A DNA stretch of 64,000 nucleotides from NCBI RefSeq assembly GCF_035594765.1, contig NW_026943821.1, positions 22,625,791-22,689,790 on the forward strand. Direction: 5' to 3'. The notes beneath the pieces are model-generated. The model saw only the letters and a program-made list of their open reading frames with translations. It was not told the origin of the DNA and made no database searches. This document shows positions 1-64,000 of this stretch, in pieces (position 1 is the stretch's first letter; each line of letters starts with the position of its first letter). Position numbers and translations under genes: made by a program. The DNA is from Anolis carolinensis. Its lineage: Eukaryota.

Positions 1-3
1 ACA

Positions 4-66
4 GATTAATGATTGATATCTCCGGGTTTCATAATTCACAGCTTCACTTTGGACATCTTTATAAAT
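4..66 (+). promoter_or_regulatory. FABP10 proximal promoter: HNF1-like site and TATA box
   Basis: GATTAATGATTGA at 4-16 resembles the HNF1 consensus GTTAATNATTAAC; TATAAA at 60-65, about 85 bp upstream of the ATG. Confidence 0.6.
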
Positions 67-146
67 AGCACCTGGCGCCTTAGTCAATGCCCCTGTCCTT
101 TTCCTACCGGCTACTCCATTGTCTTAACATTCAGGATTACGGCAAA

Positions 147-3100
147 ATGGCATTCAACGGCACGTGGCAGGTCTATTCCCAGGAGAACTACGAAGATTTC
201 CTGAAGGCTATTGGTAAGCAACTGGTGGGCTATGTTATCAAAGGGGATTACATTCCTCCATAGAGCACCAATCCCTAAACTGAGGCCATCTAGATAGGTA
301 ACATGTCTCCTCATCCTCATCTTTGAGGGATAGGAACTGTTTTCTCGAAGACGCTGAGCTAGAGACCTTGCAAAACTACAACTCACATGATCCCATAGCA
401 TTGAGCCATGGCAGTTCTAGTGGTGCGAAACGGCATTAATTCTAGAGTGACCAAGAAGTTAAATGAATTTTTGGCCCAATCCAACAGGAGAACATTGATG
501 TCCATAATCCTTGCATTTTCAGTGCCTAACCAAAAGCATGGCTACTTATTTTTGGGATTCTGTTCTTCAGCTTTGCCCGATGATATCATCAAAGCCGCCA
601 AAGACGTCAAGCCGGTAACTGAAATCCGCCAGACGGGGAACACCTTCGTCGTCACCTCCAAGACCCCCAACAAGTCTGTCACAAACTCATTCACACTGGG
701 GAAAGAGGCGGACATGACCACCATGGACGGCAAGAAAGTCAAGGTAACTCACATTTACGTTGACCATATGATCGTGTTGGAGAGCCTATGAATACCTAGA
801 AAAATCGTCTCTAGGAATCTCTAAGTTCTCCACGATGACCAAACCATGTTAGAGGACCTACAAAAGGCTAGAGAAATGTTCTCTCTACGAATCTCTAGGT
901 CAGAGGTCCCCAAACTAAGGTCCGCAAGTCAGATGTGGCCCTCTGAGGTCATTTCCTTGGCCCCCGCCCTAAACTTTAGCTTAGGGTTACCCTAAGTCTG
1001 AAACAACTTGAAGGCACACAACAACAATCCTAATTGACTTGATTCTCTCATCAGCCAAAAGCAGCTCCATACTTCCCATTGAAATACTGGTATGTTTATG
1101 TTGGTGAAAGCTGTTTTTGCTTCTAAAGATTGTATTATTTTATGGGTTTTTTTGCACTACAAATAAGATATGTGCAGTGTGCATAAAAATGGTTCATTTC
1201 TTAAAATACAGCCCAGCCCACCAACAATTTTGGGGACTATGAACTGAACCTGGGCTTAAAAGGTTTGAGGACCCCTGCTCGATGTCTTCCAGGGCAGCTG
1301 ATGCATAACAATACAGAAAACCAATGAATGCAAACCAGTCTAGTCCAAGAGTGGGAATCATATAACCCTTCAGATGTTGTTGGACTGCAACTCCCAGCAT
1401 TGCTTCCCATTGACAATGGCTGGCTAAGGCAGTTGGCTGTAAAGTTCCCATTCCCTTTCCAATCCTTCTCCCTTTGTATTAATTTAATAATATGTGCGCC
1501 ATCCTGGGATCTTTTGATACTGGAAAGGAATCTGTGAAGAAGTAAAATAAATAACTACCCCCTTTATCTCCACTGCTCAATCAATTGTTCAACAACATCT
1601 TTTATTTCCTTATTCAAACAGTGCACAGTGAACCTGGTCAATGGGAAGCTGGTCGCCAAATCGGATAAATTTGTCCATGAACAGGAAATAGTAGGCAACG
1701 AAATGGTCGAGGTATGTAAATCTTGTGAATCTGAAGAAGAAATAGAAAGTTTATTTCTTTAAATCCAGATGTTCTACAAGCACCGCAGCTCCCACCATTT
1801 AGTTACACCAGGCATGGGCAAACTTCGCCCCTCCAGGTGTTTTGGACTTCAGCTCCCAAAATCCCTAACAGCCTACCGGCTGTTAGGAATTGTGGGAGTT
1901 GAAGTCCAAAACACCTGGAGGGCCAAAGTTTGTCCATGCCTGAGTTACACTGTTGTGGGATCTGCATCCCGAAAACATCTGGAGAACACCAGACTGCCTG
2001 TAGCTGTTGCAGAGTTTTCTTAACATAGATCTGTTAATTATTGTGTATATTAAATAAAAAATAATGTGTGGCATTTAAAAAAAGGATGATGATGATATCA
2101 ACAGCTGTGCTATCTGTCCTGGTCGTCTCGTTGTCTTGTCCTCGGTGTGTGGCTTTCTTCTGCCACTAATGGGTACATCTACACTATAGTATTAATGCAG
2201 TTTGGCACCTCTTAAACTTCCAAGGCTCAATGCTATGCCATCATGGGAGTTGTAGTTTTATAACGTCTTGAGCTTTCTCTGCCAAAGAGTGCTAGTGGTT
2301 CAACAAAGTTACAACTCCCAGGATTCCGTAGCATTGAGCCATGGAAGTTCAAGTGATGTCAAAACTGCATTAATTCCACAGTGTAGATGCACCCTAACTC
2401 TGTTCCTATTTGTGATCACATTCCATTGATTTCCTAATTTACTTTCCCCAATCTGGTACTACAAACCTCACCATCCCCATCCATTGGGTCTACCATGTTG
2501 ACTGGGAATGATGATACATGTAGTCCTTTCCATCCGGATGGGATAGAGAAAAGGTGCTATGAATGATTATCTGCAGTCATTCCAGTTCTAAGTTTCATAA
2601 GGGTAAAAGTAATAACAACAACAACAACAATAATAACTTTATTCTTATACCCCACCACCATCTCCCCAAAGGGACTTGGGGCGGCTTACATGGGGACAAG
2701 CCCAACAGTAACATTCGGTTAAAACATGATTTATGAATAAAAGCAATGCAAACAATAAATATACATAAAACTACATAAAACATAGCCATTTCTTTAAAAT
2801 CTAACCACAGATACTGCATATGCAGAGGGAGACTTGCGCAGGACCCTGTGCAGGGTTCGTGGATAGTATTGGGAGGTTTTCCCCTGACCTTAAGTCTAGT
2901 CATGTCCAACTCTGGGGGTTGATGCTCATCTCCATCTCTAAGCCAAAGAGCCAGCGTTGTCCATAGACACCTTCTAGGTCATGTGGCCACTGGCATGACT
3001 GCATGGAGCGCCGTTACCTTCCCGCCGGAGTGGTACCTATTGATCTACTTACATTTGTATGGTTTCAAATTGCTGGGTTGGCAAAAGCTGGGGCTAACAG

Positions 3101-3307
3101 CTGGAGCTCACTCTGTTCTCCAGATTTGAACTGCCGACCTTTCGTTCAGCAAGTTCAGCAGCTCAGCGGTTTAACCCGCTGTGCCACGGGGGGCTCTAAG
3201 TTTAATAAATAATTAGAAATAATAATAGATTACACAGCTTTCTTCTTTTTCCACAGACTATAACATCTGGTTCAGCAACATTTACCAGGAGAAGCAAGAA
3301 GGTTTAA
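147..3307 (+). CDS. FABP10: Liver basic fatty acid-binding protein (Lb-FABP / FABP10), 126 aa, 4 exons
   Basis: Exons 147-213, 571-743, 1622-1711, 3257-3307, all GT-AG, 381 nt. Translation [133 protein letters not shown] motif and canonical 4-exon layout; resembles non-mammalian liver-basic FABP. Confidence 0.92.
901..1277. mobile_element. Non-autonomous hAT DNA transposon
   Basis: Termini CAGAGGTCCCCAAACT ... GTTTGAGGACCCCTG; degenerate 8-bp TSD (CTCTAGGT / CTCGATGT). Confidence 0.7.
1809..1942. mobile_element. Palindromic hAT MITE (~134 bp)
   Basis: Near-perfect hairpin CAGGCATGGGCAAACTT...AAGTTTGTCCATGCCTG flanked by a perfect 8-bp TSD AGTTACAC (1801-1808, 1943-1950). Related copies or fragments at about 4123-4250, 5030, 5880, 42330, 53870 and 56577. 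Confidence 0.85.
2874..3196 (-). mobile_element. Sauria SINE
   Basis: Matches the other copies in the window (tRNA-like head GAGCCCCC..GTGGCACAGCGGGTTAAA, body GTGAGTAGATCAATAGGTAC, end CAGGGGAAAACC). Confidence 0.8.
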
Positions 3308-3412
3308 AGCAGAGAGGAAGGATGCCTCCGTTTATTAGTACAGCCGACCATCTGTATCCACAGATCCTGCACCTACTGATTCCACCATCCATGGCTTGAA
3401 AATATATATATA

Positions 3413-3729
3413 CAGTAGAGTCTCACTTATCCAAGCTAAATGGGCCAGCAGAACCATGGATGAGCGAATATCTTGGATAATACGGAGAGATTGAGGAAAA
3501 GCCTATTAAACATCAAATTAGTTTATGATTTTACAAATTAAGCACCAAAACATCATGTTATACAACAAATTTGACAGAAAAGATAGTTCAATACGCAGTA
3601 ATGTTATTTTGTAATTACTGTATTTACGAATTTAGCCCCAAAATATCACGATATATTGAAAACATTGACTACAAAAATGCATTGAATAATCCAGAACCTT
3701 GGATAAGCGAGTCTTGGATGATTCTACTG
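3413..3729. mobile_element. Tc1/mariner-superfamily MITE (~320 bp, TIR CAGTAGAGTCTCACTTATCCAA)
   Basis: TA-flanked terminal inverted repeats. Further copies at 5209-5744, 17400-18078, 28905-29211, 41981-42300, 42385-42707, 52845-53167, 53229-53547, 62805-63127, 63526-63847 and 63884-64000 (partial). Confidence 0.8.
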
Positions 3730-4439
3730 TATATACATAAAACCCAAAAAACAAACCTTAATTTGGCCATATCCTATAAAGAGACACCATGTTACTCCAC
3801 CATTGTATATAATGGGATTTGAGCATCCAGGGATCTGGGTGTGGATACCGATATTTTTATATTTGGATAATAAAGTACTCTGTATATCATGGATATCGTC
3901 TGGATTCGTTTCCTTTACCGAAATGCTAAGTACTTTTGGCTGAATCTGCACTGTAGAATTAATGCAGTTTGATTCCACTTGGCTCAATGATCTGAGATCC
4001 CGGGAGCTGTCGTTTTACAAGGTCTGCAGCCTTCTCTGCCAAACTACATCTCCCAAGGTTCCATAGCATTGGATCATAGTCATTAAAGTGGTGTCAAACT
4101 GCATTAACAATACAGTGTAGATCAGGCATGGGCAAACTTGGGCCCTCCAGGTGTTTTGGACTTCAACTCCCACAATTCCTAACAGCCTACCGGCTGTTAG
4201 GAATTGTGGGAGTTGAAGTCCAAAACACCTGGAGGGCCCAAGTTTGCCCATATTATTCCACTAAATCCAGTTTCTGCCACCTGAGGAATTCTGGGACTTG
4301 TAGTTTAAGGGCTTTTAAAATACTCCGCCAGAGAGTTTCTGGGTCTCACTAAACTACAAACCTCAGAATTCTGCAGCAAACCGGATTTAAAGCGGATCCA
4401 TGCTCATTTGTAGTGAAGGCCCAAAGCCTGGGAAACATT

Positions 4440-4770
4440 CACACTGGTTGCCAATAGCAACCGGCAACCCTTTCCCCATTGGCTGAGCAGCACCCGCGCT
4501 GGGAAAGCGGGAAAAGAGCGTCCGCGTGCGCATGCGTCAAGAGGCGGCAGCCCCGCGCGCCTGCGCAAGGAAGCCAATCAAGCGGGTTAGAGCATGCGCC
4601 TTGGTCAAGGCTTCCCGCCTGCTATTGTGATTGTGTGGGGAGGGGGGTTAAATCTCGCGAGAGTGCGCGAGCGCGCCAGGAGGCGGTTGGTGGCGCGCCG
4701 GCTTGCTTTCCTCGCTCCTGCCTTCCTTCAGGCCTCGTCGGCGGGCTTTTTTTTTTTCCCTCAGGGCCGT
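4440..4770 (+). promoter_or_regulatory. SRSF10 CpG-island promoter
   Basis: CpG-rich; RFX X-box GTTGCCAATAGCAAC 4447-4461; NRF1-like GCGCATGCG near 4528; CCAAT near 4574; palindrome TCTCGCGAGA (BANP/ZBTB33 motif) 4653-4662. Confidence 0.75.
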
Positions 4771-4771
4771 C

Positions 4772-9219
<4,448 letters not shown>

Positions 9220-12200
9220 GCTAGTCCCAAATGCAGTGGCCACTAACCATGTACATTGTTTTTTAGGCATGTATTATTATAGAGTTACACAGTTGAGTTA
9301 CGATGTTGCAACATTGCTTTAAAATATTTTTGTCACCCCTGTAGGAGTCTATTACTATTAAAATACAGTATTAAAAATCTTACACAAGAGTCCATCTTCT
9401 TAAATGTAATGGGCAGCTATGAGGTCCTTGTGGTGTTTCTATGTATATTTTTGTAAAAGACTTGCATTTTTATGCTTCAGGCATCTACGGTACCTTGGCT
9501 TTCATCCTCATTGACCCCATTGTCCTAACAACATCATCATTAAAGGATAACTAGTCCCTATGTAATATGTCCAGTAATCCCCTGCAGCTGGAAAACTGAG
9601 CAGCTATTATGCAGCCGTGACTGCTGTGAAATATAGATGAGCTACTTGAATGAAGGAGGGAAGGGTTTGCCATCCCGACTTGAGCCAAGATGGCCTGCTC
9701 ACAGGATATTGTAACATGGAATTGGGTACTCGTTGATATTGCTGAAGTTATGGTTCTGGTAGTGTTAGAATGGAGCAAAAAAAAAGGCCATATCGAAAGC
9801 TTATTGTGAATTTTGTCAGGAATACAGGTGCTTCCTTTAGACAAATCTCTTAACCCTTGAAGGCTAAAATATTCACTTATAAATTAAGTAAATGTGAATA
9901 CATTGTATTCTGTGTAACATAGGTTTTAGCAAGCAGTTGATCACAAATTTCTTAGGTTTTCTTATTATATTAAGTGCAGATGAAACATGATAGTGTCTGC
10001 AGTAAATAGAAATATACTTTGATATTTGGTTGCTTGTGTATTCATAAACTCCAAGCATAATGGACAATTTGAGTTCATACATCAGGGCCTATCATAGGTT
10101 GAACAAGATTCTGTTCAGGAAGATTACCAAAAAAAATAATGCTCCAGTTACAGTATCACGTGTCTTCTGAGTTTACACTGAATGTGAAGAGCTGCTGCTT
10201 TTCCTTTTGGCTTTATAAATGCGAAAAGTTGCCATGGCATATCTGAAAGTATTCTTGAGAAAGTTGTATTAGTTTTTCTCTTGAAACATTGATGCCAATA
10301 TCAAAATATTTTTTTGCTTCTGTTCACTAGAATTGAGTGTTGGTTTCTGTATAAAATTTAAGTTTTATTAACTCCAGCCAACCACATAAGAATAAAGGTG
10401 GCTTTTTCAATTCTAGTTGTGGGAAATGCCTAAAGAGGGTTGATTCTAGGACCTTTGTATATTTGATAATATTTCTAACTTTCGTTTCATGTTTAATGTT
10501 AGTGTTCCTGCTATGCAATCACTTACATATTGTGTTCTTTACTTTTTTGTAGACGTCTCCCTGATGTATAGTTGAAAACAAACTGTACAATTGTAGCATT
10601 TCTGTGCAGCTCTGGTCAGAAGAAAGTTGTGGAAATAAACTTTGTATTTCCTTTCTTATAGAGGCTTCTAAAGGGGTATTTTTATATGTTCTTTTAAAAA
10701 TATTGTGTACTGCTTTAAAACATCAATTGTTTGAATCAAGGAAGAACTAGTTTATTTTGCTTGCTGTAAATTTGGCAAACATGCTACAATAAACATAAGG
10801 AATAGAAACTCTAAATCTTGTAATAGTAAAATTTTAACTGACAAGAATTCAGAACAGGTATATCTTTGTGGGTAAAAGATACATTTTTAACATTTGTCTT
10901 CTAAGGCTGGGATAGGTTATATTTCTTAGTGTACCAACAATTTTCAGTCAGAAGCTTGGTTGTCTTAACATTTTTTCTTCAGAGATAGTTGCTTTCATTT
11001 TAAAAAAGCAAGCTCGATCAGGTGTCACATATACCCTTTCTGTTAATTATGTTAATTACAGAAGTATATTTACAGCTCTAAGCTGCTTATGAGTCCAAGT
11101 TAGAATTTTTCCTCTTTGAAATAAAGGCAGCACTAAAAAGATTGGCAGCTGTACCAAACCAGGTCTTTGATCTCAAGGATAAATATTGGTTCTCTCATCC
11201 ATGATGGGAAGAAATGTCCTATCCCGTTCAGCTTGACTGCTTTTGGAGATCCCTCAGTTAATAAAGCTATGTACTTTGTTAAATGAGATCCACAATATGA
11301 ACACTAAACCTTGAAGAGATAATCACCAGTACACCTGGAGGCTTGTATTTGGAAGAAAGTTGGGTTTCAGCTTCCAAGTGAGATTTTAGGCTTTGTTTCC
11401 TTTCACGCCCATTTATTTGTTCAACAGTCCATAATGTGCCACATTTGAAATGAGCCGATTTCCCTCCTGACTTTTATCTAGTTCCTTACCAGCCACAATT
11501 CTACTTTTGAACATTTCTTAAACTTCATTAGTCATTGCATTTTCTTCCTAGTTCCTTTATTAATACTTTCTGAATGTAATCCCAGTTTCCATATACACAG
11601 TACAGTCTCCATTGAGACATTTTCCCCATGATAACAGTTCTTCCAGGGGTGAAGTTACTTGTGAGCATCTTATTTACAATGGCCTCAGGCATAAGGAAAA
11701 TATAGATTGTATATGAGCCTATGAGAACTGTTTTTCCCCTTCTATGCCAGCCAAAACAGATCAATGCTACCATAATCCTCCAAATTCCCCAATACATTTG
11801 GTTATACCATATAAAAAATATGTCAATCCAACTTAAACGGATTGAGTTAATTCCACTGTTACGTTTTCTGCTTGAATACATAAACACATAAAAGAGGTAC
11901 ACCATATATTAAATAAGACAACACATTGTAGGGGGAGAAAAGGTTAGGGATTTTATTTAAATTTTGTTTCCAATTCATATCTGAGCAGTAGATCAAAATA
12001 CAAAATTTAGAACATCGAAATTACATCTGGGATATAGCAATTTTAAAATATCAGGAAAAAATCTGGGATATAGGACAAAATAATTTTGAGTAAAATATCC
12101 AATTTATTTGGCTTCTTGGGGAATGCTTTTTAAAATCCTGTCTGCAAAAAATTCAAATATATAAGTAGCTAAGATAGGATGCCTGAGACGGACTACCATT

Positions 12201-14196
12201 GGAAATTATTAGTACTGCCATTTGGTAATTCACTGTGAAGAGCTTTAGTGTCTTCAGGCCACTGATATACTTAGGCACTATAAACATTTCAGATGTCACC
12301 ATGTTTTAAAGATGGGTGTCACCAAAGTTTAGAAGATGACCAAACCAAGAAACAGTTTCTACAAGGCAATCGAGTGACCTTATACAAAACTGCCAAGAAA
12401 AGTGCAAAGATAAAATTCATACTTCAAACCTAAATATAAAATCCAATAGGAGTCACAGGAGAATAAGCCTTCACAAAAACAAGACGGAATCTTAGCATCC
12501 AGGACACTGAAGTTTCTTAATATTCATTTGTCTCTATTCAAGTTACAATTAAATAAAGAGCAATCGATGTACTTGCTTCAGTCTAAACATTAAGATTTAC
12601 TTTAATCCAAAAAACCCGGTGTTCAAATAAAGGGTATTGGCTGAAACCTGAGGATACTGTTCAGCTCCACAGAGTTTTGCTCCTGTTAAGTAAGCAGGGT
12701 AATGCACCCATAAAATTTCAAAAATTGTTTTTGTTTTACCTTTTTAAAACATGTTTTCCATACCCAGTTGACTTTAAAGCCCAACTTATCAGTTATGTTA
12801 TAAATGGGCATGTACTTTTGCTGGTACTTGAAGTGCAATGGCACAAACATGTGCTTTCGGTTTTTTGCTTTTTTTAACAAAATTATGTTTTTTTAAAAAA
12901 AAAACCATCGTGCCATACATTTAAGCATGGTCTTTTTTACATTCAGCAATTTTATACTAAAAATATTTTATTTTGGCAGGAAAGCCCAGCATATATTTAC
13001 ATATGCTACAAGTTTTACATGTATTTACATGGCTCTTTCTTCCATATCTAAAATATTTCACTTTTGCTAAACAGGCTTATATTACATGCTCTTCAATTTC
13101 AGACTGGCCTCAACACTTCAGCAGATGATACAGAACACAAAATGTGTTTCAAACACAGTTCTGTGAAATTCTCTGTTTAGTAAAACACTTAAAATGCTTT
13201 TGGCAGTCACCTGGAGATAGAAAGGTTATTCAAATTGGCACACACATAAGCTGCTTGTGTTCAATATAATACATATCTAGGCATGTGCTGTAAAAAAAAA
13301 CAAAGAGATCAACTACATGCCCACGTTTCTATTCTTACTCAAGAAATGTTAAACAGACTGAAATTTCCTAATGTAAGTATTTTACATTTTAGTCACATTT
13401 TGGATAAGATAGATGCCTGCCCAAACTGCCATTCCAAGTGAGGGGATCATGGGTTACAAAGTGCTTGCCTTATCCGCAAGGGTTCTGTTCCAGGACCTGC
13501 CACAGAAATAAAAACTGGATGATCATACCCAATGTTATTAAATGGCAGCAATGCACCATCACTTACTAACATGAGGCATGATGATCTGATGGAAATCACG
13601 GATCAAGAGGACTCACTGTGTTTCGTAAACTAAGACACACACATTACAATGTAGATAGCATAAATGTAGGTGTCTTATACTTTTTAAAAACCTAAATGTT
13701 GTAAGAAATTAGGATACTAATTTGACATTTAATGCTTACACTATTTCACAGTATGTGGGCAAATTAAATCTATTTTGCAACTGTACTGCACTGCAATGGC
13801 TAGAAATTTGGTTGGCTGGCACTGATTTCAAGTCTCCTGAAAAAGGCATGCACAATGAAGCAATTTGAAGACAAAAAGCAATTGAAATTTAAATGGTCAA
13901 AAAACCCGAAAATGATGGCCTGACACATTCTGACTATATTGATTTGTGATACTGCAGCAGTAGCAAAGAGAACAGGAAACTAAGCTGAACGAACACACAC
14001 TTGCACACATACATTGACCAAAGAGTCAATGGGAAGGGCTCTTCCCATCATCCATAATTCAACCACCTACTAACACAGTTAACCTATTTCTATAAGATGT
14101 GCCTCTGTATTCATTTTGGAAACTACCACTGGATACATCCTGTGCGATATAAAACTATGTGTGCCATTTTTCCCAATGTACAGTTAATGTGGTATC

Positions 14197-14613
14197 TCAA
14201 GCCTGAACTTTAAGCAAGGTCTTAAGTTGAAAAGTCATGATTTCTTTGTCAGCGGGATTAAGCGAAACAGACACCCAGTGGCTTGGCGGTTTGGGGAGAA
14301 CACTTGGAGATGGTGGCTCACTAAATTTCGCCCCAGCGTAGTTCTGATTGGCTTGAGGTATGAAGAGTGAGTGGGATAAAGCTGGATTCCAAGTCTGGTT
14401 GGTTGGGAAATGTATTGTGTTCTTTCCCCCATTTTGCATGGCCTGCCATGCCACAGATGATGGAGTGCATCCGTGTCCCCTCTCCTTTTTGTGGATCTTT
14501 TTCATCTGGGAATTTTGATCTTTGCTTTTTTTCCTGTTGTTCAATTGCTGATGGTTCTTGGTAGCATTTCTGGGCTGGCTAGATGAAATGTTGAACCTTT
14601 CCCCACCGCCCAT
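14197..14613 (-). CDS. PNRC2: Proline-rich nuclear receptor coactivator 2, 138 aa, single coding exon
   Basis: MGGGERFNI...[24 protein letters not shown]...LKTLLKVQA: SH3-binding SEPPSPS motif and C-terminal LKTLL NR box. The exon starts at 14631 after a TAG acceptor. Confidence 0.96.
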
Positions 14614-15962
14614 CTCCAACTTAAGTGTCACCTACCAAGGGGAGAAAGAAGAGCAGAGGTTAATGCCAAAGAAAATCAAAGCTTTACCTGAAGAAACACT
14701 GAGTATCGTAAGGAAAACCTTTTCTAGAAGAGATTAAATTATACATACTAGTGGTGTGCTTTTTTTTTGTAAATTGTATTCAATTTGTACTTACAATGCA
14801 ATATCCGACGCACCTGAATGGCCCGCTCCAAAAATTTATTTTAAAAAACTTGATACTTTTTCGTTTGCATTTTATAAATCTCAGAAGCCTCCCAAAGTCA
14901 GTTTTATTTTCAGTGCAAGGAAGCCAAAAAGGCTACCATTCCTCTTTAAATTAAGAAGAGATAGGCTGCCTCTTGCCATGAGGAGAGGAAAGCAGCAGCG
15001 CAGGACAAGCTGAATGAGTTGGGAAAGAGACAGAGAGTAAAAAATTCTTGGAAATGTAGTTTGGGAAGGAGAGGAGCCCTATGCCAGAAAATTCAAAAGG
15101 CCCTGCCCTAAACTACATTTCCCAGAATTCTACTCAGCATTGAAACGCTCCAATCAGGATAGGAGAGATTTGACCCTTCGTAGTAGCAGCCAGCTAGTGG
15201 ATAAGTGAAATGTTCTGAAACTTGGTGTGCTAACAGTGGTAAATGTGTACTACCATTGCAGCAAGTTTTACACCAATAGCTGTAAAATGAGGGAGCAATA
15301 TAGTAAGGAATTTTTCACTAATGATATATTGGAAACTAAACACTAGCACCCCCTAATTTTGTAGTAAGTTGAAAATTTTTTTCATTGATTGCACAGCCCT
15401 AATACATACCATCTGAAAACAAAACAATCAAAATGGCTTTATGGTCCTTGTGATCTTAAGGTTTAGTTAAAAGGAGCTTGATAAGCTGCAGCTGGTAACC
15501 AATTGCTATATACATCCAATTCAAAGTATAACAGAATGGAATGGCTTGCAAATAAGACACTTCTGACATTAAATTGCCACAGAACACATTTTAATCAAAA
15601 GAACACTCCTGGAGTCATCAGGTCATGTCTAAACCGCCAAACCCTTTTCTTTTATTCAGTTTTTGTCAATCTTGGGTCGTTTCTAGCACATTCTTTTTTT
15701 CCAGGTCACATAAAAATATAGCATGCCCTTATATAATACATATATTCTATTACAAAAACTTACAACAATTAAAGTACCCTTAATAAAGGATTTTGATCCA
15801 TTACTTCCAAGAACACGTGTTTGAAATATACTGTATACTGTACACAGTGGACCTCCAGTCCCTCACTACAATACGACTTGCAGGATTCCGAAAGCTTGAC
15901 GAAACAGGATGCAGCACTTTCAGTTTGCTTGTCATATTCCAACACAATTTTGTTCCGTTTAC

Positions 15963-16164
15963 CTTTCAGTTCTCTTTTCAGACTCAACAGACTCCACCTC
16001 CTGCGCTCTTTCCTGCTGCCAGACCTGAAAGAACAAATGCTGATTCCTGTTGGACCCCTTCCTTTGGCTAGAAATTGTAGTTCTCATGGGATGACTTGCT
16101 GTTTTCTGCCAGGAAACCGAGCCCAACATCGGATTCTTGGCACACGGGCTTCAAGAGCAGAAGT
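15963..16164 (-). other. PNRC2: Probable non-coding 5'UTR exon 2 of PNRC2
   Basis: On the minus strand, acceptor TTTTGTTTTCAG before 16164 and donor AAG|GTAAAC after 15963; unique, TE-free sequence. Confidence 0.6.
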
Positions 16165-17540
16165 CTGAAAACAAAAGTCAAGAGATGGTTTCTAGTAAGA
16201 AACATAGTTTAGAGGAGATTGAAATGTACCAGTATCTCTTAAAAAACTGTAAGCATAACTAGTGGGGTTTTTTTTTAATCTAGGATTATAACCTATGAAA
16301 AATAGGGATGCCAGAATTAATCTGAACTCCTTTGTTTGCAAACATTACTCCTCCTAGCCAAGATTGCATAGCAAGAGAAATTTCCCACAGTTCAGATAAA
16401 ACATTTTCCGAATGCTCAACTACATACTCCCACAGTAAGAGAAAGACGTATATCTATTTTTCAAATAAAGGCAAGACTCTTCAATTCCTTTTACACACTT
16501 TCCAAGGCTAAATGACCCCCTGATGCATTCACAAAATGTGTACATCACGACTCCATAAACAAATCATTTACTCAATGGCACAGAGTTCTACATGCCTTTA
16601 AAAAAATCTTTTCTGCTATGATCATAGGTCCCGGGTTCCAAAGCCAGCAGCATCATCTTCAATAATCTATTACTTATTACCACTGTGTTCCTTCCCCGCC
16701 CCAGTTTTGTCACCCTCTTGAAACACACCATCACAAGGGGGAATTTCCTGGACTGAATCAGAGGAAAGAAACTGCTTTCCACACAATGCAAGCAGCCACT
16801 TTCCACCCTTCATTAATCTCTACCAGTTTCTAATCCTAATCGCTAAAAATGATCCTTTCCCTATCATGCCAAAAATTAACACCCATGATGCCTTAGTTGA
16901 AACATTGCTTACAGAGAATGTATATGTATCATTGTCACTGTGATCTATACATACTATCTACATATCTACATACATCAGACTCCCCAGTAATGCCAGATAG
17001 CTGCTTCAGGAGCAGAGTAGTTCTGTCTCTATATCCCGCTCCTGACCTTTAAACCAGTTGAAGTTTCTGAACACTCTTCTGGGGTAGACCCCAGGTAGAG
17101 TGCATTACAGTAATCTGGCCTGGATGTGACTAAGGCGTGTACTACCATGTCTCCACGGCGCAGTATTTTTTAAAACCCAGTACAATTTTAACCTGTATAT
17201 TTATTTCTTGTGATATCATTTTTTTGTTTATGATTATTGGTTATATGTGATGTCTTTTGTCTTTTTGGTTTCTGCTCATGTATGTATTGTCTTGATTTTG
17301 TTGTGAGCTGCCCATAGTCCTTGTGGAGAGGGAACAGGATATAAAGTCTATTAGTATTAAATAGATATAGAAATAATAATAATAATAATAAACAGTATAC
17401 AGTAGAGTCTCACTTATCCAACCTCCACTTATCCAATGATCTGTATTATCCAATGCAGTCGGCCTTTTAATAGTCAATGTCTTTGTAGTCAATGTTTTCA
17501 ATACATTACAATATTTTAGTGCTAAATTCTTAAATACTGT

Positions 17541-17877
17541 ACAGTTCTCCCTCAGTTATCACTGGGGTTAGGTTCCAGGACCACCCGCAATAAGTGAAAA
17601 TCTGCAAAGTAGGGACACTATATTTATTTTAATATTCATACATTATTTTAGTAGTTATACACTGTTTTAAGTCTTTATCAACCAATCGTGTGTTGATAAA
17701 TCGCCTCCTTCTCCTCCCGTTGCCACTTGGGCTCCTTTTCTCTCCCTTTGGCTTCTCCTTCCTCAGGTTGTAAATTGTAATTTTGTATGATTTCTAATAG
17801 TATTTTAGAGTTAATTGAAAAACCGCAAAACAGCAAATCCGCGAAAAGTGAACTACGAAGTAGTGAGGGAACATTGT
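17541..17877. mobile_element. Tigger/pogo-like MITE nested inside the 17400-18078 MITE
   Basis: TA-flanked termini CAGTTCTCCCTC... / ...GAGGGAACATTG; the host MITE sequence resumes after it. Confidence 0.6.
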
Positions 17878-18078
17878 AATTCCTACATTGTTACCGTGTA
17901 TTGAACTGCTTTTTCTGTCTATTTGTTGTAAAACATGATGTTTTGGTGCTTAATTTGTAAAATCACAATGTAATGTAATGTTTAGTAGGCTTTTCCTTAA
18001 TCTCTCTTTATTATCCAATATTTTCACTTATCCAATGTTCTGTTGGCCAGTTTATGTTGGATGAGTGAGACTCTACTG

Positions 18079-18769
18079 CAGGGGTCCCCAAACTAAGGCC
18101 CGGGGGCCACAGGCGGCCCATCCAAGCCATTTATCCGGCCCCCGCTGTAGCAGCTCCCTCCTCCTCCTTCACCTGGTGCACGCCTTCCAAAGCTTTGCTT
18201 ATTTATAATGGCATTTTTATTATTATTTAATTAATTATTAATTATTAAGGGGTGTTTTGCTAGTGTTTTTGGTGCACAAAAGCAGAAGGGGGTTGGACTA
18301 AATAGCACAAGGGGTCTCTTCCAACTCTTTGTTTTTGTTGTTGTTATTGGCACAAAGACATAGTATAACACAGGAAATGAGATCTATATGCTGGATTTCG
18401 AATCACAAGTCGAATGCTTCCCAAGCGTTTAGGACTCTGATTTATTATTATTATTGTTATTATCAACAACATTGAGGCTGGGTGGCCATCTGTCAGGGGG
18501 GCTTTCTTTGTGCTTTTGGTGCACAAAAGCAGAAAGGGTTGAACTAAATGGCCCAAGGGGTCTCTTCCAACCCCCTTTATTATTTTGATGATGATGATGA
18601 TTAACATTGAGGTTGTATTTGTTCCCATTTTGTTTTTTTTACTTCAAAATAAGATATGTGCTGTGTGTATATGAATTTGTTCATAGTTTTTAAAAAACTA
18701 TAGTCCGGCCCTCCAACGGTTTGAGAGACCGTGAACTGGCCCCCTGTTTAAAAAGTTTGGGGACCCCTG
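18079..18769 (+). mobile_element. Non-autonomous hAT (Buster-like) element
   Basis: TIRs CAGGGGTCCCCAAACT / AGTTTGGGGACCCCTG; perfect 8-bp TSD CTCTACTG (18071-18078, 18770-18777). Confidence 0.85.
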
Positions 18770-19049
18770 CTCTACTGTATATATAATACAACAATAATAT
18801 GTTATTCTTATAACAATATACAACGACATTTCAAGATGTGTGTGAAACTGCATTGGCGACCTCTCAAAAAAGGAAATGATAGAATTTTTTACTCGTTCAA
18901 CGTCAGGGGAAACGTAGGATTTTCTCACAATCGCTTAAAGCTTCCCCACAGATACAGATTTCTTTCCCCTCCTTCTGTACCATATTATTATACGTGTGGC
19001 TTTCTCCTGCTCTCCCCTCAGGAGCCTTTGCGAAGGGAAGGCCCACTTC

Positions 19050-19570
19050 CCACAGGGCAAACAAACAACATGGCGGCGCGGCTAAAGCCTCCCCCTCCCC
19101 AGCACCTCCCTTCAACTGTCACCTTCCCCTCAGCGCTCCAAAAAACAGCCTGCCCCTATTCCTTTACTTATGAGACGCCTCACCCGCCTCGCTTCTCTCC
19201 GCTTTCTTCCTCCTCCGCGCCCTTCCTTCGCCTTCCACCAAACACACAAAATGGCGTCCAATCTCCCTAGCGAGAAAGAAACCTGGGAGGCGGAATGAAG
19301 AAATACACTCCACATAACCCCGCCCCTTTCGGAGCGGACTGGCCAATCAAAACAAAGTGCATCGGGAAGGAGAGCCAATAGGGAAAAAAGAGGCCTGCCT
19401 GTTGCTAGGGAAAGGAGGGAGAGCGGAGAGATTGAAAAAGGAGGAGAGGGACGCTTCGGGATGGGCGGGGCTTTAAAAGCCGTTGTTGTTGTCGGATTTA
19501 AAACCCCGCAAGAGAGGGGCATGCCGGGAAAATGAGGGATATTAATAGGGCAGGCAAACCGGAAGTGGGC
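19050..19570 (-). promoter_or_regulatory. PNRC2: PNRC2 promoter and first exon (CpG-rich)
   Basis: YY1-type AAAATGGCG near 19248 and AACATGGCGG near 19067; several CCAAT and GC boxes; ETS CCGGAAGT near 19559; minus-strand donor CGG|GTGAGG at 19184/19183. Confidence 0.65.
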
Positions 19571-19734
19571 CAGATGCTGAGGTGATAGTGGAATGCTAGT
19601 TGGATAGTAACATCAAGTATTAGTATTGAAAGCTCCATAAGGCCTAATTTGGCTTCAAACAAAGATGTCAACAAATCTTGATGGGAATACAATGTAAACA
19701 TGATACCATTGAAGGCACAATATGGCAACTATCT

Positions 19735-20017
19735 GGACCAGCTAACACCTCCCAACAAAGGATCCCCCCAGGAAGGAAGAAGCCAGGCTTTGAAGCTGCA
19801 AGGCCATTCAGTGCTAATCAAGGTAGCCAATGGCAACATTCACACTTGCCTCAAGCAGAGAAGAGTTCTTTCTCTCACCTTGGACCTTAAACTCCACTTG
19901 CCTAGTTTCCAACAGACCTCACATCCTCTGAGGATGTCTGCCCTAGATGTGGGTGAAACGTCAGGATAGTATGCTCCAAAACATAGCCATACAGCTCAGA
20001 AAACTCACAGCAACCCA
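19735..20017 (+). mobile_element. Penelope-like element 3'/pLTR fragment with hammerhead core at 19925-19965
   Basis: Same family as 30683-32400 and 61230-62580; contains CCT-CTGAGGA-TGTCTGCCCTAGATGTGGGT-GAAA-CGTC-AGG. Confidence 0.7.
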
Positions 20018-20039
20018 ATATGGCAACAGCATTATTATA

Positions 20040-20645
20040 GTATTCCTAACCTGGGGATCACAGCTAGAGACAGTGAAGACATCTGCTCTTGTGCTTGGCT
20101 ACTCTGCTGCTGAATATTCATGCCCAGTGTGGAATACATCTCACCATAATAAAACAGTGGATGTGGCTCTCAGTGAGACATGTTGCATTATCACAGGATG
20201 TCTATGCCCTACATCACTGGAGAATTTAGGTGGCGTCATACCACCTGATATCCATCAGGAAGTAGCAGCTAGCAATGAAAGGACCAAGGCATTAACATCT
20301 CCAGATCATCCTCTGTTCGGATATCAGCCAGCATGCCAAGTTCTTAAATCAAGAAACTGCTTCCTAAGATCTAAGGAGACACTCACGGGAACTCCTCAGC
20401 AAGCGAGAGTCCAAAAGTGGCAGGCTAAAATCCAAAACCTCAATCTGGCTGATACCAGATGAGAAACTTCCTCCTGGGCACACAGAGGACTGGGTGATTT
20501 GGAAGGTACTGAACAGACTGAGCTGTGGGACCACGAGATGCAAATCTAACCTTAAGAAATGGAGCCACAAAGTGGAATCCACGACATGTGAGTGTAGAGA
20601 GGAGCAGACCACTGACTACAATGCAGCCTGAGCCCTGCCGATGCA
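20040..20645 (+). mobile_element. Degenerate LINE 3' fragment (Vingi/Ingi-like, post-RT region)
   Basis: Translation WGSQLETVKTSALVLGYSAAEYSCPVW...ITGCLCPT, followed by a C-terminal CECxEEQT zinc-knuckle-like remnant; contains stops. Confidence 0.55.
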
Positions 20646-22329
20646 GGAAATGTAGTTAATAATCCTCTAAGATCAGTGACTCACAATGTGCTGGTGACAC
20701 TTGGCCACTGCCTTGATCTAGTTTCGAAGGAAGGATATGGTTCAAAGGTAGTGAATGAATCACAGCATGAAATTGAAAAGGAGAGCTAGAAAGAAACTGA
20801 GCTGTTACATATTTGGTTGCATAAGACAAATCTACCTGCAAGTTAGAAATATAGGACAAGAAGCCAATGCCCAGTTATTGTATTCATCATTAAACAGCAA
20901 GACATGTGACAAAATGTTGCAGTATATATCCATGCCTAGTTAAACTAACCCTTATTGTATTTTGGAACTGGGCTTGTCCCCATGTGAGCCGCCCTGAGTC
21001 CCCTCTGGGGAGATGGGAGCGGGATATAAAAATAAAGTTATTATTATTATTAGCTCTAGGCCAGTGGTTCTCAATCTTTGGTCCTTCAGGTGTTTTGGAT
21101 TTCAACTCCCAGAACTAGCCAGCTTACCAGTTGTTTGGATTGGAGGAAGCAGGGTAGGAGGGGCATGATATGACATTAGTGAAGTTCAAAGCACAGCAGC
21201 CTTGGAAAGTCCCATTACAAAGGACGGGAACCAAGCAAGGTGATATTGCAACTAAATGCCAGCCTAACCACATTGCTGAGGTCTCTGCAAAAAAAAAAAA
21301 AAACACATAAAAAAGAAACCAGAGACTTATTTCCTAAGTGACACCCATGAGGGAAGAAGTCAAAATAGGCAGAAGTTAGGAAATCACCTCTCTTCTTGGC
21401 TTACAACATAAATTCCCCTTTTTTCAGCAACTATCGGTGTATTGCTTTTCTCAAATGCTTGGGGTCAGAAGTCTTTTGGATCCTGGAATCCCGGTATGTG
21501 GATATACATTCATAAGGAGATATCTTGGAGATGAGACCCAAGTCTAATAATACAATCAGGAAGCTTGTTCATATTTTTATCTGTATGTAAACAGGTTGAG
21601 CATCCTGTTTCTAAGATGCTTGAGTCCAGAAGTTTACCATAGGCGTGTCTATACATAATGGGACCCAAGTCTAAAAACTGATTTTATTAATGTGTCATAT
21701 ATACCTTAGACACGTAGCCCTAAAGTCATTTTATGCACAATATTTGACATAATTTTGTGTATAAAGCAATGTTTGTATGCAGTGAACCATCCAAAAGCAA
21801 AGATGTCACTTTCTTGTGATGGAAACTGTTTAATGAGCAAACTCATTAAATTGTAATTGTTTTGCATTGTGCAATACAGACATCTCTTCACATTCACGGA
21901 GGTTAGGGTCACAGGACCCTGTCGAAGTGGAAAAAGGGAAAAATTTTAAAATGCTATTTTTTAATTATTTTTTTTGCTTCAGAGAACATCTCTCTAGGAA
22001 TTTCTAGATCTTCCAGCCTAGCTCCCTGGTTAATTTCCATTTGAAACTGATCATAAAATTGTACTTAAAGACCCAGGGATTCCTAGAGAGATGTTTCTTC
22101 TAGAAATATCTAATCAGGTCGCACTGGTGGGGTAGAAATTCCTCAATATAACATATTTAATCAAATCTGAATAATCAGATCTGAAAAAGCCAAAACTGCA
22201 AATAGGGAGGGATGACTATGCATGTTTTTTTAACTTGCTGTTCTTCTGGGAGAAAAGCAGGCTATACATGAAATAACATCAATTATGACCAGAGAGAGGA
22301 CCAAAGATTGATCGGCTGGAACCCCAAAA

Positions 22330-22680
22330 AGCATGGACAGGGAGATGATGATCATCATCATCATCATCTCCCTTTCAAAACAGAAGGTTGCCTGGCTGGT
22401 ATCAGAACAAGCATGCAAAGGGAGATGGTGATCATCATCATCCCTTTCCAACATCATCTTCATAATCTTCCCTTCCAAACAGAAGGTTGCATGTCTGGCA
22501 TCACAAAGGACATGGCATTGGAGATGGTGGCGATTGTCATGATCCCTTTCCATCTTCATTGCCACCATGATCATCATCATCTCCCTTTCCAAGCAGATGG
22601 TGGTAATTATCATCATTATCAGATCTTCATCCTCTTCTTCCTTTCCATGCCCTTTGTGATGCCAGCCAAACAGCTTTCTG
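22330..22680. repeat. Degenerate CAT-rich minisatellite with short internal palindromes
   Basis: Recurring blocks CATCATCATCTCCCTTTC(C/A)AAACAGAAGGTTGC and GGAGATGGTGATCATCAT, about 4-5 diverged units. Confidence 0.55.
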
Positions 22681-25600
22681 CTTCTTCGGTTCCTTGCCTT
22701 GTCACAAGAGCGGCTTGCGCCTTCCTCCCTCGCTCAGAGGAAGCCAGGCATCATCACGAACCAGATGCAACTCTTGGGAAACCTCCAGCATCGAAGGCAG
22801 CCAGGACAGGCAGACGCGGCCAGTCTTGCTCTGTGTCCCTGAGGCCTCGCACCCACGGTGATTCAGCATCCACCGGGCCTCCTGCGGTTCTCCTTCCCAC
22901 CATGGCGGATGCTTTGTGGTCTCCCTTCTCCAGACAGTCCATTTCCACAGGTCCTTGCTTTTCGTCCTGCAACTGGACAGCTTTCCTGCAACTTGGGACA
23001 GGTGAGGGAACTGCATGAAGTCACACAGGTAAGTCCTTTGGGGCATGGCATAGTTTACAAGGGAGCTACTGAAAGCTTGGGGTTGCCATAAACTGGAAAG
23101 GACTTGAAGTCACATAATGACAAAGAAGTTACATAATTCTGCATTTGCAAAGTATCACCGAATGCACAGAATATAAGGGAAACTTCATAGGTTTTGGAAG
23201 TGGATTTGAAAACCACAGGTGCACCTGCACCGTAGAATGCATGGTGTATGATAATAAATCTAATAATAAATCTTTATTTATATCCCGCTTTTCTCCCTCA
23301 TGGGACCCAAAGCGGCTTACAGTATATTAAAATCATGTAAACAACACTCCAAATACATCAGTTATACATCGGTAATAAGTATGAAACATCATAAAATAAA
23401 CAGTTTGAAAACAGCAATAATATATATTCACATTCTTGTGGCATTATACCACTTAAACAGCCATGCCCTGGTGCTGTGGGAGCCTGGGAGTTGTAGTTTG
23501 GTGAAGCCCAGCACTGCCAAAGAACTTGTAAAACTACAGCTCCCACGATTCCACACCATTGAGCCATGGTAGTTCAAGTGGTTTCAAACTGCATTGATTC
23601 TACAATGATAATAATACCATCCTTTGTACCCAACTTTAATGATGATGTAGCTATCTCTGCCCAATTGAGCTGGCCCTTTATTGAACGACAACTTTCATAG
23701 GGGAAAATGGACCACAGAGGATTCATTGTCCCAGTTCATTCAATTTGGAGGGTCTGTGACTTACATATTAAATAACGACAATGCAGTTAAGAATGTGTAG
23801 AAAGTCAAAATGGAATTAAACAACCAGAAGAAATCAATTTAAAACATAATCTAAAAGCAGTGTTTAAAATATACATTTTAAAAAACAAAACATACAGCAC
23901 TCTTTTTAAAGTTTTGTCCGATGGGTTCTGTGGCTGTGTGGGAATTCGAATCCTGGTCTTGCAGAGTCTTAATCCAACCACTGGTACCTACTATTTGGGT
24001 GCATGTGCTTTCAAGTCATGTGCCAGCTTATGGTGACACCATGCATTTCTCAGGATCTTCTTAGGAAAGGGATACTCAGAAGTGGTTTTGCCAGTTCCTT
24101 CCTCTGAAATACACGTGTGCCTTCAAGTTCCTTCCTAATTTATGACAACCCTATGCTTTTCATAGGGCTTTTTAAAGGCAAAGAATATTCAGAGGTGGGT
24201 TTGCCAGTCCCTTCCTCCCAAATGCAGCCTCCAGCATTTGGGATTCCCTGGTGGCTTCGCATCCAAGTGCTAACCGGGGCTGGCTTCCAAGACAAGAGAT
24301 AATTTTGGCTCTTTTAGAACCTGTATAAGGATGCATCTACTACACTGTCAAATAAATACAGTTTGACACCACTTTAACTGCCAAGGCTTCATGCTGTGGA
24401 CCCATGAGATTTGTAGTTTGATGAGGCACCAGCACTCTTTGGCAAAGAAGACTTTATAAAACTACAACTCCCAGGATACTATAGCATTGAGCCATGGCAT
24501 AGCAAGTGGTGCCAATCTGCATTCATTCTACGGTGTATATGTGCCCAATATAATCAGCTTTTCTTTGCAGGAACCATGGTCTATTTTCTTCAGACAATTT
24601 CAGGGGGATCTGTAGATCCTCAGGCAGTTTGGGCAGCACTGAAGCATGGCTTCACCTTAAGTGAAACGAGGAGAAATGGCAGAAGCCTTTCCTCCAGTAA
24701 TGATGTTTTCATAGTTTGCATGGCAACCTCATTGGCATCTGGGTCTGCCACAGCATCTGGTTCCTGTCTTTGTTTCTCTGTTGCAAGTTATTTGGCCTCT
24801 CGTGAGTAATTCATGTAAGGTTGAGCAGCAGTCTGCAAACAAGCATTGCTAGACCCATGAAAGGGAAGTCACATTCTCCAGAATTGAATCAAAGAGATGG
24901 AAGGGTCCCCACCAAAGGTCATCCAGTCCAACCCTCTGGCATGCAATATGGATTCAGAATATGCAATCCAACTACTCTGGACAGAAGCACTCCTAAAACA
25001 TCAGTTATGATATCTTTGTGCAAATTTAGCGAGAAATTGTAGTGCTAATGAGTGGTATTATGATGTTCCCATATATTTTATTTCCTATTAATATTATTAT
25101 TATTATTATTACCACACTTTTTTCTGGAAACCAAGACCCAAAGTGGCTCACAGCCTTAAAATAAGTTTCAATTAAAAGCATACAAAAATAATATTATGCC
25201 AAGGAGGTGTAATGGTGTGAGTATCAGAAACTATTTGAAGGCATACAACACATGCACAAATACATATGCAAGTAAATAAACCAGAAGGAATTCATGACAA
25301 GTAACTAATATTTAGTAAACACTTACTTCCAGGTGTTTTGGACATCGTGGGTCCAAAACACCTGGAGGGCCGAAGTTGGCTCATGATGGTATAGATGCAC
25401 CCAAGGTTTAGAATGTGGGTTCCTATTAAATTGCTTGTAGGCTCCCTAAAAGGATGATAAGTTTTCTTAATTTAAGTACCCCAATTATGGTACTTTTCAC
25501 AAATGTTTGAAAAAAGCGAACTTGTGAAAACAGGATGCGAAATAGCAGCCACTTCCCCATTAGAACACCTTTTGTTTCTATGGAGTCACTGTATTGTTTT

Positions 25601-26301
25601 TCCGCCACTAACAGTTCCCTACAGTCAGTGTATATGACACACTGCCCCCTTTAAAGAGAGCTTGGAAAAGTTACTTTTTTGCATTTGCACTCCTAGATTT
25701 TTCCAGCTGTTATGACCGTTAGCTCTGTTGGCTATTGTGCTCCTAAATCAAAGCTCTGATCAAACCCAGTGATTTCCCCTCCTATATCCACAAGGTCCTC
25801 GCAACACAGGATCTCCTCCATCAAACACCAAAAATAGACTGAACATTGGCCAAAAAAGGAAAACCACGATGTAAATCGCTCGTGAGCATGTCAACAAGGA
25901 GGGGAAGAGAAAAAAGTGGTGGCCACTCTCCCTCCCTGAAGAATGATTTGACTATGTTTGGATTTGAACTCAGTTTGTGCAATTTACATAAACCAAGAAC
26001 TAAGGGGAGAAATTAGAGGAGGAAAAAAAGAAATATTTTCAAAGCAACTGAGAAATTGGGATGCCAGAAGATTAGTTAGGACTGTCCATGCCAAATGAGG
26101 AAGGTTGAAGAGTATGACAGATTGTTGTTGGGTTTTTTGTTTTTTTTGTTTTTTGGCAATACATCCAGCTTAGAAGGGAGTAAAGCATATGATCATATTG
26201 GTACTCAGTACTGCACATTGTCCTCATTGATATATATTTACATTCCTTTAGTTCCCATTACTCTGTAGCCAAGACTGCCAACCTCTTTCCAAAGACAGAC
26301 G

Positions 26302-27408
26302 ATGGAGCAATGCAAGGTGAACATAACGGCTGCTGGCGTCTTGAGATGCCACTCCAATGTGGTGCCTATGGAGTGCTACCTGGTGCTCAACAACACAGCG
26401 CAGACCCTCATCGCCACATTGTGTTGCACTGCCGGGACCCTCTGTGTCTTGGAGAATGCCTTGGTGCTCTATCTCATCTTTTCTTCCCCGAAGATCCGTA
26501 GGAAGCCTTCTTACCTCTTCCTTGGCAGCCTCGCCTTGGCCGACACCTTGGCCAGCTTCATCTTCGTCTGGAGCTTCCTCCAGTTCCACGTCTTCAGTGG
26601 GGCTGACTCCTCCAAGGTGGTCTTCTTGCTCAAGCTGGGAGGCGTCAACACCACCTTCACGGCTTCCCTCGGCAGCCTCTTGTTGATGGCCTTTGACCGA
26701 TACATCTGCATCCTTAAACCCTCAACATACAAAGTCCTGGTGACCAGTAAAAGAGCCCTGGTGGCTTTGGTGGTCCTGTGGCTCTCCATCGCGCTCATTG
26801 CCTCCTTACCTCTCTTTGGATGGAACTGCTGCAGACTCAACTCTCCCTGCTCAGAGCTCTTTCCTTTTGTGGACAACAGTTACCTTCTGAGCTGGGCGAG
26901 CTTTGTGGCAGTCCTTTTGGCATCCATCATCTATGCCTACGGACATGTCTTATGGAAAGCCCGGCAACATGTTGCATACATGGAGAAGCACCACAGACCC
27001 AACGGCCAAACCAATACCAAGATGAGGCTAGACATCAAGCTGGCCAAGACCTTAGCCATCGTACTGCTTGTCCTCATCACCTGCTGGACCCCGGGCATGG
27101 CTCTCGTGACGTACAGCATCTTTTTCAAAATGGACACCTACCTGAAGAAAGTGTTTGCCTTCTGCAGCACCCTCTGCCTGGTTAACTCCATGGTGAACCC
27201 GGCCATCTATGCCCTACGGAGCAGGGAGTTGAGCTCTGCTCTGAGGAAAATTTGCACCTCTTTTAAAAGAAAAGCTGACATCTCAGAGAGCAATCCTGAA
27301 GCAGAAAGCACCCAGAGGACCTTGCCGTTAGAAAACATCAGTGACCGATTTGTCGGCAATTCCACAAAGATCCAAGCTTCAGAAGGTGACAACATGGAAG
27401 CACTGTAG
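26302..27408 (+). CDS. CNR2: Cannabinoid receptor 2 (class A GPCR), 368 aa, single coding exon
   Basis: 7 hydrophobic segments; ENALVL, RRKPSYLFLGSLALAD, FDRY, GWNCC..CSELFP, RLDIKLAKTL, CWTP, NSMVNPAIYALRS. Lies between PNRC2 and FUCA1, as CNR2 does in other vertebrates. Confidence 0.95.
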   Translation: MEQCKVNITAAGVLRCHSNVVPMECYLVLNNTAQTLIATLCCTAGTLCVLENALVLYLIFSSPKIRRKPSYLFLGSLALADTLASFIFVWSFLQFHVFSGADSSKVVFLLKLGGVNTTFTASLGSLLLMAFDRYICILKPSTYKVLVTSKRALVALVVLWLSIALIASLPLFGWNCCRLNSPCSELFPFVDNSYLLSWASFVAVLLASIIYAYGHVLWKARQHVAYMEKHHRPNGQTNTKMRLDIKLAKTLAIVLLVLITCWTPGMALVTYSIFFKMDTYLKKVFAFCSTLCLVNSMVNPAIYALRSRELSSALRKICTSFKRKADISESNPEAESTQRTLPLENISDRFVGNSTKIQASEGDNMEAL

Positions 27409-30019
27409 AAATTGATGTTTTCTCTTCCCATTTCAAGAGACTCCCAAGCTTATTTTCTGCCTATCTGGTGGAACTGGGGGGTGAATATTCTGCCTCGGAC
27501 ATTCTGCATGGATTGTAGAAATGCCAAAATATGGAAGAGGAAATAATCTGAAAGTGGCCAGAAGTCAACTTCTGGTTTGGAGAAATTGGTACTATTTGAT
27601 GTTAAACTTTCAGAAGCACCCTACCCTGTAAACGTTTTTAAAATGGTAAATTGTCGCTGCTGGGTGTTTCCAGGAAAGACAATAGCTGGCTAGCATCTTG
27701 GTAGTGAAATGTACATGCATTAGTCACAATATAGACATAGAGTGAATTTTTAAACATATGCTGCTGACGGGTGGATGCGGGATAGTACATAAGGCAATGG
27801 CATTCATTGTGGTTGCACATTGCAGATTGCCATTTCACACTGTACAAAAGCACTTAGTAAATAGATGTTGTGCAATAGTGCTATTTTGAATAAGGATTAC
27901 ATAGTACTGTTGCACCTTATCTCCACATGTATATATTCATGCTCTGCTGCAGGGATATTGGATTGCTGCCATTTCCACGTCTTCTTTTATGACACCGCTC
28001 AATGCTCTAGAATCACGGGAATTGTAGATTTTTCTGAAGGAATGCTGGAGCCTTACCAAACTCTAGCTTCCATGATTCCATAGCATTGAGCCACGGTAGA
28101 TAAAATGTGGTAAGACTGCATCAATTCTACTGTGTAGAACCAGCCTTAGTCAATGAAAGCTAATGCTATAAACGTTGTTCTCGGTGTCATAGGCTGGATC
28201 TACACTGCCCGATAATGCGGGTTAAACTGCCTTATATAGCAGTGTAAGCCTAAAGTATGACAAAATCCCTTTGCACACCGATATTCCAGATTAATATGGC
28301 TATGTCTTTATACTGTTATACATTCCTGGATGATGGGGGTTGGACTAGATAGCCTTTGGATTTATCTGGGCAAAGACGTCTCTTCCTATATATGATATAT
28401 TACAATAAATTATAAAGAATAGATGGCAAAATGGTTTCTCCCCCACCCCTTTCCTTTTCTGTTTATAATATCTACTCGCATAGCACAATATTAGTATTTT
28501 ATATTATTATATTGTACTATACAAAAACATCTTTATTCTTGTATCTCGTCTCCATCTCCCCGAAGGGACTCGGGACAGCTAACATGGGGCCAAGCCCAGA
28601 TAATTAAAATAAAACAGAATAAAATACATACAGCTTGGAATCGCATCGACCTTTTTCGCTGCAGCATGACATTGTTGGCTCAGGCTCAACCTGTGGCCTA
28701 CTAAGAGAGCCTGGAAGATAGTTCCACCCTGTCTCCTGTGCCATAGCAACAATGCTATGCTAATTTATATATATATAAATATATATATATATAATTTTTA
28801 ATAAGTTATAAATATATAATATATTGTATATACATATAATATTGATAATATTATAATGGAATAAAATATGCTACTAATAATACAGTATAATATTATATAT
28901 TATACAGTAGAGTCTCACTTATCCAACGTTCTGGATTATCCAACATATTTTTGTAGTCAATGTTTTCAATGCATTGTGATATTTTGGTGCTAAATTCGTA
29001 AATACAGTAATTACTACATAGCATTAATGTGTAATGAACCACTTTTTCTGTCAAATTTGTTGTATAACATGATGTTTTGGTGCTTAATTTGTAAAATCAT
29101 ACCTATTTTGATGTTTAATAAGCTTTTTCTTAACCTCTCCTTATTATCCAACATATTCACTTATCAAATGTTCTGCCGGCCCGTTTATGTTGGATAAGTG
29201 AGACTCTACTGTATATTAAATGTAATATTACTAATATTACCATATAATGATATAGTACAATATAGTAATTTAATGCATATATTGTGCTATGCTAATAATA
29301 TCTTGTATGTTCATTTGATTTGTAAGCCACTCTGAATCCCCTTTGGGGTGAGAAGAGCGGGATATAAATGTAGTAAATAAATACTAAGACTCCTGGGTCC
29401 CTCTCACATCATAGACTATTTATTTATTTATTTCCATCATTTCTATCTCACCCTTCTCACCCGAAGGGACTCACGGCGGCTTACAAAACTGGCAGAATTC
29501 AATGGCAATACACAACAATACAAAAGAATAAAACGCAAGCAATTAAATAGATTTAAAATTTAAAAAAATTTTTTTTAAATATATTAAATAGATTTAAATA
29601 CCACTATACTGCAATATTATTCGTAATAACGTGTGTGTTTATATATATATTTATATATACAATATAATTTACAATAATATATAATAATTATAACATATTG
29701 TATATATAATATTCATAATATTATATTGTAATACGATATAATACTAATAATACAATATAATAATATTACAATATATTGATACTGTATAATATAGTAATTT
29801 ATTACCAGTATTGTACTATGCTAATATAATATTGTATGTAAATTTAATTTGTAAGCCGCTCTGAGTCCCCTTCGGGGTGAGAAGGGCGGCATATAAATGT
29901 AGCAAATAAATAAATAATATATAATATACAATGGTTATATAATTATATTGGACTATATAATATACAAACAATAATAATGCTACTGTACATACAGTAATTT
30001 TTAAAACCTTGAGTTTTGA

Positions 30020-30208
30020 AGCAGGCTGCCACGCCCCCCTCACGTGACTCCATCGAGCGGGTCGGCAAATGACTCTGCCGAGGCGGGTGGCTCCGTCCTC
30101 TTCCTCGCTTCGAAAGGAGCGGGCTTGCCATTGGTCGAGACGGCTCCCTCACGTGATTCAGCGAGCCAATGGGCGCGGCGGAAGAGTTCCTCTCAGAAGG
30201 GATCCAAG
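30020..30208 (+). promoter_or_regulatory. FUCA1 promoter with two CLEAR/E-box elements
   Basis: TCACGTGAC 30040-30048 and TCACGTGA 30149-30156 (TFEB/TFE3 CLEAR motif of lysosomal genes); CCAAT boxes near 30130 and 30166; GC box CCACGCCCC near 30029. Confidence 0.75.
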
Positions 30209-33200
30209 ATGGAGGCCTGTGTGATGCTCCTGCTGGTGTTTTCCGTCGCGGCCGCGTCTCCTCAGCGCTACACGCCGGACTGGGAGAGCCTGGACTCGCG
30301 GCCGCTGCCCGGCTGGTTCGACGCGGCGAAGGTGGGCGTCTTCGTGCACTGGGGTGTCTTTTCGGTCCCGGCCTGGGGCTCGGAGTGGTTCTGGTGGCAC
30401 TGGCGGGGCGAGCAGCAGCCTGAGTACGAGCGCTTCATGCAGGCCCGTTTCCCGCCGGGCACCACCTACGCCGACCTCGCGCCCCGCTTCACCGCCCGGG
30501 ACTTCCAGCCCGAGGCCTGGGCCCAGCTCTTCCAAGAGGCCGGCGCCAGGTAGGAAACGGGGCCGGGAGGAATTGGGGTTGTTGGGGTTGTGTGTCTTCC
30601 AGTCATTTCCGGCGGAGGGCGACCCTCAGTCTACATGTGTTTTGGACTTCAGCTCCCACAATTCCTAACAGCCGGGAGGCTGGGTTGCTGTGAGTATTCC
30701 GGTCTGTATGGCCATGTTCTAGAAGCATTCTCTCCTGATGTTTCACCCACATCTGTGGCAGGCATCCTCAGAGGTTGTGAGGTCTGTTGGAAATAGGCAA
30801 GTGGGGTTTATATATCTGTGGAATGTTCAGGGTGGGAGAAAGAACTCTTATCTGAGTTGTGAGTTTTCCGAGCTGTATGGCCATGTTCCAGAAGCATTGT
30901 CTCCTGATGTTTCGCCCACATTTGTGGCAGGCATCATCAGAGGTTGTGAGGTCTGTTGGAAATAGGCAAGTGGGGTTTATATATCTGTGGAATGTTCAGG
31001 GTGGGAGAAAGAACTCTTGTCTGAGTTGTGAGTTTTCCGAGCTGTATGGCCATGTTTCAGAAGCATTCTCTCCTGATGTTTCACCCACATCTGTGGCAGG
31101 CATCCTCAGAGGTTGTGAGGTCTGTTGGAAATAGGCAAGTGGGATTTATATATCTGTGGAATGTTCAGGGTGGGAGAAAGAACTCTTGTCTGAGTTGTGA
31201 GTTTTCCGAGCTGTATGGCCATGTTCCAGAAGTATTCTCTCCTGATGTTTCACCCACATCTGTGGCAGACATCCTCAGAGGTTGTGAGGCCTGTTGGAAA
31301 TAGGCAAATGGGGTTTATATATCTGTGGAATGCTCAGGGTGGGAGAACTCTTGTCTGAGTTGTGAGTTTTCCGAGCTGTATGGCCATGTTCCAGAAGCAT
31401 TCTCTCCTGATGTTTCATCCACATCTGTGGCAGGCATCCTCAGAGGTTGTGAGGTCTGTTGGAAATAGGGAAGTGAGGTTTATATATCTGTGGAATGTTC
31501 AGGGTGGGAGAAAGAACTCTTGTCTGAGTTGTGAGTTTTCCGAGCTGTATGGCCATGTTCCAGAAGCATTCTCTCCTGATGTTTCACCCACATCTATGGC
31601 AGGCATCCTCAGAGGTTGTGAAGATGTCTGAGGCGAGTGTGAATGTTAAGGCAAGAGGTCACTATAACCAGAAATGTAATCTAATAATATAAACTATAAA
31701 ACAGTATTTCTTATATATGCTATTGTCATAGAACATTCATTGTACAAACAAGGGTGATAGAGATTCAAAATATACTAAATTATTCAAAAAACCTGTCTCT
31801 AAAGCAAAATATAATCAATGTGTTACAAACACACATACATTCATAGAAAGCAGAACTCTTATATTCAGGGTTTGTGAGTCCAATGACAACCAGAGTTCAT
31901 GTTCCACACGGAGGACTGTATAAATCACTAATTGTAAGTCCAAATCTATATGTCCAAGTTAGTGAATCCTTTTTTTAAAATCCAATGTTTTAAACAAATC
32001 CAAGAGGTTGTGAAGATGTCTGAGGCGAGTGTGAATGTTGCCACCGACCACCTTGATTAGCATTTAATGGCTTTGCAGATTCAAAGCCTGGCTGCTTCCT
32101 GCTTGGTGGAATCCTTTGTTGGGAAGTGTTAATTGGCCCTGATTGTTTCTTGTCTGGAATTCCTCTGTCTTCTGAGTGTTGTTCTTTATTTACTGGACAC
32201 AGCATATTATTTGAGAGCACAGAAGTGTTGGACCACTCTGACAACCGCCATCTGAAGACTACACAGAAACGCCATTGAAATTCAAAAGCATGCGAACAAT
32301 CTTAACAGAAAGGAAGAAACTATGAAAATGAACAAAATCTTGGCTATCAGTATTAGAAAACTCTAAAATCAGGATAGTAAATAAAAAACAACACTCAGAT
32401 ACATTGAGGCCCAGAATGAGGCCAGTTGGGAAGTCATGTCCCAAGCCGAAACGGACGAGTTTGCCAGCCAGTTTGACGGGGGTGCCGCTTCTCCCACCCA
32501 TTTGCTATCTCTTAAATATGGGTATATTTACGGTGAGTTCTCCTTCCTGACTTTATACTCTCCCTTTGCCTATAGATATGTGGTGCTGACCACAAAGCAT
32601 CACGAAGGCTTCACCAACTGGGGTTCCCCCATGTCCTGGAACTGGAACTCAGTAGATACAGGGCCCCATAGAGACTTGGTGGGAGAACTGGGAGATGCCC
32701 TCCGAAAAAGGTATGAATGTGGGTTCAAAGGTTGAGTCATGGGGCTGTGCTTAGGAGCTTTCTAATCACTTGTGGATCTTTTGTTCTAATCTTTAGGAAC
32801 ATACATTATGGGCTGTATCACTCCCTCTATGAATGGTTTCATCCACTTTATTTGCTGGACAAAAACAATGGATTCAAGAGTCAATTTTTTGTCTCTGAGA
32901 AGACTATGCCAGAGCTTTTTGACCTTGTTTTAAGGTAAGAGCAGAACACCATAAAAAAACCCTAGAATGTTTGAGATACAAAACATATTTACCTATATAC
33001 CTGGATCATGTAAAATATCTTGGGCAAAAAGGGGTCATGAATGAAAAGCTTTTAAGAAGCCCTGCTCTCTCGTCAGAAAAAAACACAAACTCTTCATGTG
33101 CTTGGTTTTAAGGGGGAAGGTTTATTATCTTTAATATTCCTTCACTTTAATATTAGCTAGCAAGATATGTCTAGTCCTTAGAATGTGAAGTTCCCTACCC

Positions 33201-36200
33201 TCCTGAAATTGTCCACTTTGTTTTACAACAGTCTAATCTTGGTGCAGACCAGTCACTAATAGCCCATCTCAACAGAATGAGCAGGAACTAAGACACAATT
33301 GTACTGGTAAATTTTCTGGTTTTGTTAATCTGCATCTAAGGTACAAGCCGGATCTCATCTGGTCTGATGGAGAATGGGAAGCTCCAGATACATACTGGAA
33401 CTCAACTAATTTCCTTGCCTGGCTTTACAACGATAGTCCAGTCAAGGTATCTGAATTTGCTTCAAATTGGGGCAGTTAATGAGTGTTGAAAACCCAGCAA
33501 GTTTTTCCTACTTGTTTGCATTTGAGATTAAGCCTTTAGAGTGCTGCTTTAGATATTTTGGGCTGTGATGGTCTTTGTGGTTCTTCAGAATGTCCAAAAT
33601 GTATGAGTCACCTCTGCGGTGGCACCTACAGGTTTTTCTTGACGTAAGCTGAGCATGTAGCTGACAGTGACAGCACTATACAAACTCCACTTTAAGTATT
33701 GTAAAGAAGCGCAGAAAATAGAAATAGGTGTTACTTGTGACTGCCATCTCCAAACTTGAGAACATAGAAATGGCAAGAGTATCTAACTGCCAGATGGTGC
33801 AGCAATAAGTAATATACTGTGTCTACAGAGGCATTAAGCTCTGGTTTGTTTTGAGCATCAGTGAGGACAGCTCCAAATTCCTTTCTTTCCCTCCTCAAGC
33901 CACAAGTGCCACTTCAACTCTTCTTCTGGATCTGTCTTGGTAGGACACTGTGGTGGTGAATGATCGATGGGGCATCAATTGTTCCTGCCATCACGGAGGC
34001 TACTATAACTGTCAAGACAAATACAAGCCTGGCACGTTGCCCAGCCACAAGTGGGAGATGTGCAGCTCCATTGACAGGAGGTCTTGGGGGTATCGAAGTG
34101 ACATGCAAATCTCTGAGCTTATGGATGAGACCAGCATCATTACGGTGAGCAGTGGGAAAGTTGCAAGTTAATTCTGAAGCAGATTCGAAAGTCTTGTGAG
34201 ACGTCGCTAAAGAGGTTCAGCAATGCAAGAAAGATTTAATTAGGCCTTGGATTTAATAAGAGTATGAAACCAGTTGATGGAGAAAACACTCTAGATATGT
34301 TTGACAAACTGGATATCTGAAGCAAAAGTGTTTTCATTCTCCAGCTTCTAAATGCTTGACAGAGAAGAGGCAAAAAGGTGATCATTCAGTCAAACTGCTG
34401 GATCAGTAAGTTTCTGTTGAGATTCTTACTTCAGTATAAGAACCAAGCTAGAGATCTCAAGCATATAGGTCCTTCCTCTTTTATGATTCTTTTTCAAAAT
34501 GAGTTTTTCTCCTTCTGACTTGGAATCTCTCTGTGATTATGTTTCATTTTGTGCTTCCACTTCAGGAACTTGTGCAAACTGTGAGTTATGGAGGAAACTA
34601 TCTCCTCAACATCGGACCCACAAAGGAAGGGGTGATTGCTCCAGTCTTTCAGGAACGGCTTCTGGCTCTTGGGAAGTGGCTGAGCATTAATGGAGAGGCC
34701 ATTTACGAATCAAAACCATGGAGAGTCCAAAAGGACAATGACAGTGACAGCACTTGGTATGATCAAATGAATCCAAGCTTTTTACTTACATCGTATGCAG
34801 AGCTTACAGAAGCTTTTTTTCAAAGTTAACGTTGTTGTGCTATATTTAAAATATTTTACCTATTCAGAAGGCTTGGAACAGGTAACAGCAACTGAAGCTA
34901 CAAAGTGCTTTCCTGTTTTCCTTTAATTTACCTTTGGTGTCCTCCTGGTGCATTGAATAACAAACCACACACTCACTTACTCAGGAATTCTGGGTATTGT
35001 AGTTCAATATAATAAGATCAAGTCAGTGAATGCTGTAGTTTTTGCTATGAATGGCTTTTTAATCAGTTTTAAGAGTTTTAACTTGATTTTCAATACCATT
35101 GATATTTAATTCTATTTTAATATTTGTATTCATTTAGGTTTTAAATTGTATTGTATTGGTTTTACTGTAAGCCACTTTGAATCTCTTTTTTAGANNNNNN
35201 NNNNNNNNNNNNNNNNNNNNNNNNNNNNNNNNNNNNNNNNNNNNNNNNNNNNNNNNNNNNNNNNNNNNNNNNNNNNNNNNNNNNNNNNNNNNNNNNNNNN
35301 NNNNNNNNNNNNNNNNNNNNNNGTCAGATTGGAGGGGGCCAGTTTATTTTTTAAAAGCTTTAGACCTTTACTTGATTGACTTTTTGAGGTCGAAGGAGAA
35401 GTGGAAGAATTGAGGACCTTTTTACGTTCTTATTTTATTTCATTAATATATATATATCTTCTTCCAATTCAAAAGCTATCTATTAATTGGTGATGTTAAA
35501 AACCAAGAAATGGGGTGAGATAATAGTAATTCTGCATCTCTTAATATCATAGAGAGCAGTTGAAAGGGCAGTCCTTTGCAAGGAAGTGAATGGAAAGTTT
35601 CGTCTAGACTCCTGGATACAAGCAACACTGTTATTGACGTCAGCAGTTGCTGGGAGGGAGGACAGATTGCAATGCAATGTTTGCTTTTTTCAGAGTAAAT
35701 GCAAGACTTGACTTTGAGCCTTTCATCAGCCCTCTTGGCAGGACAGATGAAGTGTGGGAGAAAACCTCAGAGGCCTGTTGTCTCAGCATCACCTCTGGTC
35801 AAATGTGGCAAGGCTTCATGTTGAGCCATGGGTGCTCTGTTCCATTGAAGGATGAACACTTTCAATGGGATAGATCACCCCTCATTCAACCTGAAGCCTT
35901 GCAGATGTTCTATTTTTTAATTATCAAACTGTTCTTCATATTTCACTGCTTCACTTTGTCTTCTCCCAGGTATACTTCAAAGGAAGCAGTAGTCTATGCT
36001 ATCTTCTTGACCTGGCCAGAAAACAATATGTTGACGCTTTCATCCCCTGTCCCATCTGCAAGCACTCAGGTAAGGAGAAATTTGGAAATATTCTGGTTTA
36101 AGATCTGGTGACATTGAGTTGTATTTTGCACCAAGAAATTCAAAACATCTTGCAGCTGTAAAATGTACTTAAATCAGAACGAATTGTGTAATAAGCCCCT

Positions 36201-36825
36201 TTAACAGAAACTCATAACCCCACCCCCCAAACTGACACTGAAGACACAAAAGAAAGACAGCTTCTAACAAACACCTGAAATCCTAAAATTTAGAGTATGG
36301 TGAATCTCATTTTGGAGGTCATTCTATAGGTCATGATGGTAATGCTGGCAATACTGAAAAGCTTGAAATGGCTGAGGCTTTTGTAAAAGGTAGATGCCAA
36401 CATCAGTCTTGCAGGAGTTGCTGATAGATTGGCTCCGGCATAATTGTTAAGAAGGTATTTGTGATTTTTGAGAAGCCAACCCTTTTCCCCCAGATAAGTT
36501 GAAGACTTTAATATTTTTTGTTTCCCTGGAAGATCTATACCTCAGAGGATATTTTTGAAGCTGTGCTTCATTTTGAGCATTGCTTTTGCCCTAACAGGAA
36601 ATAATTTGATACATCAGTTCAGTTACATCTTAATGTTTTCTATAATGCAACAGATCAGCAGCTCTTGTTTTTTATCCCTTGCAGGTGACAATGTTGGGGC
36701 TCTCTGACCCATTGAAATGGCAGGCCTTGCCAGACAAGGGTCTGGAGGTGGCTCTGCCCTTGACCATCCCTTCCCTGCTTCCTCTGCAATGTGGCTGGTC
36801 TCTGAAACTGGTTGGTGTCTCTTGA
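30209..36825 (+). CDS. FUCA1: Tissue alpha-L-fucosidase (GH29), 450 aa, 8 exons
   Basis: Exons 30209-30549, 32576-32710, 32797-32934, 33341-33446, 33944-34144, 34566-34756, 35970-36069, 36685-36825 (1353 nt), all GT-AG. Signal peptide, [31 protein letters not shown] and IWSDG (catalytic nucleophile). Confidence 0.96.
30683..31621 (-). repeat. Tandem array of a 169-bp Penelope pLTR-derived unit (about 5.5 copies), each with a hammerhead ribozyme core
   Basis: Unit starts (TGTGAG) at 30689, 30858, 31027, 31196, 31361, 31530 (spacing 169,169,169,165,169). The minus strand of each reads CCT-CTGAGGA-TGCCTGCCACAGATGTGGGT-GAAA-CATC-AGG. Confidence 0.85.
32003..32405. mobile_element. Penelope-like element remnant with internal inversion; GIY-YIG endonuclease C-terminus
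   Basis: 32003-~32195 is minus-strand 3' sequence. ~32195-32400 on the plus strand translates [42 protein letters not shown], which resembles the end of Penelope GIY-YIG domains. Confidence 0.65.
35195..35322. other. Assembly gap (128 N) in FUCA1 intron 6
   Basis: Run of n characters. Confidence 1.
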
Positions 36826-39800
36826 TGGCAAAGCAGGATGAGAATCAAGGCACTCCCAGAGATGCCACTGTGATTAGTGGCACAAACAGGATTAAGACTT
36901 AAACAAATCATTGTTGAATGAAGCAAAAGCTTTATATGTTAACCGTCCTCTAGTGTTGCGTTTTAATCAGGAAGGATTGAAGAAGCAACTGTCTTCCAAC
37001 ATGATTTAATTTGCCTTGAGCACATTTCCAAACTGCCATAATATATGAACTATTGCTTGTATGGAACGAGAACCATCTCTAGAGATTTCAAGAGAATTCT
37101 CTAGGACTGTTGTGAGACCACCATTGTGGTGCTGTTTATTGCCTTTTTAAAAATCCATCATTCAACTCTGGCTTCCAATCTGCTTTGGTGGAGTTGGGAG
37201 TTTTCTTATTTCTACCTGAGATTGTGAAAGATCCTACAGAGTTTTTGGTCAAGATAAAACAAGAAGCCTGGAAACAGAGTCATTAACAGGTGAATTCCAA
37301 AGGGAAGGGATCACAGAGTCCATTCAGGTTGCTGTTGGCATGCCATCACAGTTTTAGAGCAAATACTCAAATACCAAGCATTTCGTTTTGGAGACTAGAT
37401 GGGAACAAAAAACAACATAGTTCTTGGGAAACATTGAAGTTATGACGTCCAATGCCAGGAGTCTGCCATTGGGCAAGCTTGCTTAGGCAAGTTGAGAGAG
37501 AGCCCAAATGATCAGGATGACTTGTTTGGTAAGGAATGAGACATTTTTATGAGGATTACATCCAATGAAATCTCGACATATTAACAAATGAATGCAAAGT
37601 GTCCAGCTGAGTAGCCTGTAGAGTAGATATCTCTTGGCTTTCTTATGCATTCACACAGTCAAATGAGGTATACTGCCTTGAATGATCCAACATTCATTTT
37701 GTCATAAATAATACTATGTTATTTCTTTAACTTGCACCTTTCATCAAACCTTCTCCAGAGGCATGTCTCCCACAAAATATTTTCCCTATGAATGACTCTT
37801 GTTTCATTTGCCTTTTGTGAATTATTCTTTCATAATGTGAACTGTCCTTTAGATAATCAAACACACAATATGTGTTCTTGCACTTGTACTCTGTCCCTTG
37901 GAATATGTTCTTATAGTTGGACCAGCTATAATTTTTGATATAATTTTTTTCAGTTTTGCTACAGCATCATCTAGTATTGGATTAAAATGCAGGGGACTTG
38001 GCATTCAGTTTTGACACTGCAAGGAGATTATGCACTGGTTATTTGCTTTTCGTGTGGAATGCAGACTGGTGGCCATGAATTATGAAGGAAAGCTTGATCA
38101 GTACAGTTATCCCATCCAGGAATGCTGTAGTGAGAGAAAGTATGCACTTGCTTAAGAATGTTTGGATTGCTACTAAATGGCTGGTTATTCTAGGGCAGGA
38201 AAGGCGAAACAGAAAGGAGAGCCCATGGACAGATTTCGAGAAATAAAATATGACACTGCTGCATGTATGAACATAAATTCATTCAGATTCTTTTCTAAAA
38301 CAGCTTGGTTGAACCAAACTGCAAATTGTCCTTCTCGTATACATTGCTGCTGGATATCAATCGCAGTGCCTTTTTTGTTCACTTTTGTACCTGATTTCAT
38401 GTCACTTGCTTTTTATAAATAAAAACTTGAATCCGAATAAGAACATTGCATTGATTTGTATGCAAGGCACTGCAACCACGAGTCCTGGAAACAGGGCAAA
38501 TGCTGGTGTTGGAGGTGACCTTCAGTTATGAGGACTGGGCTGTCAGATGTAACAGGACTATATGGAAAAGTAGCATCGATCATTGAGGACAATGCCTTTT
38601 GTAAAGTTGCTTCAGAAGAAACACTTTTCAGGAAAAACATTTGCTTAGAAGACTCAAAATGGGCCTCAGTTGTTAGCCCAACGAGTTTCACTTTTTGACT
38701 GGACAAAAGATATGCATGTTGCAGGTATACTTAAATACTTATGTAAGAAGAAGTGTCCTATGTTAGTCTCTAATTTAGATTAAGTAGATCCCCTAAATAC
38801 TATGAAGGCAATAGATTCCATTTGCTTTTGGGACTTAAGCAGGACCAGGGCGGTTTAGTACTTAGAAGGAACACAGTAGGCATGTTATCAGAAAGCCAAT
38901 GGCAGAACACTTCTCTGTACTCCTTGCAAAAAGAAAAACCCTAATAAATTCATGGAGTTGCCATAAATAGACATAAATTGAAGATGCAGAGCTGAGATAG
39001 TGGCACTTTTACTTTCTGGTGGTCCAGTGTAATAAAATTATTTAAAATGTATACAATTACCTTCAGGTTATATGTGTGTAAAGTATCCAACAAATTCTGT
39101 ATTCCAATTTTGGTCCCGTTTCCAAGATACTGAATTATGTAAGTATATGCTAATACAAGTTTTCCAAAATCTGGGGGGGAAATCCCAAACTCTTTTGGGC
39201 CCAGGCTTTTCAAATAAATAATCTGTAGAAATAAATATAATGACCACCATTATTACTGTAAAGTCATATGCCGAACAACCCCAACTGTTTGGAATTGGGA
39301 TTATCACTATCAACTGGGAATTTTTCACTTAGAATTAATATATTTTAACTACAGCCTGGAGCGTTATGATGTCCACTTTCAGGGCCCACCTCCATTCATT
39401 GCAGTCTTTCAATTAGAATTTAAACCTGCCTCCTCTTGCCTTCCCACTGCAGCTGTTTTCAGAAACATCGCTCTCTTTTTTGGATCCGTTCTTAACACGC
39501 GTGGCCTTGATGGTTGGTGCCATGTACAGAGAAGGATGGCGGCCAAGGAACACTGCGGCTCAATCATTAATTGCAAACTGTGCAATAATGTTCAGCATAC
39601 AGCGCCAGAGTCGGAGTGAAATCCCTGCCAGTGAGATCATAGGAAAACACCGCTGATGTCATCAGCCTTTCGACACTCGCCAAGCATTCCATCGTCGTTT
39701 TGAGCATCCCTTTGGCAGGAATCCTTCCTTACATCACATTGGAAGAAGAGCCAGAGCCACGATGCCGAGGTGGCACACCTCTTTTGTTTCATCACGGACC

Positions 39801-40088
39801 TTTCCGATGCAATCAGTGTCTGATGCCAAAAGAAAAGAGACTGGTATCTAGGAGCCAAAATCAATATCTCAATAGTAGAGCCCTGTCCTTCTGTTGATTC
39901 AGGAGCTGGTATAAATGTGCACATGACGCAGCATGATGCTCCTTTTCAACCGATCAAGCGGCACCAGCCCTAAACGCTCCCAAGACTGCAACGCACCGAA
40001 ATGGGGCCTTTACGAAGAGGAAGCCTGATCGGCCAGGTATGTGGCTTTGAAAAAGGGGACACTTTTTAAAAAGGGATACAATAGACCA

Positions 40089-40404
40089 GGAGCCTGCGGT
40101 GGCTCAGTGTGTTAAAGCGCTGAGCTGCTGAACTTGTTGACCAATAGGTCCCAGGTTCAAACCTGGGGAGCGGAGTGAGCGCCCGCTGTTAGCTCCAGCT
40201 TCTGCCAACCTAGCAGTTCAAAAACATACAAATGTGAGTAGATCAATAGGTACTGCTCCGGTGGGAAGGTAACGGCGTTCCATGCAGTCATGCCGGCCAC
40301 ATGACCTTGGAGGTGTCTACAGACAACTCTTCGGCTTAGAAATGGAGATGAGCACCAACCCCCAGAGTCGGACACGAATGGACTTAATGTCAGGGGAAAC
40401 CTCT
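40089..40404 (+). mobile_element. Sauria SINE (left member of an inverted pair)
   Basis: GGAGCCTGCGGTGGCTCAGTGTGTTAAAGCG...GTCAGGGGAAACC. Confidence 0.8.
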
Positions 40405-40440
40405 TCCCACAATAGATCAAGCCACAGTTTTCTGATGTCT

Positions 40441-40767
40441 AGTAAAGGCAAAGGTTTTCCACTGACATTCAGTCCAGTCATGTCCGAATCTGGGGGTTGG
40501 TGCTCATCTCCATTTCTCAGCAGAAGAGCCGGCGTTGTCCATAGACACCTCCAAAGTCATGTGGCTATGGGTATGACTGCATGGAGAGCCGTTACCTTCC
40601 CACCGGAGCAGTACCTATTGATCTACTCACATTTGCATGTTTTCGAACTGCTAGGTTGGCAGAAGCTGGGGCTAACAGTGGGTGCTCACTCCGCTCCCTG
40701 GATTTGAACCTGCGACCTTTCGCTCCACAAGTTCAGCAGCTCAGCGCTTTAACATGCTGCGTCACCA
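40441..40767 (-). mobile_element. Sauria SINE (right member of an inverted pair)
   Basis: Reverse complement of the same consensus, tail-to-tail with 40089-40404. Confidence 0.8.
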
Positions 40768-41779
40768 ATATCTAAAATTAATTCCAACCTTAAGTAAACT
40801 CCTATGGGGAAAAAACTACACTAAATTCAGTGGATTGCTCCAGATAAGTGTGCATAGAACCTAAGTGTGTCTCCATCTGGACATCTGTATGATGTTTAAG
40901 AGATCCTCTCTTATGGGTTGCATCTACACTGCAGAAGGAATGCAGTTTGACCCCACTTTAACTGCCATGGCACAATACAATTGGATCTTGGGAGCTGTAG
41001 TTTGGTGAAGACCAGAACTCTGGCAGAGACGATTAAAGACCTTGTCAAACAACAACTCCTGTGATCAAATAGCATGGACGCATGGCTGTTGAAGTAATAT
41101 TGAAATACATTAATTCTATACATACAAAAAACTCTTCAACTATTAATGTGCATTTAGCCTTTAATTTATTATTATTTATATATTTATTATTTATATATGT
41201 ATGTGTGTGTGTGTATACACACACACACACACATATAATGTCCATGCATTTTTGACTTTGCCTCAAGCCATCACCAATTTATTATTTCAATATTTATATG
41301 TTTGACATACACATATATGGGAGAATATATACATACATACACATACACACACACACATATATAATATATATACAGACGCAAGAACAATAAAATCCCATCA
41401 AAGCATCTCCGCGTAGCATCCAATATAATAACTTCGAACAGCCGAAAAACCATACAAATAAATTAAAGGCTTAATGCATATTAATAGTTGAAGAGTTTTG
41501 TGTGTGTGTGTATATATATATAAAATCAATGACATAGATAAAGAGACAAAAATATCAAAAACATGCACCAAAGACAGATACAACATTGACAGATAGTAGC
41601 AATAGAATGTAAATCAAAACTCATGATTGAGAGGTGTCTAGGTAGGCCTTCTGCCAGAAGAGATGGAATAATAATAATAGGCACAAGTTTCACATTGAGA
41701 TACAACCAAAATTTCTCCTATCTAGTTAGAGACATCTCTGAGACAAGAAGCTTTGTTTGAGTGTGTGTTCCCCTTTAAG

Positions 41780-41878
41780 AAAGGGGAGGGCGAGACGGGA
41801 GGTCCCGCCCAACGGGCAATGTCACGTGACAGGACAAAATGGCTTCTCAGCTGGGCTGAGAAGGAGGAAGAAGCCGCC
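41780..41878 (+). promoter_or_regulatory. HMGCL promoter
   Basis: GC boxes (GGGGAGGGCG, CCCGCCC), perfect palindromic GTCACGTGAC at 41821-41830, YY1-like CAAAATGGC near 41835, Kozak GCCGCCATGG at the start codon. Confidence 0.65.
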
Positions 41879-44800
41879 ATGGTGGTGGCGAATCGGGCCA
41901 TTCCGAGGCTGGTGGCGTCGCTGAGGCCGGTGAGGGTCTAATTTAGTCAATTTAGTACCAAAAACGTATATATACTCATACAGTAGAGTCTCACTTATCC
42001 AAGCCTCGCTTATCCAAGGTTCTGGATTATCCAAGCCATTTTTGTAGTCAATGTTTTCAATATATCATGATATTTTGGTGCTAAATTCGTAAATACCGTA
42101 ATTACTACAAAGCGTTACTGCGTATTAAACTACTTTTTCTGTCAAATTTGTTGTCTAACATGTTTTGTTGCTTAATTTGTAAAATCATAACCTAATTTGA
42201 TGTTTAATAGGCTTTTCCTGAATGCCTCCTTATTATCCAACATATCCACTTATCCAAGGTTCTGCCGGCCCGTTTATGTTGGATAAGTGAGACTCGACTG
42301 TATATATATGTGTGTGTGTGTGTTATATGCCAAGCATAGGCCAACTTGGGCCCTCCAGGTGTTTTGGACTTCAATTCCCACATACAGTAGAGTCTCACTT
42401 ATCCAACGTAAACGGGCCGGCAGAACGTTGGATAAGTGAATATGTTGGATAATAAGGAGGGATTAAGAAAAAGCCTATTAAACATCAAATTAGGTTATGA
42501 TTTTACAAATTGAGCACCAAAACATCATGTTATACAACAAATTTGACAGAAAAAGTAGTTCAATACACAGTAATGCTATGTAGTAATTACTGTATTTACA
42601 AATTTAGCACCAAAATATCACGATGTATTGAAAACATTGACTACAAAAATGGGTTGGATAATCCAGAACCTTGGATAAGCGAGTATTGGATAAGTGAGAC
42701 TCTACTGTAATGTGCATAATACAGCATGGCTTGTAGAATTTTCTTGATCCAGTCATCTTCAAGGTATAAAAAACCACATTACTGAGAATGAGATTTCTCA
42801 TTTGTCCAGATCAGTATTGTTGATATGGAGTATTTTGTTATTATTTCTTAAGCCTGTAGTTAATTGATTGATTTGTATGTTTAGTGTACTTACGCTCATT
42901 ATAGTACTATGTTTTGTTGTTGTATGGTTTTAAATTTTTGCATGTTTTCCTTGCTATGTTGGAAACCACCCTGAGTCCCTTGAGGAAATAGGGCAGTATA
43001 TAAATAAAATTGTTATTGTGTTGTTATTACTGTATTATTATTGTAGGAGCCCCCAGTGGCACAGCGTATTAAAGCGCTGAGCTGCTGAACTTGCGGACCA
43101 AAAGGTTTGTAGTTCAAATCCGGGGAGCGGAGTGAGCACCTGCTGTTAGCCCCAGCTTCTGCCAACCTAGCAGTTGGAAAACATGCAAATGTGAGTAGAT
43201 CAATAGGTACCACTCTGGCAGGAAGGTAATGGCACTCCACGCAGTCATGCCAGCCACATGACCTAGGAGGTGTCTATGGACAGTGCCGGCTCTTTGGCTT
43301 AGAAATGGAGATGAGCACCAACCCCCAGAGTCGGACACGACTGGACTTAACGTCAGGGGAAACCTTTACCTTTTACCTATGGTTTCCTTGCTCTGTTGGA
43401 AACTGCCCTGAGTCCCTTGAGGAGATAGGGCAGTATATAAATAAAGTTTTATTGTTGTTGTTGTTGTTGTTGTTGGTATTATTATGTTGACGCATTCTGT
43501 TAGCAGCTCTCCAAAATTTTAGATGACTCTTTTTGGTTCTGAAGATGCATCGATATTGTCGAATGTGCCAGTTTAGAATTATTCTTTTCTTCCTTTTGCC
43601 ATGGTCAGGCATGCTTCCTGATAAAGAAGACGTCAAAAAGGTCTTTATTTACTTGGTTCTGATCATTTATAAACTTCTGTTCCCTATATAGCTCAGCACA
43701 GCGGCAGCTACTTCCCTCCCAAAACATGTGAAAATCGTTGAAGTCGGCCCGCGAGACGGGCTGCAGAACGAAAAGGTAAGAGGAATTCTGTTGAATGTCC
43801 TTTGTAACAGAAACCTGGTGTATATTTTAATACTTTTGTGCCTCTGGTTCAAAGAAAACCGCCATGATTTAGTGGTTTTGGTGTTAAACTATACCTCTGG
43901 AGGTGAGGGGTTGAGTCCCTATTTGGCTCTGGGAACCCACTGGGTGACGTTGGACAGGTCACACACTCTCGGCCTCAGAGGAAGGAGGCAAAAGCAAGTC
44001 CTTCTGAAGAAAGCTCTGTGATAGGTTTGCCTTAGGATCAACATAAATTAGAAATGAGGCATGCAAGTACATCTTTGGTTCAAAGGCATGCAAGTACATC
44101 TTTGGTTCAACACAGATTATTTTAATAGAAGTTCAATACCAGTAAACATGGATTAACCTTTTCCTTCTATTTGTTGGCTAATGTTTTCAAAGTCCTGCGG
44201 CTTTTACCTTTTCCCTATATTTATTTGGCTGAGCTTTGAAAACCCCTTGGGCTTCTTGTTCAGAGGAAGACCCACAGGTTCTGATGTCTTTGCTACCTTT
44301 GTCACCCAAGAAAGGACAGAGGGAAGGTCTGTTGTAAACAGGCAGAATTGCAGCCAGGTTGCCTAAGATGGACTTGGATGTTGACTCATTGCAAAGCCCT
44401 GGGAAGTTGCAAAAGATGTGACAACCTTTGCCCTTGGCTGGCTTTCAAAACTCATGATTGTTTATACACTAATCATTTAGTATCATTAGTTTTCCTTGTC
44501 TTGAAGATAAGACAGTTAGAATGTAAAATTATATTTATCATGTTATATTATTATTGTGCTATATTGTATTATTGTGTTTTTAATTTGTTTATTTTATCTG
44601 TTTTAATTTTGTTTATGTTTCTGTTCTTTGGGCATGGCCCCATGTTAGCCGCCCCAAGTCCCTTCAGTGAGATGGAGGCGGGATAGAAAAATAAAGTATT
44701 ATTATTATAAAAGTGAAAGAAATGGGATCTGAATTCTGTTAATTATTATTTTTTCTTTTTTTTATTAGAAGAGCATCTATGACTTACCTCTTGCTCTCTT

Positions 44801-47800
44801 CTTTGTGCTAAGAGTCACTTTTTGACCATTAGTTCATGCTCCTCAATCTCCCAAATACAGCGACTGCCCTTAACCTTTGTCGCTCTACCATTGAAAAGAA
44901 TTTAATTGGAAAGTTGAAAGTCAAAACATCTGTTATATAAATATATCAGTGGATTTGTTTCCTTCTCTTTCTCTCTCTCTCTTTGTAGAATATCGTCCCC
45001 ACCCAGGTGAAAATCGACTTCATTAACCGGCTGTCAGAAACAGGTCTTTCGGTCATAGAAGCCACCAGTTTTGTCTCTCCCAAATGGGTCCCACAGGTCA
45101 GTCCAGATGTTCCTGGAAGTGTTTCAACAACAGAGGCTGTATAGCCATCTGTCAGGAGGGCTTGGGTTGTGCCTTCCTGCCTGGCATAATAGGGTTGGAC
45201 TGGATAGCCCTTGGGGTCTCTTCCAACTCTAGAATTCTGTGATTCCTTGTTCAACAAACATGTTGAAAGTTTGGCCCTGGAGCCACACGCCTGCTTTGTG
45301 TATTTTAATATATGTATTTCATAGAATTACATTTTAATATATGTATTTTTCATAATGTTTTATGATGATGTGATTTGACTATGTTGTGCTCTGCCTAGGG
45401 GAGAGAAATAAAATTATCATCACAATCATCATCATATGGCTCCTAGTTGTTTATATGACCGGTATCAAACATTCCCTAAGCCGAAAAAGGGGTGAATTGT
45501 CTCTTGTGGGCATGAGGGTTCAATATAGGTTATGGGGCCACTTGTTTTTCTTGATACATTTTCTTTACTAATTTTAATGCAACCAATCTAATTTAAAATC
45601 AAAGTAATAAGCATTCAAAGAAACAAAACGAAAAAGGAAAAAGATTAAACCATTTGGAGAGGAGGAGGGCTTTCCTTGACTTTAAAGGTTTAGAATCTTA
45701 TCTCATTTGTTGTTCTGCGTCCTAGATGGCCGACCATGCCGAAGTCATGCAAGGCATCCAGAAGGTCCCTGGCATCAGCTATCCAGTTCTGACCCCAAAC
45801 CTCAAGGGCTTCCAAGCAGCGGTAAGAGAAGCCTTGTGGGGCTTGGGGAGGATTGTTTGTTTAAAATGTAAACTTAAGTGTATGAGTATTTTTATTGTAT
45901 CCTATATCCACGAGACAAATATTGCCCGTGTTTTTACATTAATTGGGTTGTGTCCATGTTATTGTGAGCCACCTTGAGTCCCCATGGGGAGAAAAGCGGG
46001 GAAGAAATAATACAGTTAATAAATAATAATGATAAAACAAATAAGATTCGGGGCAGAAGTTCTGAGTTTGTTGCTGTTAAAGTTTTGAAGGGGTAAACAT
46101 ATAAGCAGGAGTCATTTTTCACCATGCTTTGGGGGTATTTTAGGCCCAAGAGAGGTCTTTTGGGGGGCATTTTACCACTCAGGCCATTGAGGACATTTTG
46201 CCCACCTCAGGTTTAGAAGGACAAGCCGCTCCTGCTCTTTGCAGATGTTTTCCTCTGTAGTCCCTCTCAAAATATACCTTTCCCTGAATTGGCAGGTAGC
46301 GGCTGGAGCCAAGGAGGTGTCCATCTTTGGCGCTGCATCAGAACTTTTCACGAAGAAGAACATCAACTGCTCCATAGATGAAAGTTTGGAGAGGTTTAGC
46401 GACGTCTTGCGGGCTGCAAAAGAAGCCAACATCCCTGTCCGAGGGTAAGCCTTAAAATGATGTATTAATTTGGCGACAAGCAGGCAAATTAACACCGTAG
46501 TAATAGGAACTTAGTTAGGAGAAAGCCAGTAGGTTTGAAGGAAAAATAGATATGTAGTAAAGCTTGTTCCCTTTACTTGCAGGTACGTCTCCTGCGTCCT
46601 TGGCTGTCCGTATGAAGGGAAGATTGCTCCCGCTAAAGTGGCCGAGGTGAGCTCCTGTGTATAATCGGGAAATTATTTTGCAATGTCTAGTATGTGCCTA
46701 ATGCAACTCTGAATGCCTGTGTACCTGTGAAACAGCCAAAAGCATTTCAGGGTTTGCAAAAACATCAAATGAACACCCAAAATGAATTCTTGGCATGCAT
46801 CTCCTCCTTGTAGAGGTCTTTCAATTCTGAAATGCTTTTCTCTAATTCTTCTGTTCTCTGCGGCAGGTGTCAAAGAAAATGTACGCAATGGGATGCTATG
46901 AGATTTCTCTCGGCGATACCATTGGTGTTGGGACTCCTGGCAACATGAGGGAGATGCTTTCTGCCGTCATGAAAGAGGTGCCCATCGGGGCCCTTGCCGT
47001 CCACTGTCATGATACGTACGGGCAGGCGCTTGCCAACACGCTGGTAGCCCTTCAGGTATGTTTCCTGGCCACCCATGTGTTTCTGGAACTTCAGAGTTTG
47101 CATGCTTTCTGTGCGCTTATGTATCTTAATATGTGATCAAATTAAGGCTTGCTTTTTGGATTTTGTCATGGTTTGTCCTGTAACCAAACCACAGCAGAGC
47201 TCGATGGTGCACCCTATTCAGTTTGATGCAGGGGTTCACTGAGATGTGAAAATTATTTCTAGGATAAATAAGGTTGCAAAGGGCTGGACTGGGGAATAGC
47301 ATGGCATGCATTTCTGAGCCGGGTTTGCTTCCGTCCCCAGATGGGCGTCAGTGTGGTCGATTCCTCTGTCGCGGGCCTCGGGGGCTGCCCTTATGCCCAG
47401 GGCGCATCTGGGAACGTGGCCACTGAAGACATGGTCTACATGCTCCACGGCCTTGGCATTCACACAGTAAGTAGCGAGACAGCAGATTCATATATTACAT
47501 GAGTTCATTGAATGTGGTTTTGTTGATTAGCAAACAGCTTTAAGGAAAATTCTAGGAAACCTATCAAATGCTTAGAGAAGTGCTCTCTCTACGTTGCTTT
47601 GCGTCTCGTTTGGAAGAGAAGAAGTTGGTTATACATGCATTTCAGAAGTAAGAAGTAACAGTAGCAGCAGTAGTAATACCACTAGTAATAGCACCAGTAG
47701 TAGCAGCAGCAACAGTAGTAATACCACTAGTAGTAGTGCCAGTAGCAGCAGTATCACCTGTAGTAATACCGCTAGTAGTAGCACCAGTAGTAGCAGTAAT

Positions 47801-49367
47801 AGTAACACCAGTAATAATACCAATAGAAATAGCACCAGTAGTAGCAGCAACAGTAGTAATACCACTAGTAGTAGCGCCAGTAGCAGCAGTATCACCTGTA
47901 GTAATACCGCTAGTAGTAGCACCAGTAGTAGCAGTAATAGTAACACCAGTAATAATACCAATAGTAATAGCACCAGTAGTAGTAGCAGCAACAGTAGTAA
48001 TACCACTAGTAGTAGCGCCAGTAGCAGCAGTATCACCTGTAGTAATACCGCTAGTAGTAGCACCAGTAGTAGCAGTAATAGTAACACCAGTAATAATACC
48101 AATAGTAATAGCACCAGTAGTAGCAGCAGCAACAGTGGTAATACCACTAGTAGTAGCGCCAGTAGCAGCAGTATCACCTGTAGTAATACCGCTAGTAGTA
48201 GCGCCAGTAGTAGCAGTAATAGTAACACCAGTAATAATACCAATAGTAATAGCACCAGTAGTAGCAGCAGCAACAGTGGTAATACCACTAGTAGTAGCGC
48301 CAGTAGCAGCAGTATCACCTGTAGTAATACTGCCAGTAGTAGCAGTAATAGTAACACCAGTAATAATACCAATAGTAGTAGCACCAGTAGTGAAACAACT
48401 ACTAGTAGCAGTAGTAGTAGCACCAGTAGTGATACCACTAGTAAAGCTTTTTTTAACGCTTTTATAATTTTATGTTGTTTTAAACTGCTGTTTGATTATT
48501 CTGTTTTATGTAATGATGTATGTGTTTTAAATTGACTACTTTATGATGTTATGATGTCGATTGGGCTCGTTCCCATGTAAGCTGCTCTGGGGAGATAGAG
48601 GCGTCATACAAAAATAAAGTTGTTATTATTATTATTATTGCCGGAAAGCTTTGCCATTTGATAAATAAATGCTGCGCTAAAGCGACAGCTTGACAGAAGG
48701 GAGGTTTTGGTTCTTGATCTGATAATACATCAGGATAAAAATCAAATCTCACAAATGTGTGCCCTCCCTGGTCAGACCCAGTGGTTTAAAATGTCATTTC
48801 ATTGGCTAAATCAGCCACATGTGGGCATGGCGGATATGTGTTTTACTTGTCCAGTGTCCTACTTTCTTGGATGGTCAAAGGGACTCATCACGTAATGGAT
48901 CCTCCATCTCAAGAATACTTTCATGTTGAATAGATAGGGAACTCTTTCATATGGGTAGATTATGGGCTTTGCATGTAGCAGAGTGAAGGGCCAGTATTTC
49001 AAAAAATATAGGGGAATATGAGGTCTCTCGATCGGAAAGGCCACTTTCTGGATCCTAAAAATCCAAATCCTCCAACTTTAATGTACGCTGGCCATGCAGA
49101 CTGAGAGATTATTAAGAGAAATATAATCCAAAAACACATTTTCCAAGTTCAGACGTGGGAGAAGCAAAACGGGCTCCATGAACCTGAAGTTTGACCTTAA
49201 ATTAAATTGCAAATTAAGCAGCCACGTCCTCAGTGAATCATTTCCTTCCTTTTTTCCTTGTGAAGGGCGTGGATCTCTCCAAGCTCCTTGAAGCCGGCGC
49301 CTTTATCTGTAAAGCCCTGAACCGGAGGACGAACTCCAAAGTGGCCCAGGCCTCCTGCAAACTCTGA
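41879..49367 (+). CDS. HMGCL: 3-hydroxy-3-methylglutaryl-CoA lyase, 322 aa, 9 exons
   Basis: Exons 41879-41929, 43692-43775, 44989-45096, 45726-45821, 46296-46444, 46583-46646, 46867-47055, 47341-47466, 49266-49367 (969 nt). Arg-rich mitochondrial leader, [29 protein letters not shown] (catalytic Cys) and C-terminal CKL PTS1. Confidence 0.96.
43046..43378 (+). mobile_element. Sauria SINE with ACCTTT tail
   Basis: Full-length copy ending GAAACCTTTACCTTTTACC. Confidence 0.8.
45135..45246 (+). mobile_element. CR1 LINE 3' end
   Basis: GGGTTGGACTGGATAGCCCTTGGGGTCTCTTCCAACTCTAGAATTCTGTGATTC, the CR1 hairpin plus ATTCTRTG tail; a similar piece lies at about 51545-51650. Confidence 0.65.
47650..48442. 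repeat. (AGT/AGC/AAT)-derived compound minisatellite, 141-bp higher-order unit x about 5.5, in HMGCL intron 8
   Basis: ATCACCTG marker recurs at 47753, 47891, 48032, 48173, 48314 (spacing 138,141,141,141). Confidence 0.9.
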
Positions 49368-49937
49368 ATCAGCTCCGTGCCTTCATCGGACTTTGCGGAA
49401 GCAGAACCAAGGCACTCTGGAAGCAGCCCGGTTTGTGCTCCGTTCGCACCCGACTTTATTTAAAGCACTCATTTGGTGTCCGCACTTGGAGGTGAAAGGA
49501 AGACGGGAAACCCTATCTCACTGTGAAAAGAGAGACTGGGCCTCTTGGAAGAGGGCTCTTCCTTTCCTGGTGGTGGCAGCTTTGCTCCTGAGCATCATGG
49601 GCTTTGTTTGGGGGAAGAACAAGACGTGCCCCTGTAACCCCGATTTGGTGAAATTCAAAGGGCTAATCTTGGGTTTAATCCAAATCCATGGCTTCCTAAA
49701 GTGACCTGCTCTTAAGACAGCCTTCCCTCATTCTGCCTGGGAGAAAAGTTTGGGATGCCAATATCTATATCTGTCTTCTATAATAAAAGTGAAAATATGT
49801 TTGTATGTATCTATGTTTGTATGTGTTTTCCAGTGTAAACACACCGGCAATGTATCAGGACCACACTTGGCATAAATATCCACCATGACCAACTTAAAAT
49901 ACTACTACTACTAATAATAATAATAGTCCAGCATATA

Positions 49938-49993
49938 CAGGGTGTTTGAAAAAGAACTCCCTAGTTTTAATGTAAATGACATTAAATTAAATT

Positions 49994-50037
<44 letters not shown>

Positions 50038-50247
50038 GATACAAAGACAGAGTATGACACAGCAAATGAGCAGGGTGTTTGAAAAAGAACTCACTAGTTT
50101 TAATGTAAATTACATTAAATTAAATTGTATTATTATTATTATTATTATTATTATTGATACAAAGACAGTATGACACAGCAAATGAGATATGCAGGGTGTT
50201 TGAAAAAGAACTCCCTAGTTTTAATGTAAATTACATTAAATTAAATT

Positions 50248-50279
<32 letters not shown>

Positions 50280-50545
50280 GATACAAAGACAGTATGACAC
50301 AGCAAATGAGATATGCAGGGTGTTTGAAAAAGAACTCCCTAGTTTTAATGTAAATTAAATTAAATTGTATTATTATTATTATTGATACAAAGACAGTATG
50401 ACACAGCAAATGAGCAGGGTGTTTGAAAAAGAACTCACTAGTTTTAATGTAAATTACATTAAAACTAGGGAGTTCTTTTTCAAACACGCTGCTTCATTTG
50501 CTGTGTCATACTCTGTCTTTGTATCAATAATAATAATAATAATAA
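49938..50545. repeat. Tandem composite repeat (~110-130 bp x 4-5) ending in a palindromic mini-MITE
   Basis: Repeated CAGGGTGTTTGAAAAAGAACTC(C/A)CTAGTTTTAATGTAAATTACATTAAA-(TAT)n-GATACAAAGACAGTATGACACAGCAAATGAG; full hairpin at about 50415-50490. Confidence 0.75.
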
Positions 50546-50581
50546 TTCTCAACACTTCCCAAGTATCTAGGACTGTGTGAT

Positions 50582-50637
<56 letters not shown>

Positions 50638-51654
50638 TTATTACGAAATCCAGCATATCTATTTTGTTTGCTGTGTCATAATAAAATAATAATAATAATA
50701 ATAATAATAATACATCACACAGTCCTAGACACTTGGGAAGTGTTCGATTTGTGATTTTGTGATACGAAATCCAGCATATCTATCTTGTTTGCTGTGTCAT
50801 ACAATATAATAATAATAATAATTTTATGTATACAGCTCACCCCAATCCCAACAAAGCAGCAACCCTATAAACAAGAGAAGTCCAGAAATATAATAATAAT
50901 AATAGTCCAGCATATACAGGGTGCTTGAATTGACTTTGGATAATGGGAGTTGTAGTTCACCCGCATCCAGATAACTTTGTGAATCCCACTATGATGGATC
51001 TGGACCAGACGACCAATTCTCTCACACCAGAAGCGACTTGCAGTTTCTCAAGTCGCCCTGACAAGAAAAAAAAAATGAATCTGGACCAAACTTGGCACAA
51101 ATAGCCCCTATGATCAACTTAAAAAACTGGCAGGGTTTGGGGAATATAAACCCAGGATGATGGGAGTTATAGTTCACCTTGCATCCAAAGAACATTGTGA
51201 ACCCCACCACCGATGGATCTGGACCACACTTGGCAAACATAGCCAGCATGACCAACTTTAAGTACTGGCAGAGTTTGGAGGGGGGGCGATAACATGATGG
51301 GAGTTGCAGTCCGCCCACATGCAAAAAGGCCTGTGAAGCCAGATCCATACTAAACAATGACTTTTTCTAATATTTATCTTTACAAAAGACCTAACCTGAG
51401 TACCGAAGCTAATCTATACACATAATAAAAATATGTACGTTATGTGTGTGTATATCTCATTCACTGTGTCATACTCTGTCTTTGTGTCAATAATAATAAT
51501 AATGAGGAGGAGGATGACGTCTCTTCTTCTGGAATTTTATTTAAGCAGAGGCTGGATGGCCATCTGTCGGGAAGGCTTCGGTTGTGTCCTCCCGCCTGGC
51601 AGAATAGGGTTGGACTGGATGACCTTTGGGTGTCTCTTCCAACTCCTTAAGATT

Positions 51655-51765
51655 TTACAAAAGGAAATGAAAGTGCTTAGAGTTCCCATTTGCCCTTCCC
51701 AGTCTGCCAGCTCTTTATCCTCAGCCTGTGACTCAGAAAAAGAGTCCTGTCCCTTTAAATCTGGG
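51655..51765 (+). promoter_or_regulatory. Candidate interferon-responsive promoter of the ISG12-family gene
   Basis: ISRE/IRF-like GGAAATGAAAGT 51663-51674, AP-1 TGACTCA 51729-51735, TATA-like TTTAAAT 51754-51760, upstream of ATG 51833. Confidence 0.5.
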
Positions 51766-51832
51766 CTTCTTCCTCCTCCTGCTCCTTTTTCCTTAAAGGT
51801 GCCAGTTTGCAAAAAGCCAGCTGCAACCACTA

Positions 51833-52519
51833 ATGGCAGGACCCCCCAAGAAAGAAGCAGAGATGCCCTCAAAGGCCAATGGAAACCCTGGTAAGACAAT
51901 CCCAACAGAAAAAAAAGGGGGGGGGGGGCTTTAAAGGTAGGAAACCCAAGCTCTTTGGAACTTTTGTTTCAACTGAGTTTGGTCTCTCTTCTCCAAAATG
52001 CTTATAGCAGGCGTGGGCAAACTTGGGTCCTTCCTTTTAGGGCAGTGATTGGCAACCTTTTGCGCTTGGTGTGTCAAAATTCACCAAAAAACCTAGCATG
52101 ACTTGGGTGGTGTGTCAGTTCGAGGGGGAAAAAAACATAATTTCGCAATATGTATAGTTTAAATAACAAATATATATAATTGTAATATATAACTGTATTT
52201 AATAAATCAAAAACTATTTACTACCCTTATTTCCATGTACAACAATCTATGGGACCTCTTGCAGTTTCCACACTGATTTCTCTCTATTCTAGTTTCAATG
52301 TAGTCATGAATAATGAATAATATAAAAATAATATAATAGTAATAATATGGTAATATACTACAATAATAATAGAATACATATACAGTAGAGCAGGGGTCCC
52401 CAAACTAAGGCCCGGGGGCCACATGCGGCCCATCGAAGCCATTTATCCGGCCCCCCACGGCACAAAGGCAGAAGGGGGTTGGGCTAAATGACCCAAGGGT
52501 TCTCTTCTTCTCTTCCAAC

Positions 52520-52571
<52 letters not shown>

Positions 52572-52685
52572 TATTAACATTGAGACTGGGAGGCCATCTG
52601 TCAGGGGTGCTTTGCTTGTGCTTTTGGTGCCCAAAAGCAGAAGGGGATTGGACTCAATGGCCCAAAGGGTCTCTTCCAACCCTCA

Positions 52686-52759
<74 letters not shown>

Positions 52760-53545
52760 GCTTGGTGGCCAACTATAGTCCGGCCCTCCAACAGTCCGAA
52801 GGATTGTGAATTGGCCCCCAGTTTAAAAAGTTTGGGGACCCCTGCAGTAGAGTCTCACTTATCCAACACTCGCTTATCCAACGTTCTGGATTATCCAACG
52901 CATTTTTGTAGTCAATGTTTTCAATACATCGTGATATTTTGGTGCTAAATTCGTAAATACAGTAATTACTACATAGCATTACTGTGTATTGAACTACTTT
53001 TTCTGTCAAATTTGTTGTATAACATGATGTTTTGGTGCTTAATTTGTAAAATCATAACCTAATTTGATGTTTAATAGGTGTTTCCTTAATCCCTCCTTAT
53101 TATCCAGCATATTCGTTTATCCAACGTTCTGCTGGCCTGTTTATGTTGGATAAGTGAGACTCTACTGTATAATAGTAATAATATGATAATATACTACAAT
53201 AATAATAGAATGTATATATATAAATAAAAGAGTCTCACTTATCCAAGCCTCGCTTCTCCAAGCTTCTGGATTATCCAAGCCATTTTTGTAGTCAATGTTT
53301 TCAATACATTGTGATATTTTGGTGCTAAATTTGTAAATACAGTAATTACTACACAGCATTACTGCGTATTGAACTACTTTTTCTGTCAAATTTGTTGTCT
53401 AACATGATGTTTTGGTGCTTAATTTGTAAAATCATAACCTAATTTGATGTTTAATAGGCTTTTTCTTAATCTCTCCTTATTATCCAACATATTCGCTTAT
53501 CCAACGTTCTGCCGGCCCGTTTATGTTGAATAAGTGAGACTCTAC

Positions 53546-53601
<56 letters not shown>

Positions 53602-54384
53602 TGCAATGTGCATAATTCCCATGGAGTAAACAACAAAACAACTGGACCTGGACCAAATCACACCAAATTTGGTCACAAAAGACATAGTCATCCAATCAAT
53701 CTGCATGCAGCAGCGTATCAGCAAAAATGATTAGGCGTGTCAGTGCTGACATGCGTGTCATAGGTTGGCCATCACTGTTTTAAGGTATTTATTATGGTCA
53801 GTTGTTTTATAAACCTCCACTGCCCCCAAGTATCTGAGGGGGAAAAGGAAAGGGCCTGAGGCTGTTAGGAATGATGGGAGTTGAAGTCCAAAACACCTGG
53901 AGAGAAGGCCCAAGTTGGCCCACACCTGCCTTATAGGCATAACCTGAAAGTCATTTTATACATAGGTAAAGGTAAAAGTTTTCCCATGACATTAAGTCCA
54001 GTCGTATCCGACTCTGGGGGTTGGTGCTCTTCTCCATTTCTAAGCCAAAGAGCCAACATTGTCCATAGACACTTCCTAGGTCATGTGGACACTGGCATGA
54101 CTGTATGGAATGCTGTTACCTTCCCGCCGGAGCAGTACCTATTGATCTACTCACATTTACATGTTTTCGAACTGCTAGGTTGGCAGAAGCTGGAGCTGAC
54201 AGCAGGAGCTCACTCCTCTTACCGGATTCGAACCGGCAACCATTTGGTCAGCAAGTTCAGCAGCTCAGCGGTTTAATCCGCTGCGCCACTGTGGGCTCCC
54301 TTTTATACATACTCCCTCTTAATACGAATTGTGTGCATCAAAGTGTGTGTGCCATCGGAAATAAAAGGTGCCACCATCTCAGCC

Positions 54385-54436
<52 letters not shown>

Positions 54437-54689
54437 TTATTATGACACAGCAAACAAGATAGATATGCTGGATTTCGTATCACAAAACCACAAGCCGAAC
54501 ACTTCCCAAGTGTCTAGGACTGTGTGATGTATTTTCGGATGATGCGTGCAGATCCCAGTAGGGTGGCCTTTTGCAGCTGGCAGATCGTAATTTTGTCAAT
54601 GTCAATTGTTTCCAAATGCCGGCTGAGATCTTTTGGCACTGCACCCAGTGTGCCCATCACCACCGGGACCACCTGCACTGGTTTCAAAG

Positions 54690-54734
<45 letters not shown>

Positions 54735-57700
54735 GCCAAGGCCTTGGGTACATTTTTTAAAAATGATCATATTCCTCTTTGCAGGGGCCTTTAAAAGACT
54801 GACCAACTCAGGAAAAGGAGCCATGATCGGAGCGGGATTAGGAATCGGTAAGCGTTTAAGAGTCTATGAAGTGGACTTTGCGTATTTCCAAACACTTTGC
54901 TTACTTCCATGTACTCTGCGTACTTCCAAATACTTTGTGTCCTTCAATATAATTTGCATACTTCCCAATACTTTGCATACTTCCAAGCACTTTACGTACT
55001 TCCAAACACTTAGCATACTTCCCAATACTTTGCATACTTCCAAACACTTTGCGTACTTCCCAATAATTTGCGTACTTCCAAATACTTTGTCCTTCCAGAT
55101 ACTTTGTGTCCTTCCCAATGCTTTGTGTACTTCCAAATACTTTGCGTACTTCCAAATACTTTACGTACTTCCAAATACTTTGTGTTTTTCCAAATACTTT
55201 ACGTACTTCCCAATGCTTTGCATACTTCCAAATACTTTGTGTATTTCCAAATACTTTGTGTCCTTCCCAATGCTTTGCGTGCTTCCCAATACTTTGCATA
55301 CTTCCAAACACTTTGCATACTTCCAAATACTTTGTGTCCTTTCATATAATTTGCATACTTCCCAATACTTTGCATACTTCCAAATACTTTGTGTACTTCC
55401 ATATAATTTGCGTATTTCCAAAAACTGCGTACTTCCCAATACTTTGCGTACTTCCAAATATTTTGCACACTTCCAAATACTTTGCGTACTTCCATATAAT
55501 TTGCGTACTTCCCAATGCTTTGCGTACTTCCAAACACTTTGCATACTTCCTAATGTTTTGCATACTTCCAAATACTTTGTGTACTTCCAAATATTTTGCA
55601 CACTTCCCAATGCTTTGCGTACTTCCAAATACTTTGCGTACTTCCAAATATTTTGCACACTTCCAAATACTTTGCGTACTTCCATATAATTTGCGTACTT
55701 CCCAATGCTTTGCATACTTCCAAATACTTTGTGTATTTCCAAATACTTTGTGTCCTTCCCAATGCTTTGCGTGCTTCCCAATACTTTGCATACTTCCAAA
55801 TACTTTGTGTCCTTTCAAATACTTTGTGTACTTCCATATAATTAGCATACTTCCCAATGTTTTGCGTACTTCCAAATACTTTGCGTACTTCCATATAATT
55901 AGCATACTTCCCAATGTTTTGCGTACTTCCAAATACTTTGCCTACTTCCATATAATTTGCACACTTCCCAGTACTTTGCATACTTCCAAATACTTTGTGT
56001 ACTTCCATATAATTTGCATACTTCCCAATACTTTGCGTACTTCCCAATACTTTATGTACTTCCAAATATTTTGCACACTTCCCAATCCTTTGCGTACTTC
56101 CAAATACTTTGCGTACTTCCAAATATTTTGCACACTTCCCAATGCTTTGCGTACTTCCAAATACTTTGCGTACTTCCAAATATTTTGCACACTTTCAAAT
56201 ACTTTGCGTACTTCCATATAGTTAGCATACTTCCCAATGTTTTGCATACTTCCAAATACTTTGCATACTTCCAAATACTTTGCGTACTTCCCAATGCATT
56301 GCGTACTTCCAAATACTGTACTCCTTTGTTTCTCACCCTCCAGGCCTCACCGTCGTGGGGCTCCCTTTGGTGCTCGGAGCCGCGGGCTTCACCGGCGCAG
56401 GGATCGCGGCCGGTTCTCTTGCCGCCAAGATGATGTCGGCCACAGCGATTGCCAGCGGCGGTGCGGTTGCAGCCGGAAGCCCAGTGGCTGTCCTTCAGTC
56501 CGTTGGTAAGCCTTTGCTAGTTGAGCCGAATCAAGGCTGGACTGGGAATCCAAAGTCCAGAAGCCATAGTGTAGTGCAGGCCTTGGCAAACTTTGCCCCT
56601 CCAGGTGTTTTGGACTTCAACTCCCGTAATTCATAATAGCCGTTAGTTTGCCCATGCCTGGTGTCGTGGTTTGAGTGTTTCAACTATAACTAGGGAAACC
56701 AGATTTGAATCTCCTGGGAGATCTTACGAGAGTTGAATGAAAAGTAATGCCTCCACCTTCGTTATTTGGGTTTGGATAAGAATATTTTAATAAATCAAAT
56801 GCAGAAATAATCCTTAGAATGTGCTCTTTAACTACCACTATTTACTATTCTACGTAATCACCAGACAATTGGATACATTTCTGCCAACGATGAACAAGGT
56901 TTCTGAAGTTGTCACGGAAGAAGTCGACACTCTGTTTCCGCAACCGGCATCTCACAGAACCTATCGTGCACAGATCTTCCGATAGCCAAGCAAAGCAATA
57001 ATGTGACCCACACGTTCTTGTGAAATGCCGATTATGCTAGAAATTTCTCTCTTGAGTGATACGACGCTTGTCCTGAATCAATTTGACAACCTTTCACTTG
57101 TGAAACTCAGTGGTTCCTGTCACAGGACGTCCAACTCTTTGTTGGTCATGCAAGTCAGATGTTCCCACCTCAACATCTTTACTTGCCCAACAACAACACA
57201 ATCACCATAAACAGCTTGCATTCTCTGATGAATCTCCTTTGGGGTGACACCTTCTGCTGTCAAGAATTCAATGACTGCACGTTGCTTAAGTCGCATTGAC
57301 CAACCATCTGCACAGGGTTCCATACTTCGCGCTTTAACAACACAACCGTTCAATGCTAAGGCTTCCCCGTCTGCGCAGGGTTTCATACTTTGCACTTCAA
57401 CAACACAACCGTTCAATGCTAAGGCTTCCCCGTCTGTGCAGGCTTCCATACTTCGCACTTCAACAACACAACCATTCAATGCTAAGGCTTCCCCGTCTGC
57501 GCAGGGTTCCATACTTTGCACTTTAACAACACAACCGTTCAATGCTAAGGCTTCTCTGTCTCCACAGGGTTCCATACTTTGCACTTTAACAACACAACCG
57601 TTCAATTCTAAGGCTTCCCTGTCTCCACAGGGTTCCATATTTCGCACTTCAACAACACAACCGTTCAATGCTAAGTCTTCTCCGTCTGCGCAGGGTTCCA

Positions 57701-59028
57701 TACTTCCCGCTTTAACAACACAACCGTTCAATGCTAAGGCTTCCCGCCAAATGGAACTGTAGAGGAGAGTCTACTGAACAGGCCAATACCTGCCGCAGAC
57801 CAGGACTGCCATCTGTTGAGGAGTTACGAAGGTGGAGGCATTACTTTTCATTCAACCCTCGTAAATGGGTCACACTGTCTCAGCCTCGGAGGCAGGCACA
57901 TAATCTTGCCAGCCCTATGATAAGGTTGACTTAGGGTCACCAGAAACTTGCAAACACCAGCAGCAGGAAGAAAGGCTGGGGAAAAGGAGGGAGAGATGGA
58001 GACCCAATTGGAGTCACACACTCTCAGCCTCAGAGAAACATAGGTTTTCCTTCGGGTCAACATGAAGGCCTTGGAAACAAGCTGAAGGGCAAACAACAAC
58101 AGGAAGATAGCTGCCTTAGAGTTTCAGACTGGAAAAATAGATGGGTCGATAGATGGAGACCCACTGGTCAAGAGATAGATAGGATGACCTTAGGGTTGCT
58201 ATAAGTGACTTGCAAGCATCCAGCTCCTTGGGTTGCTTTGCCGAAAAGGACATAATATTATTCTTGAGGACGTCTGACCAAAGCAGAAGGGAGTGGGGCT
58301 AGGACTTTCCTCAATTTGAACACTAAACTAGTGATGCAGCCTAGGATCATATTGGCTTTTTTGTTGGGAGAGGATGATGGGTAGCAGAGTGTATTCCAAA
58401 ATCATCATCCCGGTCTCACCTCCTTCTCCAGACTGTCTTCCCATGTGGATAAACAGCACTGGTCAAACACACTCCAGCAGGCGAAGGTTCAGTTGAAAAT
58501 CCAACGGTTATAAAGCTTTATTTACATAACTATATACAAATAGAGCAATTCAGTCCTTCCTCCGTGAGTGCTCACGCCAAAGCAACCCACTCACACACTC
58601 TGAAGACACTCCTCTGCATTCCACAGGACAAGAAGAAAGTCCCGGTCAAACAAACTTGACCCCATTGGTCCTGTGATACGTCAATCATAGCAGGCTCTCA
58701 TTAACTCCATAACTACTGGAATGCCTTGCCGAAAACTAACACAGAAGGCATTTCTAACAACTCAGATTGATTTTAACATTTCACAATACACAATACCCTG
58801 ACACTTTTTAGCCGCTGCATCACACCGTCGACTCATGCTTAGTCTGAGATCTACACAGACCCCTAGATCCTGTGTTTTCAGGCGCCCAGCATCCTAAACT
58901 GCTGCTCTGCTTGTCTTTCAGGGGCAGCGGGACTCGCACTGAGCACCAAACTCGGGGTGACTGCGGCGACGGCCAGCGCTGGGGCAGCCATTGGGGCTGC
59001 AAAAAAGCCGAGCCCCCCGAAGCTCTAG
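51833..59028 (+). CDS. ISG12-family (IFI27/IFI27L2/IFI6-like) interferon-inducible protein, about 129 aa, 4 coding exons
   Basis: Exons 51833-51890 (least certain; alternative ATG 51863), 54785-54847, 56344-56505, 58922-59028; all phase-1 GT-AG junctions. Core [49 protein letters not shown] is the ISG12 motif. AATAAA at 59195-59200. Confidence 0.85.
52391..52844 (+). mobile_element. Non-autonomous hAT (same family as 18079-18769)
   Basis: TIRs CAGGGGTCCCCAAACT / AGTTTGGGGACCCCTG; perfect 8-bp TSD CAGTAGAG (52383-52390, 52845-52852). Confidence 0.85.
53964..54300 (-). mobile_element. Sauria SINE
   Basis: GGTAAAGGTAAA tail and body matching the other copies. Confidence 0.8.
54438..54690 (-). 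mobile_element. R4/Dong-clade non-LTR retrotransposon 3' end embedded in (TAA)n
   Basis: Minus-strand translation [54 protein letters not shown], which resembles the C-terminus of REL-endonuclease elements. (TTA)n on both sides. Shorter pieces at about 18345-18440 and 50545-50800. Confidence 0.7.
54875..56320. repeat. 19-bp minisatellite (ACTTCCAAATACTTTGCGT), roughly 75 copies, filling intron 2 of the ISG12-like gene
   Basis: Directly visible; produces 19-aa-periodic spurious ORFs in all frames. Confidence 0.92.
56727..57861 (-). mobile_element. Internally deleted mariner transposon with amplified 60-bp repeat
   Basis: ~36-bp TIRs CGAG(A/G)GTTGAATGAAAAGTAATGCCTCCACCTTCGT with TA at both ends (56725-56726, 57862-57863). 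Minus-strand transposase remnants [34 protein letters not shown] and ...[17 protein letters not shown]; the catalytic region is missing. Confidence 0.88.
57300..57747. repeat. 60-bp tandem repeat x about 7.5 inside the mariner
   Basis: Unit CAGGGTTCCATACTTCGCACTTTAACAACACAACCGTTCAATGCTAAGGCTTCCCCGTCTGCG-like. Confidence 0.9.
58362..58803 (-). mobile_element. Solo LTR (442 bp) inserted in a CR1-like fragment
   Basis: TGT...ACA termini, flanking direct repeat CTTTTT (58356-58361, 58804-58809), minus-strand AATAAA near 58517-58522; the flanks rejoin into a continuous CR1-like sequence. Confidence 0.65.
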
Positions 59029-59536
59029 GATCCATAGGATAACATTGGAAACATACAGATGGAAGTTATCTTGATGGTATCCTAGCAGGGCCTTTTCTGC
59101 ATCTGCCCCAATCACAACAGCCTTGTTGAATTTTGATGATTTCTTACAGTCGATCTTTGGGAAATCGACCATTCTATAAAAATTACAATGAATCAATAAA
59201 ACCACAAGGAGCAGCCAAGATTCTAGTCCACAAGGGGATTTGTGTGACTTGGTTGCCATTTCGGCCAAAGGAAAGGTGCTCGATTCCTTTCCAGCAACAT
59301 TCAGGGAAGACCACTGGGAGTTGTAGTTTGCAAGGTGCCAGGATCTTATAAAACTATATCTCCCAGGTTTCTATAGCATTAACTGGTGTCACACTGTATT
59401 GATTCTACAGTATAGATCAGGTATGGGTATAGATCCAGCCTTAATCAAAGGGTAAAATAAGTGTTGATGCAGTTCATAAATATGGCCACTTGGTGGCAGT
59501 GTAGGCTTATAAAATAACTGACCATAATAAATATCC

Positions 59537-59880
59537 TAAACTAAAGAGAGCAGATAATGCCTGAATTTGGAAACTAAGCAGGGTGAACCGTGGGTAGTAC
59601 TTGGATGGGATATCTTCAAATACCATCATCATCGTCATTAATATTATTGATATTATATTATTAAACTAAAGGGAGCAGATAATGCCTGAACTTGGAAACT
59701 AAGTAGGGTGGACCCTGGTTAGTACTTGGATGGGATATCTTCAAATACCATCATCATCGTCATTAATATTATTGATATTATATTATTAAACTAAAGGGAG
59801 CAGATAATGCCTGAACTTGGAAACTAAGCAGGGTGGACCGTGGTTAGTACTTGGATGGGATACCTTCAGATATTATCATT
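59537..59880 (+). repeat. Tandem triplication (125-bp unit) of a 5S rRNA-derived fragment
   Basis: Units at 59537, 59662, 59787; each contains GGAAACTAAG(C/T)AGGGTG(G/A)ACC(C/G)TGG(T/G)TAGTACTTGGATGGGA, similar to the 5S internal control region GGAAGCTAAGCAGGGTCGGGCCTGGTTAGTACTTGGATGGGAG. Not full-length 5S genes. Confidence 0.75.
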
Positions 59881-60695
59881 AATGTTAATATTATATTATT
59901 ATATTTATTTTTATTTTACTTTTTTTTCTCTTTTAATGAGACTCAAAGCGGATCAGATATGCCATTGAGTCAAGGAGAGACAATGAGAATGGGTTTTTCA
60001 CAGACGGAAGCAATTTCCTATAGGATCTCCACCAAAACGTTTATATATTATATATGTGTGTGTGTGTGTGTGTATACATATATTTTATATAGACACACAC
60101 ACACACACACACAGTAGAGTCTCGCTTATCCAAGCTAAATGGGTATATTATTATTACATAGTATTATATCATAATATTATTATTAATATAATATGTACTG
60201 TATATATATGTGTGTGTGTGTGTGTGTACATATATTTTATATATTATATATTTCTATATCTATCAATCATATATATATTTATTATAGTCGAAGCGAAGCC
60301 ACAACCATTGAGCAAAGCATCCCAGAAAACTGAGATGGGTTAGTAGACATATTATTAGTTAACTATCATATGATATAACAATATAATATATTACAAGTTG
60401 GATTTTCTATATATCATATGAACGTTCTTGTGTATGACATTTATTTACATGTGCGTATACATGCAATACACATAGCCTGCGGGTCATTTGATATAATATC
60501 TTTAATAACTTTGGAAATGGAGGTGTACTATTTATATATTTTGCATACAGTATATTATTAGCATGGCACAATATTAGTATTATATATTATTATATTGTAC
60601 TCTACTGCAATATTATTAGTAATATGACGTGTCATATATAATATCCAATTATTATATTATTATATATGTATTATTTTATTTCTTTGCTACATTTA

Positions 60696-60747
<52 letters not shown>

Positions 60748-61230
60748 TGCGACATTTATATACCGCCCTTCTCACCCCGAAGGGGACTCAGGGCGGTTTA
60801 CAAGTATATAAACATACAATATATTATATTATACAACTATATTGCAATATTATTAGTAATATTGCATGTAATATAAATATACAATTATAATAGTGAATTA
60901 TAATTATTATTACATTGTATTACAACATAATATTATATATCCCGCTCTTCTCACCCCGAAAGGGACTCAGAATGGCTTACAAATCAAATGAACGTACTAT
61001 ATATTATTAGCATAGGACAATATAAGCATTAAATTACTATATTGTACTATATAATTATATGGTAATATTATTAGTAATATTACATTTAATATATAATATA
61101 TAATTATTATTATAATATTATATTATTATTAGTATAATATTGTATTACATTATATTATTATCATATATATGTGTGTGTGTGTGTGTATATATATATATAA
61201 ATATCGTGTTGTCAAAGGCTGGATCACTCG

Positions 61231-61641
61231 ATTGCTGTGAGTTTTCCGGGCTGTCTGGCCATGTTCCGGAAGCATTCTCTCCTGACGTTTCGCCCAGATC
61301 TATGGCAGGCTTCCTCAGAGATTGTGAGATCTGGCAAGTGGGGTTTACATATCTATGGAATGTGGAATCAATCAGGGCCAGCTAACACCTTCCGACAAAG
61401 GATTCCCCCCAGGCAGGAAGCAGCCAGGCTTTGAAGCTGCAAGGCCATTCAATGCTAATCAAGGTGCCCAATGGCAACATTCACATTTGACTCAAACAAG
61501 AGTTCTTTCAACCACACTTACCTAGTTGGTTAGACCTAGACCTCACCACCTCTGAGGATGCCTGCCATAGATGTGGGCAAAACGTCAGGAGAGAATGCTT
61601 CTTGAACATGGCCAGACAGACTAGCAAACTCACAGCAACCT
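61231..61641. mobile_element. Penelope-like element pLTR pair in inverted orientation
   Basis: Minus-strand copy ~61231-61365 (hammerhead core 61281-61321) and plus-strand copy ~61370-61641 (core 61549-61589, with GAAA mutated to AAAA). Confidence 0.7.
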
Positions 61642-61799
61642 AATATAATATATATTTTGGAATTCCAGGTAAAGGATATTCAAATTTTATATATAAAGTA
61701 TGCGCAAACTTGGGCCCTACAGGTGTTTTCGACTGCAACTCCCACAATAACAATAGAAACAAAAAGCGAAAGCAACTGGTGGTGGTTTGGATTATTTTT

Positions 61800-62000
61800 G
61801 CTCCTCGCAGGATTCCGTAGCGCAAGGGGGTGTGGCCAAAGTGACACGTTTCCAAGTAGGCGCAGAATGCGTACCGCCGCGCCACGGTCTGGGGGCGTGG
61901 CCAAGGCCCTTAAAAGGGGCGTGGCGGAAGGGGATGTTCTTAAAGGGGCCGCGCGGCAGAATGAGGCCACATTGCCAAGGCGGAGCCGGTGGGGCTGCAG
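61800..62000 (+). promoter_or_regulatory. GC-box promoter and non-coding first exon of the next gene (GALE expected by synteny)
   Basis: Three GGGG(C/T)GTGGC Sp/KLF boxes, TTAAAA TATA-like motifs, CpG enrichment, strong donor CAG|GTAAG at 62000/62001. No coding exon is visible in the window. Confidence 0.55.
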
Positions 62001-62322
62001 GTAAGCCAGCCAGGTATGTGTGGTTGCATTTGCATATTCATGAGCATATGTTGGGCCTTCCTTATCCAATTTGGCATTTGGGATCTTTATGCAAATTCTG
62101 GAAAACATTGAAGCACCAGAAAGGTCTCCCTGAAATCTCAGCTTCCTTTGATTATATTTACATATTTTCAAAAATTTAGTGTGTGTTTTAATGCCAAGGT
62201 TTTATTTTAGAGTGTTTTAATCTTAGGTCTATGTCTTTTAATGCATGTGTTTTAATGGTCTTATGTTTCTCTGTGTATTTTAATTATATTGGATTAATAA
62301 TAATAATAATAATAATAATAAT

Positions 62323-62578
62323 TGGGTTGCTGTGAATTTTCCTGGCTGACTGGCCATGTTCCAAAAGCATTCTCTCCTGACGTTTCGCCCATATCTATGA
62401 CAAACATCCTCAGAGGTTTGTGAGGTCTGTTGGAAATTAGGCAAGTGGAAACTAGGCATTCTAGAGATACATAAACCCCACTTGCCTAGTTTCCAACACA
62501 CCTCACAACCTCTGAGGATGCCTGCCATAGATCTGGGCGAAACGTCAGGAGAGAATGCTTCTGGAACATGGCCATACA
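62323..62578. mobile_element. Penelope-like element pLTR inverted pair with two hammerhead cores
   Basis: Minus-strand core 62376-62416 and plus-strand core 62509-62549 (CCT-CTGAGGA-TGCCTGCCATAGATCTGGGC-GAAA-CGTC-AGG). Confidence 0.72.
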
Positions 62579-63440
62579 GATACATAAATCCCACTTGCCT
62601 AGTTTCCAGTATACCTCACAACCTCACAATATATGGTACATTTATTATTTTTCTCCATTATTGTTGCTACTATTACATTTATTTTACTCTATTTGTATTA
62701 TTATTTTTAATAGGTTTATTATTTCACTCCGATATTATTATTATATTTATTATTTTACTCTATTTATTATTACATGTATTATTTTCCTGTATTTATTATT
62801 ACTACAGTAGAGTCTCACTTATCCAAGCTAAACGGGCCAGCAGAAGCTTGGATAAGTGAATATCTTGGATAATAAGGAGGAATTAAGGAAAAACCTATTA
62901 AACATCAAATTAGGTTATGATTTTACAAATTAAGCACCAAAACATCATGTTATACAACAAATTTGACAGAAAAAATAGTTCAATACGCAGTAATGCTATG
63001 TTGTAATTACTGTATTTACGAATTTAGCACCAAAATATCATGATATATTGAAAACATTGACTACAAAAATGGCTTGGATAATCCAGAAGCTTGGAGAAGC
63101 GAGGATTGGATAAGTGAGACTCTACTGTATTATTATTACATGTATTATTTTACTCTATTATTATTAAAAGGATACATAAGCACATTTACACTGAAGAAGA
63201 TGAGAATCATGATTTGATCAGAATTGGACAGTCTTATCTTAAATTTGAGCTTTATGTAAATATTTGAAAAACATTTCACCTACTGATGCCTCAATTAATG
63301 TAATTTTATTGCTATCTGTTTTTATTTCTGAAATTTACCACCCTTGGCTTACACTGGAGTCAATGTTTTCCCAGGTTTTTTTTGTGATAAAATTAGGTGC
63401 CTCGGCTTATATTCGGGTCGGCTTATACTCGAGTATATAC

Positions 63441-63529
<89 letters not shown>

Positions 63530-64000
63530 GAGTCTCACTTATCCAAGCCTCACTTATCCAAGCCTCTGGATAATCCAAGCCATTTTTGTAGTCAATGTTT
63601 TCAATATATTGTGATATTTTGGTGCTAAATTCGTAAATACAGTAATTATTACATAGCATTACTGCGTATTAAACTACTTTTTCTGTCAAATTTGTTGTAT
63701 AACATGATATTTTGGTGCTTAATTTGTAAAATCATAACCTATTTTGATGTTTAATATGCTTTTCCTTAATCTCTCCTTATTATCCAAGATATTCGCTTAT
63801 CCAAGCTTCTGCCAGCCTGTTTATGTTGGATAAGTGAGACTCTACTGTATGTGTGTATATATATGTGTGTGTGTGTGTATCTACAGTAGAGTCTCACTTA
63901 TTCAAGCTAAATGGGCCGGCAGAACTTTCGCTTATCCAAAGCGAAAATGTTGGATAATAAGGAGGAGTTAAGGAAAAGCCTATTAAACATCAAATTAGGT

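What the first reader, a model, noticed from the sequence alone, without database searches (positions are those of the whole stretch)
30683..31621. Retrozyme-like array: 169-bp tandem repeat with a hammerhead ribozyme core in every unit, antisense in FUCA1 intron 1
Seen: about 5.5 head-to-tail units of 169 bp. On the minus strand each unit (30734-30774, 30903-30943, 31072-31112, 31241-31281, 31406-31446, 31575-31615) reads CCU-CUGA(G/U)GA-U-GCCUGC-loop-GUGGG(C/U)-GAAA-CAUC-AGG, with minor variants. That is the CUGANGA and GAAA boxes, a 6-bp stem II, a 3-bp stem I (CCU/AGG) and an NUH cleavage triplet, i.e. a minimal type-I hammerhead. Established: Penelope-like elements carry such minimal, dimer-acting hammerheads, and animal non-LTR retrozymes (newt satellite 2, schistosome Sm-alpha) are short tandem repeats with one hammerhead per unit that yield monomeric and circular RNA. 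Inference: this may be a lizard retrozyme-like array made by rolling-circle reverse transcription of a ~169-nt circle, or an incipient one. Caveat: all six units have stem III ACAU rather than the palindromic ACGU seen at 19958 and 62542, which should weaken dimeric cleavage and shows the change preceded amplification.
Basis: partly seen in the sequence, partly recalled or inferred. Interest (0 to 1): 0.85.

Follow-up and report, generated by a model that had tools for sequence, protein, structure and literature searches.

The report
Tandem Penelope-element junction repeats, decayed hammerheads
A real 5.5-copy, 169-bp tandem repeat in intron 1 of the fucosidase gene is a locally amplified end-piece of one old Penelope-like retrotransposon; each unit carries that transposon's published hammerhead ribozyme motif in a mutated, probably dead form, so the finding is ordinary.

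Summary
The array is 5.5 units of 169 bp (30689-31621). Each unit has CUGANGA...GAAAC on the minus strand, at exactly the six places listed.

- **What the unit is:** about 92 bp of pseudo-LTR plus the first 77 nt of the ORF of a Poseidon-type Penelope-like element (PLE). The hammerhead matches the one published for Poseidon_Ac (PMC11167929).
- **Where it sits:** inside one 5'-truncated PLE copy. Upstream it runs into that copy's pLTR and ORF C-terminus. Downstream it ends at the usual +85 terminus. It is not a free-standing insertion made from a 169-nt circle.
- **State of the ribozyme:** both CpGs have decayed. ACGU has become ACAU in 6/6 units and GGGCG has become GGGUG in 5/6. Most family copies keep G and C.
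- **How it grew:** edge units keep family letters where inner units share derived ones (P about 0.001-0.008 for chance reversion). This points to stepwise DNA-level amplification.
- **RNA evidence:** the monomer is not unusually structured (z +1.24). No RNA evidence could be obtained.

PLE-derived retrozyme-like arrays in reptiles, averaging 176 bp, are already described (bioRxiv 10.64898/2026.07.22.740005). This scan has noted sister arrays on other DNA of the same genome (s1-528343, s1-535999, s1-528395). Interest is low.

The parts
30681..31647 (-). Tandem array within the PLE copy. U1 31530-31647 (partial, pLTR internally deleted), U2 31361-31529, U3 31196-31360 (165 bp), U4 31027-31195, U5 30858-31026, U6 30681-30857 (runs on to the normal +85 terminus ...CTCACAGCAACCCA). 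Each full unit is about 92 bp of pLTR 3' part plus ORF nt +1..+77.
   Evidence: compared by eye with the Poseidon_Ac consensus
30734..30774 (-). Hammerhead motif of U6, 41 nt. The same motif lies at 30903-30943 (U5), 31072-31112 (U4), 31241-31281 (U3), 31406-31446 (U2) and 31575-31615 (U1). The expected cleavage site is after C17, between 30737 and 30736 in U6. Helix III reads ACAU in all six. The stem II closing pair is G.U in five units and G-C only in U5.
31648..32002 (-). 355-bp AT-rich insertion that splits the parent PLE's pLTR just before the hammerhead. It is flanked by an exact 37-nt direct repeat (31611-31647 = 32003-32039), which looks like a target-site duplication.
32003..32193 (-). 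Upstream remainder of the same PLE copy. The last ~40 codons of the PLE ORF ([14 protein letters not shown]..., 32193 to about 32073) are followed by the 5' part of the pLTR (about 32072-32003). The copy is 5'-truncated at about 32200.
   Evidence: by-eye match to the Poseidon_Ac C-terminus VNKKQYSENRGFPD...
30637..30680 (-). Half of an unrelated palindromic MITE-like repeat (...GGCTGTTAGGAATTGTGGGAGCTGAAGTCCAAAACAC) that abuts the PLE 3' terminus. It is not part of the PLE.
   Evidence: loose ends at 30637 and 30673
30209..30548 (+). FUCA1 exon 1 (start codon to the splice donor AG|GTAGGA). The PLE terminus lies 132 bp downstream of it, in antisense orientation.

Best explanation
The array is a local minisatellite. 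It was made by amplifying a 169-bp segment, the pLTR/ORF-start junction that contains the element's minimal hammerhead, inside a single old, 5'-truncated Poseidon-type Penelope-like retrotransposon. That copy had inserted antisense into FUCA1 intron 1. One initial duplication joined ORF position +77 to pLTR position about -92. The array then grew to 5.5 units at the DNA level, by unequal crossing-over or replication slippage. The amplified copy already carried CpG-decay mutations in the ribozyme: the stem II closing pair G-C had become G.U, and the helix III palindrome ACGU had become ACAU. The hammerheads are therefore most likely inactive relics, and the locus is not a working retrozyme. Shown here: the anatomy, the homology, the derived state of the mutations, and the pattern of variants among units. 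Inferred: that the ribozyme is inactive, and the DNA-level mechanism of growth.
For: (1) Unit identity. The ORF part matches the Poseidon_Ac consensus at all but three of its first 57 nt. The pLTR end CCTCACAACCTCTGAGG is identical. [quoted passage not shown] (2) The array is embedded in a parent element. Upstream lie the pLTR 5' part and the ORF C-terminal codons. Downstream lies the usual +85 terminus, also seen in dispersed copies at 20013 and 62331 next to AT-rich DNA (RT start sites). (3) The family is hugely abundant: 18,000-104,000 contigs per run were laid on the stretch. Its majority letters are G at the ACAU site (70-82% of contig depth at 30739, 31077, 31246, 31411, 31580), C at GGGTG (about 50%) and T at +11. 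All four dispersed copies in the window have ACGT. The array's letters are therefore derived CpG transitions shared by all units, while another CpG (CTCGG) is intact in the units. (4) Thirteen minority letters occur among the units in the 89-nt ORF part. Three equal the family state, at three of the only four sites where the array consensus differs from the family: U1 +11, U5 +21, U6 +64. The chance of this by reversion is 0.001-0.008. Two of the three are in the edge units and give the pattern L(T,T), H(C,T)x4, R(C,C), which is what unequal crossover from an initial dimer predicts. (5) The junction is unique to the array in the window. About 140-190 family contigs per run continue past +77 into the normal ...GCAACCCAGTGATT tail instead (loose ends at 31530). 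(6) The cleavage-to-cleavage monomer folds no better than shuffles (z +1.24). (7) Published work reports that PLEs form partial tandems and that their terminal pieces give local tandem arrays.
Against: No RNA data could be examined. All available runs were contigs, none certainly RNA, and all were swamped by family copies. Transcription and processing are therefore untested. The PAc hammerhead is protein-assisted and cleaves poorly on its own, so predicting activity from pairing rules is uncertain. The first duplication could equally have been made by an RT template switch: another copy in the window (62457-62625) has a 1.5-mer with a different junction (+63), and PLE insertion is known to make partial tandems. 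The family state rests on four outgroup copies plus contig majorities, and the reversion test was designed after seeing the data. Ectopic gene conversion from other family copies could mimic retained ancestral letters. At least three other such arrays are noted in this genome, which may hint at a mechanism more specific than chance slippage.
Confidence: 0.8

Rival explanations
1. A genuine, if weak or ageing, non-LTR retrozyme. The array was made by PLE reverse transcriptase copying a circular or multimeric 169-nt RNA, or by repeated template jumps. Antisense transcription still yields unit-length linear or circular RNA with help from PLE protein.
For: The form fits the published operational definition: tandem units of ~170 bp, each with a minimal type-I hammerhead. 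The mean unit length in reptiles is 176 bp and most families have <=7 units. The 3' boundary of the junction (+77) lies close to the AC-rich RT-initiation zone at ~+85. Sister arrays exist elsewhere in this genome. The PAc hammerhead needs protein, so weak pairing alone does not prove it is dead.
Against: The array is continuous with a parent PLE's pLTR and ORF 3' end and stops at the normal terminus. A circle-templated insertion should have arbitrary phase and abut target DNA. Five identical non-homologous jumps are improbable. The units were not all identical at birth. The helix III palindrome is broken in 6/6 units and stem II is weakened in 5/6. The monomer is not self-paired. The junction is not seen as a family feature. 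Frangieh et al. found no RNA-seq reads ending at the cleavage site even for intact PAc.
Confidence: 0.12
2. The first duplication only was produced during retrotransposition, by an RT template switch from the pLTR back to the ORF start region. Later growth was by unequal crossover. The hammerhead plays no part.
For: PLEs typically insert as partial tandems. A second copy in the window shows a different partial-tandem junction at +63|pLTR with ACAG microhomology. The array junction has at most 1-2 nt of homology.
Against: Both CpG decays and the shared 1-nt deletion in 'CCTATTTCC' predate the amplification. This fits a resident, ageing DNA copy better than a fresh cDNA, although a decayed source copy could give the same result. 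This rival overlaps the best explanation for all later steps, so its probability is not additive with it.
Confidence: 0.3
3. An assembly artefact: a collapsed or expanded repeat, with no real 5.5-unit array.
For: No contig in four public runs spans the stretch.
Against: The units differ by private substitutions and a 4-nt deletion, which is not the pattern of artefactual identical copies. Short-read contigs are expected to break in a family this abundant.
Confidence: 0.03

Closest known systems
Poseidon_Ac (PAc), the Penelope/Poseidon-clade PLE of Anolis carolinensis, and its pLTR-ORF junction hammerhead (Frangieh et al. 2024, PMC11167929; Cervera & de la Pena 2014, PMC4209133)
   Same: The architecture is the same: the pLTR ends ...CCTCACAACCTCTGAGG, the ATG sits at the start of stem II, the cut site is 26 nt after the start codon, there is an unpaired U before stem II, helix I is short, and the terminus is at about +85. 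The first 57 ORF nt differ at only 3 sites. The ORF C-terminus is recognisable upstream.
   Different: This is a related but diverged subfamily after +57 and in the pLTR. This copy is 5'-truncated, lacking RT and endonuclease. Its junction piece is amplified 5.5-fold. Its hammerhead has ACAU for ACGU and G.U for G-C.
Vertebrate non-LTR retrozymes as PLE pLTR derivatives (Li, Clavereau & Pollet, bioRxiv 10.64898/2026.07.22.740005; Cervera & de la Pena 2020, PMC7229834)
   Same: Short tandem repeats of ~170 bp with one type-I hammerhead per unit, derived from a PLE terminal region. These are reported in 4 of 5 reptiles, with a mean consensus of 176 bp and mostly <=7 units. Local amplification of a PLE terminal piece is the proposed origin.
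   Different: Here the array is still attached to its parent PLE. Its ribozyme is decayed and the monomer is not highly self-paired. Neither expression, circles nor spread of the 169-bp unit to other loci has been shown.
Newt satellite 2 / axolotl and Schistosoma Sm-alpha hammerhead repeats
   Same: Tandem units with dimer-dependent type-I hammerheads.
   Different: Those have a helix III hairpin with a palindromic loop and loop-loop tertiary contacts, 10^4-10^5 units, and demonstrated transcripts. This array is a 6-unit local repeat with no helix III.

Membership tests
Penelope-like element (Poseidon/Penelope clade), terminal fragment | pLTR-ORF junction sequence homologous to a known PLE | tested here: met
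   By-eye comparison of units with the Poseidon_Ac consensus. The ORF part differs at 3 of its first 57 nt and the pLTR end is identical.
Penelope-like element (Poseidon/Penelope clade), terminal fragment | 3' terminus at the internal RT initiation site (~+85 or +111-118, the 'tail') | tested here: met
   The last unit ends ...CTCACAGCAACCCA at 30681. Dispersed copies end at the same place before AT-rich DNA, and one carries the tail. The sites are as.
Penelope-like element (Poseidon/Penelope clade), terminal fragment | RT and GIY-YIG ORF upstream of the pLTR | tested here: not met
   Only the last ~40 codons remain and homology stops at about 32200. This is a 5'-truncated, non-autonomous copy, as most PLE insertions are.
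Hammerhead ribozyme, minimal type I (PLE type, dimer-acting) | Conserved core C3-A9 (CUGANGA), G12-A14 (GAA), A15.1-U16.1, H17 | tested here: met
   All six units.
Hammerhead ribozyme, minimal type I (PLE type, dimer-acting) | Palindromic helix III tetranucleotide (ACGU) that lets two copies pair | tested here: not met
   ACAU in 6/6 units. ACGU in all 4 dispersed copies and in 70-82% of family contig depth.
Hammerhead ribozyme, minimal type I (PLE type, dimer-acting) | Stable helix II with a G10.1-C11.1 closing pair | tested here: inconclusive
   Six pairs remain, but 3 are wobbles. The closing pair is G.U in 5/6 units, and U2 adds a C.A mismatch. The effect on a protein-assisted ribozyme is unknown.
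Hammerhead ribozyme, minimal type I (PLE type, dimer-acting) | Match to a curated covariance model (Rfam Hammerhead families) | tested here: inconclusive
   No hit at the gathering score or at E<=10. Intact family copies are missed as well, so the models do not cover this variant.
Hammerhead ribozyme, minimal type I (PLE type, dimer-acting) | Self-cleavage | not testable with these tools
   Needs in vitro transcription of dimers with and without PLE protein.
Metazoan non-LTR retrozyme | Tandem repeats of ~170-400 bp with one type-I hammerhead per unit, non-coding | tested here: met
   Each unit keeps only a 35-codon remnant, [15 protein letters not shown]....
Metazoan non-LTR retrozyme | Expressed as unit-length linear and circular RNA | not testable with these tools
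   No listed holder is on record as RNA. All runs are contigs and are dominated by family copies.
Metazoan non-LTR retrozyme | Monomer RNA predicted to be stable and highly self-paired (PMC7229834) | tested here: not met
   MFE -27.1 kcal/mol against a shuffle mean of -32.3, z +1.24.
Metazoan non-LTR retrozyme | Unit mobilised as such: the same unit and junction at several loci, with arrays flanked by target DNA | tested here: not met
   The array is continuous with the parent PLE pLTR and ORF. The junction is found only here in the window. Family contigs run on past +77 into the normal tail. A genome-wide search was not possible.

The most novel reading that the evidence does not exclude
This array and its sister arrays in the same genome are retrozymes caught at birth. 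They are PLE end-pieces, still attached to the parent element, that are transcribed antisense to host genes and processed, with help from PLE protein, into ~169-nt linear or circular RNAs. The first junction would come from RT re-initiation near the AC-rich start site. That would give in vivo evidence for how PLE tandems and vertebrate retrozymes arise.
Probability: 0.07. Interest if true: 0.5.

Novelty: already known. Interest (0 to 1): 0.15.

Why it matters
It matters little on its own. The element family, its hammerhead, the tendency of PLEs to form partial tandems, and PLE-derived retrozyme-like arrays of about this size in reptiles are all published. The locus does serve as a clean worked example. 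The array is still joined to its parent PLE copy, and edge units keep older letters. This illustrates the 'terminal piece, then local minisatellite' route proposed for the origin of vertebrate non-LTR retrozymes. It also shows that motif-plus-tandem criteria alone will count decayed, probably inert arrays as 'active retrozymes'.

Tried and rejected
- **Rfam.** Searches at the gathering score and at E<=10 found no hammerhead. I rejected this as evidence against the motif because intact family copies are also missed.
- **Energy of a double-hammerhead fold.** This was uninformative. Even intact copies score only about -6 kcal/mol against -25 to -34 for alternative dimers, and C.A 'pairs' cannot be scored properly. 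It is not used.
- **Target-site duplication around the whole array.** None was found. The reason became clear later: the true upstream boundary of the element is at about 32200, beyond a nested insertion.
- **'Tail' beyond +85 in the last unit.** Rejected. 30637-30680 is half of an unrelated palindromic MITE-like repeat that occurs elsewhere in the window.
- **Public reads.** There were no raw-read RNA runs. Contigs cannot show ends, strand or circles, and no contig bridges the array. So there is no evidence for or against expression or copy-number variation.
- **Genome-wide junction search.** Not possible, because the public collections offered for pattern scans are microbial, viral or metagenomic.
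- **Poseidon_Ac consensus.** I compared it by eye only and did not type it into tools, so no computed percent identity is given.
Full report
**Observation**

The minus-strand read of 30500-31800 and Tandem Repeats Finder confirm the array: 30689-31621, period 169, 5.5 copies, 94% matches, score 1698.

The pattern CTGANGA-N(8-36)-GAAAC is found 10 times in the window. Dinucleotide shuffles give 0.96 on average, and none of 100 reached 10. Six of the ten hits lie in the array, on the minus strand. Each reads CCU / CUGA(G/U)GA / U / GCCUGC-loop-GUGGGU / GAA / ACAU / C / AGG, with small variants.

Rfam finds no hammerhead at the gathering score or at E<=10 on the region alone. The same is true for the intact copies at 61.1-62.75 kb. 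The negative result therefore reflects the scope of the models: PLE hammerheads lack a helix III hairpin.

FUCA1 exon 1 is at 30209-30548 on the + strand (Pfam Alpha_L_fucos, E 6.5e-37). The array is therefore antisense in intron 1, and the repeat element begins 132 bp past the splice donor.

**What the unit is**

A within-window BLAST and anchored read-outs show the unit belongs to a dispersed family. Copies lie at about 19.8-20.0 kb (+), 61.2-61.4 kb (-), 61.5-61.6 kb (+), 62.33-62.45 kb (-) and 62.46-62.63 kb (+).

A literature search led to Frangieh et al. 2024 (PMC11167929). Its supplementary file gives the Poseidon_Ac consensus from Anolis carolinensis. I compared it by eye:
- The consensus ORF begins ATGCCTGCCATAGATGTGGGCGAAACGTCAGGAGAGAATGCTTCTGGAACATGGCCA.
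- Its pLTR ends CCTCACAACCTCTGAGG.
- The array consensus differs from the first 57 ORF nt at only three sites (+11, +21, +27).
- The array has the identical pLTR end.

[quoted passage not shown] Both hold here. The hammerhead in the array is therefore the published PLE hammerhead (also Cervera & de la Pena 2014, PMC4209133).

Each 169-bp unit is about 92 bp of pLTR 3' part plus ORF nt +1 to +77. It retains a 35-codon remnant, [15 protein letters not shown]..., against PAc's [15 protein letters not shown]...

**Anatomy of the whole insertion**

The repeat finder showed an exact 37-nt direct repeat, 31611-31647 = 32003-32039. It flanks a 355-bp AT-rich segment.

Reading on upstream in minus sense, positions 32193 to about 32073 encode [30 protein letters not shown]. 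This is recognisably the PAc C-terminus VNKKQYSENRGFPDMNQPRAVNDSKQRMPQ. It is followed by the 5' part of the pLTR.

In minus-sense order the structure is:
- the PLE ORF 3' end;
- the pLTR, split by a later 355-bp insertion that carries a 37-bp duplication;
- the hammerhead and ORF start;
- five repeats of [pLTR -92 ... +77];
- the normal tail-less terminus ...CTCACAGCAACCCA at 30681.

Two dispersed copies end at that same terminus next to AT-rich DNA. One copy carries the longer 'tail'. This agrees with the published RT start sites at about +85 and +111-118.

The 44 bp beyond the terminus (30637-30680) are half of an unrelated palindromic MITE-like repeat found at several other places in the window. 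The array is therefore an internal amplification within one ordinary 5'-truncated PLE copy. An insertion templated by a 169-nt circle would be expected to abut target DNA at an arbitrary phase.

**State of the ribozyme**

All six units have ACAU where all four dispersed copies and the PAc consensus have ACGU. Five of six have GGGUG where the family has GGGCG.

Contigs of four public runs were laid at >=90% likeness. They were overwhelmingly from other family copies: 18,000-104,000 contigs per run, at depths of 10^4-10^6 against tens for the unique flank. They still give the family majority:
- G at the ACAU site in 70-82% of depth in five units;
- C at the GGGTG site in about half;
- T at +11 in up to 94%;
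- an extra base in CCTA(G)TTTCC.

Both ribozyme changes are CpG transitions. Another CpG in the unit (CTCGG) survives in all units, so CpG decay is not saturated. The two shared changes therefore predate the amplification.

From established hammerhead knowledge (my own; Forster et al. 1988, and the min-HHR model in PMC4209133), the ACGU palindrome is what lets two helix-III-less motifs pair into an active double hammerhead. ACAU leaves two A-U pairs around two C.A mismatches. G10.1-C11.1 is the conserved closing pair of helix II. I infer that the motifs are inactive. This is an inference, because the PAc ribozyme is protein-assisted and barely active alone.

An energy calculation for the double-hammerhead fold was uninformative. 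The cleavage-to-cleavage 169-nt monomer folds no better than shuffles (z +1.24; plus strand z -0.68). Retrozyme circles, by contrast, are described as stable and highly self-paired.

**How the array grew**

In the 89-nt ORF part shared by all six units there are 13 minority letters. The array majority differs from the family at four sites. Three of the 13 minority letters fall on those sites and equal the family letter:
- U1 has T at +11;
- U5 has C at +21;
- U6 has C at +64.

Chance reversion would give 0.2-0.4 such cases, P = 0.001-0.008. This is a post hoc test with only four outgroups.

The two edge units give the pattern U1 (T,T), U2-U5 (C,T), U6 (C,C). Unequal crossover between the two units of an initial dimer predicts exactly this: a hybrid inner unit that is then amplified, while the edge units are left behind.

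The units were therefore not all born identical from one template. At least the expansion happened stepwise in DNA, or with gene conversion.

The first junction...GGAAAACTCACA|ACTCAGACAAGAG..., has at most 1-2 nt of homology. It could be a DNA-level event or an RT template switch. The 62.46-62.63 kb copy has a different partial-tandem junction at +63 with ACAG microhomology, so such junctions are made at variable places. Within the window the array's junction 14-mer is unique to the array. About 140-190 family contigs per run continue past +77 into the normal ...GCAACCCAGTGATT sequence (loose ends at 31530).

**RNA**

All are kept as contigs and none is on record as RNA. Laying four of them showed only family-level coverage. 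No piece spanned the stretch, and contigs cannot show ends, strand or circles. Expression is therefore untested. Frangieh et al. saw no RNA-seq reads beginning or ending at the cleavage site even for intact PAc.

**Comparison with what is known**

PLEs are known to form tandem or partial-tandem copies.

Li, Clavereau & Pollet (bioRxiv 10.64898/2026.07.22.740005) report non-LTR retrozymes, defined as a TRF array plus a hammerhead motif in at least 2 consecutive units:
- they occur in 4 of 5 reptiles;
- the mean consensus in Reptilia is 176 bp;
- 75% of families have <=7 units;
- they derive from PLE pLTRs;
- the authors propose that a PLE terminal piece gives rise to local tandem amplification by the usual satellite route.

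In form, this array is an instance of that class. It fails the features that would make it a working retrozyme, or those features could not be tested (see the membership table).

The scan itself has noted the same kind of array on other DNA of this genome:
- s1-528343, 8 x 155 bp, judged ordinary by its follow-up;
- s1-535999 in an AK1 intron;
- s1-528395 in HSPB6 intron 1.

Four arrays in the ~461 windows annotated so far suggests a few hundred genome-wide. This is a rough extrapolation, not a measurement.

**Verdict**

The locus is a decayed, locally amplified end-piece of an abundant lizard retrotransposon. Novelty: already known in kind. Interest is low.

Noticed in passing
window 31648-32002, with repeats 31611-31647 and 32003-32039: A 355-bp AT-rich, moderately repeated segment sits inside the PLE pLTR. 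It is flanked by a perfect 37-nt direct repeat that includes the pLTR's own internal deletion junction. It looks like a later insertion with an unusually long target-site duplication. The inserted element was not identified and has no other copy in the window.
   Followed up: partly
window 62331-62625: Two PLE end-pieces lie head-to-head, 5' ends facing: 62331-62448 on the minus strand and 62457-62625 on the plus strand. Both have intact ACGU hammerheads. The plus copy is a 1.5-mer with its own junction (+63 joined to the pLTR at ACAG). This fits the published finding that PAc primes on both DNA strands, and the scan's earlier notes on head-to-head mini-elements. Rfam gives weak miRNA-precursor-like hits to the resulting hairpin (mir-H1, E 0.005, far below the gathering score).
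   Followed up: partly
window 1800-1945, 4145-4234, 53860-53903, 30637-30680 and about 8 more places: A ~130-bp palindromic MITE-like repeat (...GGCAAACTT..CCTCCAGGTGTTTTGGACTTCAGCTCCCA...GGCTGTTAGGAATTGTGGGAGTTGAAGTCCAAAACACCTGGAGGGCC...) is very abundant in this genome. Its contig depth equals that of the PLE family. Half of one copy abuts the array.
   Followed up: partly
window 30689-31621, + strand: On the FUCA1 sense strand every unit junction reads TTGTGAGTTTTCC, a good GTGAGT splice-donor hexamer. This gives five such hexamers within 1 kb downstream of the real exon 1 donor. No effect on splicing was examined.
   Followed up: no
window 19947-20462 (+): A 171-codon ORF starts inside the hammerhead of the 19.9-kb PLE copy. 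It runs into flanking sequence that looks like the C-terminal part of a LINE reverse-transcriptase ORF (...AAEYSCPVWNTSHH...). The PLE piece probably inserted into an older LINE.
   Followed up: no
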